From an uncultured Clostridia bacterium (GTDB taxonomy: Bacteria; Bacillota; Clostridia; Christensenellales; UBA1242): a DNA stretch of 64,000 nt. The position numbers were made by a program, and so were the translations under genes. The notes under the pieces were generated by a model that worked only from the letters and a program-made list of their open reading frames with translations, ran no database searches and was not told the origin of the DNA. The DNA is taken from the NCBI GenBank assembly GCA_944381825.1, contig CALWMK010000003.1, forward strand, positions 1,987-65,986, read 5' to 3'. Below, piece after piece: positions 1 through 64,000 of the stretch; the stretch's first letter is position 1; each line of letters opens with the position of its first letter.

Positions 1-1
1 T

Positions 2-3885
<3,884 letters not shown>

Positions 3886-3894
3886 AATTTGTTC

Positions 3895-3962
3895 TTTTTG
3901 TGAAAGAAGAGCAAGCCTCTCACCAGCCAGATTTTATTCTTGGTTAGGTTAAAAAATCTTTA
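3895..3962 (+). repeat. Direct repeat copy 1: duplicated 5' half of the infC/L20 leader
   Basis: Identical to 4680-4747 at 67 of 68 positions (A3936 vs G4721). Starts 10 nt after the ligA stop. No promoter upstream and no 3' partner strand downstream. Confidence 0.9.
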
Positions 3963-3985
3963 TATCTTTGTTAAGGGGGGGGGAG

Positions 3986-4622
3986 ATGGAAAAAACAGGT
4001 TGTGGTGAAGTGCGTGTTGCTCCAGACATAATTAAAGTTAATTTTGAAATTAGTGAAGTTCATAAGGACTATGCTTGCTTCATTAAAAAAGGTAAATGAC
4101 CAAGTCGAAGAGTTAAGAAAGGCTTTATATTCATTGAATATTGATAAAAACAATATTGTTACAAAAGGATTTTATGTTAGGCAAGAATATAAGAGTTTAA
4201 GGAATATTGGGGAGATTGCTAACGAATTTGTAGGATATAAAACTTCACATATTATTGAATTAAATATTGCATATGATACTCCGCTACTTGGTAAAGTTAT
4301 TGATAAAAATTCAAATACTATTGTAGTTCCGCGTATTTCAATTGCTTTCTGTGTAAAGAATCAAGATAACATAAAAAATCAATGTTTGGATTTAGCTGTA
4401 AAAGAAGCGACAAGTTGTGCTAAAGTTTTAGCTAAAGCTGCAGAAGTAGAGTTGGGTGAATTGTTGTCCATTAATCATAGCTTTAGTGAAGTTTATGTTA
4501 ATCAAAGAGAAATGAGTCGTGCTGAGTTGCCTCGTGGTTTTATTGGAAGCAGTTTTAAAGATATGAACGTTAAAGATTTATCTTTTAAAGCTAATGTGAC
4601 TGCAGAATGGAAAATAATTTAA
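3986..4622 (+). pseudogene. SIMPL-domain (DUF541-like) protein, reading frame broken at an A6 run
   Basis: ATG 3986 behind AAGGGGGGGGGAG gives MEKTGCGEVRVAPDIIKVNFEISEVHKDYACFIKKGK*, which stops at 4097-4099. The +1 frame continues ..KKVNDQVEELRKALYSLNIDKNNIVTKGF..GYKT.. to 4622. Joined at A6 (4085-4090), the two parts read as one SIMPL-type protein (GxGxVxVxPD .. I.T .. GY .. LG). Confidence 0.7.
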
Positions 4623-4648
4623 AAGCGCAAGTAAGATACAAAAAAGTG

Positions 4649-4678
4649 TTGACAAGGAAGAATAAATTGTGCTATATT
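4649..4678 (+). promoter_or_regulatory. Sigma-A type promoter of the infC-rpmI-rplT operon
   Basis: TTGACA (4649-4654), 18-nt spacer, TGcTATATT extended -10 (4670-4678). Confidence 0.6.
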
Positions 4679-4679
4679 G

Positions 4680-4800
4680 TTTTTGTGAAAGAAGAGCAAG
4701 CCTCTCACCAGCCAGATTTTGTTCTTGGTTAGGTTAAAAAATCTTTAATTGAATTTGATTTTTTAATGGTGAGACACTGCTTTCATCATTAATTTTTTTT
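4680..4800 (+). promoter_or_regulatory. L20-type ribosomal-protein leader / transcription attenuator upstream of infC (contains repeat copy 2 at 4680-4747)
   Basis: Lies between the promoter and infC. TGAAAG (4686-4691) and TCTCACC (4703-4709) are complementary to CTTTCA (4780-4785) and GGTGAGA (4768-4774), which are the two arms of the terminator hairpin. This is the long-range-pairing layout known for the Firmicute L20 leader. Confidence 0.6.
4763..4800 (+). terminator. Intrinsic terminator (attenuator) immediately before the infC SD
   Basis: Stem of about 12 bp, TTAATGGTGAGA / TTTCATCATTAA (4763-4774 / 4781-4792, with two G-U pairs), 6-nt loop, then T8 at 4793-4800. AGGAGG follows at 4801-4806. 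Confidence 0.75.
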
Positions 4801-4814
4801 AGGAGGATACAAAT

Positions 4815-5330
4815 ATTTTTAAACCATTATTAATAAACGATCAAATTTTGGCTTCAGAAGTTAGACTCATTGATGAACAAGGAGCACAACTTGGAATAGT
4901 TTCTAATGCTGTTGCAAAAAAAATGGCTGAGGAAAAAGGACTTGATTTAGCTATGATTGCTTCAAACTCAAATCCACCAGTTTGCAAAATTATGGATTAT
5001 GGGAAATATAAATTTGAAGCGATAAAGAAAGAAAAAGAACTTAGAAAAAATCAAACCATTATTGAACTAAAAGAAATTCAGCTTTCTATGACCATTGACA
5101 CTCATGATTTGCTCACAAAAGCAAAACATGCTAACAGATTTTTATCAAATGGAGATAAGGTTAAAGTTGTTTTAAGAATGAAAGGACGCCAGCAGGCTTA
5201 TGCAAGCAATGGAGTTGAACTAGTTAAAAAATTTTTTGAACATCTCAAAGACAATGGAAATATTGACAAAGAGCCCGAAATTGTTGGTCGAAATATTATT
5301 ATGATTGTGTCACCAAAAATCAAAAAATAA
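4815..5330 (+). CDS. infC: Translation initiation factor IF-3, probable ATT start
   Basis: ..INDQILASEVRLIDEQGAQLGIV.. and PPVCKIMDYGKYKFE are IF-3 hallmarks. The frame is open back to the TAG at 4800. There is no in-frame ATG or GTG. ATT 4815 lies 8 nt after AGGAGG. The track start (TTG 4848) would remove the conserved N-terminus. Confidence 0.85.
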   Translation: MFKPLLINDQILASEVRLIDEQGAQLGIVSNAVAKKMAEEKGLDLAMIASNSNPPVCKIMDYGKYKFEAIKKEKELRKNQTIIELKEIQLSMTIDTHDLLTKAKHANRFLSNGDKVKVVLRMKGRQQAYASNGVELVKKFFEHLKDNGNIDKEPEIVGRNIIMIVSPKIKK

Positions 5331-5342
5331 GGAGAAAGAAAA

Positions 5343-5537
5343 ATGCCAAAAATAAAATCACATAGTGGAGCTAAAAAGCGTTTTAAAGTAACAGGCTCTG
5401 GTAAAGTTAAATATGCTAAAGCAGGAAGAGGTCACTTTTTAACTGAAAAATCAATGACTCATAAAAGAAAATTGAGAAAAGGTTACTATCTTAGTGGAAA
5501 ACAAGCGAAAAATATTAAAAAGATGATTAATGGTTAA
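5343..5537 (+). CDS. rpmI: 50S ribosomal protein L35
   Basis: [21 protein letters not shown].. is a typical L35 sequence. Operon position is after infC. Confidence 0.95.
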
Positions 5538-5551
5538 AAGGAGAAAGACAG

Positions 5552-5899
5552 ATGAGAATTAAAAGAGCAGTAAATGCGCAAAAAAAGCGTAGAGCAATTT
5601 TAAAACAAGCAAAGGGTTATTATGGTGCTAGGTCAAAACAATATAGAGTTGCCCGTCAAGCAGTTATGAAAAGTGGTAAATATGCATATATCGGGCGTAG
5701 ACTTAAGAAAAGAGATTTTCGCTCATTATGGATTACAAGAATAAATGCTGCTTGTAGAATAAATGATATTTCTTATAGCAAATTTATGTTTGGTCTTAAA
5801 AAGGCAAATGTTAAACTTAACAGGAAAATGCTTGCAGAAATGGCAGTTAATGATGCTGGTGCTTTTGCAGAACTTGTTAAACTTGCTAAAAATGCATAA
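5552..5899 (+). CDS. rplT: 50S ribosomal protein L20
   Basis: [26 protein letters not shown].. is a typical L20 sequence. SD is AAGGAG. Confidence 0.95.
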
Positions 5900-5900
5900 T

Positions 5901-6623
5901 ATGAAAAAATTAACAAAATCAATATTTAAGGAATTTAAAAAGCAAAAATCAAAAGATAAATTTTTGCTTTTTTTGGATACTCCAATACTTGTTGAAGAAG
6001 CGATAAAAAATGGTTATATACCAAGCTTTATTTTAATATCTGAAAATGCAAACTTTGATTTTTTAAAAAATTATTATCATTTATGCTATTTTGCAAGTTC
6101 AGATGAATTAAATTATTTTTCAAATACTAAAACAAATGCTGGATTAATAGCTGCATTTAATGTTAAAACAAAAAAATTTAAAAAAATTGATTCAAACTAT
6201 TTAGTTTTGGATGGTCTTCAAGATGCTGGAAATGTGGGAACTCTTTTAAGAACGGCATTGGCTTGTGATTTTAAAAGCATAATTTTAGTAGATTGTGTTC
6301 ATTTATCTAATCCAAAGTTAATTAGAAGCAGTGCAGGTGCAATTTTTAAATTGAATGTTTTAGAGTGTTCTTTTGATGAATTTACTAAACTCAATTTAAA
6401 AAACCTAATTTATGCAGATATGAATGGTGATGATATAAAAAAATCATCAATGATTGAGCCATTTGGTTTGGTGCTTGGAAATGAGGGTAATGGTGTTAGC
6501 AGTAGAATGCGAAGCTTATGTAATGGTAGCATTTCATTGAGTATGAAAAATAATTTAGAGAGTTTGAATGTAGGTGTTGCAGGCGCCATAATCATGTATT
6601 ACTTTACATTTTTAAAAAATTAA
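5901..6623 (+). CDS. TrmH/SpoU-family RNA 2'-O-methyltransferase
   Basis: SPOUT motifs LVLDGLQDAGNVGTLLRTA, LVLGNEGNGVS and ESLNVGVAGAI. ATG 5901 directly follows the rplT stop. The longer track ORF (from 5763) overlaps rplT. Confidence 0.8.
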   Translation: MKKLTKSIFKEFKKQKSKDKFLLFLDTPILVEEAIKNGYIPSFILISENANFDFLKNYYHLCYFASSDELNYFSNTKTNAGLIAAFNVKTKKFKKIDSNYLVLDGLQDAGNVGTLLRTALACDFKSIILVDCVHLSNPKLIRSSAGAIFKLNVLECSFDEFTKLNLKNLIYADMNGDDIKKSSMIEPFGLVLGNEGNGVSSRMRSLCNGSISLSMKNNLESLNVGVAGAIIMYYFTFLKN

Positions 6624-6633
6624 GGAGGATTTT

Positions 6634-7347
6634 ATGTCAGGTCATAGCAGATGGAGCAATATTAAAAGAACAAAAGAAAAATCAGATGCTCAAAAGGGCA
6701 AGATTTTTACAAAAATTGGAAGAGAACTTGCTGTTGCAGTTAAAAACGGCGGCACAGATCCAGAAACTAATGGAAAACTTAAAGATGCAATTGCAAAAGC
6801 TAAGGCAAATAATATGCCCAATGAAAGTATTCAAAGAGCTTTGAAAAAAGCAAGCGGAGAACTTTCAGATGTAAACTTTGAAGACATTACTTATGAGGGG
6901 TATGGAATAGGTGGCGTTGCTGTGATGGTTAAATGTTTGACAGATAATAAAAACAGAACTGCTGGCGATGTAAGACATGCTTTTGATAAGTTTGGTGGAA
7001 GTTTAGGCTCTAATGGTTGTGTTTCATATCTCTTTACTGAAAAAGGTGTTATTTCTGTTGATTTAAATGAAGATTTTGACAGGGTTTTTGAATTGGCTTT
7101 AGAATTAGGCGCTGAAGATATTGAAAATGCTGACGAAAGCATTGTAATTACAACATCAGTTTCACAGGTTTTTGAAATAGCTCAAAAGCTAGCTGACTCT
7201 AAAATTAAGGTTATTAGTAGTTCAAAAGAGCTTATTCCTTCAACATACATTGCATTAGATGCAGAAAAAACTAAAACTTTTGAAAAAATGATGGATATGT
7301 TAGAAGATTTAGATGATGTGCAAGAAGTTGTGCACAATGCAGAATAA
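6634..7347 (+). CDS. YebC/PmpR-family transcriptional regulator
   Basis: MSGHSRWSNIKRTKEKSDAQKGKIFTK.. is the canonical YebC N-terminus. SD is AAGGAGG. Confidence 0.9.
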   Translation: MSGHSRWSNIKRTKEKSDAQKGKIFTKIGRELAVAVKNGGTDPETNGKLKDAIAKAKANNMPNESIQRALKKASGELSDVNFEDITYEGYGIGGVAVMVKCLTDNKNRTAGDVRHAFDKFGGSLGSNGCVSYLFTEKGVISVDLNEDFDRVFELALELGAEDIENADESIVITTSVSQVFEIAQKLADSKIKVISSSKELIPSTYIALDAEKTKTFEKMMDMLEDLDDVQEVVHNAE

Positions 7348-7357
7348 AGGTGAAATT

Positions 7358-8284
7358 ATGATATATGATTTAATTATTGTTGGAGGAGGACCAGCAGGAC
7401 TCACAGCAAGTATTTATGCTTTAAGAGCAGGAATGAAGGTTCTTTTAGTTGAAAGAATGATGCCTGGAGGACAAGTAGCACAAACTACTAAGATAGAAAA
7501 TTATCCAGGTTTTGAAAGTATTGATGGTTTAGAATTATCAATGAAAATGCATGCTCAAGCTGAAAAATTAGGTCTTGAAATTGAATATGCTGATGTGCTT
7601 GAATATGAGTTAAATAATGAAATTAAAAAAATTAGGACTTATTCAAATGTGTTTGAAGCAAAAAGCCTTATTTTAGCACTAGGTGCATCTGCAAAACAAT
7701 TAAATGTTGCAAATGAGAAAAAGTTTATTGGAAGGGGGTTGAGTTATTGTGCCACATGCGATGGTTCTTTTTTTAAAGATAAAATCGTTGCAATTGTAGG
7801 TGGTGGTAACACATCCTTAGAAGATTGCATATATCTTTCAGGGATAGCCAAAAAAGTTTATCTTATTCACAGACGCGATACCTTTCGTGGTGAACAAGCT
7901 AATGTTGCTAATTTTACTAAAATTCTCAATCAAGAAAATTCAAATGTTAGCCAAATTTTGAATAGTACAATTATTGAACTTATAGGTGAAAATAAGCTTG
8001 AAGGCATTATTTTAGAAAACAAAGTGAATGGAGAAAAAACAAAACTTAATTTAGATGGTTTATTTGTTGCCATAGGTCGCAAGCCAGATACTGAACTTTT
8101 AAAAGACATTCTTAAATTAAATAGTAATGGTTACATTATTACAGACGAAAAAATGAGGACTAGCATTCAGGGAGTTTTTGCCGCAGGAGATGTTAGAGAA
8201 AAGTCACTAAGACAAATTGTCACTGCTTGTAGCGATGGTGCGATTGCAGCTATTTCCGCGTTTGAATTTATTAAAGGGGGCTGA
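7358..8284 (+). CDS. trxB: Thioredoxin-disulfide reductase
   Basis: FAD motif IVGGGPAG, redox-active CATCDG, NADPH motif VGGGNTSLE. Confidence 0.9.
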   Translation: MIYDLIIVGGGPAGLTASIYALRAGMKVLLVERMMPGGQVAQTTKIENYPGFESIDGLELSMKMHAQAEKLGLEIEYADVLEYELNNEIKKIRTYSNVFEAKSLILALGASAKQLNVANEKKFIGRGLSYCATCDGSFFKDKIVAIVGGGNTSLEDCIYLSGIAKKVYLIHRRDTFRGEQANVANFTKILNQENSNVSQILNSTIIELIGENKLEGIILENKVNGEKTKLNLDGLFVAIGRKPDTELLKDILKLNSNGYIITDEKMRTSIQGVFAAGDVREKSLRQIVTACSDGAIAAISAFEFIKGG

Positions 8285-8312
8285 ACCTATTTTAAAAATA
8301 TTCAATTCCGAA

Positions 8313-9551
8313 ATGATTGTGGGCAAATTTGGAGAAGACATAACTCCTAAATTTGCAAAAAAACTTGCAAGTTGCATTTTTAATGTTTTTGAAAGTAACA
8401 ACATGTCTTTTGTTATTGGTAGAGATTCTTTAAATAGAAGTAAAGTTTTAGAGCAGGTTTTAATAAAAGAACTTTCTTTATTAGGCTGTAAAGTTCACTC
8501 TTTGGGAGTTACAACTTCAGGCGCGATAAGTTTTGCAACAAATTTTTATAAAGCTACTGCGGGAATAAATATAACAGCTTCAGCTAGAAATAGAAATTTT
8601 ATTGGCTTTAAAATCTTTAATGGAAATGGTTATGCAATCAGTGATGAACAACTTTCTAAGTTAGAATTTTTATATAAAAACAATTATATTAAAAATTATA
8701 ATATTGAACCAGGGGAAATAATAGAAGAAACAAATTTTAATGATGCATATGTTAATTTTTTAACAAATCATTTAAATTTTAATTATTTTCCATATAATGT
8801 TGCGATTGATGCAGGTTATGGTGCAGGTGCTTATATCGCAAAAGACTTAGCTTCGAATGTTTTTAAAACATTCAAACTTTTTGGATGCGATATTGATGGG
8901 GAAAATATAAATGAATATCAAAATATTGATTATTCATGTTACGATTTTTATATTAAATTAAGTGGAGATTGTGACAGACTAGAAATTTACATGCCAAATG
9001 GGAAAAAAATTGAAGGTGATTTTTTAATTGCCTTTTTTGCTCGTGTTTTACAAAAGAAAAATAATATTTTTACCTTGGTTTCAAATCTCTATACAAATAA
9101 TGCTTATTTTAAATATTTTGACAATAAAAAAATTAAATATTACATTTGTGGAGTTGGAGAAAAAAGAATTGTTGAAAAAATGCTTAAAACAAATAGTGAA
9201 ATTGGCGGAGAAAAGTATGGAGCTTTTTTAAATTTTAATGATTTACAAACTTCAGATGCCTTTTTAACTTTAATTAATTTTTTTAATTTTTTATGTGACT
9301 ATCCTCAAATATTTGAAGAGATTTATAAAATAAAAATCAATCCACAAGTCATAAAAAAAGTCGCTCTTAATGACAATTTTAAAAGCGACAAATTTTTAAA
9401 TGTTCTTTCAGCTTATGAGGCTTTATTAGAAAATGAAGGGAAGATAATTGTTAGACAAGATAAACTTAATGAAATGGTAGAAATCTTTGTAGAATGTCCT
9501 AATGAAAAACTTGCTTTAAAAATTTGCAATAATTTAATTAGTCTTGTTTAG
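8313..9551 (+). CDS. Phosphohexomutase-like protein (GlmM/PGM fold) with degenerate active-site loop
   Basis: Overall PGM/PMM layout: ..GKFGEDITPKFAKKLA.., GINITASARNRNFIGFKIF at the phosphoserine-loop position, SGDCDR at the metal loop, GGEKYG at the sugar loop. Start is uncertain (no SD; similarity begins slightly upstream of ATG 8313). Confidence 0.55.
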   Translation: MIVGKFGEDITPKFAKKLASCIFNVFESNNMSFVIGRDSLNRSKVLEQVLIKELSLLGCKVHSLGVTTSGAISFATNFYKATAGINITASARNRNFIGFKIFNGNGYAISDEQLSKLEFLYKNNYIKNYNIEPGEIIEETNFNDAYVNFLTNHLNFNYFPYNVAIDAGYGAGAYIAKDLASNVFKTFKLFGCDIDGENINEYQNIDYSCYDFYIKLSGDCDRLEIYMPNGKKIEGDFLIAFFARVLQKKNNIFTLVSNLYTNNAYFKYFDNKKIKYYICGVGEKRIVEKMLKTNSEIGGEKYGAFLNFNDLQTSDAFLTLINFFNFLCDYPQIFEEIYKIKINPQVIKKVALNDNFKSDKFLNVLSAYEALLENEGKIIVRQDKLNEMVEIFVECPNEKLALKICNNLISLV

Positions 9552-12500
9552 TATCTTCATTTGAATTATTAGAAGCTTGAGCTAATGAATCATCTTCAAT
9601 TTTTTCTTGCTTAATTTGACTCTCTTCGAGAGCAATTTTTTTTGCATTTTCAGAACGAAGTTTTCTTTGTAAATTTAAAAGGAAATCAGTAGAATTTGCC
9701 TCTTTAATTTTTTCTAAAAGTTTATCTTTTTTATTAGTTAAATTTGTGTGTTTTGTTGCATATGCTTTAAATTCTTTTTCTACTTGTTTATCAATTTTTT
9801 TGCCTTTTTCTTTTCTTTGCTTTTCAAGTCTTGCCTTATTTTCTTCTTCGATTGCTAAAATTTCTTGTTCCAGTTGCTTTAATTGAATATTATAATCTTT
9901 TAATATCTCATCGCGTTTTTCCTGTGCTTGTCTTCTAACAACATCTTGATATAAAGTTCTATTGCGGTCGTATTCAGTAATTTTTTTCTTTTGCCATTTT
10001 TTAAATTTAACATGTCTAAGAGAAAATCCAACAACTGCAATTATTAATGCAAGGGAGGTGATTAGTGCTGGTACAATTAACCAATTAAAATCATTTTCGT
10101 CACTTGGCTCTTGTGGATTTTCCTCTGATTTTATATCGGTCGAGCCTATGATTAAAACATTATCAGTTTTGTTTTCTTCTTGGCTGTTCACTATTGATGC
10201 ATATTCATCTGAAGTAATCTCGGAAATATTAAAATTATCAATGAAAAGCAAGCCAGCGGTTTCATTTTGAGTTGTTAATGCAAATTTAAGATTCACTTCG
10301 GTTGCGGTTGTAGTATTGACATAAATCGTATATTGTTTCCATTCATTATTTGTTTTTATGTTTTCAAGTTTTCCTTCAAGACCTACCAATTCAAAGCTTG
10401 CACCATAATCTTTTTTGTAGTCATTTTCAGGTGTTTGTAATTTTGTTCTCAAATATACTGATAGTTTATATATTTTGTCTGCTTCCAAAGAATTTTTAAA
10501 GGTAGATGTTAAGCTATATGTTGAACTGGTATGGTTTTGAATAAACATTAAATTTTTAATAACATTGAAATTTTCTGGGGCATTGTTTATTTCAAAAATA
10601 TTATTTGTTCCATCTACTATTCCTGTTTCAGAAATTGGGTCAGAATTATCTGGTTGAAATCCCTGTTCAAGCTTGCCATCAAAAGCAATATTTTCATAAA
10701 TTCCATAACTATTAGGTAGAAGGCGTATGTTCATATATGCATTGGTCAAGTCAAGAATTTTGTTAAATCTACCATTATTATTAGCAAGTTCAGTAAACTG
10801 TTCTAAAGTGAGAGAAGAGTTAGAATTTAAATCGACATTATCAATAAACAAATATCCTTGGGTTTTGTTAGCTTGAGTTCCTAATGAAAACTTAAAAGTT
10901 AATGCTGAAGTTGATTCTCCAACTCTTATTGAAATTTTAAATTTTTGCCATACCGAACTAGAGATATTTTCAGATTCGAAAACTTTTACTGAATTTTGGT
11001 CAAAAATTTGAAGATTGAAGTTAATAGTATCTATATTGGCAATTGTTTTAAAATCAAAACTAAAATCATAAAAGGATTCGGAAGAAGTTGTTTTTGATGT
11101 CACATTTACACTTTCAGTAGTAAAACTTTGATAGCTTGAATTTTTATTCCATAACATCAAAATGTTATTGGATTCTTTTGCTAAATCAGATGAAAATCCT
11201 TGAGGATTTCCTGGATTTGAGATATTTCCATAATTTTCTTTATATTTATTATACATCGATTCATTAGTGTTTACAATGCCTGCGATGTTATTTGTTTTGT
11301 TCTCAATTTCGCTTGTCCAGTTTTGCGGAATAACAGGGTAGGAATTATTTGGTTCAGCTAGATTAAAAACACCGTTTTTAATTGTAGTAGATTCAGTTGT
11401 TGTTTTAAGCTCTAATTTTTTTGTTTCAGAAGAATCTGATGCATTTTTAAATTCAGCATATGTTAAGCTTTCAATAGTTATATTATCAAATAAAACACTT
11501 CCGCTAACACCTTCGGTTTCTGTGCCAAGCCATAATTCAATATGAAAGGAAGAATCAAAAAGGGTGTGTCCATAAATATAGAAAGAGTAAGTTTTGTAAC
11601 CATTTAAAACTGTGGATGAATCATTGTTTGAAGAAATTGTAAGCTCAGCAGAATTTGCATTGTAAAAACCTTCTTTTGAATAAAAGTTTTCAACTTTGTC
11701 GCCTTCAACAACTACAATGCGTGCGGTTGTATTGTTTCCAACCTTGGCATTTACATTTACCTTGTAAATTGAATATGCTGGAAGTTCAATTTCAGTTGAG
11801 GAAAAACCAAAGCCACGCTCTTTTGCGGTTTTAGAAGCTAACCAAAGAGCACGATTTCCTTCAACATTGTCTCCGCCAAGATATTCAAATCCTTCACTTG
11901 TCATTATTTGTGGATCATTAGTATTAATAACTTTATGAATTGTGCCAGCAGGGAAGGCAGAAAGGCTTGTCCAACCCTCTATGCCATTTTCAAAATTAGA
12001 GTTTGTAACAGATGTTATATAATTTTTTTCAATTGTTAAAATTTTTGATTTTTCATTTGATGATTTTTCACTATCAAATGAGGTTTTAGAAAGTTTATAG
12101 CCTGTTACATTATCAAAAAATACTGCATTTGGTGATTTGACGGATTCAGTTCCAAGATAAAGTTCAAAATGAACCGTTTCATTGTTGGAACCTGTTTCTA
12201 TATAAAAGTGATATTCTGACCATTTTGTAGACACAATTTTTTCAAAACTTAAAGAATTTTCTTCATTTTCACTTTTTAAATATATTGATGCTATAGCGCC
12301 TATTTCAGTTTTAACTAAAACACTAAAATGATAGTAAGAATAAGGAAATAATGTTAAATTTGATGATTTATAACCTTGATTAAAACTGGAGGTTGTTGAA
12401 ACAGAACTCTTTGCATTTATCATTAAAATTTTTGTGTCACTAGAATCTTTATAATAAGTTTCAGGATTAGTGGAAAGATTATACGTATTAGTATAAGTAG

Positions 12501-12759
12501 AAAATTTTTCTGAATTTGTGTTAATAACTCCAGAAGTTGTAGACAGTGAAGAGTCAATTAATGTCCATCCATTCGGATTGCTATCAAGATAGTATGAATT
12601 GGGATTGGAATTAAAAGAGCCATTTGTTATTGAAACCTCTTCTCCAATTTGTGCATAAGCATAATTGTAGTTAGATTTTGAAATAAAAAATTGAAAAGAA
12701 AGTGCGAGCACTAAAAGAGCAAGAACGCTAATAAGTTTAAAGCTTGTTTTGTGTTTCAT
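9538..12759 (-). CDS. Large membrane-anchored surface protein: signal peptide, four CBM-like beta-sandwich modules, TM helix, cytoplasmic Lys/Glu-rich coiled-coil tail
   Basis: ATG at 12759 lies 5 nt after AGGTGG (the track's GTG at 12768 sits inside the SD). Signal peptide ..ALSFQFFISKSNYNYAYA. Four modules of about 190-210 aa each start with I/V-x-N-G/S-x-F-N/E..W and end with (V/L)FFDNV, VLFDNI, LFIDNV, LFIDNF. TM helix WLIVPALITSLALIIAVVGFSL. Tail RRQAQEKRDEILKDYNIQLKQLEQEILAIEEENKARLEKQRKEKGKK... Confidence 0.8.
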   Translation of the reverse strand: MKHKTSFKLISVLALLVLALSFQFFISKSNYNYAYAQIGEEVSITNGSFNSNPNSYYLDSNPNGWTLIDSSLSTTSGVINTNSEKFSTYTNTYNLSTNPETYYKDSSDTKILMINAKSSVSTTSSFNQGYKSSNLTLFPYSYYHFSVLVKTEIGAIASIYLKSENEENSLSFEKIVSTKWSEYHFYIETGSNNETVHFELYLGTESVKSPNAVFFDNVTGYKLSKTSFDSEKSSNEKSKILTIEKNYITSVTNSNFENGIEGWTSLSAFPAGTIHKVINTNDPQIMTSEGFEYLGGDNVEGNRALWLASKTAKERGFGFSSTEIELPAYSIYKVNVNAKVGNNTTARIVVVEGDKVENFYSKEGFYNANSAELTISSNNDSSTVLNGYKTYSFYIYGHTLFDSSFHIELWLGTETEGVSGSVLFDNITIESLTYAEFKNASDSSETKKLELKTTTESTTIKNGVFNLAEPNNSYPVIPQNWTSEIENKTNNIAGIVNTNESMYNKYKENYGNISNPGNPQGFSSDLAKESNNILMLWNKNSSYQSFTTESVNVTSKTTSSESFYDFSFDFKTIANIDTINFNLQIFDQNSVKVFESENISSSVWQKFKISIRVGESTSALTFKFSLGTQANKTQGYLFIDNVDLNSNSSLTLEQFTELANNNGRFNKILDLTNAYMNIRLLPNSYGIYENIAFDGKLEQGFQPDNSDPISETGIVDGTNNIFEINNAPENFNVIKNLMFIQNHTSSTYSLTSTFKNSLEADKIYKLSVYLRTKLQTPENDYKKDYGASFELVGLEGKLENIKTNNEWKQYTIYVNTTTATEVNLKFALTTQNETAGLLFIDNFNISEITSDEYASIVNSQEENKTDNVLIIGSTDIKSEENPQEPSDENDFNWLIVPALITSLALIIAVVGFSLRHVKFKKWQKKKITEYDRNRTLYQDVVRRQAQEKRDEILKDYNIQLKQLEQEILAIEEENKARLEKQRKEKGKKIDKQVEKEFKAYATKHTNLTNKKDKLLEKIKEANSTDFLLNLQRKLRSENAKKIALEESQIKQEKIEDDSLAQASNNSNEDTKQD

Positions 12760-12952
12760 ATATTCCACCTGTAATTAAATTTTTTTAAATACCAATAAAA
12801 ATATTGTCGTGTTACCACAATATAAGTTTAACCACATAAGTATATAACAAAACGCATTATAAATCAAATATTTTTTAATTTTTTTCAAATAATATTTAAA
12901 TATAAATCAATTTAAAATTAAAAAATTTTTATTTTCAACAATAAAGGTTTAA

Positions 12953-13441
12953 ATGAAAAAAAATAATAAAACAAAAATAAAACAAACTTTTGATATGCCA
13001 ATTATAAAAAATTCAAAATGTTTTGAATTTACTATTTTATCGATTAATAAATCCTTTTATGAAAAAAGAAAAAAGGTTGAAAAGTCATATAAAAAAGTAA
13101 TTTTTATTATTTTAGCTTCTACCTTAATAGGTTTTACAAATGGATTTTTTGGAGGTGGAGGGGGTATGCTTTGTGTGCCATTGCTCGAAAAAAGTTTGAA
13201 TATCAGCAACAAAAGGGCGCATGCAACCACAATTGCTGTTATAGTTCCATTGAGTTTGGTAAGTTCTATAGTTTATTTTTTAAAAAATGATTTAAATGTT
13301 TTTGACCTTTTATATACATCAATTGGAGTCTTCATAGGTGGTGCACTTGGAGCTGTTTTATTAAAAAAATTCAGTGGCAAAGTTATTAGAGTGATTTTTG
13401 CTTTACTTATGCTGATTGCTGGAATAAAAATGGTGATATGA
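12953..13441 (+). CDS. TauE/SafE (TSUP) family half-size membrane protein, subunit 1
   Basis: 4-TM half of the TSUP fold with GFFGGGGGMLCVPLL. Lys-rich N-terminal extension. Start could alternatively be ATG 12995. Confidence 0.7.
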   Translation: MKKNNKTKIKQTFDMPIIKNSKCFEFTILSINKSFYEKRKKVEKSYKKVIFIILASTLIGFTNGFFGGGGGMLCVPLLEKSLNISNKRAHATTIAVIVPLSLVSSIVYFLKNDLNVFDLLYTSIGVFIGGALGAVLLKKFSGKVIRVIFALLMLIAGIKMVI

Positions 13442-13809
13442 TGATATTTTTTTTAATTTTATTTGGTTTTCTTGCTGGTGTGATTGGTGGAATGGGAATG
13501 GGCGGAGGAACAATTTTAATTCCTATGCTGACCATATTTTTATCTTTTTCACAAACAAATGCACAAGGAATTAATTTGATATGCTTTTTCTTTTTAGCGC
13601 TTCCTGCTTTAATAATTCATTTCAAAAATAAAATGATTGAAACCCATCTTCTTTGGATTATTATGCTGTCAGGCTTGCTTTTTAGTTTATTTGGTGCTTT
13701 TGTTGCTAATTTAATTGACGGAAAATTTTTAAAAATTGTGTTTGGAATTTTTTTAATATTGCTTTCCATATGGCAATTTGTTAAAATATTCATTGAAAAA
13801 ACAGAATGA
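13438..13809 (+). CDS. TauE/SafE (TSUP) family half-size membrane protein, subunit 2
   Basis: GVIGGMGMGGGTILIPML plus 4 TM helices. ATGA start/stop overlap with the upstream half. Confidence 0.75.
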   Translation: MMIFFLILFGFLAGVIGGMGMGGGTILIPMLTIFLSFSQTNAQGINLICFFFLALPALIIHFKNKMIETHLLWIIMLSGLLFSLFGAFVANLIDGKFLKIVFGIFLILLSIWQFVKIFIEKTE

Positions 13810-13867
13810 TTACTAGACAAATTTTTGTATATGTGTTAATATTTACCAAGAGAAATAGGAGAAAAAT

Positions 13868-14035
13868 ATGGTAAATAAAAACAAATGTATTGGCTGTGGT
13901 TCATGTATTAGCATATGCCCAGTTGAAGCGATTGATTTTGATGATGATGGAAAGGCAAAGATAGACCCTAATAAATGTATCAAATGTGGTTCTTGTGAAG
14001 CCACTTGTCCTGTTGAAGCAATAAAGATAAATTAA
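13868..14035 (+). CDS. 2x[4Fe-4S] ferredoxin, 55 aa (absent from ORF track)
   Basis: MVNKNKCIGCGSCISICPVEAIDFDDDGKAKIDPNKCIKCGSCEATCPVEAIKIN contains two CxxCxxCxxxCP motifs. AGGAG lies 7 nt upstream. Confidence 0.85.
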   Translation: MVNKNKCIGCGSCISICPVEAIDFDDDGKAKIDPNKCIKCGSCEATCPVEAIKIN

Positions 14036-14116
14036 AAACAAGTTTAACTTTTTAAACAAATAATAAAAAATTAATTAATTATTTTATAAACTGTAAATTT
14101 AAATAATGGAGAAATA

Positions 14117-15628
14117 ATGGGAAAAGTAGCTGTTATTCAATTTGAATATAGTAATTTAAAATTTATGCTTTTAGAAGTTAGTGGCACATATTTCAGAATT
14201 TGCGATGAAATAAATGAAAATTTGTCTTTAGGTAGTGATATTAGCAAAAACGGAATAATAAGTGTTGTAAACTTATCATCTGCATTAAAAATTTTAAAAA
14301 TGTTTAGAAAGCTTTGTGATAGAAATAATGTTACAAAGTCTTTTTCTGTTGCAACAGAAATCTTTAAACACGCAAAAAATGAAAAAAGTTTTTTTGAAGA
14401 AATTTATAATAATACTGGTTTTAATTTTCAAATTTTATCATCAGAAGAACAAACAAGAGCGATTTATAGTGGAATTATAAATGTTATGGACTGTCCAAAA
14501 GGAGTTCTTTTTAACATAGATAATAATATTACAACAATAGTTTATTATAATAGAAGAAATTGTTTAAAATCTTTTGTTTTAAATGTAGGTTCTTTGACTC
14601 TTGCGGAAAAATTCGAAAATGATAAAATGCCAAATAAAGATAAATATAACAAGATGGTTGAATATGTTAAAGAAGAACTTAAGAAGTTAATAGGCAATGA
14701 ACCTTTAGACTCTGAAACAAGTTTTTTAGGTGGAGGGAATAGTTTTTTAAACTTGGGAAAACTTGCAAGAAAAGCCACTCATTATCCTTTGGAGTTAGAA
14801 AACAACTATCATGTCACTTCTCAAACAATGTCTTCAGTTTATGAGTTTGTATTAAACTTAGACCTTGATAAAACCATGAAATTAAAAGGTATTTCAACAG
14901 AAAGAGCCGATATGCTTGCGAGTGGAATTTGTATAATAAAAGCATTGTTTGAAACATATAATATTGAATCCTTGTCAATTTCCTCAAGTGGGTTTAAACA
15001 AGGTGTGATTTTCAATTATGTAATTCCAGAAGTTTTAGATAAACCATTGAGTGAAATGATGGCATATTCACTTGAAAACATTAAAATGCTTTATGAGGGC
15101 AACAATAACAACATAAATCAAGTATATTTGTTAACTTTAATATTGTTTAAACAAATAAAAGTTTTGCACAAATTATCAAGAGCATATGTGAAGCCTCTTA
15201 AAATAGCGGCAACTTTATTTGAATCTGGTAAAAGAATTTGTTTCGAAAATAATACAAAAATTTCATTTGATGTTATTTTAAATTCTAAATTTTTTGGTGT
15301 TTCTCATAAAGAAATTTTAATAGCTGCTTTTGCTTCATTATGCCAAAATCCAGATGATTTAAATTTGAATGATTGGATTAGGTATAAAGACATTTTGTCT
15401 GAAGAAGACTTAGACGCAGTTAGAAAAATTGGAATGATAATAAAACTTGCAGATGCTCTTGATAAATCAAAAAATTCTGTTGTGGAAGATATAAATTGTG
15501 ATATTTTAGGAGATTCAGTCATATTAAAAACTGTGGTAACAGGCGATGCTAGTTTCGAAATTATGCTTGCTAATAAAATTGCTCCGTCTTTTAAAAAGAT
15601 TTTCAAAAAGAATTTGCAAGTAATTTAA
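14117..15628 (+). CDS. Ppx/GppA-family phosphatase-like protein
   Basis: Length and layout match Ppx/GppA (ASKHA N-half plus helical C-half). The N-terminal phosphate motif is divergent (VIQFEYSNLKF instead of ID-GSNS). Confidence 0.6.
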   Translation: MGKVAVIQFEYSNLKFMLLEVSGTYFRICDEINENLSLGSDISKNGIISVVNLSSALKILKMFRKLCDRNNVTKSFSVATEIFKHAKNEKSFFEEIYNNTGFNFQILSSEEQTRAIYSGIINVMDCPKGVLFNIDNNITTIVYYNRRNCLKSFVLNVGSLTLAEKFENDKMPNKDKYNKMVEYVKEELKKLIGNEPLDSETSFLGGGNSFLNLGKLARKATHYPLELENNYHVTSQTMSSVYEFVLNLDLDKTMKLKGISTERADMLASGICIIKALFETYNIESLSISSSGFKQGVIFNYVIPEVLDKPLSEMMAYSLENIKMLYEGNNNNINQVYLLTLILFKQIKVLHKLSRAYVKPLKIAATLFESGKRICFENNTKISFDVILNSKFFGVSHKEILIAAFASLCQNPDDLNLNDWIRYKDILSEEDLDAVRKIGMIIKLADALDKSKNSVVEDINCDILGDSVILKTVVTGDASFEIMLANKIAPSFKKIFKKNLQVI

Positions 15629-15647
15629 ATTAAGATGAGGTGAAATT

Positions 15648-16742
15648 GTGAAAAAAAAGTTTGCTTTTTTATCTTTGTTGATGTGTTTGTCGCTAATTTT
15701 TACTGGTTGTTCATGGCTGAAAAACAATCAATCACTTGAGTTTACCTCTCCATTGCAAATTGTAAAAACACAAACTGATATTACTGAAACAATAACGCCA
15801 ACAGATATAGTTAATTCCAACATAGAAGCCGTTGTAACCATTTTTGTAACTTCGAGTAGTGGAGAACAAATATCTTTTGGAAGTGGGGTTGCAGTTCATA
15901 GTGGTGGTTATATTGCAACAAACTATCATGTAATATCTTTAGCTATTTCAAGCCCATTTTACAGTTTGGAAGTTTACAATAATAATAGTAAAGTTTCTCA
16001 TAATGCAGAAATTTTGTGGTTTAATATAAATTTAGATGTTGCAATTATTAAATGTAGTTGTGGAGATATGCCTTTTGTTGAAATGGTTGATAGATTCGTG
16101 TATGCTTCACAGAACAACAAACTGCAACCATTAGAAGAAGTTGTTGCCATAGGCACACCAGTTGACTTATCTCTTCAAAACACAGCGACTTTTGGCTATG
16201 TTAGTTCATCTTCTGGAAGAATAAGCTATGCTGACACTGGAGTGGTTTATGAAACATTAATTCAACACACTGCACCTATAAATCATGGGAATAGTGGCGG
16301 ACCATTATTTGATATGACTGGTAAACTTATTGGATTAAACACTCTTGGAAATGATGATGCAAATTCACTTTTTTTTGCTGTGCCAATCTATCCAGTGATA
16401 AAAGTTATTGATAAAGTTGTTCTTGCATATGAGAATAATACCAATTATGCTATGCCTGTGTTAGGAGTAAGCGCAATAGATAGATATATGGCACAAAATT
16501 CTGGCGAAAGTTTTTCATCTTCTGGGTTGCTCATAAATGATATTACTAATGGAACTAATGCTGTTGGAAAACTTATTAAAAATGATGTGATTAAAGGAAT
16601 CACAATAAATAATATTTTTTATAATATTGATGTAAGAAATGATTTGTTATTTGCACTTTTAAATGCAAATTCTAAAGATGTGGTGAGTGTTAAACTTACT
16701 CGTGGCATAATTGATAAAACAATCGACATTAGTTTATCATAG
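15648..16742 (+). CDS. Trypsin-like (S1C/HtrA-like) serine protease lipoprotein
   Basis: GTG start after GAGGTGA. Lipobox LIFTGC. Catalytic context NYHV, DVAII, GNSGGPLF. C-terminal PDZ-like region. Confidence 0.8.
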   Translation: MKKKFAFLSLLMCLSLIFTGCSWLKNNQSLEFTSPLQIVKTQTDITETITPTDIVNSNIEAVVTIFVTSSSGEQISFGSGVAVHSGGYIATNYHVISLAISSPFYSLEVYNNNSKVSHNAEILWFNINLDVAIIKCSCGDMPFVEMVDRFVYASQNNKLQPLEEVVAIGTPVDLSLQNTATFGYVSSSSGRISYADTGVVYETLIQHTAPINHGNSGGPLFDMTGKLIGLNTLGNDDANSLFFAVPIYPVIKVIDKVVLAYENNTNYAMPVLGVSAIDRYMAQNSGESFSSSGLLINDITNGTNAVGKLIKNDVIKGITINNIFYNIDVRNDLLFALLNANSKDVVSVKLTRGIIDKTIDISLS

Positions 16743-16751
16743 GAAAAAGTT

Positions 16752-17744
16752 ATGGATAATAATATAATTTTAGAATTGGGTGGATGCTTTGTTAAAGCTT
16801 ATACAAAACAAAATGGACTTATTTTTAAGGAACCTTCTTATGTTGCTTGTGTAAAGATGGGTGAATCTTATCAAGTTAGGGCAATAGGTTTAGATGCAAA
16901 AAAGATATCTGACATTGATGATGAAAACAACTTTATTTTTTCTCCCTTTGGAGAAGGTAAAATAAAAAATAATGAATATGCCATTTTATTTATAAATTAT
17001 CTTTTGAAAAAATCTAATATTAAGAAACCGCTGTTTTCTTCGTTGAATGCAATTGTAATAGTTCCAAGTTCGAATACTATGCAAGATCGTTCAGAAATTT
17101 CAAAAGTTCTTTGTGCTTGTGGTTTTGAAAATGTAAAATTTATACCTAATGCTATTTGTGTAAGTTCATATATAGGTATGTCAAAATATTCTTCTAAAGT
17201 TAACCTTGTGGTTGACATAGGTGGAAGCAAAACTGATGTTTCTCTTTCCACTTTTGATTCAATTTTAAATGGTGCTACAATTAATTTGGGCGGAAAGGGG
17301 ATGAACAAATCTGTTCTTGATTTCGTTTCAAATAAATATAATATTGATTTACCAATTGTTTTGGCTGAAAAAATCAAAGAAGAGTTAGCTTCTTTATATG
17401 ATAACGATGTTTCCAGCATGAAAATCAGAGCTTATGATAATGTTTCTGATTCAGAAATTGTTGTAATTGTTCATGCTCAAGATGTAAGAGAGGCAATTTT
17501 ACCTTATTTTGAAGAGATTTCAAAATTAATTGAAACCACTTTAAATATGTGCAATCAAGAAATTTTATCTCAAATACGTAATAATGGAATTTATCTTTGT
17601 GGGTCTGTAGCAAAAACTACTGGTTTGGAAAAATTTTTTCATGATAGATTTTTACTACCTATAAATATTATAGAAAATTGTGATGATTGTGCGATTTTAG
17701 GTGCGGGAAAACTTTTGAAAACTTATCCGCAAATTTTTAAATAA
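16752..17744 (+). CDS. Divergent MreB-like actin-fold protein
   Basis: Collinear with MreB (EPSYVA, VVDIGGSKTDVSLS, LCGSVAKTTGLEKFF, ILGAGKLL). The phosphate-1 motif is altered (LELGGCFVKAY). Confidence 0.65.
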   Translation: MDNNIILELGGCFVKAYTKQNGLIFKEPSYVACVKMGESYQVRAIGLDAKKISDIDDENNFIFSPFGEGKIKNNEYAILFINYLLKKSNIKKPLFSSLNAIVIVPSSNTMQDRSEISKVLCACGFENVKFIPNAICVSSYIGMSKYSSKVNLVVDIGGSKTDVSLSTFDSILNGATINLGGKGMNKSVLDFVSNKYNIDLPIVLAEKIKEELASLYDNDVSSMKIRAYDNVSDSEIVVIVHAQDVREAILPYFEEISKLIETTLNMCNQEILSQIRNNGIYLCGSVAKTTGLEKFFHDRFLLPINIIENCDDCAILGAGKLLKTYPQIFK

Positions 17745-17873
17745 TATTTAAATTTATTGTTTTTTGTAATAATTCTAAAAAAAAGATTTGTTTTTAATTT
17801 TAAAATAAATTGAAAAAAAGTATTGAAATTATAATTAATATTTGATATACTTAAACAAGTAGGAGGCTTTAAG

Positions 17874-18107
17874 ATGTTTTTATTAGCAAATTCTTTGTTG
17901 GATTTTTTGTCAATTGATTTAGTGATTGTGGGGCTTGTTCTTGCTGCTTTGGGGTTTGCTTTTGCTCTTTTGGCAAAAAGAATTGCAAAAGCGGTTAGGC
18001 AGTCTAGTGAAATAGAACCAAATGATAAAGTTATGCTGATATTTAAGGCTTTAGGACTTGTGTGCATTGTTATTGCGCTCATTTTAATGATACTCGCAGT
18101 TAATTGA
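17874..18107 (+). CDS. Small 2-TM membrane protein, unknown function
   Basis: Strong SD (GTAGGAGG) 7 nt upstream, two hydrophobic helices, terminator downstream. Confidence 0.5.
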   Translation: MFLLANSLLDFLSIDLVIVGLVLAALGFAFALLAKRIAKAVRQSSEIEPNDKVMLIFKALGLVCIVIALILMILAVN

Positions 18108-18135
18108 CAATTGCTTTTAAAATGAGTTAAACTAT

Positions 18136-18162
18136 AAACATAGGTGTTTGCCTATGTTTTTT
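18136..18162 (+). terminator. Intrinsic terminator
   Basis: AAACATAGG / CCTATGTTT stem, 6-nt loop, T-run. Confidence 0.6.
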
Positions 18163-18264
18163 AATTTATGTATTTACAAACTGAAAAAATTTAAAATTTA
18201 CAAAATTTTGCCGTATGTTAAAAACACTATGATAAAAAATTTGTATATTTAAAAAGGATTAATT

Positions 18265-20859
18265 ATGGAAAATAGTTATCAACCCGAATATTTTGAAAAA
18301 TCAATTTATGAAACATGGAAAAAAAAAGGTTTTTTTTCTGCAAAAGTTGATAAAAACAAAAAAAAGTTTAGTATGGTTATGCCACCACCAAATGTTACTG
18401 GTCAGTTGCACATTGGCCATGCCTTGAATAATACTATTCAAGATATTATTATTAGACATAAAAGAATGCAAGGATATAGTGCTCTTTGGGTGCCTGGAAC
18501 TGACCACGCAGCAATTGCAACCGAGGCTAAAGTAGTTGAAAAACTTGCAAAACAGGGCAAAACAAAGCAAGAAGTTGGGAGAGATGAATTTTTAAAATTA
18601 GGCTGGGATTGGTATAAAAAATTCGGAAATAGAATTTGTTCTCAGCTTGAAGCATTAGGGGTTAGTCCAGATTGGGATAGACTCAGTTTTACTATGGATG
18701 AAAATTTAAATCGAGCGGTTAGACATGCTTTTGTTCATTATTATAATAAGGGTTGGATTTACCGCGGAAAAAGGGTTGTTAACTGGTGTCCTCATTGTAA
18801 AAGTGCAATTAGTGACATGGAGAACATTTACGAACAAAGGTCAACATTTTTGTGGTATATAAAATATCCATTTGAAGATGGAGCTGGTTATGTTGAAATA
18901 GCAACGACTAGACCAGAAACCTTGTTTGCCGACTCTGCAGTTGCTGTTAATCCTAAAGATGAAAGGTATAAAAATTTAATTGGAAAAAATCTATGTTTGC
19001 CTTTGACAAATAGAAAAATTCCATTAATTGCAGATGAATATTGTGAAATAGGATTTGGTACTGGAGCAGTTAAAATTACTCCCGCACATGATGCAAACGA
19101 TTATGAAGTTGGTCTTAGACATGACCTTCCAATTTTTTCTTGTATTAATGACGATGGCAAGTTAAATGAAATTGCAGGTGAGTTTGCTGGTTTGGAAAGA
19201 GAGGAAGCTAGATTGCTTGTAGAAAAAAAATTAAGTGATTTAGGCTTTTTAATTAAAAAAGAAAAATATCTTCATAATGTTGGAACTTGTGAAAGATGCA
19301 ACACTGTCACAGAACCAAAAATTTCTATACAATGGTGGGTTAAAATGCAAGAACTTGCAAAGCCTGCCGTAGATGCCCTAAAAAATAATGATATTAAATT
19401 TGTGCCATCTCGTTTTGAAAAACAATATCTTAACTGGTTAATTAACATAAAGGATTGGTGTATTTCGAGACAACTTTGGTTGGGGCATAGAATTCCAGCT
19501 TATTATTGCAAGAGTTGCGGTGAAATGTTTGTTTGTGAAGATGAGCCACATTTTTGTCCTAAATGTCATTCATCAAATTTTATACAAGATGAAGATGTTT
19601 TAGACACTTGGTTTTCTTCTGCACTTTGGCCATTTTCAACTTTGGGCTATCCAAATAAAACTCCCGAATTAGAGTATTTTTACCCGACAGATGTATTGGT
19701 TACTGCCTATGATATTATTTCTTTTTGGGTTTCAAAAATGGTGTATAGTGGCTTGGAATTCATGGGAAAATGTCCATTCAAAAAAGTTTTAATAAACGGA
19801 TTGGTAAGAGATAAATTTGGATCAAAAATGTCAAAAAGTTTAGGTAACGGAGTTGATCCGTTGGAGCTGATTGATAAATATGGTGCTGATAGTTTAAGAT
19901 ACTCATTAGTATCAGGATTGAGCATGGGAATAGATTTAAAGTATGACGAGGAAAAGACAAAACAATCTAAATTATTTTTAAATAAATTATACAATGCGGG
20001 GAAATATGTGCTTCATGCTGCATCTATCGATAATTACGATGACTTTGAACAATTTTTGATTGCTAACAAAAATAAGTTGTCAATTTCTGACAAATGGATA
20101 ATCACTAAAGTTAATAAGCTTTCTAAAGAAATCAATAGAAATTTAGAAAAATACGAACTTGGAGTTGCTATTAATAAACTTACAAGCTTTGTCTGGAATA
20201 CATTTTGTGATTGGTATATAGAAATTTCCAAAGTTCAATTAAAAGATGAGCAGCAAGCCATGGTAACTAAATATGTATTGCTTTATGTTTTTGATAAAAC
20301 TTTAAAACTGCTCCATCCATTTGTTCCTTTTATTACTGAATATATCTATCAAAATTTGCCTATTCATTCTGAAACCATAATGCTTGAAAATTATCCGATT
20401 TGTAATGAGAAACTTGTTTTTGTTAAAGCTACAAAATTCTTTGAAGAAATAATTTTGGCAATAAAAACTATAAGAAATTATAGGGCGGAAAATAAGATTA
20501 GTGAATCTACAAAAATTAAATTATTTATTTTGCCGCATAAAGAAGAAAGTCAAATTATTTCAATTTTGCCACAAATTGAAAAGTTATGCATGGCAAAGGA
20601 CATTGAAGTGATTTCTTGTGAACAATTAAATTCTGTTAAGTTTGTATTTGAATTGTTTACTTTATTTGTTAAAAATGAAAATTTATTAGATGAATCAAAA
20701 ATAAATGAACAAATAAAAACACTTACTTTTGAAATTGAGCGTAGTCAAAAGATGCTTGCAAATGAGGGCTTTTTGAAAAAAGCTCCACAAGCATTAGTTG
20801 ACAAAGAACGGGAAAAACTAGAAAAAAATAAAGAGCTTTTAAACAAGCTAAAAAAATAA
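18265..20859 (+). CDS. valS: Valine--tRNA ligase
   Basis: HIGH (QLHIGHA) and KMSKS motifs, CP1 editing region, C-terminal coiled coil. Confidence 0.95.
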   Translation: MENSYQPEYFEKSIYETWKKKGFFSAKVDKNKKKFSMVMPPPNVTGQLHIGHALNNTIQDIIIRHKRMQGYSALWVPGTDHAAIATEAKVVEKLAKQGKTKQEVGRDEFLKLGWDWYKKFGNRICSQLEALGVSPDWDRLSFTMDENLNRAVRHAFVHYYNKGWIYRGKRVVNWCPHCKSAISDMENIYEQRSTFLWYIKYPFEDGAGYVEIATTRPETLFADSAVAVNPKDERYKNLIGKNLCLPLTNRKIPLIADEYCEIGFGTGAVKITPAHDANDYEVGLRHDLPIFSCINDDGKLNEIAGEFAGLEREEARLLVEKKLSDLGFLIKKEKYLHNVGTCERCNTVTEPKISIQWWVKMQELAKPAVDALKNNDIKFVPSRFEKQYLNWLINIKDWCISRQLWLGHRIPAYYCKSCGEMFVCEDEPHFCPKCHSSNFIQDEDVLDTWFSSALWPFSTLGYPNKTPELEYFYPTDVLVTAYDIISFWVSKMVYSGLEFMGKCPFKKVLINGLVRDKFGSKMSKSLGNGVDPLELIDKYGADSLRYSLVSGLSMGIDLKYDEEKTKQSKLFLNKLYNAGKYVLHAASIDNYDDFEQFLIANKNKLSISDKWIITKVNKLSKEINRNLEKYELGVAINKLTSFVWNTFCDWYIEISKVQLKDEQQAMVTKYVLLYVFDKTLKLLHPFVPFITEYIYQNLPIHSETIMLENYPICNEKLVFVKATKFFEEIILAIKTIRNYRAENKISESTKIKLFILPHKEESQIISILPQIEKLCMAKDIEVISCEQLNSVKFVFELFTLFVKNENLLDESKINEQIKTLTFEIERSQKMLANEGFLKKAPQALVDKEREKLEKNKELLNKLKK

Positions 20860-20866
20860 AAACATT

Positions 20867-20897
20867 GCTTTCAGATTTTGTTCTGAAAGCTTTTTTT
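20867..20897 (+). terminator. Intrinsic terminator of valS
   Basis: GCTTTCAGA / TCTGAAAGC 9-bp stem, 6-nt loop, T7. Confidence 0.8.
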
Positions 20898-21279
20898 GTA
20901 TAATAAACTCCATAAAGTCTGTGAGTTTATAACAGGTTTGCCATAAACAAACTTCTTTTGAATAATTTTTGCTTGTAGCCTAATAAAAATTAAAACCATA
21001 AAAGAAGAAAATAATTAAAATTAATTCACGCGACTTGAAATATTACAAAATATTTACTAGCAATATATAGTACAAAATTTTTTTGGACAAAAAGAGATTG
21101 AGAGTAGGGCAATTCTAAAAAAAATTTTTGCGAATAGGTTTAATTATTATTAATATGAATTCATTTAAAGGTGAGAAATATATGTTATGAAATGTTAGTT
21201 TATAAAAAAACAATTACTCATAAAATTTGAATAAAATGTAACTGCTAATAATCATGAAAAGATTAAAAAAAAGATAAAA

Positions 21280-21729
21280 TTAATTAATTTTTTCTTTTAG
21301 TTTTTTAATTTCACTAGTTGCCAAATAATCACATCGATTATTAAGTTCATTATCGCTATGGCCTTTAACCTTAATAAATTCAATTTTATGATATTTTCCT
21401 AAATCAAGAATTTTTTTCCATAAATCTATATTTTTTACCTCATCTTTAGAAGCTGTCTTCCAGCCAGCAAGTTGCCAAGAAGTTATCCAATTATTATTAA
21501 AAGCATTAACAACATATGCTGAATCGCTATAAATATTGACTTTACAAGGTTCTTTTAAAGCTTCTAATCCTTTTATAACTGCCATAAGTTCCATACGATT
21601 GTTTGTTGTATTGGTTTCGCCACCACTTAATTCTTTTCTTAAATTTCTATAAATTAAAACACAACCCCAACCACCAATTTGTAAATTTACTGAGCATGCT
21701 CCATCAGTATATAATTCTATTTGTTTCAT
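21280..21729 (-). CDS. rnhA: Ribonuclease HI
   Basis: DEDD catalytic context: LYTDGAC, TNNRMEL, IYSDSAYV, NNRCDYLA. Confidence 0.9.
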   Translation of the reverse strand: MKQIELYTDGACSVNLQIGGWGCVLIYRNLRKELSGGETNTTNNRMELMAVIKGLEALKEPCKVNIYSDSAYVVNAFNNNWITSWQLAGWKTASKDEVKNIDLWKKILDLGKYHKIEFIKVKGHSDNELNNRCDYLATSEIKKLKEKIN

Positions 21730-21881
21730 AGCAACATTATATCAGTTTTAAAAATAAATTCAAAGAAATTTAAAGTGGATGGAGTTAATTGTTAAACTTT
21801 GAAATGATAAAAAGGTTATAATAAGTCTAATCTATATATTGAATGTATAATATTTTGCATAATACAACATATTGTATTATT

Positions 21882-22808
21882 TTATTTTTTACTATTTTTT
21901 ATTCCAGATAAAAATTCCATTAATAATGAATTGTTTGGAAGATATTCTATATCTATTTCTGAAAAATGTTGTAAAGAATTTTTTATCGCATTGCATGTTA
22001 AAGAATTATTTAATATAGGTGGAAGATACTTTTTGTAAAGTAATGGTTCATAATTATGCGTTGAGTCAATCCAAAAGTTGGCTGTGTGTTTAAAAGGTTT
22101 TATATATTTTTCTTCACCAAGACAAACATTATACCAAAGCGATAAGGTTTGATTTATTGTCATTCCTCTATGAAAGTAATCCCTTATTAGTCTTCTTATT
22201 TTTCTTAGTTCATTGGGTTTTAAAATAATTTTATTATTTAAAGTAAAATTGGTGTTTGGACACACATAAACTCTATATATTTCACTATTATTTTTACTTA
22301 TAAAAATTGGATTTAATGCGTGAATTCCCTCGATAATTATGATACCATTTTTTTCTATTTCAATATTCTCAAATCCCGTTCTTTTTCCTTCAACAAAATC
22401 AAAACGAGGCATTTTAGATTTATTAGAAATAAAGATTTCATTCAAAAATGATTTGAAAAGTGGTATATCAATTGTATTTACATTTTCAAAATCATATGTT
22501 CCATCTTCTAAAATGGGGGTATTTTCTCTGTTTATAAAAAAATCGTCCATAGATATTACGGTGCATGGAATGTTGCATCTAATTAATTTAGACGCAATTA
22601 AATTAGCTGTTGTTGTTTTACCAGAAGAAGAAGGACCAGTTAATAATAAAATTTTAATTTTTGGTAGAGATAAGATATCACTTATTAAATCGTCTATCTG
22701 ATTAATATAAGAACTTTCGCATTTGTCAATTAAATCAATGGTCGAATGTTCATTTTGAAAATTAATTAAGTTTATGTCTATAGTGCTTGTTTTTATGATT
22801 TCTTGCAT
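21882..22808 (-). CDS. Uridine kinase/phosphoribulokinase-family nucleoside kinase-like protein
   Basis: P-loop GPSSSGKTTTA. Layout resembles the about 300-aa Clostridial udk-like proteins. Confidence 0.6.
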   Translation of the reverse strand: MQEIIKTSTIDINLINFQNEHSTIDLIDKCESSYINQIDDLISDILSLPKIKILLLTGPSSSGKTTTANLIASKLIRCNIPCTVISMDDFFINRENTPILEDGTYDFENVNTIDIPLFKSFLNEIFISNKSKMPRFDFVEGKRTGFENIEIEKNGIIIIEGIHALNPIFISKNNSEIYRVYVCPNTNFTLNNKIILKPNELRKIRRLIRDYFHRGMTINQTLSLWYNVCLGEEKYIKPFKHTANFWIDSTHNYEPLLYKKYLPPILNNSLTCNAIKNSLQHFSEIDIEYLPNNSLLMEFLSGIKNSKK

Positions 22809-23098
22809 TTTAATTTCCTGCTTTTATTATTTTCACAATTTAAGATTTTATGAGATGATAAATATAATTATACATAATATTTTATTCTTTTCAAACTAAT
22901 TTGAATTTTTTGTTGATATATAAACTTTTATAACTTATTTTATTAATTTTATCCAATAGCATCATTTTTGGATTATACTCAAGGAGATTTCGTCAAGCGA
23001 CACGAAGTGGCATTTGTAAGCAAAAGGGCGCCAGATAAAAATAGGATTAACATAACTTTTTCACTAAAAACATAAAAATATTTAAAATTGAGGTAGAT

Positions 23099-24538
23099 AT
23101 GAATTTAACACAATTGATTTCAAAAGTTGAAGTGGTTAAGGTGGTGGGAGATATTAATATTGAAATTGAAAAAGTAATATTCTCTAGTAAAGAAAAATGT
23201 AAAAATGCACTTTTCGTTTGCTTGGTTGGTACTAATACAGATGGTCATGATTTTGTTCTTGAAGCGCTTTCCAATGGCGCAGTTGCGATTGTATGTCAAA
23301 AAGAACTTGATATTGACATTCCGCAGATAATTGTTCGTAATACTAGAAGAACTCTAGCTGTGCTCTCTGCAAATTTTTGGGGAAATCCAGCTGAAAAACT
23401 GAAACTTATTGGTGTGACTGGAACAAACGGAAAAACTTCAACAACTATGATTATAAGACAAATTTGCTTAGAAAATAACTGTGGAGTGGGAGTTATTGGT
23501 ACATTGGGATATCATATTAATAAACAAAGTTTTGATTGTGATTTGACTACTCCAGACCCTTTTAAATTGCATGAAATTTTCAAACAAATGATGAATGCAG
23601 GAGTTAAAGTTGTGGCTATGGAAGTTTCTGCTCATGCAATAGCGTTAGAAAAAATTTATGGTTTAAAATTTGAAATTGGAATTTTAACAAACATAACTCA
23701 AGACCATCTAGATTTTTTTAAGACAATGGAAAAATATGCATCAACAAAAATTGACTTTTTAAAATCAAATCAAATCAAAACCTTAGTGTTAAATAGTGAT
23801 GACTCATATTTTTCACAATTTAAGGAAAATTATTTTATAAGCTATGGAATTTCCAATCCAGCTGAGTGTTTTGCTATGGAAATTGCCCTAAATTTAAAAG
23901 GCTCAAGCTTTATTGCAAACATCCTTGATAATGTTATGAAAATTAAAACAAAATTGTGTGGTTATTTTAATATTTATAATATTTTAGCGGCAGCTACCGC
24001 AGCCTTACTTTTAGGATTTTCTACTAAAAGTGTGGAAAAAGCACTAAGAAAAATTGGAAGGGTGGATGGAAGATTTAACATAATTGAAACTTCGAAAGGT
24101 AATGTCGTTATAGATTTTGCTCATACTCCTGATGGCTTAGAAAACATTTTAAAAAATATTAAACAGCTTTCTATGAATGAAAAAATTATAACTGTTTTTG
24201 GTTGTGGTGGAAATAGAGATGCTTTAAAAAGACCAATAATGGGAAAAATAGCAGATAGATATAGCGATGTAATTATTTTAACAAGCGATAATCCTAGATT
24301 TGAAAATCCTGATCTTATAAGTGATGATATCTTGCAAGGAATAGAAAATAAAGACAAATGTTTAAGAGAAAATGATAGAAAAAAAGCTATTAAAAAAGCT
24401 ATTGAAATGTTAAATGGCAATGAAGTTGTTGTGGTATGTGGAAAAGGTGGGGAGAAATATCAGGACATAAATGGAGTTTTAAGTCCTTATGATGATATAA
24501 AAGTTGTGAAAAATATTGTTAAAGTTCTAAACCTCTAA
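23099..24538 (+). CDS. murE: UDP-MurNAc-L-Ala-D-Glu--2,6-diaminopimelate ligase
   Basis: GVTGTNGKTST P-loop. The DNPR motif (TSDNPRFE) indicates meso-DAP specificity. Confidence 0.9.
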   Translation: MNLTQLISKVEVVKVVGDINIEIEKVIFSSKEKCKNALFVCLVGTNTDGHDFVLEALSNGAVAIVCQKELDIDIPQIIVRNTRRTLAVLSANFWGNPAEKLKLIGVTGTNGKTSTTMIIRQICLENNCGVGVIGTLGYHINKQSFDCDLTTPDPFKLHEIFKQMMNAGVKVVAMEVSAHAIALEKIYGLKFEIGILTNITQDHLDFFKTMEKYASTKIDFLKSNQIKTLVLNSDDSYFSQFKENYFISYGISNPAECFAMEIALNLKGSSFIANILDNVMKIKTKLCGYFNIYNILAAATAALLLGFSTKSVEKALRKIGRVDGRFNIIETSKGNVVIDFAHTPDGLENILKNIKQLSMNEKIITVFGCGGNRDALKRPIMGKIADRYSDVIILTSDNPRFENPDLISDDILQGIENKDKCLRENDRKKAIKKAIEMLNGNEVVVVCGKGGEKYQDINGVLSPYDDIKVVKNIVKVLNL

Positions 24539-24550
24539 AGGAGTGGTAAA

Positions 24551-25552
24551 ATGTCAAAATTTTATATAAGTTTTTTGTTAGGATTGTTGATTTCGATATT
24601 ACTATCACCTCTTATCATAAAACTATCAAAAAGATTAAAAGTTTCCCAAACCATTCTTCATTATGTTGAAGAACACACACAAAAGCAAGGCACGCCAACT
24701 ATGGGTGGTTTTATATTTTTGCTTGGTGTTATACTTACAAGTCTATTATTTTTAAATAGTGGTAGTACTCTAGCTTTAGTTACTTTGGGTGCTACATTGG
24801 CATTTGGGATATTAGGATTTCTAGATGATTTTATAAAAATAAGATATAAACAAAATGAGGGTTTGAAGCCTTATCAAAAAATCATTGGGCAAGTGGGTAT
24901 ATCTTTAATATTAGGATATTTTATTTATGTATTTGTTGGCTCAGATATTTTAATACCCTTTACTTTAAAAAGTGTGGATTTGGGAATTTTTATAATTCCA
25001 TTTGCCATGTTTGTTTTTATTGCAGTAGTAAATAGTGTAAATTTAATTGATGGTTTAGATGGTTTGTCGACAGGGGTTTCGTCTGCCTTTATTTTAGGAT
25101 TTACAATTTTTTGTCTAACATTTTTATCAGCTTTTAATTTAAACGATTTAATGATGCATGAATATGAAAATTTGTTTTTAGTCTGTTTTGCAATGCTTGG
25201 TAGTTTGCTTGCATTTTTTGGTGTAAATTGTTATCCGGCAAAGATCTTTATGGGAGATACTGGTTCTCTTGCTTTGGGAGGATTTATAAGTTGCATATGT
25301 CTTTTTACTAAAAATGCCTTAATAATTCCAATTATAGGAGTTTTATATGTAGTTACAGCTCTTTCAGATATACTCCAAGTGGCACATTTTAAACGCACTA
25401 AAAAACGAATTTTTTTAATGGCGCCACTTCATCACCATTTTCAAAAAAAAGGTGTGAATGAAAACAGAATAGTCACTATATATATAATTATAACGGTGAT
25501 TATGTTTGTTTTAAATTTGATTATAACATCAATCGCCCATGGAGGCACATGA
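24551..25552 (+). CDS. mraY: Phospho-N-acetylmuramoyl-pentapeptide transferase
   Basis: KQGTPTMGG, NLIDGLDGL, MGDTGSLALGG, APLHHHF. Confidence 0.95.
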   Translation: MSKFYISFLLGLLISILLSPLIIKLSKRLKVSQTILHYVEEHTQKQGTPTMGGFIFLLGVILTSLLFLNSGSTLALVTLGATLAFGILGFLDDFIKIRYKQNEGLKPYQKIIGQVGISLILGYFIYVFVGSDILIPFTLKSVDLGIFIIPFAMFVFIAVVNSVNLIDGLDGLSTGVSSAFILGFTIFCLTFLSAFNLNDLMMHEYENLFLVCFAMLGSLLAFFGVNCYPAKIFMGDTGSLALGGFISCICLFTKNALIIPIIGVLYVVTALSDILQVAHFKRTKKRIFLMAPLHHHFQKKGVNENRIVTIYIIITVIMFVLNLIITSIAHGGT

Positions 25553-26835
25553 ATTTAAAAAATAAAAATGTTTTTGTTTATGGACTTGGAAAATCGGGCA
25601 AAGCTTGTATAAATTTTTTGAACAAGCAAAATGCAAATGTTTTTGTTTATGATGACAACACTAGTTTAAAAAAAGAATACAAAAATTTTGTAGATGGGAA
25701 TTTTGATTTTACAAAACTCGACTTGGCAATTTTAAGTCCTGCAATTTATTGTGGAGCAATTTTTGAAAAACTAAAAAGTTTAAAAATTCCAACAATAAAT
25801 GAAATTCAACTTGCTTATGAGTTTTTTAAAGGCAAGTTTATTGCAGTTACTGGTACAAATGGCAAAACAACGACAGTTTCGCTTTTAGGTGAAATTTTTA
25901 AGCGCGCCAATTTTGACTGTGTTGTTTGTGGAAACATTGGTGTGCCTTTAATTTCATTATATGAACGGGATAATAAAGAAAAAATTTACATATTGGAAAT
26001 AAGCAGTTTTCAACTTGAGTATGTAACCAGCTTCAAACCATATGTTTCATGTATTTTAAACATTGCGCCAGACCACTTGAACAGGCACAAAACAATGGAA
26101 AACTACGAAAGAATTAAATTTTCAATTTGTAAAAATCAATCTAGAAATGACTTTTTGGTGTTAAATGAAAATTTGAAAGAAGCTTCTAAAAAATACAAAA
26201 TTAAGCCAAAAAGAAAATTGTTTGGAAGGGGTGGGGTTTGTGAAGAAAAAAATGGAATTGTTAACTACAATAATAATTTTGTTTTACATAAATCAATGGT
26301 TAAACTTTTGGGCGAAAAAAATTTAGAGAATGTTTTGGCTAGCATTATAGTTGCAAAGATATTTAAAATAAAAAATGAAATTATAGAAGATGTTGTTTAC
26401 GAATTTACTTCACTTGAACACAGAATTGAATTTGTGGCAAAGATTGGCGGAATTAGTTTTATTAATGATAGCAAGTCAACCAATGTGGCAAGCACTCTTT
26501 GTGCTTTGGAATGTTTTAAAAGCAAAAGTGTTGTTTTGCTGGTTGGCGGAATAGGCAAAAAAGAAGATTATTCTAAAATTTTTGGTTATGACAATTTGAA
26601 ATGTGTTGTTTGTTATGGAGATGCAAAAGATGAAATTTATGATTGTGGGCTAAATAAAAATTTTGATAAGATGTTAAAAGCAAAAAACTTAAAAGATGCT
26701 TTTGAAAAAGCTTATGTGCTTTCATGTGAAAATGATTTTGTTTTGCTTTCTCCAGCTTGTGCAAGCTTTGATGAATTTAGTGGCTTTGAGGAAAGAGGAC
26801 GCTGTTTTAAGGAGTTTGTAAATGAAAAAAAATAA
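25549..26835 (+). CDS. murD: UDP-MurNAc-L-alanine--D-glutamate ligase
   Basis: GTNGKTTT P-loop, Mur ligase layout, 4-nt overlap with mraY. Confidence 0.9.
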   Translation: MNLKNKNVFVYGLGKSGKACINFLNKQNANVFVYDDNTSLKKEYKNFVDGNFDFTKLDLAILSPAIYCGAIFEKLKSLKIPTINEIQLAYEFFKGKFIAVTGTNGKTTTVSLLGEIFKRANFDCVVCGNIGVPLISLYERDNKEKIYILEISSFQLEYVTSFKPYVSCILNIAPDHLNRHKTMENYERIKFSICKNQSRNDFLVLNENLKEASKKYKIKPKRKLFGRGGVCEEKNGIVNYNNNFVLHKSMVKLLGEKNLENVLASIIVAKIFKIKNEIIEDVVYEFTSLEHRIEFVAKIGGISFINDSKSTNVASTLCALECFKSKSVVLLVGGIGKKEDYSKIFGYDNLKCVVCYGDAKDEIYDCGLNKNFDKMLKAKNLKDAFEKAYVLSCENDFVLLSPACASFDEFSGFEERGRCFKEFVNEKK

Positions 26836-27955
26836 AAAGAACTTTTTTAAAATGGACACAACTGCTTGGGTAGTACTTATATGCATAATACTATTAGTTG
26901 TGTTTGGTTGCATTATGGTTTATAGTGCAAGTTATTATTCTGCTGGATTAAATGGAGGAAATCAATATAGATTTTTAATAAAACAAATTATCGGTGTTTT
27001 GTTTGGCTTTGCTGGCTTGATTTTTTTTATGATTTTTCCATATAACAAACTTAAAAAATTTAAGTGGTGGGCGGTTTTAATTAGTGTTGTTCTTTTGGTA
27101 CTTGTCTTTGTTCCTGTGATTGGTATTGAAAACTATGGTGCTAGAAGATGGATTGGTGCATTTGGTTTTTCTTTTCAACCAAGTGAAATTGCCAAATTTG
27201 CTCTCGTTTTATTTTGCGCCTGTCATTTATCTGATAATTATGAAAAAGTTAAATCTTTTAAAACTTTGCTTCCTGTTTTGGGTGTTGGCGCGATTTTTTG
27301 TGTTCTAATTATATTAGAACCTAACATGAGCATAACTATGTGTGTTGCAATAACTCTTGTAATTATGCTTTTTGTGGGAGGGATTAGTGCAAAGCATTTT
27401 TCAGCTCTTGCTGTGCCCGGAATTTTGGCTGTGCCTGCTTTGATTTTTTTAGAGCCTTACAGAGTTAAAAGGTTAATGGCATTTTTAGATCCTTGGGCTT
27501 CTCCAAAAGCTGAAGGTTTTCAACTCATTCAATCTTTATATTCGCTTGGCTCTGGCGGTTGGTTTGGTGTTGGGCTTTTTAATTCTAGGCAAAAATATTT
27601 GTTTTTGCCGTTTTGTGAAAGCGATTTTATTTTTTCCATAATCGGCGAAGAACTTGGCTACATTGGTTGTTTGGGTGTACTTGGAATTTTTGCGGTTTTA
27701 GTTTGCTTTTTAATTAAAATTGCGCTTGAGGCAAAAGACAGATTTGGTGCGCTTTTGGTTACAGGAATTGCTTCAATAATCGCCACTCAAGTTTTAATCA
27801 ATGTTGCCGTTGTAACAGGCTCCATTCCACCAACGGGCTTGCCACTTCCGTTTATCAGTGCAGGGAGCACATCGCTTGTTGTTTTCATGAGCGCAATTGG
27901 TGTTTGCTTGAATGTTAGAAAGCAGAGTAGACAGGCTGAAATTAATATTAATTAA
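26822..27955 (+). CDS. ftsW: FtsW/RodA/SpoVE-family peptidoglycan glycosyltransferase
   Basis: SEDS features: FQPSE, ESDFIFS, LPLPFISAGSTS. Position is after murD. Confidence 0.85.
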   Translation: MKKNKKNFFKMDTTAWVVLICIILLVVFGCIMVYSASYYSAGLNGGNQYRFLIKQIIGVLFGFAGLIFFMIFPYNKLKKFKWWAVLISVVLLVLVFVPVIGIENYGARRWIGAFGFSFQPSEIAKFALVLFCACHLSDNYEKVKSFKTLLPVLGVGAIFCVLIILEPNMSITMCVAITLVIMLFVGGISAKHFSALAVPGILAVPALIFLEPYRVKRLMAFLDPWASPKAEGFQLIQSLYSLGSGGWFGVGLFNSRQKYLFLPFCESDFIFSIIGEELGYIGCLGVLGIFAVLVCFLIKIALEAKDRFGALLVTGIASIIATQVLINVAVVTGSIPPTGLPLPFISAGSTSLVVFMSAIGVCLNVRKQSRQAEININ

Positions 27956-28043
27956 TAAATTTGTCATTATCCTTCATTTTTGTTGATTTGTTTAAAATTT
28001 CTTTGTGGCAAAGTGCAAGAGTGTTACGCATTTTATTGGTTGT

Positions 28044-28072
28044 TTGACATAAACTGAAAAATTTGGTATATT
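28044..28072 (+). promoter_or_regulatory. Sigma-A promoter with extended -10 driving the large ncRNA
   Basis: TTGACA (28044-28049), 17-nt spacer, TGgTATATT (28064-28072). Confidence 0.6.
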
Positions 28073-28078
28073 ATACAC

Positions 28079-28706
28079 ATCTAGAGGCGCAGTATTCTAG
28101 TCGTCATTTCATTCGGGAGGATGATTAAAAGCATCGAAGGGCATAACTGTGAAGTTTCTGGTGCTTGCTTTGGTTGCCCAAACTGGGGTGAGTGCTGGGA
28201 GTTAAGATTTTTGGGCGCACTATAACGGCATATAGTACACGACCCAATTATCGTGGAGACCTATGCTTGGTAGAAATAAAGGTTTGTCCTTACATTCTAC
28301 TGGATAGGATAAAACCTGCATTGCGGTGCAAAAGCTGTGTGCAGAGTAGCCTGCTTTGAGTGATGTTTAGGGGATATTGACTTCAAGCGACATCTTCAAA
28401 GGGCCTAATGAAACTGTTGCTGTAATTGAAACTAACATTGCAAAAAAAGCTAACGAAATGAAAATGGCGTTAAGGAAAACTTCTAGACTGTTGACTTGGT
28501 TCAGGTTTTTGAGGGATTATAGTGTGGTCTAAGTGGCGATTCGGTGAATTTGTTTGTTTAAAAGGAAACTGCTTATACGGCGACGATGAGTACAAACAAC
28601 AGGGAAATCCTACCGAACCTATGCCGCAAGGTTTACTTCAAAAATTGCCTCTATACATAATGATTTTAGATTTTGTTTGTAAAACATTTCTAAAATCATT
28701 TTTTTT
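28079..28706 (+). ncRNA. Large structured non-coding RNA, OLE-class candidate (about 0.6 kb)
   Basis: There is no credible ORF. G+C is far above the flanks (31/60 in 28141-28200 against 10/60 in 28681-28740, my count). It has its own promoter and terminator. Closing helix TAGAGGC (28082-28088) / GCCTCTA (28647-28653). Many local helices, e.g. 28227-28232/28262-28267 with 28238-28241/28252-28255, 28280-28285/28312-28317, 28316-28320/28340-28344, 28616-28620/28629-28633. A 4-TM protein gene follows, then argR-recN, as in described OLE/oapA loci. Confidence 0.7.
28659..28706 (+). terminator. Intrinsic terminator at the 3' end of the ncRNA
   Basis: 12-bp stem AATGATTTTAGA (28659-28670) / TCTAAAATCATT (28689-28700), then T-run 28701-28706. 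Confidence 0.8.
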
Positions 28707-28754
28707 ATTATATAATAAGTTATAGACTTAAAAAGGAAGTAGGGTTAATAAAAA

Positions 28755-29402
28755 ATGGAAAACCAAACTAATGGGAATAATGATTCTAAAAAAAGGAAGG
28801 TTAAAACAACATCTAAGAAAGTAAAGTGGTATATTTGGCCCATTAAGATATTTTTTCTTGCTTTTGCCTTGTCATTAGTATTTAGTATTGGAAGTGAATA
28901 TTTAACTTCGGCTACAGGAATTGTGTTTTCTATTCTTATAATAATTCTATTTATATCGATTTCAATTATAACGGATATGATTGGTGTTGCTGTAACTGCT
29001 TGTGCCATTGAACCTTTTGCAGCAATGGCATCTAAAAAAGTTAAAGGTGCAAAAGAGGCTATGTTACTAATTAAAAATGCAGACAAGGTTGCAAGCTTAT
29101 GCGCCGATGTGCTTGGCGATGTTTGTGGAATTTTGAGTGGTGCTGCAGGTGCAGCTATTGTAATAAAAGTTACAGAAGGTATGACTAGCAATGCTGGAAT
29201 AATTCTTGTTGCCTCTTTAATAAGTGCTTTTATTGCTGGTTTGACGATTTTTGGAAAGGCGTTAGGGAAAAAGTTTTCGCTTGATAATTGTAATAAAATT
29301 ATTTTATTTGTTGGGAAATGTCTGAGCCCTTTTCGTTCTAAAAAAGCTCAAGCAAATCAAAATAAGGATAGTGTAAAAAATGTTGAAAAAGATAACTTAT
29401 AA
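28755..29402 (+). CDS. oapA: Basic 4-TM membrane protein, OapA-like (OLE-associated protein candidate)
   Basis: Lys/Arg-rich N-terminus (KKRKVKTTSKKVKW), four predicted TM helices, about 23 kDa, located immediately 3' of the ncRNA. Assignment rests on position and architecture, not on recognised sequence motifs. Confidence 0.55.
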   Translation: MENQTNGNNDSKKRKVKTTSKKVKWYIWPIKIFFLAFALSLVFSIGSEYLTSATGIVFSILIIILFISISIITDMIGVAVTACAIEPFAAMASKKVKGAKEAMLLIKNADKVASLCADVLGDVCGILSGAAGAAIVIKVTEGMTSNAGIILVASLISAFIAGLTIFGKALGKKFSLDNCNKIILFVGKCLSPFRSKKAQANQNKDSVKNVEKDNL

Positions 29403-29432
29403 ATTTTATTAAAACCTATTTAGAAATTTTAT

Positions 29433-29465
29433 AAAATCTTTGTCTTTAGGCAAAGATTTTTTTTG
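29433..29465 (+). terminator. Intrinsic terminator after the oapA-like gene
   Basis: 10-bp stem AAAATCTTTG / CAAAGATTTT, 8-nt loop, T-run. Confidence 0.75.
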
Positions 29466-29670
29466 TGCCTTTGGTTTGGGTGGAAATTTACTATTAAGAT
29501 AAAGAAATATTTTTAACTTATATTTATATAACATATAAGCATTTATTAAACTTTGAAAAATGAATTAAAAGAAGCAAGACCATTGCAAAAATAAAATATG
29601 CATAAATGATTATATTTATAAATCCTGTTTTTATAGATATTCAAAAGTTCAAATTTTTATAAAAATTGAC

Positions 29671-29762
29671 TGAATAATTATGCAAAAATCGCTTGCATAA
29701 TTATAAATTTCATTGTATAATCATTAAAAAGTGATGAATATATATTAATTTATATTTATTCA
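29671..29762 (+). promoter_or_regulatory. ARG-box-like operator half-sites around the argR promoter
   Basis: Matches to TGAAT-4-ATTCA: TGAATAATTATGCA (29671-29684), TGCATAATTATAAA (29694-29707), TGAATATATATTAA (29735-29748), TTTATATTTATTCA (29749-29762). The AT-rich background makes chance matches likely. Confidence 0.35.
29693..29721 (+). promoter_or_regulatory. Putative argR promoter
   Basis: TTGCAT (29693-29698), 17-nt spacer, TATAAT (29716-29721). Confidence 0.5.
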
Positions 29763-29818
29763 CAAATCGCTGAAAGCCTTATTTTATAAGGGATTTATGA
29801 AAAAAAGGAACGAGTAAG

Positions 29819-30277
29819 ATGGCAAGGTCAAAAAGACAATCAAAAATTTTAGAATTGATTTCAACTAATGAAATTGAAACCCAAGATGAATTGGTTACAT
29901 ATTTGAAAAATGCTAATTTTGATATTACTCAAGCCACAATTTCGAGAGATATTAAAGAATTAGGATTAATCAAAATCCTTAGTCAAGAAACTGGTAAATA
30001 CAAATACTCTCTTGTTGAAACAAATGAAACTGCGGTTTCAAACAAAAACATTTGCATCTTTAAAGAAGCTGTTATTTCTATTAGAACGGCTCAAAATCTT
30101 TGCGTTATAAAAACCATAAAAGGCATGGCTTCAGCAATTTGTGGATTGATTGACAAATTAAATTTAGATTCACTTATGGGGGCTGTAAGCGGTGACGACA
30201 CGATAATGGCAATATTCCCTAATTTTGATTTCGCACAAAATGCAACACACACTCTTTTAAATATTTCTTCAAATTAA
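29819..30277 (+). CDS. argR: Arginine repressor
   Basis: Winged-helix N-domain (QATISRDIKELGL) and C-terminal oligomerisation domain (GAVSGDDTIM). Confidence 0.9.
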   Translation: MARSKRQSKILELISTNEIETQDELVTYLKNANFDITQATISRDIKELGLIKILSQETGKYKYSLVETNETAVSNKNICIFKEAVISIRTAQNLCVIKTIKGMASAICGLIDKLNLDSLMGAVSGDDTIMAIFPNFDFAQNATHTLLNISSN

Positions 30278-30288
30278 ATAGGTATATT

Positions 30289-31971
30289 ATGATACAGAAC
30301 ATTAGAATAAAAAATGTCGCACTCATAGAAGAAGCGACATTAGAGTTTGATAAAGGTTTTAATGCTTTAATGGGTGAAACAGGCGCGGGAAAGAGCATCA
30401 TACTTGAGGCTCTTAATTTTGTTTTAGGTTCTAGAGCTGATAAATCGCTTATTATGAGTGGAAAAGATAAAATGTTTGTTGAAGCAGTATTTTCAAATTT
30501 AAGCTTAGAATGCTTGAACACTTTAAATGACCTTGGTTATGATGAAGAAGATTTAGTTATTTCAAGAACACTTAATCAAGAGGGAAAAAGTGAAATTAGA
30601 ATTAATGGTAATTTATCATCTCTTTCTATTTTAAAATCAATAACAAAAGATTTGGTTGATTCCTACTCACAGCATGAAAACACAACTTTGCTAAACAATA
30701 AAAACCATTTGTTACTTCTAGATGGTGGCATTGAGGAGTTGCTTGCAGATAATAAAATTAAACTTAAAAATTTAATCCAAGAAAAAAATGAAACCAAAAA
30801 ACAAATTCAACTTTTATGTGGCAATGGTGAAAACAGAGAAAGATATTTAGAGTTATTAAAATATCAAATCGACGAAATTGAATCATTGATGCCAACGCAG
30901 GAAGAAGAAGACGAACTTTTAGAAAGATTTCAAGTTATGCAAAACTCTGAAAAGATTTCTTCAACCCTGGAAAATGTCTTAGAATTTTTAGATTCAACAC
31001 AATTTTCTGCTATTACAAATTTAAAAAGCGCGCTTCGTGGTTTGGCAAATATAAGAGAAATTAACAATGATTTTTTAACTGCTTATGAAAAACTAGATTC
31101 TTTAATATATGAACTTGATGATTTAGTATCATTGTTAAAGCGCCAATCTCGCTGTTTAATTTTTAATGAAAGTGAATTTGAAGCGATTGATACTAGACTT
31201 GATAAATATAGGGATATTAAAAAAAAGTATGGGCAAAGAATATCTGATGTTTTGAAATATTTGGAAAAATCAAAGATTGAATATGATAATCTAATAAACA
31301 GTGAGGAAAAAATAAAGCAACTTGAAGAAAAAATAGTTGCAATTGATTCTTCTGCTTTAGAGATATGCAAAGAAATTTCTAATGCTAGAAAATCATATGC
31401 GAAAAAACTTGAAGAAGCTGTAATGAAAGAGCTTTCATATTTAGGAATGAAAAATGCCAAATTAAGCTTTGATTTTGTTCAACAAGATGAATATAACCAA
31501 AATGGATATGACGATGTTGAAATTTTGTTTTCTGCAAATAAGGGAGAGCAAGTGAAAGCTCTTTCAAAAGTCATTTCAGGGGGTGAATTGAGCAGATTTA
31601 TGCTAGCCCTTAAGTCCGTTATTGTAAGTTGTGGAAATATCTTTGTTTTTGATGAAATTGACACTGGAATAAGTGGTGAAACTGCCAATGCTGTCGGTGA
31701 AAGAATTGCAATTCTTTCAAAACATAATCAAGTTATTTTGATTAGTCATTTACCACAAGTGTGTTCAATGGCTGATAGATTTTTCTATGTTTTTAAAACA
31801 GTAGGCGACAGAACAATTTCTAATTGCAAAATGCTTGATGAAAATCAAATTTATGTTGAACTCGCAAAACTTATTGGAGGTGATAAACAGAGCGAGTTGG
31901 GTATATTGCATGCTAAAGAAATGTTAGAAAAAGCAGCAAAATTTAAAGCTAATATTCAAATAAAAAGCTAA
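30289..31971 (+). CDS. recN: DNA repair protein RecN
   Basis: Walker A GETGAGKS, signature SGGELSR, Walker B VFDEIDTG, central coiled coil. Confidence 0.95.
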   Translation: MIQNIRIKNVALIEEATLEFDKGFNALMGETGAGKSIILEALNFVLGSRADKSLIMSGKDKMFVEAVFSNLSLECLNTLNDLGYDEEDLVISRTLNQEGKSEIRINGNLSSLSILKSITKDLVDSYSQHENTTLLNNKNHLLLLDGGIEELLADNKIKLKNLIQEKNETKKQIQLLCGNGENRERYLELLKYQIDEIESLMPTQEEEDELLERFQVMQNSEKISSTLENVLEFLDSTQFSAITNLKSALRGLANIREINNDFLTAYEKLDSLIYELDDLVSLLKRQSRCLIFNESEFEAIDTRLDKYRDIKKKYGQRISDVLKYLEKSKIEYDNLINSEEKIKQLEEKIVAIDSSALEICKEISNARKSYAKKLEEAVMKELSYLGMKNAKLSFDFVQQDEYNQNGYDDVEILFSANKGEQVKALSKVISGGELSRFMLALKSVIVSCGNIFVFDEIDTGISGETANAVGERIAILSKHNQVILISHLPQVCSMADRFFYVFKTVGDRTISNCKMLDENQIYVELAKLIGGDKQSELGILHAKEMLEKAAKFKANIQIKS

Positions 31972-31990
31972 ATATTAGCTTTTTTATTTT
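31963..31990 (+). terminator. Intrinsic terminator overlapping the recN stop
   Basis: AAAAGCTA / TAGCTTTT 8-bp stem, 5-nt loop, T-run. The stem is weak (AT-rich). Confidence 0.5.
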
Positions 31991-32144
31991 TTAATTTAAT
32001 GCAACTAATTTAAAAAGTAGCATTAATTTTTTTAGAAGCTATCACCTTATTTATATTTCATTTTTAAATATTTTTATTTTTCAAAAAGAATATATTAAAA
32101 AAAATTACAAACACTAAGCAAGAAAAAGTTTTTGTGAGGACAAA

Positions 32145-33380
32145 ATGAAAAATAATTTGTTTAAAAAGGTTGTAATAAAATCATTTGGAGTTTTGCTTTG
32201 TATAGCTTTTGTAACATTGATTGTAAATACAGATTTCTCAGTATTTTCTTTAACTAATGGCTCTTATATTTCTTATGAACAACTAAATGAATTAAATGAA
32301 AATGCTAGATTTGGAAAATTCATATCAGCTTCTCTCGCAGATGAAGGAATTGATGTGGGAAATGGTTTAAAAAAGTCTAAATTAAAATTTAAATTATTTG
32401 GATTGTTTACCGTAAAAGAAGTTGGGGTTAATGTAAGCGATGGTAAAGAAGTTTATGTTGGAGGCATTCCATTAGGTTTTGCTCTTGATACAAAAGGAGT
32501 AATAGTTATTGGTGAAAATAGTGTAAACACACAGCATGGTAGTATAATTCCAGAAAAAAGTGAAGAAGTTTTGGCTGGTGATATTTTAACAAAAATAAAC
32601 GACAATGAAATTACAAGTGTTGAAATCATAAAGCAAGAATTAGAAAAGAGTAATGGAAGTGTTATTAAAGTTAAAGCTATGAGAAAAGATAAGGAGTATG
32701 AGTTTTCTTTAAAACCAGCTCTTGATGTTGAAAGTGGAAAATATAAGTTAGGATTATGGGTCAGAGATGATGCTTCTGGTATAGGAACTTTGACTTATGT
32801 TGACAAGCAATCAAAAGCATATGGTGCACTTGGTCATGCTATTACCGATTTTGAAACAGGAGCGGTTGTTCCAGTTCAAGATGGAAAAATATATAATTGT
32901 TCTTTAATTGGAATAAACAAAGGCAAAAAAGGAAAACCGGGTGAACTGAGATGCCTATTTTTACAAGGTAAAAATAGTAAAGGAGATGTGCAATTAAATA
33001 CTTCTTCAGGAGTTTTTGGGAAAGTTGAAACAACACAGGGTATTATAGATGAAAATCTTGTCGCTACTATTGGTGGGCGAATGAGTGTAAAACCAGGTCC
33101 AGCAAAAATTGTTAGTTCGGTTAGTGGTGTAAGAGAGGAATATGAAATTGAAATTATCAAAGCAAATTATCAAAGCAAAAGCAGCGATAAGAGTTTGGTA
33201 TTTAGGGTTAAAGATAAAAGATTGTTAAGCTTAACAGGAGGAATTTTGCAGGGGATGAGTGGTAGCCCAATCTTGCAAGACGGAAAACTTATTGGGGCGG
33301 TTACACATGTTTTTTTAAATGACCCAACAAAAGGTTATGGGATATATGTAGATTGGATGCTCGAAAATAAAGTGATTTAA
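32145..33380 (+). CDS. spoIVB: SpoIVB peptidase (S55) with PDZ domain
   Basis: GIGTLTYVD, GALGHAI and GMSGSPI catalytic context. N-terminal TM anchor. Canonical position after recN. Confidence 0.9.
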   Translation: MKNNLFKKVVIKSFGVLLCIAFVTLIVNTDFSVFSLTNGSYISYEQLNELNENARFGKFISASLADEGIDVGNGLKKSKLKFKLFGLFTVKEVGVNVSDGKEVYVGGIPLGFALDTKGVIVIGENSVNTQHGSIIPEKSEEVLAGDILTKINDNEITSVEIIKQELEKSNGSVIKVKAMRKDKEYEFSLKPALDVESGKYKLGLWVRDDASGIGTLTYVDKQSKAYGALGHAITDFETGAVVPVQDGKIYNCSLIGINKGKKGKPGELRCLFLQGKNSKGDVQLNTSSGVFGKVETTQGIIDENLVATIGGRMSVKPGPAKIVSSVSGVREEYEIEIIKANYQSKSSDKSLVFRVKDKRLLSLTGGILQGMSGSPILQDGKLIGAVTHVFLNDPTKGYGIYVDWMLENKVI

Positions 33381-33486
33381 ATTCGTTTTTAAAATCAAGT
33401 TTTTATCAAAAATCTTTTAATTGTTTAAAAGCGACTAAATAAGTTTTTGTGTTCTTTTCCTACTTTTTCGACATATTATACTATAA

Positions 33487-34110
33487 ATGAAAGCATATAA
33501 ATATGTAGGAAAATACAGTAACTTTAAATACACTGTTTTGAGTTTTTTAAGGGTTAACAAGGTTCGAATTTTTGTTCTTTGTTTTTTTACTATTCTTGGA
33601 TTATTAACTGGAATTTTTACAGCAGTAAAATATTTAAATGGCACTGAATTGTTTAATTTTAATAATTATGGAATAACACAATTTGCTAACGGAAACATTG
33701 CAACAACAGAGTTGTTTTTTAAAAGATTTTTGTCTTATACCTGTTTTTTATTTATTTTACTTATTTGTTCTTTATCAGCATTTTTATTGCCTATAGGTTG
33801 TTTTGTAATAGTTTATCGTTCCTATCTTTTAGGACTAAACATAACAATTATTGTAGTGCTTTATGGATTTGGCGGAATTCTTTCTGCTATTGTGATTATT
33901 TTGCCAATTCAGCTTTGCATGCTAGTTTTTGCTTGTTTATTTTATTGTATGGTTAGAAATAGATGTATAATTAAAAAAAAATATGGAAAAGCAGTCGGAT
34001 TAAACACAATTTTGCTTTTTCTCATATTTTTAGTTTTATTGTCAATTTTAAATCTTTTAGAAACAATACTTTTAATTTTGTTTAGTGGTCAAGTAATTTT
34101 GATAATTTAA
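33487..34110 (+). CDS. Polytopic membrane protein, SpoIIM-like
   Basis: Size and topology resemble SpoIIM. The segment ..LLPIGCFVIVYRSYLLGLNI..GFGGILSAIVIILPIQL.. resembles the SpoIIM core (..GLP..FLKG..G..LPQNL..). Confidence 0.5.
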   Translation: MKAYKYVGKYSNFKYTVLSFLRVNKVRIFVLCFFTILGLLTGIFTAVKYLNGTELFNFNNYGITQFANGNIATTELFFKRFLSYTCFLFILLICSLSAFLLPIGCFVIVYRSYLLGLNITIIVVLYGFGGILSAIVIILPIQLCMLVFACLFYCMVRNRCIIKKKYGKAVGLNTILLFLIFLVLLSILNLLETILLILFSGQVILII

Positions 34111-34838
34111 ATCATTGGTTCAAAATTTTCAAAAATTATGTTATCACAATATTTTATTACCTTATTATATTGTTCTTGACTTCTAACAGTCCAGCAAAGT
34201 AAAGGCAAATTTTTATATTTTTTTACATATCTATTTGGCAATGCTTCTGCCTCATAAGAAATGAAATTTGGTTTTGAAACACTTTTATTTAGTAGCATGC
34301 GTTTTAATGTAAGTTTTTTAAAAAAACCTAACTTGGCATTTTTAAGATTACCTGATAATTGTCCTCTTAAAATTTCTGGGGCATTGATATTAAACCATTG
34401 AAGGGAATATGGGTTAAAAGATTGAACGGCGAATTCGCCTTTATAATTTTTTAGCATTTGATAAAGTTTGCTTTCTATTTCGCCAACCTTTCCATTGTTT
34501 TTTATTTCAATTAAAAGCGGAACTTGACCATCGACTAGCTTTAATACCTCTTTCAAAGTTGGAATATACTCCTCAGTTCCCATGAGTTTATAATTTTTCA
34601 AATCTTCACTTTTTAAATTTTTTACATAGCCATCTTTACTTGTTACTCTTTTTAAAGTATCATCATGTATTACAACTATTTCTCCATCACTTATAAGATG
34701 AACATCTAGTTCTATCGCGTAGCCTTTTTTAATAGCATTTTCAAAAGCTAAAAGAGAATTTTCTGGTGCATCTTGATCATGAAAACCTCTATGAGCTATA
34801 TAATTTTCAACCAACCATGACTTAAATATATCGTTCAT
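34107..34838 (-). CDS. Glycerophosphodiester phosphodiesterase family protein
   Basis: IAHRGF..APENSLLAF..AIELDVHL..DGEIVVIHDDTLKR (GDPD motifs). Confidence 0.85.
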   Translation of the reverse strand: MNDIFKSWLVENYIAHRGFHDQDAPENSLLAFENAIKKGYAIELDVHLISDGEIVVIHDDTLKRVTSKDGYVKNLKSEDLKNYKLMGTEEYIPTLKEVLKLVDGQVPLLIEIKNNGKVGEIESKLYQMLKNYKGEFAVQSFNPYSLQWFNINAPEILRGQLSGNLKNAKLGFFKKLTLKRMLLNKSVSKPNFISYEAEALPNRYVKKYKNLPLLCWTVRSQEQYNKVIKYCDNIIFENFEPMI

Positions 34839-35047
34839 TATTTCTCCTTAATTTATAACAATTTTTGTTAATATATTTTATTATATGCTAAAAATAGTTT
34901 TTTTTTATTATATATTTAATATACACATAATTGTAGAATAATACAAATATTTTTTTAAATTTTTAATATTCAAAAAAATAATTATAGAAGTTGTAAGAGA
35001 AAAATATTTTTGTTATAATAAATATTAAAGATGAATAGGAGAAAAAC

Positions 35048-36847
35048 TTGGAAAAAGAAAATATTAGAAATTTTTGCATAATAGCACATATAGATCATGG
35101 AAAAAGTACCCTTGCAGATAGATTAATTGAGGCTACTGGAACACTTGCCAAGCGTGAAATTAGTGAACAACTTTTAGATAGTATGGAACTTGAAAGAGAA
35201 AGAGGAATTACAATAAAATTGACCCCAACAAGAATGCATTATAACTATATGGGGAAAGATTATATTTTAAATTTGATTGACACTCCTGGACATGTAGATT
35301 TCACATATGAGGTTTCTAGATCTCTTGCTGCATGTGAAGGGGCAATACTAATTGTAGACGCATCTCAAGGTGTAGAAGCACAAACACTTGCAAATGCTTA
35401 TTTGGCAATTGAAAATAATCTTGAGATTATCCCAGTTATTAACAAAATAGATTTGCCAAGTGCCGAGCCTGACAGAGTTAAAGCTGAAATAGAAAACATC
35501 ATTGGTTTATCTGCTCAAGATGCCCCTTTAATTTCTGCCAAAGAAGGCATTAATATTGACAAAGTGATAGAAAAAGTAATTTGTGATGTTCCAGAGCCAA
35601 AAGGGGATGAATCAGCACCGCTAAAGGCTTTAATATTCGATAGCATATATGACAATTTTAAGGGCGCAATTGTCATGATAAGAGTTTTTGATGGCAATGT
35701 TAAAGTTGGTGACAAAATTAAAATGTTTCAAACCCAAAAAGTATTTGATGTGACAGAGGTGGGATATTTTACACCTCGACAAAAACCTTGTGACATTTTG
35801 CATGCTGGAGAAGTGGGATACTTGACCGCCGCCATTAAAAATGTGGCAGACACAAAAGTTGGTGACACTATAACTAATGCAGATAATGGAGCAAAAGAAG
35901 CTTTGCCAGGCTATAAAAGTGTTATGCCTGTTGTTTTTTCTGGCATATTTTGTGTTGATGGTTCCAGATATAATGATTTAAAAGATGCTTTAGAAAAATT
36001 AAAATTAAATGATGCTTCACTTGTATTTACTCCCGAAGTTTCTACTGCTTTAGGTTTTGGTTTTAGATGTGGCTTTTTAGGGTTGCTTCATATGGAGGTT
36101 ATAACTGAACGAATTGAAAGGGAGTTCAATATTGATATCATAACAACAGCGCCTGGAGTTTCATATAGAGTTTTTAAAAATGATAATTCTATGTTGGAAA
36201 TTTCCAATCCTTCCTTGTTTCCAAATTTTGGTGAAATAGTTAAAATAGAAGAACCAATAGTTAAATTAGAAATTTATACTTCTCCAAACTTTGTTGGTGC
36301 TGTCATGGAATTGTGCCAAGAGAAAAGGGCTGTTTATAAAGATTTACAATATGTAGATTCTTTTAGAGTTAAGATGAGTTATACAATGCCCTTAGCAGAA
36401 ATGATTTATGATTTTTTTGATAGCTTAAAATCGAGAACAAAAGGATACGCTTCGTTAGACTATGAATTTGCTGGATTTCAACAAAGTGATATGGTAAAGT
36501 TAGATATCTTGCTTAATGGTGAAACTTGTGATGCATTGAGTTTAATTATTCATAGGGAAAAGGCATATTCTCGTGGAAGAGCCATAGCTGAAAAGCTTAA
36601 AAAAGTGATTCCAAGACAAATGTTTGAAGTGCCAATTCAAGCTGCTATTGGTGGAAAAATTATTGCAAGAGAAACAATAAGCGCACTTAGAAAAGATGTG
36701 CTTGCAAAATGTTATGGTGGAGATATTTCAAGAAAACGAAAGCTATTGGAAAAACAAAAGGAAGGAAAGAAGAAAATGCGTCAAATAGGTTCGGTTGAAC
36801 TTCCTAGTGAGGCATTTATGAGTATTTTAAAATTAGATAATGAATGA
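35048..36847 (+). CDS. lepA: Elongation factor 4 (LepA)
   Basis: TTG start after AGGAG. G motifs [18 protein letters not shown]. LepA-specific C-terminus. Confidence 0.95.
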
Positions 36848-37916
36848 TTCTCAAATGATTTATGTTCATATACCATTTTGCAAAAAAAGGTGTGATTATT
36901 GCGCCTTTGTTTCGTGCACTAATTTTCAAATTGTGGAAAAATATTTTTGTTTTTTAAAAAATGAAATTCAATCTTGTAAATACAACACAAAACCTATTTC
37001 TTCCATATATTTTGGAGGAGGCACACCAAGTGTTGTGGATGAAAAATATATTTGTGAAACTTTGAGTCTGATAAAAAGCAAATTTAAAATCATGCAAAAT
37101 TGTGAAATTTCTATTGAATGCAATCCAGAATCTACTACATTGTCAAAATTAAAAGCCTTTTATAAAGCTGGCTTTAATAGAATTAGCTTTGGTGTTCAAA
37201 GCTTAAATGAAAAAGAATTGCTTAAAATAGGGCGTAATCAAAATGCAGTGCAGGTTAAAAATGCAATGAAAAATGCTTTAAAAGTAGGATTTGAAAATCT
37301 TTCAGTAGATTTGCTTTTAGGTTTAGAAGGGCAAACTTGCAAAAGTTTAGAAAAACAAATTGAACAACTAAATATGTGGGGTGCTACACATTTATCGCTA
37401 TATATGTTGATGATTGAGGAAAATACAAAACTTTTTAAAAATGTGCAAAATGGATTATATTTGCCACTAGAAGATGAAATTTGTGTGCAACTTTATGACT
37501 TATTATTTAAAAAACTAAAGGAACTTGGTTTTTATAGATATGAAGTTTCAAATTTTGCAAAAAATGGTTTTATTTGCAAACATAATTTAGGTTATTGGCA
37601 AATGAAACCATATTTGGGATTTGGAGTTTCTGCCCATTCTTTTATTGATGGCAAGAGGATAGCAAATCCAGATAATTTTATGGACTATTTTAATGGTAAA
37701 TACAATATTGAGAAATGTAATCAACAGAGCTTAAATGAAGAATATATCATGTTGGGACTAAGAACTATTTTTGGAGTTGAGGAAAACTTTATCAAAAATA
37801 CTAAACAATTAAATTTGCTTTTACAAAAGGGAATTGTAATAAAAAGCAACTCAAAAATTCGAGTTGCTGATGACTATTTTGGTGTTTTAAATCAAATTAT
37901 TTTGAAGTTAATTTAG
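36840..37916 (+). CDS. hemW: Radical SAM heme chaperone HemW / HemN-like
   Basis: CxxxCxxC ([10 protein letters not shown]), GGGTPS motif, standard position after lepA. Confidence 0.85.
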
Positions 37917-38639
37917 TCCGCCATTTATCCCAATATTTTGAGCTGTAATATAGCTTGCTTTATCGCTTGCTAAAAACAGTGCAAGTTCAGCAACTTCACA
38001 AGCTTTGCCAAATCTTCCAATGGGAATTTCATTTTTAAAAAAATCTAAGTCATTTTCTGAAATTTGATGGAGCATATCGGTTTCTATCGCTCCAGGAGAG
38101 ATTGAATTAACTGTGATATTTGCAAGTGACAATTCCTTTGCAAGGGCTTTTGTAAAACTAATTAAGCCTCCTTTTGTTGCAGAATAAACACTCTCCATGG
38201 AGCCTCCAATTTCACCCCAAATTGATGAAATATTTATTATTCGTCCAAATTGATTAGTAATCATTAGTTTTGAAATCTCTCTTGATAAAATTATTGGTGC
38301 GATTAAATTTGTGGAAATTAAATTTTCTATTTCTTTATCGCTACAATCAATTAAAAGCTTTTGAATTGAAATGCCTGCATTGTTTATAAGAACATCAACC
38401 TTTCCAAAGATATCTTTTACTGTGTTGACTAGTTTCATGCATTCTGATTTTTTAGATAAATCAGCTTTAATCAACATTGCGTTATTGCCTTGATTTTTGA
38501 TTTCATCAAGAACTTTCATAGCTTCTTGCTTAGAAGATTTATAGGTCATAATAACAAAATAGTTATTTTTTGAAAAAAGTAAGGCGCACTGTTTTCCAAT
38601 TCCTCTTGACGACCCAGTTATTAATGCAATTTTCTTCAT
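37908..38639 (-). CDS. Short-chain dehydrogenase/reductase, FabG-like
   Basis: TGSSRGIG, NNAG, YSATKGG (Y-x3-K), PGAIETDM. Confidence 0.8.
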   Translation of the reverse strand: MKKIALITGSSRGIGKQCALLFSKNNYFVIMTYKSSKQEAMKVLDEIKNQGNNAMLIKADLSKKSECMKLVNTVKDIFGKVDVLINNAGISIQKLLIDCSDKEIENLISTNLIAPIILSREISKLMITNQFGRIINISSIWGEIGGSMESVYSATKGGLISFTKALAKELSLANITVNSISPGAIETDMLHQISENDLDFFKNEIPIGRFGKACEVAELALFLASDKASYITAQNIGINGGLN

Positions 38640-38675
38640 ATGTTTATATTAACAAATAAAAGTTGCCAAATGCAA

Positions 38676-40934
38676 TTATAAATACCATTTTTCGTTAATT
38701 TTTTCAATATTAGAATCTTTTGTTTTAATAAGAGTAATAGGCTTTGAACTTTCTTGAAAGGTTTCGTTTGTCGTGTAATTTTTCATTTTAGTTATTAAAG
38801 TGAAAGATTGTTTTTTGTTGGTATATGGAATATAGTATTTAAACTCAATTTTTCCAGATTTATTTTCAAATTTTGCTATTAGCTTATTTTCACTCCAAAT
38901 TTCATATTCCAAGTAATCTTGAGCATCAAATGTTAGTATTGCGTCATTTCCTATAATTTTTCCAGATAAAGTTGCCGGCTTTAATTTTAACAAACCATGT
39001 TCTTTGTTTTTTGGTGGATAAAATCTTGAAAATGGTGCAACGATTCTATATCTTTCTGGTAAATAACTTCCAGCTTTGACTATTTGATGATTTTCAGATA
39101 ATTCTTTTGCATCAATTTCTAATTGTTCAATAGAAGAAGGAGTCTTAAATGGTTGTGGTTTGTTTTTCGAATAAATTTGTTTGAAATAAGTTTTTGTTGC
39201 TTCTATAGGAATATTTCCTCCAACAATATTTCCAATAGGTGAGTTATCCATGTTTCCAACCCAAACTCCTACAATATCTTCTGTTGTATATGAAACACTC
39301 CAAGCATCATAATTTTTACTATTTTTTCCAACAGTTCCTGTTTTTGAAGCTATTTCAAAGTCTAATTCTTTTAACCTTTTAGAAGTACCTTTTTGGCTGG
39401 CTTCAACAAGCATGTGGTTCATTAAATAAGCTGTGTCATCTCTAATAACAGAGGTTTCTTTTTTATCTGAAACATATATGATTCTATCTTTTGAATCTGT
39501 AATATATTTCACAAATTTAGGTTTGATATATTTTCCATTATTAGTAAAGATTGAATAGGCAGAAGTTAAAGAGCAAAGATCTGTACCATAAGTCATGCCT
39601 CCAAGAGCTATAGAATAATTGTCATCGTTTTGAGCAAATTCTATTCCACATTTTTCGGCATATTTTTTCGATTTGTCAATAGTGGTATAAGACATAATTT
39701 TAACTGCGGGAATGTTATATGAAGAGCAAATTGCGTCTTTGACACTGATATATCCATGAAATTTATTGTCGTGATTTTTAGGGGCATATCCAGAAATGTT
39801 TATCTCCTCGTCAAGTATTTGGGTTAGGGGATTGATAATTCCTTCATTTATTGCAGGAGCATAGACAAGAATGGGTTTAATCGCTGATCCGGGTTGGCGC
39901 TTGTTTTTAAGAATTTTATAATTACTTTCTCCACAAAATGCTTGCACTTCTCCGCTTGTGGCATTTATTGAAATTAAAGCATTATTGTTTTCATTAAAAT
40001 TGGTTTGTTTTTGAGCATTTTCTAAAGCGGCTTGTTTTTCTTTATCTAAAAAAGTATATATTTTATATCCACCATTAGAAATTTGTTTGGCGGGCATTTT
40101 TAAGATGGAAATTGCTTCATCAAGAGCCATTTCACTATAACAATTTAACCTATTGTTTTTATCTGACTTGATTTTTATCTCAATTTCACTTTGCTTTGCT
40201 TTTTGATATTCCTCATTAGAAATTTTATTATCTTCAAACATTTCTTTAAGAACAAGGTTTCGACGCTTTTTAGCATTTTCAGGTTTTGTTATAGGACAAT
40301 ATCGTCCAGGTGAACTTATAATTCCTGCAAGTAAAGCGGATTCTTGAAGATTTAGATTTTTTGCAGATTTTGAAAAATAGTGATTTGATGCACTCTCAAT
40401 TCCATAGCAATTGTCGCCAAAATATATTATGTTTAAATATTTTTCTAAAATTTCATCTTTGGAAAAATTTTTTTCTAGTTGTTTTGCGAGCACTATTTCG
40501 TTCATCTTTCTGCTCAAAGTTTTTTGACTAGAAAGATGGGTGTTTTTAATAAGTTGTTGACTTATTGTTGATGCTCCTTGTTCAAATTTTCCATTTTTTA
40601 AATCCCAAATTAGTGCGCCCAACATACGCTTATAATTCAATCCTTTATGATTGTAAAATTCTTTATCTTCAATTGAAATAAAAGCTTCCTTAACATGGTT
40701 TGGCAGACTGGTTATTTTTACAAATTTAGAATTAAAAGAATTTTCTTCTTTAATAGGTGTGTTTTCATTGTCAAAGAATTCAATTTTTGAGGTGACTTCT
40801 TGCAATTTACTTGGGCTAAATTTAACTCTTTCGCTTGTGAAATAGCAAATAAAAATAAAAGCAATTCCTAAAATTACTAAGATTGTCAAGCTGATAAATG
40901 TCCATAATATTGTTTTTTTTAGCGCAGTTTTCAT
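38676..40934 (-). CDS. Class A penicillin-binding protein (PBP1A-type, glycosyltransferase + transpeptidase)
   Basis: GT51 motifs EDKEFYNHKG and GASTISQQL. Transpeptidase motifs SGSAIKP and KTGT. N-terminal TM anchor. Confidence 0.9.
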   Translation of the reverse strand: MKTALKKTILWTFISLTILVILGIAFIFICYFTSERVKFSPSKLQEVTSKIEFFDNENTPIKEENSFNSKFVKITSLPNHVKEAFISIEDKEFYNHKGLNYKRMLGALIWDLKNGKFEQGASTISQQLIKNTHLSSQKTLSRKMNEIVLAKQLEKNFSKDEILEKYLNIIYFGDNCYGIESASNHYFSKSAKNLNLQESALLAGIISSPGRYCPITKPENAKKRRNLVLKEMFEDNKISNEEYQKAKQSEIEIKIKSDKNNRLNCYSEMALDEAISILKMPAKQISNGGYKIYTFLDKEKQAALENAQKQTNFNENNNALISINATSGEVQAFCGESNYKILKNKRQPGSAIKPILVYAPAINEGIINPLTQILDEEINISGYAPKNHDNKFHGYISVKDAICSSYNIPAVKIMSYTTIDKSKKYAEKCGIEFAQNDDNYSIALGGMTYGTDLCSLTSAYSIFTNNGKYIKPKFVKYITDSKDRIIYVSDKKETSVIRDDTAYLMNHMLVEASQKGTSKRLKELDFEIASKTGTVGKNSKNYDAWSVSYTTEDIVGVWVGNMDNSPIGNIVGGNIPIEATKTYFKQIYSKNKPQPFKTPSSIEQLEIDAKELSENHQIVKAGSYLPERYRIVAPFSRFYPPKNKEHGLLKLKPATLSGKIIGNDAILTFDAQDYLEYEIWSENKLIAKFENKSGKIEFKYYIPYTNKKQSFTLITKMKNYTTNETFQESSKPITLIKTKDSNIEKINEKWYL

Positions 40935-41117
40935 TATGTTTATTATGTGTATGAATAGTGTAAATATTTATCTTATAATAAAAATTTATAAAATCTTTAA
41001 TTCAGTTAAAAAAAATCACTATGATTTTTTAATTATATTTATAACCTAATTGTATAGTTGATAATAAAAAGATTGCAAATATTTACAATTTTCGATATAA
41101 TGCCAATGGAGGTACAT

Positions 41118-42242
41118 TTGTTTTACTATATTACAACTTTTGGATGTCAAATGAATGTTCATGAAAGTGAAAAAATGGCTGGTTTGCTTAAAAAAATCGG
41201 CTATTTTCCTGCTGAAAATATTTTAAATGCTGATATTATTATTTTTAACACTTGCGCTATTCGTGAAGGGGCGCAAGATAGGGTTTTGGGCAATGTTGGT
41301 GCCCTTAAAAAAATTAAAAAGAAATTTCCTAATAAAGTAGTAATAGTATGTGGTTGTATGACTCAGCAATTAAGCGTTGCTCAAAAATTATATTCGACTT
41401 TTCCTTTTGTAGATATAATTTTAGGAACTCATAACACCCATCAACTTTTAAAATATTTAGAAGATTTTAAAAAATATGGAAAACGAATACTTGATATTGT
41501 AGAAGAAGGTGAAATTTGTGAAAATAATGACATTGAACGAACTTCAGGAAAAAATGCTTGGGTTAACATAACTTATGGATGCAACAACTTTTGTACTTAT
41601 TGCATTGTGCCATATGTTAGAGGTAGAGAAAAAAGCAGAGATAAATCAAAAATACTTGAAGAAATCGAAAATCTTGTAAAACAAAATCAATATCAAACAA
41701 TCACTTTGCTAGGACAAAATGTGAATTCATATGGTCAAGACAAAGAGGGTAATGGAAATTTTAATGAGCTTTTAAACGACATATGCAAGATTAAAGGAAA
41801 TTTTAAATTAACTTTTATGACTTCTCATCCAAAAGATTTATCGTTTGAGGTAATAGATACTATAGCAAATCAAGAAAAAATCTTAAAAGAAATACATTTA
41901 CCGGTTCAAAGCGGAAGCAATAAAATTTTAAAGCTAATGAATAGAAAATATACAATTGAAGAATATCTGAAAAAAATTGAGTATATAAAATTTAAAATTC
42001 CAAATTGCAAGCTGACAACCGACATCATTGTGGGGTTTCCAGGTGAAACAGAAACGGATTTTATGGAAACATGCAATTTAATCGAAAAAGTTCGCTTTGA
42101 TTCAATTTTTGCTTTTATGTATTCAGAAAGACCAAACACACCAGCAATAAAATTTGATGGAAAGGTTGATGAGAAAGAAAAGAACAGAAGGGTAAATTAT
42201 ATTTTAAATTTAGAAAAGAAAATACAAAAGGATAAACACTAA
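41118..42242 (+). CDS. miaB: tRNA-i6A37 methylthiotransferase MiaB, lacking C-terminal TRAM domain
   Basis: TTG 41118 lies 5 nt after GGAGG and gives MFYYITTFGCQMN. N-domain Cys residues, radical-SAM CNNFCTYC, FAFMYSERPNTPA. The protein ends about 25 aa later and its stop overlaps the mutS ATG. Alternative start ATG 41100. Confidence 0.8.
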   Translation: MFYYITTFGCQMNVHESEKMAGLLKKIGYFPAENILNADIIIFNTCAIREGAQDRVLGNVGALKKIKKKFPNKVVIVCGCMTQQLSVAQKLYSTFPFVDIILGTHNTHQLLKYLEDFKKYGKRILDIVEEGEICENNDIERTSGKNAWVNITYGCNNFCTYCIVPYVRGREKSRDKSKILEEIENLVKQNQYQTITLLGQNVNSYGQDKEGNGNFNELLNDICKIKGNFKLTFMTSHPKDLSFEVIDTIANQEKILKEIHLPVQSGSNKILKLMNRKYTIEEYLKKIEYIKFKIPNCKLTTDIIVGFPGETETDFMETCNLIEKVRFDSIFAFMYSERPNTPAIKFDGKVDEKEKNRRVNYILNLEKKIQKDKH

Positions 42243-44860
42243 TGGCTGTTACACCAATGATGCAACATTATTTGCAAACTAAAGAAAAATATAAAGATTC
42301 AATTCTCTTATACAGATTGGGTGATTTTTACGAATTTTTTAATGAAGATGCAATTGAAATGTCAAAAGCATTAGATTTGACTTTGACATCTAAAAGTTGT
42401 GGTACAAATGAAAAAGCTCCTATGTGCGGAATACCAGTTCAAACTGTTGACTCCTATATTGAAAAGATGGTTAAACTAGGCTACAAAGTTGCAGTTTGTG
42501 AACAACTGTCTGAGCCAGTTAAAAATAGCAAAACACCCGTTGAAAGAGATGTAATTAGAGTAATTACAAGTGGAACTTTGATTGAAGAAACCATTTTAGA
42601 CTCAAAATTTTCAAATTATCTTTTATGCGTGTTTGAAAAAAATGGAGATTTGGGAGTTGCATTTTGTGAGGTTTCTACTGGCGAATTTAAAACTTTAGAG
42701 TTTTCAGGTGAGGAAGACAACTACATAAAATTAAATGATTTTTTGGTTTCATTAAACATTGGCGAGATTATATGTAATCAAATTGCCAAAGAAAAACTTG
42801 ATAAATTACCTGTGGCAAAAATGGATTTGTTGCCTAAAATAAATATGTATTATGATTGGGCTTTTGAATATTCAAATGCAAACAAAAGTTTGGAAACACA
42901 TTTTAAATCTAATTATATTTCTATTTTTGAACTTGATAAAAATAAGCTTTCAATTTGTGCTTGTGGTGCATTAATGCAGTATTTAAATGAAACTCAAAAA
43001 AATGCTTTATATCATATAAATAAAATTTCTAAGTATGAATCTGAAATATATCTTACACTAGATGTAAACACAAAAAGAAATTTAGAAATTCATGAAACTT
43101 TTAAAGAAAGAAGAAAGCGTGGAGCATTAATTTGGCTTTTGGATAATACTAAAACCAACATGGGCTCAAGACTTTTAAAAAACTGGATAGGGCATCCTTT
43201 AAGAAATGAAAAGTTGATTAATGAAAGACTTGATGCTGTAGAAGAACTATGTTCAAAATTAATTTTAAGAGATAATTTAGGCTTTGAACTTGCTCACATT
43301 TATGACATTGAAAGATTAGTTGGAAGAATAGCATGTGTTGGTTTGCATCCAAAACATTGTGTGAATTTGGCACAGTCTTTAAAAATTGTTCCAGAAATAA
43401 AAAAAATAATGTCAAATTTCAAATCTAGCAAGCTTGTTAATTTGTACAAAAACATTGAAAACTTTGAACAAGTTTATGAAGAACTAGAAAAAGCCTTCAT
43501 TTTAGATCCTCCTACCCAAATAAAGGATGGAGGATTTATTAAAGAAGGCTATTCACAGGAACTGGACGAGCTTAGAGATGTTTCGCAAAAAGCTGTACTT
43601 TGGATTAATAAACTTGAGCAAACTGAAAGAGAAAATTCAAATATTAAAAATTTAAAACTTTTATATAACAGAGTTCATGGTTATTTTTTTGAAGTTAATA
43701 AATCTCAATCACATTTAGTTCCACTTCATTTTATAAGAAAACAAACTGTCGCAAACAATGAACGATATGTGACGAAAGAATTAAAAGAACTTGAAGAAAA
43801 AATTCTTTCAGCAAATGATGAGGCAATAAAACTTGAACAAAAATTATTTTTGTCAATTAAGAAAAAATTAATTTCTATTATACCTAATCTTCAAAAACTT
43901 GGAAATGTTTTAGCTGAGATTGATTGCTTAAATTCTTTTGCAAATTCAGCAGTTAGAAATAATTATGTCAAGCCAAAAATTAACTCGAAGATAGACCATA
44001 TTAAAATTATCGATGGAAGGCATCCCGTTGTAGAATCTTTGTTAAAAGATGGACAATTTATTCCAAATGATACATATTTAAACAACACGACAGATAAAAC
44101 TATGATAATAACTGGTCCTAATATGGCGGGAAAAAGCACTTATATGCGACAAGTTGCTTTAATTACACTAATGGCGCATTTGGGTAGTTTTGTTCCTGCT
44201 AAACAAGCTGAAATATCAATATGTGACCGTATTTTTACTAGAGTAGGTGCAAGTGATGATGTTACATTTGGGCAAAGTACTTTTATGGTTGAAATGAGTG
44301 AAGTTGCCAATATTTTGCACAATGCCACAGATAATAGTTTAATAGTGCTTGATGAAATTGGAAGAGCAACATCAACATTTGATGGGCTTTCTATTGCATG
44401 GTCAGTTGTTGAGTTCTTATCGCAAAAAATGAATGCAAAAACATTGTTTGCAACTCATTATCATGAACTTACAGAATTAGAAGGTTTAATGCCAGGGGTT
44501 AAAAACTATAGAATATTGCTAAAAGAAATTAACAATAGCATTGTTTTTTTACGAAAAATTGTAAGGGGTGGTGCAAATAGGAGTTTTGGAATAGAAGTTG
44601 CCTCTTTAGCTGGTCTTCCAAAGGAAGTAATAGAAAGAGCTAAACAAATTAGCAAAAAGTTAGAAACCTCTGATGTCAATTATAAAATTACAACCTCAAA
44701 CGAAGATTTAAAACAAAAAAATGAAGAAAAGAAAAAAAACTATGCAAAAATTATTGGAATTTTGCAGGATATAAAAATTGAAAATGTAACACCTTTGGCT
44801 GCTTTTGAAATTCTTAATGATTTGGTTGAAAAAATAAAAAAGGAGAATTCAGATGAGTAA
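42242..44860 (+). CDS. mutS: DNA mismatch repair protein MutS
   Basis: N-terminal TPMMQHYL..LYRLGDFYE, Walker A GPNMAGKST, DEIGRATST. Confidence 0.95.
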   Translation: MAVTPMMQHYLQTKEKYKDSILLYRLGDFYEFFNEDAIEMSKALDLTLTSKSCGTNEKAPMCGIPVQTVDSYIEKMVKLGYKVAVCEQLSEPVKNSKTPVERDVIRVITSGTLIEETILDSKFSNYLLCVFEKNGDLGVAFCEVSTGEFKTLEFSGEEDNYIKLNDFLVSLNIGEIICNQIAKEKLDKLPVAKMDLLPKINMYYDWAFEYSNANKSLETHFKSNYISIFELDKNKLSICACGALMQYLNETQKNALYHINKISKYESEIYLTLDVNTKRNLEIHETFKERRKRGALIWLLDNTKTNMGSRLLKNWIGHPLRNEKLINERLDAVEELCSKLILRDNLGFELAHIYDIERLVGRIACVGLHPKHCVNLAQSLKIVPEIKKIMSNFKSSKLVNLYKNIENFEQVYEELEKAFILDPPTQIKDGGFIKEGYSQELDELRDVSQKAVLWINKLEQTERENSNIKNLKLLYNRVHGYFFEVNKSQSHLVPLHFIRKQTVANNERYVTKELKELEEKILSANDEAIKLEQKLFLSIKKKLISIIPNLQKLGNVLAEIDCLNSFANSAVRNNYVKPKINSKIDHIKIIDGRHPVVESLLKDGQFIPNDTYLNNTTDKTMIITGPNMAGKSTYMRQVALITLMAHLGSFVPAKQAEISICDRIFTRVGASDDVTFGQSTFMVEMSEVANILHNATDNSLIVLDEIGRATSTFDGLSIAWSVVEFLSQKMNAKTLFATHYHELTELEGLMPGVKNYRILLKEINNSIVFLRKIVRGGANRSFGIEVASLAGLPKEVIERAKQISKKLETSDVNYKITTSNEDLKQKNEEKKKNYAKIIGILQDIKIENVTPLAAFEILNDLVEKIKKENSDE

Positions 44861-46721
44861 TATTAAAATTTTAGATAGTCAAATTACAAACAGAATTTCT
44901 GCAGGTGAAGTTATTGAAAAGCCAGCATCCATTGTTAAGGAACTTATGGAAAACAGTATAGACGCAGGCGCAGATCGTATTACAATTGAAATTGAAAATG
45001 GTGGAATTAAAAGAATTTCTGTTTATGATAATGGAAGTGGTATTGCAAAGGAAGATTTAAAACTTTCAATTTTTCCTCATGCAACAAGTAAAATTTCTAC
45101 ACTTGAAGATTTGGATGCAATTAACACACTGGGATTTAGAGGTGAGGCTTTGGCAAGTATTGTTGCTGTTACTCAAACTGAAATTACAACTTGTACAGAA
45201 TTTCAAGAAATTGGCGCGAAAATAAGAGTTTGTGGAGGTATTATTGAATTTATAGAGGATATGGCTTGCCCAATAGGAACGCGAATTGATGTATGTAACC
45301 TATTTTATAATACTCCTGTGCGTGCAAAATTTTTAAGAAAGCCTAAAAGTGAAGAAGCTGATATTACCGATTTTGTTGAAAAAATGATGATGGCTTATCC
45401 ACAAATAAGTTTTAAATATGTAATTGATGGGAATATTAGATATAATACTATGGGTAGTAGTTTGCGTGATAATATTTATACAATATATGGTAATGAAATC
45501 TCTCAAAATCTTATTGAAGTTAATTTTTCGCAAGAAAATTATAGGGTTACAGGTTATATTGGAAATGCACAAATTTCAAAAGCAAATAGAAATTATCAGA
45601 CTTTATTTGTAGCAGGACGGTATGTTAAAAATTATATGATTTCAACAGCAGTACAAAATGCTTATGATGATTTTTTAATGAAAGGAAAATTTCCGTTTTA
45701 TGTTTTGAATTTAACCCTGCCACCAGAAAGCCTAGATGTAAATGTTCATCCTAACAAACTGGAGGTAAAGTTTGAAAGGCCAAACTTAATTTATTCTATT
45801 TTTAATAATGCTGTTTCTAAAGCGCTTTATGAAAATGAACTTCCAAAAGAGGCTTTTGAAGAACCAATAATAAATGAAAATAAAATAAGCTTTGAAAAGT
45901 ATGAGGAATTAAAACCAATTATAAAAGATGAAGGAATAAGTTTTGTTGAAGAAGAACCACATGTCAAAACCAGCAGAGGTGAAATTATTATAAAAACTGA
46001 CCTTTCAAAACAAAGCCCTAAAGACGAATCAGTTACTTTCCGTGAAAATCAACTTTTAGACAAAATTTTAATGTCAAAATTAGAGGATAAAATTGAATTA
46101 AATTCAAATGTCGAGAGCTATGAAAATTCTGAAATTGACAATGTAAATAACCTTAATAAACTTGAAATAATTGGCACGCTTTTTAAAACATATATAGTTG
46201 TTGAAACAAAAGATGAAGTACTTTTTATCGATCAACATGCAGCTCATGAAAGAATTTTGTATGATAAATTTATGCTTCAAATAAAAGAACAAAAAATTAC
46301 AATTCAAGAGCTATTATCACCTTATATTTTAAAATTAAAAGATAATGAATTTCTATTTATCAAAGAACATGAAGAATTATTAAAAGAATTTGGATTTGTT
46401 ATAGATGAATATGGATTAAACACTTTTAAAATTTCTGCAGTTCCATATATTTTTTCTAATTTAAGTTTAAAACAATTTTTTGAAGACATACTTTCCAATT
46501 TTGGTGAGTATGCAAAAAAACCTCTTGATTATTTAAAAGAATCCATTGCAACAAAAGCTTGTAAAGCAGCAATTAAAGCTGGACAAGTTCTTTCAGAAGA
46601 AGAAATTAGATTGCTTTTAAATTTAATGACAAATGGTGTTTTGCATTGTCCTCATGGTAGACCTTTTGTTGTTCGTTTTACAAAAACTCAATTTGAAAAA
46701 TGGTTTAAAAGGATAGTTTGA
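44853..46721 (+). CDS. mutL: DNA mismatch repair protein MutL
   Basis: GHKL ATPase motifs (ELMENSIDAGA, DNGSGI, GFRGEAL). C-terminal endonuclease region DQHAAHERI. Confidence 0.95.
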   Translation: MSNIKILDSQITNRISAGEVIEKPASIVKELMENSIDAGADRITIEIENGGIKRISVYDNGSGIAKEDLKLSIFPHATSKISTLEDLDAINTLGFRGEALASIVAVTQTEITTCTEFQEIGAKIRVCGGIIEFIEDMACPIGTRIDVCNLFYNTPVRAKFLRKPKSEEADITDFVEKMMMAYPQISFKYVIDGNIRYNTMGSSLRDNIYTIYGNEISQNLIEVNFSQENYRVTGYIGNAQISKANRNYQTLFVAGRYVKNYMISTAVQNAYDDFLMKGKFPFYVLNLTLPPESLDVNVHPNKLEVKFERPNLIYSIFNNAVSKALYENELPKEAFEEPIINENKISFEKYEELKPIIKDEGISFVEEEPHVKTSRGEIIIKTDLSKQSPKDESVTFRENQLLDKILMSKLEDKIELNSNVESYENSEIDNVNNLNKLEIIGTLFKTYIVVETKDEVLFIDQHAAHERILYDKFMLQIKEQKITIQELLSPYILKLKDNEFLFIKEHEELLKEFGFVIDEYGLNTFKISAVPYIFSNLSLKQFFEDILSNFGEYAKKPLDYLKESIATKACKAAIKAGQVLSEEEIRLLLNLMTNGVLHCPHGRPFVVRFTKTQFEKWFKRIV

Positions 46722-46722
46722 T

Positions 46723-47598
46723 ATGAAAATTCCAATTATCTTAGGACCAACAGGTGTTGGAAAGTCTGACTTTGCAATCAAGCTAGCAAAAAAAATTAAT
46801 GGAGAAATAATATCTGCAGATAGTTGTCAGGTTTATAAATATTTTGATATTGGCAGTGCAAAAGTTTCAAAGGAACAACAAAATGAAATAACGCATCATT
46901 TGATTGACATTTTAGAACCCAATCAAACTTTCAATGCTTGTCTTTTTCAAAAATTTGCCAAAGGTTGTATTGAAGAAATAAAATCTAGAGGAAAAAATCC
47001 CATAATTTGCGGTGGTACTGGCTTATATATAAAAGGTCTTGTTTTTAACTATGATTTCAACAACACAAAAAGAAATGAGCGATTGCGTAAAGAATGTGAA
47101 GAAATAATTAAAAATCAGGGCATTTCGGCTTTATATCAAATTTTAAAAGAAAAAAATGCAAATTTGGCTAAGAACATTTCTTTAAATGATAAAACTAGAA
47201 TTATTAGAGCTTTAGAAACTAATTCTTTGCCTTCACAAAATTCTGACAATTCTGACCTATATGTTATATTTGCAATGGATTTAGACAGACAGGAACTTTA
47301 TAGAAAGATAGACAATCGGGTTGATGAAATGATTAAAAAAGGACTTTTTGATGAAGTTAAAAATATATTAAATTCTTTTGGTTCAACTCCACAAGCTCTA
47401 AGTTCAATAGGTTATAAAGAGGTAGTTAGTTTTTATAAGGGAGAAATTACAAAGGAAAAAGCAATTGAACTTATAAAGCAACATTCAAGGAACTATGCCA
47501 AAAGACAATTAACTTTTATTAGGGGGTTAAAAAATGTAATTTGGCTCAATGCAAGTAAAATTGAAGAGGTGATAAGAAATTATGAAAAATATTTATGA
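46723..47598 (+). CDS. miaA: tRNA dimethylallyltransferase
   Basis: P-loop GPTGVGKS, SADSCQVY, GGTGLY. Confidence 0.9.
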   Translation: MKIPIILGPTGVGKSDFAIKLAKKINGEIISADSCQVYKYFDIGSAKVSKEQQNEITHHLIDILEPNQTFNACLFQKFAKGCIEEIKSRGKNPIICGGTGLYIKGLVFNYDFNNTKRNERLRKECEEIIKNQGISALYQILKEKNANLAKNISLNDKTRIIRALETNSLPSQNSDNSDLYVIFAMDLDRQELYRKIDNRVDEMIKKGLFDEVKNILNSFGSTPQALSSIGYKEVVSFYKGEITKEKAIELIKQHSRNYAKRQLTFIRGLKNVIWLNASKIEEVIRNYEKYL

Positions 47599-48781
47599 AA
47601 TTGAAGATGAACTCAAAGAGCAATTTAAAAGAATTGACGAAATTGCATTTGTAAATCAAAAAAGGGTTTTGGAGGCCTTTAAACAAGCTAATGTTTGCAC
47701 AAATCATTTTGCAGGCACGACAGGATATGGTTATAGCGATATTGGGAAGGAAAAACTTTGTGAGGTTTTTGCAAATTTTTTTGGAACAGATACTGCAATT
47801 GTTTCACCTTTATTGACTTGTGCTACTCATGCAATAACAGTTGCGCTTATGGGTCTTTTAAGACCTCACGATGTTATGTTTTCTATAACTGGAAAGCCAT
47901 ATGATACTCTTGATGATGTGATTTTTAAGGAAAATAATGGGGGATTTAAAGATTTTTTAATTGAATATAAAGAAGCGAATATATTTAAACAAGATTTTTC
48001 TGAAATCGAAAAACAATTATTAGAAGTTAAGCCAAAAGTTATATTTATTCAGCGTTCTAGAGGATATAACTGGTCAAGCGGACTTTCTTGTGAACAGATT
48101 TTGAAACTAACACAAAAACTTAAAAAGCTTTTGCCAAACTCCTATATTTTTCTAGATAATTGTTATGGGGAAATGACATATGATTATGAACCAACCAAAT
48201 ATATTGATGTTTGTGTGGGCTCTTTAATTAAAAATGCAGGTGGTGGAATTGCACAAACTGGAGCTTATATTGCAGGCACTTACGATGCTATAGATAAAAT
48301 TTCTACTCGTTTCACATCTCCAGCTTTAAAAACTGAAACTGGAAGTTATGAAATGGGTTATAGAATTTTTTTTGAAGGATTTTTCCTTGCTCCACAAGTT
48401 GTTAAAAACGCACTAAAAGGTGCAATGCTAATAGGTGAGGTGTTAAATCAAAAAGGCTACGAGGTTTTGCCAAAATCTAATGAAAAGCCTAATGATGTTG
48501 TCAAGTCAATTCTTTTTAATTCGCCAGAAAAATTGATTGCATTTGTTCAGTTGATACAAAAAAATTCACCTGTTGATAGCACATTTTTGCCACAACCAAG
48601 TGATATGCAAGGCTATGATGACAAAATTATTATGGCTAGTGGAAGTTTTGTAAGTGGTTCATCTATTGAACTAAGTTGTGATGCGCCAATAAAACCTCCG
48701 TATATTGCATATTTTCAAGGTGGATTAACCTACGAACATTGCAAAATAGTTGCTGAAAAAATTTTAGATAGTTTTAAATAG
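47582..48781 (+). CDS. PLP-dependent Met-gamma-lyase-family ('aluminium resistance', YnbB-like) protein
   Basis: N-terminal ..QKRVLEAFKQANVCTNHFAGTTGYGYSDIGKEKL.. is typical of this family. 17-nt overlap with miaA. Confidence 0.6.
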   Translation: MKNIYEIEDELKEQFKRIDEIAFVNQKRVLEAFKQANVCTNHFAGTTGYGYSDIGKEKLCEVFANFFGTDTAIVSPLLTCATHAITVALMGLLRPHDVMFSITGKPYDTLDDVIFKENNGGFKDFLIEYKEANIFKQDFSEIEKQLLEVKPKVIFIQRSRGYNWSSGLSCEQILKLTQKLKKLLPNSYIFLDNCYGEMTYDYEPTKYIDVCVGSLIKNAGGGIAQTGAYIAGTYDAIDKISTRFTSPALKTETGSYEMGYRIFFEGFFLAPQVVKNALKGAMLIGEVLNQKGYEVLPKSNEKPNDVVKSILFNSPEKLIAFVQLIQKNSPVDSTFLPQPSDMQGYDDKIIMASGSFVSGSSIELSCDAPIKPPYIAYFQGGLTYEHCKIVAEKILDSFK

Positions 48782-48867
48782 TTAAAAATATAAATTTTAA
48801 TTTATGTTTAAAAATTAATTTTTGAATTTTTAATAAAATTAAAATTAAGTAATTGAAATTTAATTAA

Positions 48868-49890
48868 TTATCTTAGTTTAACTTTGCTTGCTGCATTTCG
48901 CCTGATATCATCGCTTAATGCGGCATAATGCCTTTTTGTTGTATTTACATCTTTATGGCCTAAAACATCTGCTACAACATAAATATCGTTTGTTTCTCTA
49001 TACAAATTTGTGCCATAAGTGCTTCTTAATTTGTGAGGAGAAATTTTTTTTAATGGATTTACAATTTTACTAAATTTTTTAACAAGATTTTGCACAGCTC
49101 TAGTTGAAATTCGTTTTTTTTGTAGCGATAAGAAAAAGGCATTGTCATTAATTTCTAATAAATCTCTTTGCTTTTTATATTCTAATAGCGCGTCTTTTAC
49201 TTCATCTGAAAAATAAAGCACAACTTGGTTTCCGCCCTTTCGAGTAATTTTAAAAGCATTTGATGCAAAGTCAATATCTTCTATATTTAAACCAACAAGT
49301 TCGCTCACACGAATTCCAGTCCCTAAAAAGACGCTTAAAATTGCAACATCTCGTTTTGCAGTATGTTTGTTATATGATGCTTGAGTTTTAGATTCAAAAT
49401 TTGAATTTTCGGCTTCATTTAATATTTTAGCAACTTCGTCAATCTCCAAACGGATTATATCTTTTTGATGTAGCTTTGGTGTTTGAATTTTTGAAGCCAC
49501 ATTAGATGTGATTTTGTCTTTATTATAAAAAAATTTCAAAAAGCTTCTGACACTTGCAAGTTTTCGAGCTTTTCCTCTTTCTCCATTGTGAAAATTTTTA
49601 TTATCAAAAGTATAGTAGGTGAGATAGCTCAAATATCCTTCTATATCTGTCGATGTTAATTTATCTAAATCAGACAAGGTTATTGCTTTTGCATTTTTAT
49701 CAAATTTGTATTTTGACAAATAGTCAAAAAAAATCCTAAGGTCCATTGCATAGTTCATTCTTGTTAATGTAGATGTGTAATTTTCCATACCTATAAAAAA
49801 TTCAAAGCAAAAATCTGGCATATCATTTAAAAAATTTGCTATGTGTTTTGTGTTTTGTTTATTTCTTTCCAAAAAATAATTTGTCTTCAT
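48868..49890 (-). CDS. Tyrosine recombinase, XerC/XerD-like
   Basis: Catalytic region ..GIRVSEL.., HKLRSTYGT, GHKDVNTTKRHYA (R-H-R-Y context). Confidence 0.8.
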   Translation of the reverse strand: MKTNYFLERNKQNTKHIANFLNDMPDFCFEFFIGMENYTSTLTRMNYAMDLRIFFDYLSKYKFDKNAKAITLSDLDKLTSTDIEGYLSYLTYYTFDNKNFHNGERGKARKLASVRSFLKFFYNKDKITSNVASKIQTPKLHQKDIIRLEIDEVAKILNEAENSNFESKTQASYNKHTAKRDVAILSVFLGTGIRVSELVGLNIEDIDFASNAFKITRKGGNQVVLYFSDEVKDALLEYKKQRDLLEINDNAFFLSLQKKRISTRAVQNLVKKFSKIVNPLKKISPHKLRSTYGTNLYRETNDIYVVADVLGHKDVNTTKRHYAALSDDIRRNAASKVKLR

Positions 49891-49955
49891 GTTTTTATTA
49901 TAACAAATAATAATTTAAATTAAAACACTTTTGAAAATATAAAAAGCTTTTTTAC

Positions 49956-49984
49956 TTGATTTTTGTTTAAATGTTAATTATAAT
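49956..49984 (+). promoter_or_regulatory. Putative serS promoter
   Basis: TTGATT (49956-49961), 17-nt spacer, TATAAT (49979-49984). Confidence 0.5.
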
Positions 49985-50174
49985 GATTGTGCAGACTTTA
50001 TCGTTAGCTCACTATGTTAGCAACCATATAATTATTGTTGCTTTCTAGCGAATCACAAATGCCTTAAGGGCTTGTTTCTTCGCTCCTTGCGATAAATTAA
50101 AGAAGTGAGAATTGGATAATTAGCTATTATTTTAATATAATTTCCTCGCAAAATAACATTCTTAGGAGAATAAA

Positions 50175-51452
50175 ATGTTAGACATAAATTTAATTAAAGA
50201 AAATCCTGATAAGGTTGTAAAACTATTAAAAAATAAAGGTTGGGATTTTGAACCATCAACATTATTAAATTTAAATGAAAAAAGAAAACAATTAATATTT
50301 TCTTGTGATGAAATAAAATCAGAAAAAAACAAGCTTTCATCTACGGTTCCGTTGGTGAAAAAACAAGGAGGAGATGTTTCTAAAATTTTTGATCAAGTAA
50401 AAGCACTAAATCAAAAAATTGAAGATTTAGAAATTCAAATTTCAAATATAAATAAACAAATATTTGATATTATTTCAGAATTGCCAAATCTGCCTGATGA
50501 AGATTTGCTTGCAGGTGAAAAAGAAAACAATAAAGTTTTAAGAATAACAAATCAAAAACCAGAATTTGACTTTGAATATAAAGACCATGTTTCACTTTGC
50601 GAAAAGTTGGGTATTATTGACTATCAAAGAGCCGCAAAAGTAAGTGGAAGAGGAACATGGATATATACAGGTGATGGAGCAAGGTTGGAATGGGCATTGC
50701 TAAACTATTTTATTTCTGAACATTTAAAAGATGGTTATCAATTTATACTTCCTCCACATCTATTAAATTTTGAAAGTGGCTTCACAGCTGGTCAATTTCC
50801 AAAATTTTCTAAAGATGTTTTTTGGCTTGAGGGAACTCAACCTAATAAATTTCTTTTACCTACTGCTGAAACAGCTCTTGTAAATCTTCATAGAGATGAA
50901 ATTTTAAAAGAAGAGGATTTGCCAAAGAAATATTTTGCTTATACGCCTTGTTATCGTTTGGAAGCAGGAAGTTACAGAAGCGAAGAACGCGGAATGGTAA
51001 GAGGTTATCAGTTTAATAAAGTTGAAATGGTTCAATACACAACTGAAGAGGGTTCAGACCTAGCCTTTGAAGAATTGGTGGAAAAAGCTGAAAGACTTAT
51101 TAAAAATTTAGGCTTACATTTTAGAACTAGCAAACTTGCTGCAGGTGATTGTTCTCATTCTATGGCAAGAACTTACGACATAGAAGTTTGGATTCCTAGC
51201 ATGCAAATTTATAAAGAAGTATCATCAGTTTCAAATGCTAGAAATTATCAAGCAAGGCGTGGTAATATGAAGTACAGGGATTCCAAGACTGGAAAAACTA
51301 AATATATGCACACCTTAAACGGTTCGGGGCTTGCGACATCAAGATTGTTCCCAGCTATAATTGAACAATTTCAAAATGCAGATGGAACGGTAACAATTCC
51401 TGAAGTATTGCGTCCATTTATGGGAGGACAAAGTATTATAAAAGGTAATTAA
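50175..51452 (+). CDS. serS: Serine--tRNA ligase
   Basis: N-terminal coiled-coil arm. Class II motifs (..PTAE.., CYRLEAGS, GSGLATSR). Confidence 0.95.
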   Translation: MLDINLIKENPDKVVKLLKNKGWDFEPSTLLNLNEKRKQLIFSCDEIKSEKNKLSSTVPLVKKQGGDVSKIFDQVKALNQKIEDLEIQISNINKQIFDIISELPNLPDEDLLAGEKENNKVLRITNQKPEFDFEYKDHVSLCEKLGIIDYQRAAKVSGRGTWIYTGDGARLEWALLNYFISEHLKDGYQFILPPHLLNFESGFTAGQFPKFSKDVFWLEGTQPNKFLLPTAETALVNLHRDEILKEEDLPKKYFAYTPCYRLEAGSYRSEERGMVRGYQFNKVEMVQYTTEEGSDLAFEELVEKAERLIKNLGLHFRTSKLAAGDCSHSMARTYDIEVWIPSMQIYKEVSSVSNARNYQARRGNMKYRDSKTGKTKYMHTLNGSGLATSRLFPAIIEQFQNADGTVTIPEVLRPFMGGQSIIKGN

Positions 51453-51453
51453 A

Positions 51454-52395
51454 TTGCAAAAAGTATTTGATAGAGAAGTTATAGAAAGTTTTGCTATGTC
51501 AAGCTCACAAGAAGCTGTTTTAGCTCTTGTTGAGTTTGTTGAAGCCACTTTTAATGAAGTTTTAAGAAAACTGAGGACTAAAAGACCTGTGATTTCTGAT
51601 AATTATTCTTTTGAAATTGTTGGAGAGTTTGAAAATGGTTCTTTTAGTGCGAATTCGTGTTTAGATTTTTTTATTATAATAAAATCACCGCAGTTAGAAC
51701 TTAATACTATTAAACTTATAAATAATAAATTTAAAACTTTTTGGAACAAACTCAAATTTGCCTATGCTAGCTCAAAAAAAGAGAAAAAGCGTAAAAAAAA
51801 TAAGAAAAAAGAGGAACAAAAAGAAATTATTATACCTGTTAACAAATATTCTATTGCAGATTTAAAACAAGATATAATAAATGAAACTTTAAATTTTATT
51901 GATGAAAAGTGTTTTATATGCTCAAATATTTATGGCTTTAAACTGATATTAAGAGAATATTTTGGAACAGATGTTAACGTTTTTCCCGTATTAAAAAGCG
52001 GAGAAAATTTTCAAATTTATAATTCTTTTAGTAATAAATTTATTGAAATAAATTTTAAAAATAGAGAACAAAATTTTTCAACTAAAGTAGAAAGTGTTGG
52101 AGATATTTTTATATTACTACTTAGGGTATTTAATTCATTATATTTTAATATTTATAACACCAATCCAAATCAAATTGCAATTGAAAGTTTATTGTATAGT
52201 TGTCCAGACGAACTTTTTGTAGGCAATGACTTTTATGAAGTGTTTTTAAAAATTTTAAATTATTTATATAATTGTAATACCGAAAAACTTAAGTGTATAA
52301 TAGACGACGAAATTTTATTTAAAAATAAATTAGTCAGTGATTCAGTGGTCACCATTCAAAATTTTATAAAAACAATTTCGAAACTTCTAAGTTAA
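51454..52395 (+). CDS. Hypothetical protein, possible degenerate nucleotidyltransferase fold with Lys-rich insert
   Basis: TTG start 1 nt after the serS stop (alternative ATG at codon 15). GEFENGSFSANSCLDFFIII resembles hG[GS]-x(7-12)-DhDh but has only one acidic residue. Later TDVNVFPV. Insert SSKKEKKRKKNKKKEEQKE. Confidence 0.4.
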   Translation: MQKVFDREVIESFAMSSSQEAVLALVEFVEATFNEVLRKLRTKRPVISDNYSFEIVGEFENGSFSANSCLDFFIIIKSPQLELNTIKLINNKFKTFWNKLKFAYASSKKEKKRKKNKKKEEQKEIIIPVNKYSIADLKQDIINETLNFIDEKCFICSNIYGFKLILREYFGTDVNVFPVLKSGENFQIYNSFSNKFIEINFKNREQNFSTKVESVGDIFILLLRVFNSLYFNIYNTNPNQIAIESLLYSCPDELFVGNDFYEVFLKILNYLYNCNTEKLKCIIDDEILFKNKLVSDSVVTIQNFIKTISKLLS

Positions 52396-52433
52396 CAACT
52401 TTTAAAGTAATTTCATATTTAATATTTGTAAGA

Positions 52434-52465
52434 ACACATATTTATTTTTAATATGTGTTTTTTTA
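52434..52465 (+). terminator. Intrinsic terminator
   Basis: ACACATAT / ATATGTGT 8-bp stem, 9-nt loop, T7. Confidence 0.6.
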
Positions 52466-52508
52466 ATTATTAGAACTATTTGAAAATACAAAATTTCCGC
52501 AAAATTTG

Positions 52509-52536
52509 TCAAATTCTCTTACAATTCGCATATATA
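52509..52536 (+). promoter_or_regulatory. Mother-cell-type (sigma-E/sigma-K-like) promoter candidate for sigK
   Basis: TCAAATT (52509-52515), 13 nt, CATATATA (52529-52536). Compare the B. subtilis sigma-E consensus kmATATT / CATACA-T and the sigma-K -10 CATA---TA. Confidence 0.4.
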
Positions 52537-52555
52537 TAGGTTATTAGGAGCTTTT

Positions 52556-53260
52556 ATGATTTTTGAAAATTTTATGGCATTTATGAACAAGATTCTATTA
52601 TTTTCTTCTTTTATAAACAATGCCTCTGGCTTTCCAAAACCATTAACCCCAGAAGAGGAAAGAGATTGCTTTGAAAAATTTAAAAAGGGCGATGTAAAGG
52701 CTAAAGATAAATTAATAAATCATAATCTTAGATTGGTGGCACACATTGTTAAAAAATATTCAGGTTGTGGAGAGGCAGACGATTTGATTTCGGTCGGTTC
52801 GATTGGACTAATAAAAGCTATAAATTCGTTTGAATATGGAAAGGGAACACAACTCTCAACCTATGCTGCAAGATGCATTGAAAATGAGATTTTGATGTTA
52901 CTTAGATTAAATAAAAAACATTCTAAAACTGTTTCTATTCAAGAAAGTCTTGGTCAAGACAAAGATGGAAACGATATTGAACTTATGGATATTATATCGG
53001 ATATGGACGAAGAGAATATGTTTGATGTCGTATCAAATAATATTTTGGGCGAAAAAATAACGCGTATTGTAAATATGTATTTACCTGAAAGAGAGGCACA
53101 AATAATTAAATATAGATATGGTTTGGAAAATCAAGCAATTTTAACACAAAGAGAAATTGCACAAAAACTGGGGATTTCTCGATCGTATATTTCAAGACTA
53201 GAAACAAAAGCGCTTGAAACTATAAAAGAAAAAATTGATGAAAAAGGAATCTTTATCTGA
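52556..53260 (+). CDS. sigK: RNA polymerase sporulation sigma factor SigK (pro-form, uninterrupted)
   Basis: Hydrophobic pro-sequence then FINNASGFPKPL (compare B. subtilis YVKNNAFPQPL). NHNLRLVAHIVKKY, YAARCIENEILM, GISRSYISRLE. Confidence 0.85.
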   Translation: MIFENFMAFMNKILLFSSFINNASGFPKPLTPEEERDCFEKFKKGDVKAKDKLINHNLRLVAHIVKKYSGCGEADDLISVGSIGLIKAINSFEYGKGTQLSTYAARCIENEILMLLRLNKKHSKTVSIQESLGQDKDGNDIELMDIISDMDEENMFDVVSNNILGEKITRIVNMYLPEREAQIIKYRYGLENQAILTQREIAQKLGISRSYISRLETKALETIKEKIDEKGIFI

Positions 53261-53303
53261 CAAAAAAGTTATAATCTTTACATTTTTTTACATATAATAT
53301 AAC

Positions 53304-53480
53304 ATGGAAAATTTTGGCGAAAAAATAATTGTTAGTTATGCTAATCCTTGCTATAACATTAGTTATAAGAATAAAAGCTTTAAAAGACTTGCTCAAAGTT
53401 TTTTAACATCTTGCAACATTGTTCTTGCTGTTTTAAATATTTTGAATTTATTTCAAATTTTAACTGGTAGGATATTATGA
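53304..53480 (+). CDS. Possible 58-aa ORF translationally coupled to the M50 protease gene
   Basis: ATG 53304 to TGA 53478-53480, forming an ATGA overlap with the next start. Moderately hydrophobic C-terminus (CNIVLAVLNILNLFQIL). No SD visible. Confidence 0.25.
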   Translation: MENFGEKIIVSYANPCYNISYKNKSFKRLAQSFLTSCNIVLAVLNILNLFQILTGRIL

Positions 53481-54313
53481 AAATTTTTCATCCTGCCTTT
53501 TTGGTTTTTATGATTGTGCTTTTAATTTTTGGCTATGGTTTTTTGGCTGTTGTTTATTTGATGGCGCTTGTTTTTCATGAACTAGGTCATGCATTTGTTG
53601 CTAAAAAATTTGGCTATAAATTAAAAAGTTTTTATTTAATGCCTTATGGAGCTTGCTTGTCTTATGAAGAGCATGTTTTTTTAGAAAATGAAGAGTTTTT
53701 AATTGCTATCGCTGGACCATTAATGAATTTATTTTTATGTTTAATTTGTATTGCTCTATGGTGGATTTTTCCAGTAATGTACGCGTTGACATTAGATTTT
53801 GTAAGTGCAAACTTTTTTTTGGCTCTTTTAAATTTTCTTCCAGCTTTTCCATTGGATGGAGGAAGAATTTTATTAGCAAATTTATCAAATAAAATGGATA
53901 GAAAAAAGGCGATTAAAATTAGTTTAATATTTAACTATGTTTTTTGCTTTATATTTATTTTTGTTTTCATTATTTCTTGTTTTAACAAAATAAATTTTTC
54001 TTTTTTAATTATGGCTATTTTTCTTTTTCTTAGTGTCTTTGATGGAAAATTCCAAGGCAAATATCAAAGAATATTTTCTCAAGATAAAAGCAAAATATTA
54101 AAAAAAGGAATTAAATTAAAAACAATGGCTTTTTCATCAAAAGTACCACTTTATAAAATATCTAGAGAAATTTCTAGCACTAAATATAATGTATTTTTTA
54201 TTGTTTCTGAAAGTGGCAAGGCTAAATTGATGAGTGAAAATAGTTTGAAAAGTATTATAGAACGAAATAATGCAAATGATAGTTTTTCTGATATTTTTCC
54301 TAATTTTGAATAA
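53477..54313 (+). CDS. spoIVFB: M50 site-2 metalloprotease, SpoIVFB-like (pro-sigma-K processing enzyme candidate)
   Basis: HELGHAFVA (HExxH) in a TM helix, NFLPAFPLDGGR, six TM helices, CBS-like C-terminal domain, about 280 aa, directly downstream of pro-sigK. Confidence 0.7.
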   Translation: MKIFHPAFLVFMIVLLIFGYGFLAVVYLMALVFHELGHAFVAKKFGYKLKSFYLMPYGACLSYEEHVFLENEEFLIAIAGPLMNLFLCLICIALWWIFPVMYALTLDFVSANFFLALLNFLPAFPLDGGRILLANLSNKMDRKKAIKISLIFNYVFCFIFIFVFIISCFNKINFSFLIMAIFLFLSVFDGKFQGKYQRIFSQDKSKILKKGIKLKTMAFSSKVPLYKISREISSTKYNVFFIVSESGKAKLMSENSLKSIIERNNANDSFSDIFPNFE

Positions 54314-54323
54314 CATATTTTAT

Positions 54324-54827
54324 ATGAAACAAACATTAAAGTATATTCTTGAAAGACTAATACAACTAAGGAAATTTGCAGAAGAAAAACATAGTATAAC
54401 TATTGCATTAGCAAGTGGTGTAATAGTATTTTTTGCTGGTTTTATCGAAAGTCGCGATCCTTTTATTTTATTTTTATCAGCTTTGTCGATTATTTTTAGC
54501 CTAATATCTGTTCTTTCAAGTTTTATTGCGTTAATGGCAAAACGCGTCAAAACCAATAGAAAAAAAAGTGCAACTGAAGGCGATTTAATGGACTATAAAT
54601 CTATAAGCAAATTTAACTATGAAGGATATTTAGAATCTATTAAAAAGCAATATAACTTTCCTATAACTTATAAATTTGATGATTTTGATAGAGATTTATC
54701 TAGACAAATTATTGCAACAGCTAAAGTTATATTACACAAATTTTCATATTTTAACATTGCGCTTTTATTTTTGGGTTTGAGTCTTGTGTTAGGTGTGATT
54801 GTTGTTTGTATTTTGGGTGGGGTATGA
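54324..54827 (+). CDS. 3-TM membrane protein of unknown function (resembles 2-3TM effector families such as Pycsar-TM/DUF5706 or SLATT)
   Basis: N-terminal helix ..LRKFAEEKHSITIALASG.., TM1-TM2 hairpin, soluble segment of about 70 aa, C-terminal TM. No SD. The family call rests only on architecture and a weak motif resemblance. Confidence 0.45.
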   Translation: MKQTLKYILERLIQLRKFAEEKHSITIALASGVIVFFAGFIESRDPFILFLSALSIIFSLISVLSSFIALMAKRVKTNRKKSATEGDLMDYKSISKFNYEGYLESIKKQYNFPITYKFDDFDRDLSRQIIATAKVILHKFSYFNIALLFLGLSLVLGVIVVCILGGV

Positions 54828-55186
54828 CAATGCCAGAAGATTTTGTTTTTTGGATAAAAAGCATTGTTGAAGATGACCCAATCCCGTATGAAATCGATCA
54901 TTTATATTTTGCACTTTCAATGAAAAACAAAATCGCCAGTTTGTGTCTTGGTGGGCGTGAACAAAACTCAGAAATCATAGGCGATTTTGAATATTTTCCA
55001 TTGGAAGCGCAATTCTTTTTTAATCGAACTTTTAATAATATTACGGACGCATATCTAGCAAAACTCGCTATAAAGCAACTTCTTGACTATGCTTTAGATG
55101 ATGTCGAAATTAGAAAAATTTTTAAAAACAAAAAAGTATATATAGGCGAGTTTCAAAGATGTGTGGAATATAGCATTCAATTATAA
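54824..55186 (+). CDS. Small cytoplasmic protein, unknown function
   Basis: ATG 54824 forms an ATGA overlap with the upstream stop and follows GGGTGGGG. 120 aa, acidic, no TM helix. Confidence 0.5.
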   Translation: MTMPEDFVFWIKSIVEDDPIPYEIDHLYFALSMKNKIASLCLGGREQNSEIIGDFEYFPLEAQFFFNRTFNNITDAYLAKLAIKQLLDYALDDVEIRKIFKNKKVYIGEFQRCVEYSIQL

Positions 55187-55200
55187 AAGATAGTCTAAGT

Positions 55201-55258
55201 CTTTTGCAACTTTATTTAATTTTTGTTATAATAAATAAAATATTTTTAGTTGCAAAAG
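55201..55258. repeat. 10-bp perfect inverted repeat bracketing a promoter
   Basis: CTTTTGCAAC (55201-55210) and GTTGCAAAAG (55249-55258) are exact reverse complements. The -35 and -10 boxes lie between them. Confidence 0.85.
55204..55232 (+). promoter_or_regulatory. Sigma-A promoter with extended -10 for the DUF4132-like gene
   Basis: TTGCAA (55204-55209), 17-nt spacer, TGtTATAAT (55224-55232). Confidence 0.55.
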
Positions 55259-55266
55259 AGGTTTGT

Positions 55267-57408
55267 ATGATTATCTTGCAAAATATTAAACAAATAAATG
55301 AAAGGATTAATAGCATTTTTTGTTTATCTCAACCATTTTCGGATGATGATTTTTCCTTTGTTGAAAATCAATTTAACGAAAATGAAATATTATTATATAT
55401 TAAAAACAGTCCAATGATTAAAGGAAAAGATAAGGAAATTGAAGAATTGTCTCTTTTGATTTTTCAATTAAAAAATTATTTGCCAGCACTTTGCAATTTG
55501 ACTAATTTCTTTTTGTTGTCAAAAAATTTTGAAGCTGTTTATTTGTTTACTTCTAAACTTTTTATTTCACATGTTGGTAATATTAATTATTCAAGCTATG
55601 GAAACTATACTTTTAAAGAAAGATATTTTGATCGATTCATCGAAATAATAAAAAATTGTAATATTTCACCTGAAAATTATTTTCCCTTTCTGCTTTATAT
55701 TTTTAGAAATGGAAAAGAGGGAGGTGTATATAACTGGAGAGGTCCTTGTTTGGAATATATGCAAATTTTTTATAACGAAAACAAAGAGCTTTTTATGAAA
55801 TTCATTGAAACCAGTGAATATAAATTTGAACTTTTATTTTTGTTATCGCGATTTAATACACAAAAAGCTCTTTCGTTATGTTTTGAATATTTGTCAATCA
55901 AACAACCTCAAACAGAGATTTTTGAAATTTTGAAAGGAATAAAAAAAGAAACATTGCTTTTTATTGATCAGGCTTTGATTAGTGCTAGTGAGGAAGTTTT
56001 AGAAAAGTTTTATCTTGTTTTATTATCATTTCAAGATGATAATGATGCAAAATCAAGAATATTAGAAATTTACAAGATTACCCAATCCAGAGTATTAAGA
56101 AATGATATAGCAAATAAATTGGGTATAAGTGATAATTTTGGCACATTTAAAAATGAAAAGCAATTTTTATTTGCTGTTAGAAGAAATGTTAAAGAAGAAA
56201 AACAAAGAGTTTTTTCTTTAGCATTTGAAAACTGCAATCTTAAATATAAAAGTGGCTTAGAGGCAGATTTTTCATCATACACTTTTTTATTAGATTTGTT
56301 TAAAAATGATAAAAACCTTTTAAACTTACATAAACTAGCATCATTAAAAGAGGTCTTTGACTCAAATTCTTTGCAAGAATTTTCACAACAATTATTTGAA
56401 ATTTTAAAAAGAAAACAAGACATAAAATCTACTAAATGGCTTGTTAGGTTTGTTTCACTTTTAAACGAAAATATGAATGATATTTTTGAATTTATAAAAA
56501 ATTTATTTTCGCAAAATAGATGTAAAGAGGCAAAATACTTTATTGAATGTCTATTAGCTTCAAAAAAAGATGTAATGAATTTATATAAGGAACTTGCAGA
56601 AAATGATAATTTTATTCGTGAAAAAGAATATTATGTTCAAATTTTATGTGACAATTTAAATTATGAACCTTCTAAAGTTTATGATTTTCTTGTTACTGAA
56701 ACTAGTGATGCAAATTTGCAAAAGCAAAGAATGTTTGAAGAGTTTATTTCATATAGAAAATTTTCGCAAGATTACTTTCAGATTTACATTAATCTGCCTG
56801 TAATTTCAAAATTATGTGAAAAATTGGTGTTTGGAGAATATAAGTTTGATAGATTATATAGCGCATTTGTAATAGAAAATGGAAAAAGAAAATATTTAAA
56901 ATTTGAACCTACAAAAGAATCTTACATTTCTGTTGTTCATCCACAAGATATTGATGATAGATTTATAGAAATAACACAATATTTTGAAAATCCGACATTT
57001 AATCAATTTGAAAAAGTTGAATTTAATGCAAAAACTTTTGATAGGTCAATTGCCAAGGTTAATTCATTTTCAGGCATGATTGTATCGCTTGAAAAATTTA
57101 TTGAAAATTTAAAAAAATTGGGTTTTGTAATAAACAAAGAAAAAAGCGATATTTATTTTAATTCAACAATAAGTTGTTTTGTTCCTTTAAACCTTGCTTG
57201 TGAAATTCAATTTGAAGGCAAATTAATGGAAAATTCAACATACGCAACAATCTCAGCTGTGTCTTTTTATAAATATAGTGAATTAATTAATTCAAATGGA
57301 AAGTATTTAACACAAAAACAAGATGCTTTAACAATTTCAGCATTGCCATATAGATATTTTGCATATATTATGACAAAAATTTTAAAGTGTGCAAAATCAT
57401 CAATTTAA
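55267..57408 (+). CDS. Large cytoplasmic protein with helical-repeat N-region and DUF4132-like C-terminal domain
   Basis: ATG 55267 follows AAAGAGG (the track's TTG 55204 is the -35 box). The C-terminal ..ISVVHPQDIDDRF..NPTFNQFEKVEF.. resembles the DUF4132 core (..HP..L..W..QPF.QL.R..). Confidence 0.5.
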   Translation: MIILQNIKQINERINSIFCLSQPFSDDDFSFVENQFNENEILLYIKNSPMIKGKDKEIEELSLLIFQLKNYLPALCNLTNFFLLSKNFEAVYLFTSKLFISHVGNINYSSYGNYTFKERYFDRFIEIIKNCNISPENYFPFLLYIFRNGKEGGVYNWRGPCLEYMQIFYNENKELFMKFIETSEYKFELLFLLSRFNTQKALSLCFEYLSIKQPQTEIFEILKGIKKETLLFIDQALISASEEVLEKFYLVLLSFQDDNDAKSRILEIYKITQSRVLRNDIANKLGISDNFGTFKNEKQFLFAVRRNVKEEKQRVFSLAFENCNLKYKSGLEADFSSYTFLLDLFKNDKNLLNLHKLASLKEVFDSNSLQEFSQQLFEILKRKQDIKSTKWLVRFVSLLNENMNDIFEFIKNLFSQNRCKEAKYFIECLLASKKDVMNLYKELAENDNFIREKEYYVQILCDNLNYEPSKVYDFLVTETSDANLQKQRMFEEFISYRKFSQDYFQIYINLPVISKLCEKLVFGEYKFDRLYSAFVIENGKRKYLKFEPTKESYISVVHPQDIDDRFIEITQYFENPTFNQFEKVEFNAKTFDRSIAKVNSFSGMIVSLEKFIENLKKLGFVINKEKSDIYFNSTISCFVPLNLACEIQFEGKLMENSTYATISAVSFYKYSELINSNGKYLTQKQDALTISALPYRYFAYIMTKILKCAKSSI

Positions 57409-57557
57409 ATTATTTTGTATAATTAAAATTACTTATGAAATATTAACACTTTAAAGAGATTTTAATAATGTAATTTTTTTATAAATTACTCTTGCGTAAA
57501 ACATTGTTTTTATGTTAAAATTTTAATAGTTTGAGATTTTAACATAGGAGAACTGAA

Positions 57558-60500
57558 GTGTACTTTAAACAGATTGAACTTGCTGGTTTTAAATCTTTTG
57601 CCGATAGACTTAGTATTAAGTTTGATGGCGGTATAACAGCAATAGTAGGACCAAATGGTTGTGGAAAAAGCAATGTTGCAGATGCTATTCGCTGGGTATT
57701 AGGTGAACAAAGTAGCAAACAACTTCGCGGAAGTTCCATGCAAGATGTCATTTTTAATGGAACAAAAAAAAGAAAAAGTTTGTCATATTGTGAAGCAACA
57801 TTAACTTTTAATAACACCGACAGACTTTTTGATTATGATTATGATGAATTGGCAATAACTAGAAAACTTTATAGATCTGGTGAAAGTGAATATTTAATAA
57901 ATAAAAATCCTTGTAGATTAAAAGATATCATCAATTTGTTTTATGATTCTGGAATTGGGAGAGATGGTTATTCAATTATCGGACAGGGAAAGGTTGAAGA
58001 AATTATCTCTTCAAAACCCGAAACTAGAAGACTTATTTTTGAAGAAGCCGCAGGAATTGCAAAATTTAAATCAAGAAAGGTAGAGGCAGAAAGAAAACTC
58101 GAAAGAACGAGAGAAAATTTAACAAGATTAAAAGACATAATTGGAGAACTTGAAAGACAGCTTGGACCTTTAAAAAAACAAGCTGAAAATGCAAAAAAAT
58201 ATCTTGAATTTAAATCTCAACTAAAAGATTTAGAGGTGAATGCCTATATTTTTCAATATGAAAATGCAAGCGAAATTAAGCAAGAAATAAATACGAAGCT
58301 TGCAGCAATAACAGAGGAGCTTGGTCTAAGGGAAAGTGATTACGCTGATATAAATGCCAATTATGAGAGTAATATGTCTAAAATAAACAATATAGACAAA
58401 ATTATTTCTGAACTTCATACAAAAATTTTAGACCTTACGGTTGGTATGGAAAAACAAGCAGGTGAAACAAAACTATTAAAAGAAAGAGTGAATTATTTAA
58501 ATGAGCAAAATGATAAAATTCAACTTGACATTGTAAATTCTCAGCAATTTATTGAAAAAAGTGAGTTTCAAGTTTCTCTTCAACAAGATAAACTAAAAAG
58601 TATAGATGAAGAAATTGAAATGCTAAACAAGTCCTCTCAAGAGCTTTTTTCTAAATTTATATTTGTAAATGAGCAAATTGAACTTTTGGAAGGTGAGTCT
58701 ATTGAAAGAACAAGGCAGGTTTTAGATTCTATTGGAAAACTAACCGACTTAAAATCTTCTTCTTCAAAATTCCAAACTGAAAGAGAAATGCTTATTACAA
58801 CGAAACAAGAACTTTCCGAGAAAATAAAAGATTATACCTTTCAAATTTCCAAACTAAAAGACAACGAAGTTTCAGCAAGAGAATTTGTTCAAAGAGCAAA
58901 TAATCAAAGTGATGATTATAGCAAGCAACAAGCAAAGATGCAACTAAATTTAGCATCTTTAAATTCGCAAATTAAGCAGCAAGAACAAACTAGAAATAAT
59001 TTGTATGCCAAGCTTCAGGTTTATGAAAATAGAAAAAGACTTTTAAGTGAAATGCAAGCGGAATTTGAAGGGTACAACCATAGTGTTAAAAAAATATTGA
59101 AGGAAAGCGAAAAAAACTTAGAGTTTAAAAGAAAAATGGTTGGAGTACTTGCCAACTTAATTAAAGTAGAACCTAAGTTTGAAACAGCTATTGAAGTGGC
59201 TTTGGGTAATGCTGTTCAAAATATTGTTACGTATGACGAGGATAATGCAAAACAATTAATTGCCTTTTTAAAGCAAAACAACTATGGAAGAGCAACATTT
59301 TTACCAATTACTACAATGAAGCCTAGAAGATTAAATGATTATGACCTTTCTTCATTAAAAACCAAAGGTTGCTTTGGGGTTGCATCTAAACTAGTTTATT
59401 TTGATAGTAAAATTTCTAATGTCATTGAAAATTTACTTGGAGCAACCGTCATAGTTGACACATTAGACACTGCAATTTCACTTGCAAGCAACACAAGATA
59501 TAGTTTTAAAATTGTGACTTTAGAGGGTGATGTTGTAAACCCTCAAGGCTCTTTTACTGGAGGTTCTAAGAAAAACGAAACAGCAAATTTAATTTCCAGA
59601 GAAAGAGAAATTGAAACTTTAGCAAAAGAAATTGTCAATATTAAAGAAGAATTTTCTAAAACAGAAAAAGAAATTTCTAATTTGGTTTCTGAATCTAACG
59701 GAATTTCAAAAGACTTAGAAAATATTATTCTTTTAAAGGGTCAAGCTGAAATTGTTTCGGCAAAAGAAAATGAAAAATTAGAGAATTTACTATTAAATTT
59801 AAATTCTTTAGTTGAAGAAAAATTGCAAAGTGAAAGTAAACTAAATGCAATTAATATGAAAATTGAGGAACTTGAAAATGAACTTGTGAGAGCTCAAGAG
59901 CTTGAAAAGGGCACGGTTATTGATAAAGATGATTATGATGCAAAAAACAAACAAAAACAAGAAAAATTAAATGCCTTGAAAGCTGAGAGGGAAGAGTATT
60001 CAAATTCATTAACTGCCGTAAAGGTTAAACTTGCCTCTGCACAAACAGAAAAACAATCTATAAAAGATAATTTGATTAGATTGCATGATGAAATATCATC
60101 TGAACAAATAATTTTAGATAGCAATAAAAAACAATTCGAAAAGAATTCTTACACCATAAATGAGGCAAATAAACTAATTGAAGAAAATGTTTCAAAAAAT
60201 GTTTCTGCGCAAACCTTAGAAGAGTTAGAAAATGCAAAAGAAAAACAAAAACAATTGGCAATTGATAAAGAAAGCATGCAAGACATAATTAAACAAATAA
60301 ATGAAAAAAGAGATGTTTTGATTGAAAATATCAACACTTTAAAAGAAAAAAAATATGCTCAAGAAATGCAACTTGCAAAAGTTGATACGGACATCGAAGC
60401 AATGCAAGAGCGTATTTATGAGGAATATGAACTGACTTATGAATCTTGTTTAGAATTTAAAAGAAGTGATTTTGATATCAATCTTGCTATGATTGACATA

Positions 60501-61157
60501 AACAAACTTAAAAGAGAAATTTCTAAATTAGGCTATGTTAATGTTAATGCTATTGAAGATAGTAAAGTTGTTTTGGAAAGATATGAAGATATGTCTTCTC
60601 AAGCTGCTGACTTGACAAAAGCAGAAGAAGATTTAATTTTAATAATTAAAGACCTTTCCAAAGAAATGGAAACAAAATTTAGAACAGAATTTAATAAAAT
60701 TAATGAAAATTTTAAAATCACTTTTAGAGAACTTTTTGGTGGTGGAAGTGCTCATCTTGAACTTTTGGATGAGGACAATGTGCTCGAATCTGGTGTGGAA
60801 ATTGTAGCAGAACCACCTGGCAAAAGTTTAAAAAGCATTACCCTTCTATCTGGTGGAGAAAAAGCACTGACCGCCATTGCGATATTATTTGCAATATTAA
60901 AAATGAGAACCTTGCCATTTTGTTTGCTCGATGAAATTGAAGCAGCACTTGATGAAGCAAATGTAGAAAGGTTTGCACAATATTTAAGACGTTTCGGGAA
61001 GGGTACGCAATTTATTGTCATAACCCATAGAAAGCCAACGATGGAACTTGCTGATTCTTTGTATGGTGTGACAATGGAAGAAGAAGGTGTGTCAAGAATG
61101 GTTAGTGTTAAGCTTAGCGATGCATTAAAAAATTCAAGTGATGAACAGGCAGGTTAA
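57558..61157 (+). CDS. smc: Chromosome partition protein Smc
   Basis: GTG start after AGGAG. Walker A GPNGCGKSN, hinge region, signature LSGGEKALT, Walker B LLDEIEAALD. Confidence 0.95.
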   Translation: MYFKQIELAGFKSFADRLSIKFDGGITAIVGPNGCGKSNVADAIRWVLGEQSSKQLRGSSMQDVIFNGTKKRKSLSYCEATLTFNNTDRLFDYDYDELAITRKLYRSGESEYLINKNPCRLKDIINLFYDSGIGRDGYSIIGQGKVEEIISSKPETRRLIFEEAAGIAKFKSRKVEAERKLERTRENLTRLKDIIGELERQLGPLKKQAENAKKYLEFKSQLKDLEVNAYIFQYENASEIKQEINTKLAAITEELGLRESDYADINANYESNMSKINNIDKIISELHTKILDLTVGMEKQAGETKLLKERVNYLNEQNDKIQLDIVNSQQFIEKSEFQVSLQQDKLKSIDEEIEMLNKSSQELFSKFIFVNEQIELLEGESIERTRQVLDSIGKLTDLKSSSSKFQTEREMLITTKQELSEKIKDYTFQISKLKDNEVSAREFVQRANNQSDDYSKQQAKMQLNLASLNSQIKQQEQTRNNLYAKLQVYENRKRLLSEMQAEFEGYNHSVKKILKESEKNLEFKRKMVGVLANLIKVEPKFETAIEVALGNAVQNIVTYDEDNAKQLIAFLKQNNYGRATFLPITTMKPRRLNDYDLSSLKTKGCFGVASKLVYFDSKISNVIENLLGATVIVDTLDTAISLASNTRYSFKIVTLEGDVVNPQGSFTGGSKKNETANLISREREIETLAKEIVNIKEEFSKTEKEISNLVSESNGISKDLENIILLKGQAEIVSAKENEKLENLLLNLNSLVEEKLQSESKLNAINMKIEELENELVRAQELEKGTVIDKDDYDAKNKQKQEKLNALKAEREEYSNSLTAVKVKLASAQTEKQSIKDNLIRLHDEISSEQIILDSNKKQFEKNSYTINEANKLIEENVSKNVSAQTLEELENAKEKQKQLAIDKESMQDIIKQINEKRDVLIENINTLKEKKYAQEMQLAKVDTDIEAMQERIYEEYELTYESCLEFKRSDFDINLAMIDINKLKREISKLGYVNVNAIEDSKVVLERYEDMSSQAADLTKAEEDLILIIKDLSKEMETKFRTEFNKINENFKITFRELFGGGSAHLELLDEDNVLESGVEIVAEPPGKSLKSITLLSGGEKALTAIAILFAILKMRTLPFCLLDEIEAALDEANVERFAQYLRRFGKGTQFIVITHRKPTMELADSLYGVTMEEEGVSRMVSVKLSDALKNSSDEQAG

Positions 61158-61158
61158 T

Positions 61159-62055
61159 ATGGGATTATTTAAAAAAATTTCAAATGCTCTTAAAAAAACA
61201 AAAGAAGCAATTTCGCGAAAACTTGATTATATATTTTCTCATGGAGAAATAAATGATGAGTTTTTTGAAGAACTTTGCGACATTTTAGTTTCATGTGATA
61301 TTGGTTTTGAAACTTCTGAAGAAATTTGTGAAAGACTTAGAGTTTATGCAAGAAAAAACAAAATAAGAAAGGCTGAAGAAGTTAAGACAGCATTAAAGAA
61401 AATTTTAAAAGAAATTATAGACGAAGCAGAAAAAATTGAAATCAATTACCCATGTGTAATTACAATTGTAGGTGTCAATGGAGTTGGGAAAACTACAACT
61501 ATAGGAAAACTTGCACACTACTTTAAAACAAAGAAAAAAGATGTGACTTTGGTGGCTGGTGACACCTTTCGTGCCGCTGCAAGTAAGCAACTTACAGAAT
61601 GGGCAGAAAGAAATAAAGTGAAAATTGTAAAACATGCTGAAGGTGCAGATGCTGGCGCTGTTGTTTTTGACGGAATTGCAAGTGCAAAATCTAAAAATAC
61701 CGATGTGCTTATTATCGATACAGCTGGAAGATTGCATACTAAAATTGACTTGATGGGTGAGCTTTCTAAAATAAATAGAATAATAGAAAAGGAATATCCT
61801 CAAGCTAATAAATATGTTTTCCTTGTGATAGATGCAACCACTGGGCAAAATGCTCTTTCGCAGTTAGAAACTTTTAGTGAATATATAGATATTAGCGGAA
61901 TAATTTTAACAAAACTTGATGGAACAGCAAAGGGAGGTGTTGTTGTTCCTATTGCTCATGAACTTAAATTGCCAATATGTTTTATTGGTGTTGGAGAACA
62001 ACTTGAAGATTTAGAAGAATTTGATTCAGCTACCTTCGTAGAAAATTTATATTAA
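61159..62055 (+). CDS. ftsY: Signal recognition particle receptor FtsY
   Basis: GVNGVGKTTT, DTAGR and TKLDGTAKGG. ATG 61159 follows the smc stop. Confidence 0.95.
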   Translation: MGLFKKISNALKKTKEAISRKLDYIFSHGEINDEFFEELCDILVSCDIGFETSEEICERLRVYARKNKIRKAEEVKTALKKILKEIIDEAEKIEINYPCVITIVGVNGVGKTTTIGKLAHYFKTKKKDVTLVAGDTFRAAASKQLTEWAERNKVKIVKHAEGADAGAVVFDGIASAKSKNTDVLIIDTAGRLHTKIDLMGELSKINRIIEKEYPQANKYVFLVIDATTGQNALSQLETFSEYIDISGIILTKLDGTAKGGVVVPIAHELKLPICFIGVGEQLEDLEEFDSATFVENLY

Positions 62056-62078
62056 AATTTAAATTGAAAATAATTAAA

Positions 62079-63185
62079 ATGAAAATGATTTATTTAGACA
62101 ATGCAGCAACAACAAAAATAGATGAAAAAGCCTTAGATGTTTATAATTATTTTTCTAAGGTGGATTTTTTTAATCCATCAGCTGTATATGCCACAAAAAA
62201 CTCTATATGCTTAAAGGAGGCAAGACAAGCCATTTCGAAAAAATTAGGTTTTGAAGATTTGGATAACGTTATTTTTACAGCTTCGGCAACTGAGGCTAAC
62301 AATCTTGCATTTTCTTGTGCTTCTAATGATTTTGTCATCTCAAATGGAGAGCATCCTTCTGTTTATGATATGGCTATGCACATTAAAGAAACAAAAAGAG
62401 TTTCGTTTTGTCCACTTTCAAAAAATGGTGAAATAGATTATGAAGAATTAGAAAAAATATTAACACCTGATACCAAATTTATTTCTGTTATGCATGTTAG
62501 TAATGAAACTGGTGCGATAAATGATTTAGAAAAAATAAATTCAATTAGAAACAAAATTTGTCCACATGCACTTTTGCATGTAGATGGTGTTCAAGCATTT
62601 TGTAAAATTGATTTTAATATGAAAAAAAGTGGTGTGGATTTATACACTATTAGTGGTCATAAAATTGGTGCGCCAAAAGGAATAGGAGCTTTAATTTTTA
62701 AAAATAAAAATAAACTCAAACCAATTATTTTTGGAGGAGGACAGGAATTTAATTTGCGATCGGGGACTGAAAATTTGCCAGCAATTATGAGTTTGAAATA
62801 TGTTGTCGAAACAAGAAAACCTGACCCAAACTATATTAAATCATTAAAAAATGTTCTTTTAAATGAATTAACAGATAAAGATATAAAAATAAATTGTGAA
62901 GGCGGGTCACCATATATTTTAAGCTTGTCTTTTATTGGTGTAAGAGGAGAAACCTATGTAAGCATGTTGCATGACAGAGGTGTTTTAGTTTCAACTGGTT
63001 CTGCATGTTCTTCAAAGAAAAAAGGAAACAGAATTTTAACTAATATGGGATATAAAGAAGATAGAATAATTTCAAGTGTTAGGGTGAGTTTTTTTGAAAC
63101 AAATACTGTTGAAGAAGTTTCTCAAGCAGGGAAAATTATGTTGAATACTTATCATGAACTTAAGGAGAAAATGAATGTACAATAA
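62079..63185 (+). CDS. Cysteine desulfurase (NifS/NifZ-type, ThiI partner)
   Basis: IYLDNAATT, PLP-Lys SGHKIGAPKG, active-site GSACSS. Overlaps the thiI start. Confidence 0.85.
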   Translation: MKMIYLDNAATTKIDEKALDVYNYFSKVDFFNPSAVYATKNSICLKEARQAISKKLGFEDLDNVIFTASATEANNLAFSCASNDFVISNGEHPSVYDMAMHIKETKRVSFCPLSKNGEIDYEELEKILTPDTKFISVMHVSNETGAINDLEKINSIRNKICPHALLHVDGVQAFCKIDFNMKKSGVDLYTISGHKIGAPKGIGALIFKNKNKLKPIIFGGGQEFNLRSGTENLPAIMSLKYVVETRKPDPNYIKSLKNVLLNELTDKDIKINCEGGSPYILSLSFIGVRGETYVSMLHDRGVLVSTGSACSSKKKGNRILTNMGYKEDRIISSVRVSFFETNTVEEVSQAGKIMLNTYHELKEKMNVQ

Positions 63186-64000
63186 AACTATAATTTTACG
63201 ATATGGTGAAATTTATTTAAAGGGAAAAAATCAAAAGCTTTTTAAAAAAACATTGACTAATAATATCAAAAAATGCTTAAAAGATTATGATTGTAGTCTT
63301 GAAATACTTTGGAGTAGATATATTTTAAAATGCAATGATAAGGATTTAGATGAAATAATAGAAAAATTAAAGTTTGTTTTTGGTTTAGTTTCTTTAAGTG
63401 TTGCTGTTGAAGTAGATGCAAAAAGAACAACAATTGAAAATTATTTTTCTAAAATAAAAACAAATGCAAAAACTTTTCGTGTTACAGTAATAAGAGCAGA
63501 CAAATCTTTTCCTATTAAATCTATTGAATTTGAAAAAATTTTAGGTGGATATGTTCTTGAAAACAACCCTAATTTAAAGGTAAAACTTAAAAATCCAGAA
63601 CAAGAAATAAGGGTCGAAATAAGAGATAATTTTAAGGCATATATTTATGATAGTGAGGTGACTCTTGCTGGAGGACTTCCATTAGGTACATCTGGAAGGG
63701 GATTGCTTTTGTTATCAGGAGGAATAGATAGTCCTGTTGCTGGATATTTAACAGCAAAACGCGGAATGTATTTTCAAGCTTTACATTTTCATTCATATCC
63801 TTATACTTCTGAACAGGCGAAACAGAAAGTTATAACTTTAGCAAAAAAAATTAATAAATTTTGTCCAAGCCTAAAAGTTAATTTTGTCAGCATTACTAAA
63901 ATACAAGAAGAAATTCACAAGAACTGCTCTCCAGAGTATATGATTACTTTAATGCGAAGATTTATGTTTAGAATAGCTGAAATAATAGCAAAAAGAAAAC
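63175..64000 (+). CDS. thiI: tRNA 4-thiouridine synthase ThiI (3' end outside window; absent from ORF track)
   Basis: ATG 63175 lies 8 nt after AAGGAG. MYNKTIILRYGEIYLKGKNQKLF.., THUMP region, PP-loop LLLSGGIDSPVAG. The frame is open to the window end. Confidence 0.85.
   Translation, partial: MYNKTIILRYGEIYLKGKNQKLFKKTLTNNIKKCLKDYDCSLEILWSRYILKCNDKDLDEIIEKLKFVFGLVSLSVAVEVDAKRTTIENYFSKIKTNAKTFRVTVIRADKSFPIKSIEFEKILGGYVLENNPNLKVKLKNPEQEIRVEIRDNFKAYIYDSEVTLAGGLPLGTSGRGLLLLSGGIDSPVAGYLTAKRGMYFQALHFHSYPYTSEQAKQKVITLAKKINKFCPSLKVNFVSITKIQEEIHKNCSPEYMITLMRRFMFRIAEIIAKRK

Follow-up and report, generated by a model that had tools for sequence, protein, structure and literature searches.

An OLE RNA gene without the P13 hairpin lies next to oapA in an uncultured Clostridia bacterium

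OLE (ornate, large, extremophilic) RNA is a class of structured bacterial noncoding RNA. It has been published as an abundant, stable RNA (about 600 nt) in a particle with several proteins, OapA among them, at the membrane. The published features of OapA are a DxxxD motif, four transmembrane helices, a basic cytoplasmic cluster, and a CNNM-like sequence and fold. ROOL, GOLLD, HEARO, raiA, RNase P RNA, and tmRNA are likewise large, highly structured, and conserved noncoding RNAs; ROOL, GOLLD, and OLE have all been published as homo-oligomers. Within OLE, P3/P3.1 is a proposed membrane-spanning stem. P4 is a dimer contact in the cryo-EM models, the P5.1 and P6.1 loops are the two sides of an intermolecular kissing contact (L5.1-L6.1), and the apical palindrome of P9 makes a symmetric dimer kissing loop. 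P13, with a GNRA loop and a single-nucleotide bulge, is the main high-affinity OapB site, and the four-way junction is OapB-bound. In the variant 1 OLE RNAs (Fernando and Breaker 2024, PMC11332333), the P13 nucleotides that bind OapB are absent, and P7, P8, and P9 are shorter. The variant 1 RNAs were found in gut bacteria with reduced genomes, in which oapB and oapC are largely missing, and were proposed to work in the absence of high-affinity OapB binding (PMC11332333).

The DNA analyzed herein is a 64-kb stretch, referred to as the window. The Rfam OLE model RF01071 matches the forward strand at 391.6 bits (E 1.5e-111) against a threshold of 50, and the alignment spans model positions 1-616 of 616. 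The OLE-class RNA proposed here by a preliminary description is thus supported over the whole model. The highly conserved (upper-case) Rfam consensus positions are kept at 205 of 245, and 40 differ. The score equals that of the relatives and of one full-length Oscillospiraceae example. When all 4227 Rfam families were scanned permissively, no competing family fell below E = 2.8 in the region. The six other large RNA families named above differ from OLE in that none of them, raiA included, matches the region at E values up to 10; RNase P, tmRNA, ROOL, GOLLD, and HEARO were the negative models listed in the preliminary description. A dedicated scan found no tRNA or tmRNA in the 64-kb window. We put the probability at about 96% that 28079-28706 on the forward strand is an OLE RNA gene of about 600 nt with its own promoter and terminator, lacking P13 and likely lacking high-affinity OapB binding.

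28068 to 28667, forward strand: OLE RNA (RF01071 match), with the structured core from P1 to P1 at 28082-28653
26822 to 27955, forward strand: ftsW/spoVE, upstream, the last gene of the murE-mraY-murD-ftsW cluster
28755 to 29402, forward strand: oapA; the 215-aa membrane protein has DxxxD, a basic N-terminus, and four long hydrophobic helices

The class is known from Gram-positive anaerobes and extremophiles (Bacillota), and the sporulation genes spoIVB and ftsW/spoVE in the window fit such a host. The related loci are mostly from metagenome-assembled genomes of Clostridia and other Bacillota, and two records (L051 and L077) are titled Muribaculaceae. NCBI labels of the relatives include Clostridia bacterium, Christensenella sp., and Candidatus Caccopulliclostridium, and the NCBI taxonomy places them in Clostridia incertae sedis or leaves them unclassified, with no assignment to the GTDB order TANB77.

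The gap from ftsW/spoVE to the next gene (27956-28754, 799 nt) is the longest between large ORFs in the window. The G+C content of the RNA is 42%, compared with 29.2% for the whole window, and the rise noted previously (31/60 in 28141-28200) is exact. The gap had been described as holding no credible ORF. This stands in that its longest ORF (28522-28725) has 67 aa and no Pfam hit; the statement that it is the only one does not, as several small ORFs are present, all of at most 67 aa. Could the gap encode one or more small proteins, such as that ORF? Such ORFs of 40-67 aa do lie on both strands, and one gene caller annotated the equivalent place in a conspecific contig (L082); however, three other conspecific records carry no gene call there. 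The 67-aa ORF, without a family match, crosses the terminator and ends after it, not inside the terminator stem as previously stated. In the homologues, moreover, substitutions track base-pairing and not codons. Small-protein coding is therefore considered extremely improbable.

The fold itself is conserved. The consensus structure was evaluated in 37 homologues, where 84.6% of the cells were paired, compared with 41-45% when the partners were slid. Covariation among these related intergenic regions was strong for the consensus helices, with compensatory double changes at 116 of the 148 pairs. None of 500 shuffles reached the observed values of pairing and covariation. Long runs of invariant sequence occupy the junctions and loops. 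In this copy, 136 of the 149 consensus pairs are canonical and 13 are non-canonical; Infernal flagged three non-canonical pairs in the distal part of P7 and four in that of P9. The MAFFT alignment is unreliable in distal P4 and distal P9, with values there of 38-55% paired.

The elements of the 5' part of the RNA are as follows.

28082 to 28088, forward strand: P1 5' strand, TAGAGGC, partner of 28647-28653
28647 to 28653, forward strand: P1 3' strand, GCCTCTA, partner of 28082-28088
28089 to 28100, forward strand: long-range helix, 5' strand (GCAG-UAU-UCUAG), pairs with 28483-28491
28483 to 28491, forward strand: long-range P3/P3.1-like helix, 3' strand (CUAGACUGU), pairs with 28089-28100
28120 to 28135, forward strand: P4 hairpin with the A-rich loop UUAAAAG; 4 bp here, 6 in the Rfam consensus
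28145 to 28154, forward strand: J4a/5 (AACUGUGAAG), one kink-turn strand, OapC-bound in B. halodurans
28155 to 28201, forward strand: P5/P5.1 hairpin of 20 bp, loop GCCCA at 28176-28180
28206 to 28252, forward strand: P6/P6.1, loop AACGGC at 28225-28230, then A28231 and U28232, both invariant
28260 to 28308, forward strand: P7, short form, 81.7% paired
28316 to 28344, forward strand: P8, short form, 91.4% paired with nine covarying pairs; contains CTGCA/TGCAG
28353 to 28450, forward strand: P9 long arm, full length, palindrome GGCC at 28402-28405 in the apical loop

The closing helix TAGAGGC/GCCTCTA recognized in the preliminary description is P1, which is 93.3% paired in the 37 homologues with changes on both sides in six of its seven pairs. 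The long-range helix that follows is 98.6-100% paired with compensatory changes at three pairs, and we infer from its fit to the published description that it is P3/P3.1. P4 is 37.8% paired in the poor MAFFT alignment of this hairpin. For P5/P5.1, all 20 pairs are canonical, 96.6% are paired across the homologues, and 14 covary. The L5.1 sequence GCCCA and the L6.1 sequence GGCAU (28228-28232) are invariant among the homologues. The P9 palindrome is GGCC in 57 of 72 RNAs and GUAC, GCGC, or AGCU in the remainder. The dimer elements (the A-rich loop of P4, L5.1/L6.1, and the P9 palindrome) and the proposed membrane-spanning helix are thus all kept here.

Around the candidate kink-turn at the base of P5 (for OapC/YbxF), J4a/5 (C28147 and UGAAG), J5/6 (UUAAG), and J6/7 (CGUGGAGAC) are conserved; the published models differ on the partner strand. 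The critical C (28147) and the UGAA of J4a/5 are invariant among the homologues (alignment positions C80, T83, G84, A85, and A86). This RNA carries A at the position that corresponds to U84; the U84A change weakened binding in vitro in B. halodurans.

Among the interior helices proposed previously, CTGCA/TGCAG is the only one in agreement with the consensus, as P8. The candidates GGCATA/TATGCT, CACG/CGTG, and AGGTTT/AAACCT were rejected. They occupy conserved loop or junction nucleotides and were 44-56% paired in the 37 homologues, with almost no double changes and no real covariation. The 87% pairing of AACCT/AGGTT arises through conservation alone, and this helix overlaps P12.1 and P12.2.

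The 3' domain contains the main departure from full-length OLE RNA.

28504 to 28646, forward strand: 3' domain with P12, P12.1, P12.2, P14, P14.1, and P15
28504 to 28514 with 28636 to 28646, forward strand: P12
28523 to 28527 with 28624 to 28628, forward strand: P12.1
28540 to 28545 with 28612 to 28617, forward strand: P12.2
28546 to 28549, forward strand: site of the absent P13, where GAAU joins P12.2 to P14
28550 to 28557 with 28592 to 28599, forward strand: P14
28571 to 28579 with 28584 to 28591, forward strand: P14.1, GCGA loop at 28580-28583
28602 to 28610, forward strand: P15, supported by the homologue comparison

The 3' domain helices (15-19 of the alignment) are 90-99% paired with many compensatory changes. 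P13 is absent. Three of the four linker nucleotides (AAU) replace the GNRA-loop hairpin of about 21 nt, and 19 positions of RF01071 are replaced by 1 nt. Neither this RNA nor any of its 19 closest relatives has the hairpin, but 51 others do, and the interval that spans its site is 22-24 nt in the P13-less RNAs compared with 40-43 nt in the P13-bearing RNAs. Without P13, the four-way junction P12.2/P13/P14/P15 is reduced to a three-way one. The preliminary description did not spot this short form without P13 and its OapB site.

Compared with full-length OLE RNA (RF01071; Halalkalibacterium halodurans and Clostridium acetobutylicum), this RNA has the same helix order, the conserved junctions, and all the dimerization elements, and the locus shares oapA directly downstream with argR-recN beyond. 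It differs in that the OapB-bound four-way junction is a three-way junction without P13, and in that P4 is shorter. Like variant 1 (PMC11332333), it has no P13 and short P7 and P8, keeps the remaining highly conserved nucleotides, and comes from uncultured low-G+C Clostridia known via metagenome-assembled genomes. The P7 region has 52 nt here, with medians of 41 nt in the P13-less group and 63 nt in the others, and P8 has 27 nt compared with a median of 46 in the P13-bearing RNAs. Unlike the shorter P9 published for variant 1 (PMC11332333), P9 is not shortened here, with 89 nt as in the P13-bearing RNAs (89 nt). These sequence features agree with variant 1 (Fernando and Breaker 2024), although the full-length P9 makes the match incomplete. 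High-affinity OapB binding is most likely not part of how this RNA works, in line with the proposal for variant 1.

Among the 39 window ORFs scanned against Pfam, which left out 10 ORFs between positions 1 and 17744, there was no oapB, oapC, or mpfA, and all were housekeeping or sporulation genes. No small protein of L7Ae/YbxF or KOW type was found in the 64-kb window, which was the scope of this search within the genome. Two small unassigned ORFs (17723-18082, reverse strand, and 54806-55186, forward strand) have no relatives in the PDB.

A decaying, non-functional OLE remnant in a reduced genome would also have lost P13, carry a short P4, P7, and P8, and show deviations of the kind counted above, the 13 non-canonical pairs and the 40 deviating conserved positions. 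The same architecture, however, is common to 19 relatives whose OapA proteins are only 47-83% identical, and in these the compensatory changes preserve the helices while the junction and loop sequences stay invariant. Next to the RNA, oapA is both intact and well conserved. Conspecific strains share 99.3-99.6% identity across the OLE region, and the score is no lower than that of the relatives or of the full-length Oscillospiraceae example. Decay is thus very improbable, and a functional P13-less OLE RNA remains the preferred reading.

The transcript signals predicted around the RNA are given below.

28044 to 28072, forward strand: promoter, with -35 TTGACA at 28044-28049, a 17-nt spacer, and the extended -10 TGgTATATT at 28064-28072
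28659 to 28706, forward strand: intrinsic terminator, an AT-rich hairpin at 28659-28700 and then a U run up to 28706
29433 to 29460, forward strand: terminator-like hairpin and T run after oapA

Both the extended -10 promoter and the 12-bp stem with its T run had been proposed previously, and both are upheld. The promoter scores 11/12 with the upstream TG present and is the best site in the region; transcription is predicted to start near 28079-28080. In 15 of the 19 P13-less relatives, the conserved GCAGUAU is preceded at 12-17 nt by a TGn-type -10 element, and in six more distant loci tested this distance is 12-23 nt; the TG of the extended -10 is present in 23 of these 25 loci. The terminator fold (-12.9 kcal/mol, z = -4.5) has an outer stem of 12 bp and an inner one of 5 bp. 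The same hairpin is present in one related record (L001) and comparable ones in several relatives; several other relatives have no recognizable hairpin and T run between OLE and oapA. The outer 12 bp consist of A-U and G-U pairs alone, without any G-C pair. The consensus terminator scan missed this terminator because it demands at least three G-C pairs; folding recovered it. From its sequence, the terminator may be leaky. The promoter scan found no separate oapA promoter between the terminator and the oapA start; therefore, co-transcription of OLE and oapA is likely. Where the transcript starts and ends, and that it is discrete, is predicted from these elements.

The same signals bear on an alternative in which the region is no independent RNA but serves chiefly as an extended, structured 5' leader within the oapA mRNA, acting in cis, for example on oapA translation or stability. 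The oapA gene starts 88 nt past the end of the Rfam match and only 48 nt past the U run of the terminator. This short distance, the absence of a promoter hit within it, the G-C-free outer stem, and the relatives without a hairpin would all suit a leader. However, about 600 nt with extensive covariation is far beyond what a leader needs, and the OLE gene is about 3 kb away from oapA in two loci (L034 and L058). The window and many relatives have a hairpin with a T run after it, and OLE has been published as an abundant RNA of a multi-protein particle. Co-transcription followed by termination or processing also fits an OLE RNA gene. The leader is therefore improbable, and the OLE RNA gene is retained as the main reading.

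The gene downstream pairs with the RNA across the family. The OLE gene is directly upstream in 76 of 80 homologous oapA loci, and it was confirmed by Rfam in the six loci tested. The protein had been described as a 4-TM protein and behaves as OapA. Its basic N-terminus reads KKRKVKTTSKKVK, the DxxxD motif is D118-VLG-D122, and D74, D118, and D122 do not vary among 34 homologues; in all, 1021 homologues were found, of about 200-250 aa. The structure model, of moderate confidence (pLDDT 72.5), has long helices at 27-54, 56-82, 109-140, and 146-177. The CNNM profile PF01595 gives 18.9 bits (E 1.3e-3) with this protein, under the Pfam threshold of 28.4, and is matched by 30 of 34 relatives. Searches of the sequence against the PDB, with the single sequence and with a profile, gave no meaningful hit. 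When the model was searched by fold against the PDB, the best six matches were CorB/CorC, with weak E-values (0.006 to 0.5). The protein thus resembles the CNNM/MpfA/CorB Mg2+ transporters in its CNNM profile match, which is weak, and in its best structural matches, CorB/CorC; unlike them, it has no CBS or CorC/HlyC domains. The 215-aa gene is oapA with a predicted four-helix CNNM-like membrane fold.

The genes beyond oapA follow the order given in the preliminary description (RNA, oapA, argR, recN, spoIVB).

29819 to 30277, forward strand: argR, conserved downstream neighbor
30289 to 31971, forward strand: recN, conserved downstream neighbor
32145 to 33380, forward strand: spoIVB, conserved downstream neighbor

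In most homologous loci, argR-recN follows oapA, and the order OLE-oapA-argR-recN-spoIVB is the ancestral context. The ftsW/spoVE context upstream is specific to this lineage. Compared with the loci of full-length OLE RNAs, the genes that commonly separate oapA from argR (about 3.5 kb in the Oscillospiraceae loci) are absent here, and the upstream neighbor is ftsW/spoVE and not xseA or ispA. In a tentative and rather doubtful reading, the gene would have moved beside the peptidoglycan cluster murE-mraY-murD-ftsW/spoVE in this sub-lineage, perhaps in connection with the link to the cell wall that has been proposed for the 3' domain.

By analogy with published work in other species, the RNA would bind the CNNM-like membrane protein OapA. 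It would form a homodimer via the A-rich loops of P4, the kissing contact of L5.1 with L6.1, and the P9 palindrome, and the P3/P3.1 helix may traverse the membrane beside OapA. The membrane-associated ribonucleoprotein would help the cell withstand stresses, among them cold, excess Mg2+, poor carbon sources, and short-chain alcohols. In the leading hypothesis, the RNA would take on the regulatory or sensing roles that belong to the cytoplasmic domains in the all-protein CNNM/MpfA Mg2+ transporters.

The class is already curated in Rfam and the variant was described in 2024, so the locus is no new kind of element. The genome is also public: an identical oapA with a 99.3% identical OLE region is already in an NCBI metagenome-assembled genome. 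The novelty given to the locus previously was therefore overrated. Gene callers that look for proteins alone either report nothing in this 800-nt region or place a spurious 67-aa ORF there. OLE is among the largest and best conserved bacterial noncoding RNAs of unsolved biochemical role, which gives the annotation of each copy some value. It is a tentative and rather doubtful proposition that the P13-less clade shows OLE particles working with a three-way 3' junction without high-affinity OapB, and perhaps with weaker OapC binding; if true, the P13-less lineage would be a natural minimal OLE-OapA system. As a compact natural form without P13, with short P7 and P8, with only oapA beside it, and with the dimer contacts kept, this RNA may be useful both for defining what a minimal functional particle needs and for structural studies of the unresolved 3' domain.

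The whole window was searched against Rfam 15 at curated thresholds, and OLE (RF01071) was the sole match. The match lies in the 799-nt gap (27956-28754) that separates ftsW/spoVE (26822-27955) from the next gene; no other gap between large ORFs of the window is as long. The transcription unit and the adjoining gene are listed below.

Features of the OLE locus (window coordinates, strand, description)
28044-28072, +, promoter, TTGACA-17-TATATT with the TATATT after TG; 11/12, best-scoring site in the region
28068-28667, +, OLE RNA (RF01071), 391.6 bits (threshold 50), E = 1.5e-111, aligned to model positions 1-616 of 616
28659-28700, +, terminator hairpin, 12-bp outer and 5-bp inner stem, -12.9 kcal/mol, z = -4.5
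28755-29402, +, oapA, 215 aa

The OLE assignment proposed in the preliminary description, whose coordinates were accurate, was thereby verified with the covariance model at full length. Since nothing besides OLE scored below E = 2.8 in a permissive scan of 27900-28800, RNase P, tmRNA, ROOL, GOLLD and HEARO are all negative there. The reported G+C rise (31/60 at 28141-28200) was reproduced, and the OLE RNA has a G+C content of 42% versus 29.2% for the window. The absence of credible coding in the gap also stands: no ORF on either strand exceeds 67 aa, and the one at 28522-28725 matches no family. It is not the only ORF, as had been stated, but one of several small ones, and it ends past the terminator rather than inside the stem. 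The equivalent 67-aa ORF in the OLE 3' domain of a related locus (L082:2768-2971) is called a protein in one public gene call, and the region is left empty in three other conspecific records; the call is probably wrong.

The Rfam model structure was mapped onto the window sequence, giving 136 canonical pairs out of 149, and 205 of the 245 highly conserved consensus positions are kept. In a 37-sequence alignment, the Rfam structure was 84.6% paired, versus 41-45% when the partners were slid by 1-3 columns. Changes on both sides were found in 116 of 148 pairs. The covariation score was 0.514 versus 0.11-0.15 in the slid controls, and none of 500 shuffles reached the observed values.

Individual helices named from the single sequence fared differently. 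The closing helix TAGAGGC/GCCTCTA corresponds to P1 (93% paired, compensatory changes in 6 of 7 pairs), and CTGCA/TGCAG is supported as P8. AACCT/AGGTT, which overlaps with P12.1 and P12.2, shows conservation without covariation. GGCATA/TATGCT, CACG/CGTG and AGGTTT/AAACCT were only 44-56% paired and were rejected; their nucleotides fall in the invariant L6.1 loop and the junctions J6/7 and J7/8. P15 (28602-28610) is supported in the homologue alignment. A long-range helix absent from the Rfam annotation, 28089-28100 with 28483-28491, fits the published P3/P3.1; it is 98.6-100% paired, and three of its pairs covary. Loci L054, L062, L033 and L017 have an additional G+C-rich hairpin, about 20 nt long, between P5 and P6 (columns 148-170 of the homologue alignment); it is a feature of some Oscillospiraceae OLE RNAs, unlike the window RNA and the Rfam consensus.

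The extended -10 promoter proposed earlier is the top site of the region. A TGnTATAAT-type -10 element lies 12-17 nt 5' of the conserved GCAGUAU in 15 of the 19 closest relatives, and 12-23 nt 5' of it in six more distant loci tested; the TG is found in 23 of 25 loci. This conservation argues for a dedicated OLE promoter. The 12-bp stem and T run, reaching 28706 as described, were confirmed by folding. The consensus terminator scan missed this hairpin because its stem is without G-C pairs. A hairpin and T run between OLE and oapA are present in the window, in locus L001 (the same hairpin) and in about half of the loci that lack hairpin P13 (see below). No promoter was found in the scan between the terminator and oapA, so partial read-through into oapA is likely.

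The product of this gene shows every published hallmark of OapA, the membrane partner of OLE RNA, as had been suggested for the 4-TM protein 3' of the RNA. Neither Pfam nor NCBIfam assigns it to a family at threshold. Its N-terminus is basic, its predicted structure (pLDDT 72.5) has four long hydrophobic helices, and its DxxxD motif, D118-VLG-D122, is invariant among OapA homologues. It matches CNNM below threshold (E 1.3e-3), 30 of 34 relatives also match CNNM, and the six best PDB structural matches of the predicted protein are CorB/CorC Mg2+ transporters (probability 0.97-1.0). The protein has 1021 homologues. A representative-genome scan gave 80 loci encoding relatives, and 76 of them carry a homologue of the window RNA directly upstream on the same strand. 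OLE was confirmed by Rfam in six tested loci (344-523 bits).

Several loci depart from this arrangement. At L034:4243-4853 and L058:4918-5585, the OLE gene is about 2.6-3.2 kb upstream of oapA. On CALVNQ010000001.1, about 97 kb separate two OapA-like genes: an OLE gene lies upstream of the L015 copy, and the L037 copy (L037:8010-8609) has a 566-aa ORF directly upstream, with no OLE found there by nhmmer or Rfam. The OapA-like gene at L013:5545-6153 is followed by argR and recN; a 257-aa ORF occupies the upstream space, and a permissive Rfam scan found no OLE there. Either OLE was lost or moved, or this OapA is OLE-independent. Two OLE copies with identical nhmmer scores face opposite ways on one 11.5-kb contig (L060:7172-7816, +; L060:1233-1877, -), probably through an assembly error or an inverted duplication.

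The order RNA, 4-TM protein, argR, recN and spoIVB was confirmed in the window. In its 19 closest relatives argR-recN-spoIVB also directly follows oapA, and in Oscillospiraceae-type loci the oapA-argR spacing is about 3.5 kb. The window spacer (29403-29818, 416 nt, 18-20% G+C) has no ORF longer than 41 aa and starts with a terminator-like hairpin (29433-29460). Upstream, xseA is found in most of the 19 closest relatives and ispA in one full-length example. OLE was reportedly first described in 2006 in the context xseA-xseB-ispA-ole-oap-dxs, which these neighbors fit. The murE-mraY-murD-ftsW genes lie upstream only in the window, L001 and L012; the ftsW-OLE junction is therefore a lineage-specific rearrangement.

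The 39 window ORFs scanned against Pfam are those of an ordinary chromosome, including valS, lepA, a class A PBP, miaB, mutS, mutL, miaA, serS, a sigma factor, smc and ftsY. L7Ae-, KOW- and MpfA-type genes were absent among the scanned ORFs, a set that leaves out 10 ORFs between 1 and 17744. Two overlapping ORFs (12953-13441 and 13438-13809, +) match TauE/SafE sulfite-exporter profile positions 111-237 and 1-111, respectively, the reverse of the single-protein order, and may encode a transporter that is split, permuted or made of two subunits. The 185-aa product of 54270-54827 (+) matches the transmembrane domain of Pycsar effectors weakly, below threshold (22.8 bits versus 27.2, E 1.3e-4); the 126-aa ORF 3' of it (54806-55186, +) has no family or PDB relative. 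A tyrosine recombinase of the phage integrase family (48868-49890, -), between a methionine gamma-lyase-like gene and serS on the opposite strand, has no tRNA nearby and could be an XerC/D-type housekeeping recombinase or a mobile-element edge.

Just 3' of the P12.2 5' strand, a single nucleotide stands in for 19 model positions in the Infernal alignment. The missing element is P13. This hairpin has a GNRA loop and a bulge, is the high-affinity site of the partner protein OapB and docks on P12.2 in the crystal structure. P13 is absent from the window and all 19 closest relatives, where the interval is 22-24 nt. G[GNRA]C hairpins are retained by 51 more distant relatives, mostly Oscillospiraceae, whose interval measures 40-43 nt. 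The median lengths of P7 and P8 are 41 and 26 nt in the P13-less group versus 63 and 46 nt in the others; P9 is of normal length (91 versus 89 nt). The short OLE form variant 1 has shorter P7-P9, often misses the OapB site, and is known from uncultured gut bacteria whose genomes are reduced and largely lack OapB and the further partner OapC (Fernando and Breaker 2024, PMC11332333). The P13-less group matches variant 1 in the loss of P13 and the short P7 and P8, but not in P9, which is not shortened.

Without P13, the four-way junction would become a three-way one, and high-affinity OapB binding is most likely lost in this copy. The P14.1 GNRA loop (GCGA, 28580-28583) persists; it has been reported to bind OapB weakly, as a second site. 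Sequence conservation also covers the kink-turn region (C28147, UGAAG, UUAAG, CGUGGAGAC), on whose partner strand published models disagree. The position equivalent to U84 (B. halodurans numbering) is A; in the B. halodurans RNA, the change U84A reduced the in vitro binding of OapC.

The elements through which the RNA dimerizes in cryo-EM structures are retained: the A-rich loop of P4, the complementary loops L5.1 and L6.1, and the self-complementary loop of P9. The P9 loop tetranucleotide (window 28402-28405) is always a palindrome among 72 homologues (GGCC 57, GUAC 4, GCGC 2, AGCU 1), which independently supports intermolecular pairing. GUAC and GCGC are additional to the GGCC, GAUC and AGCU of the cryo-EM paper. 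Beside the OLE membership, fold, pairing with oapA and dimerization elements observed here, the literature suggests that an RNA dimer would bind OapA at the membrane, with P3/P3.1 possibly spanning the bilayer. The particle would help cells to tolerate Mg2+, cold, alcohol and poor carbon sources, and the RNA may take the regulatory part that cytoplasmic domains play in MpfA-type transporters.

The element is a known one, curated in Rfam, and was identified correctly. NCBI assembly GCA_964323845.1 and other public contigs contain an OapA identical to that of the window and an OLE region of 99.3% identity, and more than 2,800 OLE representatives and variant 1 were catalogued in 2024 (Fernando and Breaker 2024, PMC11332333). 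As a minimal natural system, the compact P13-less form retains some value.
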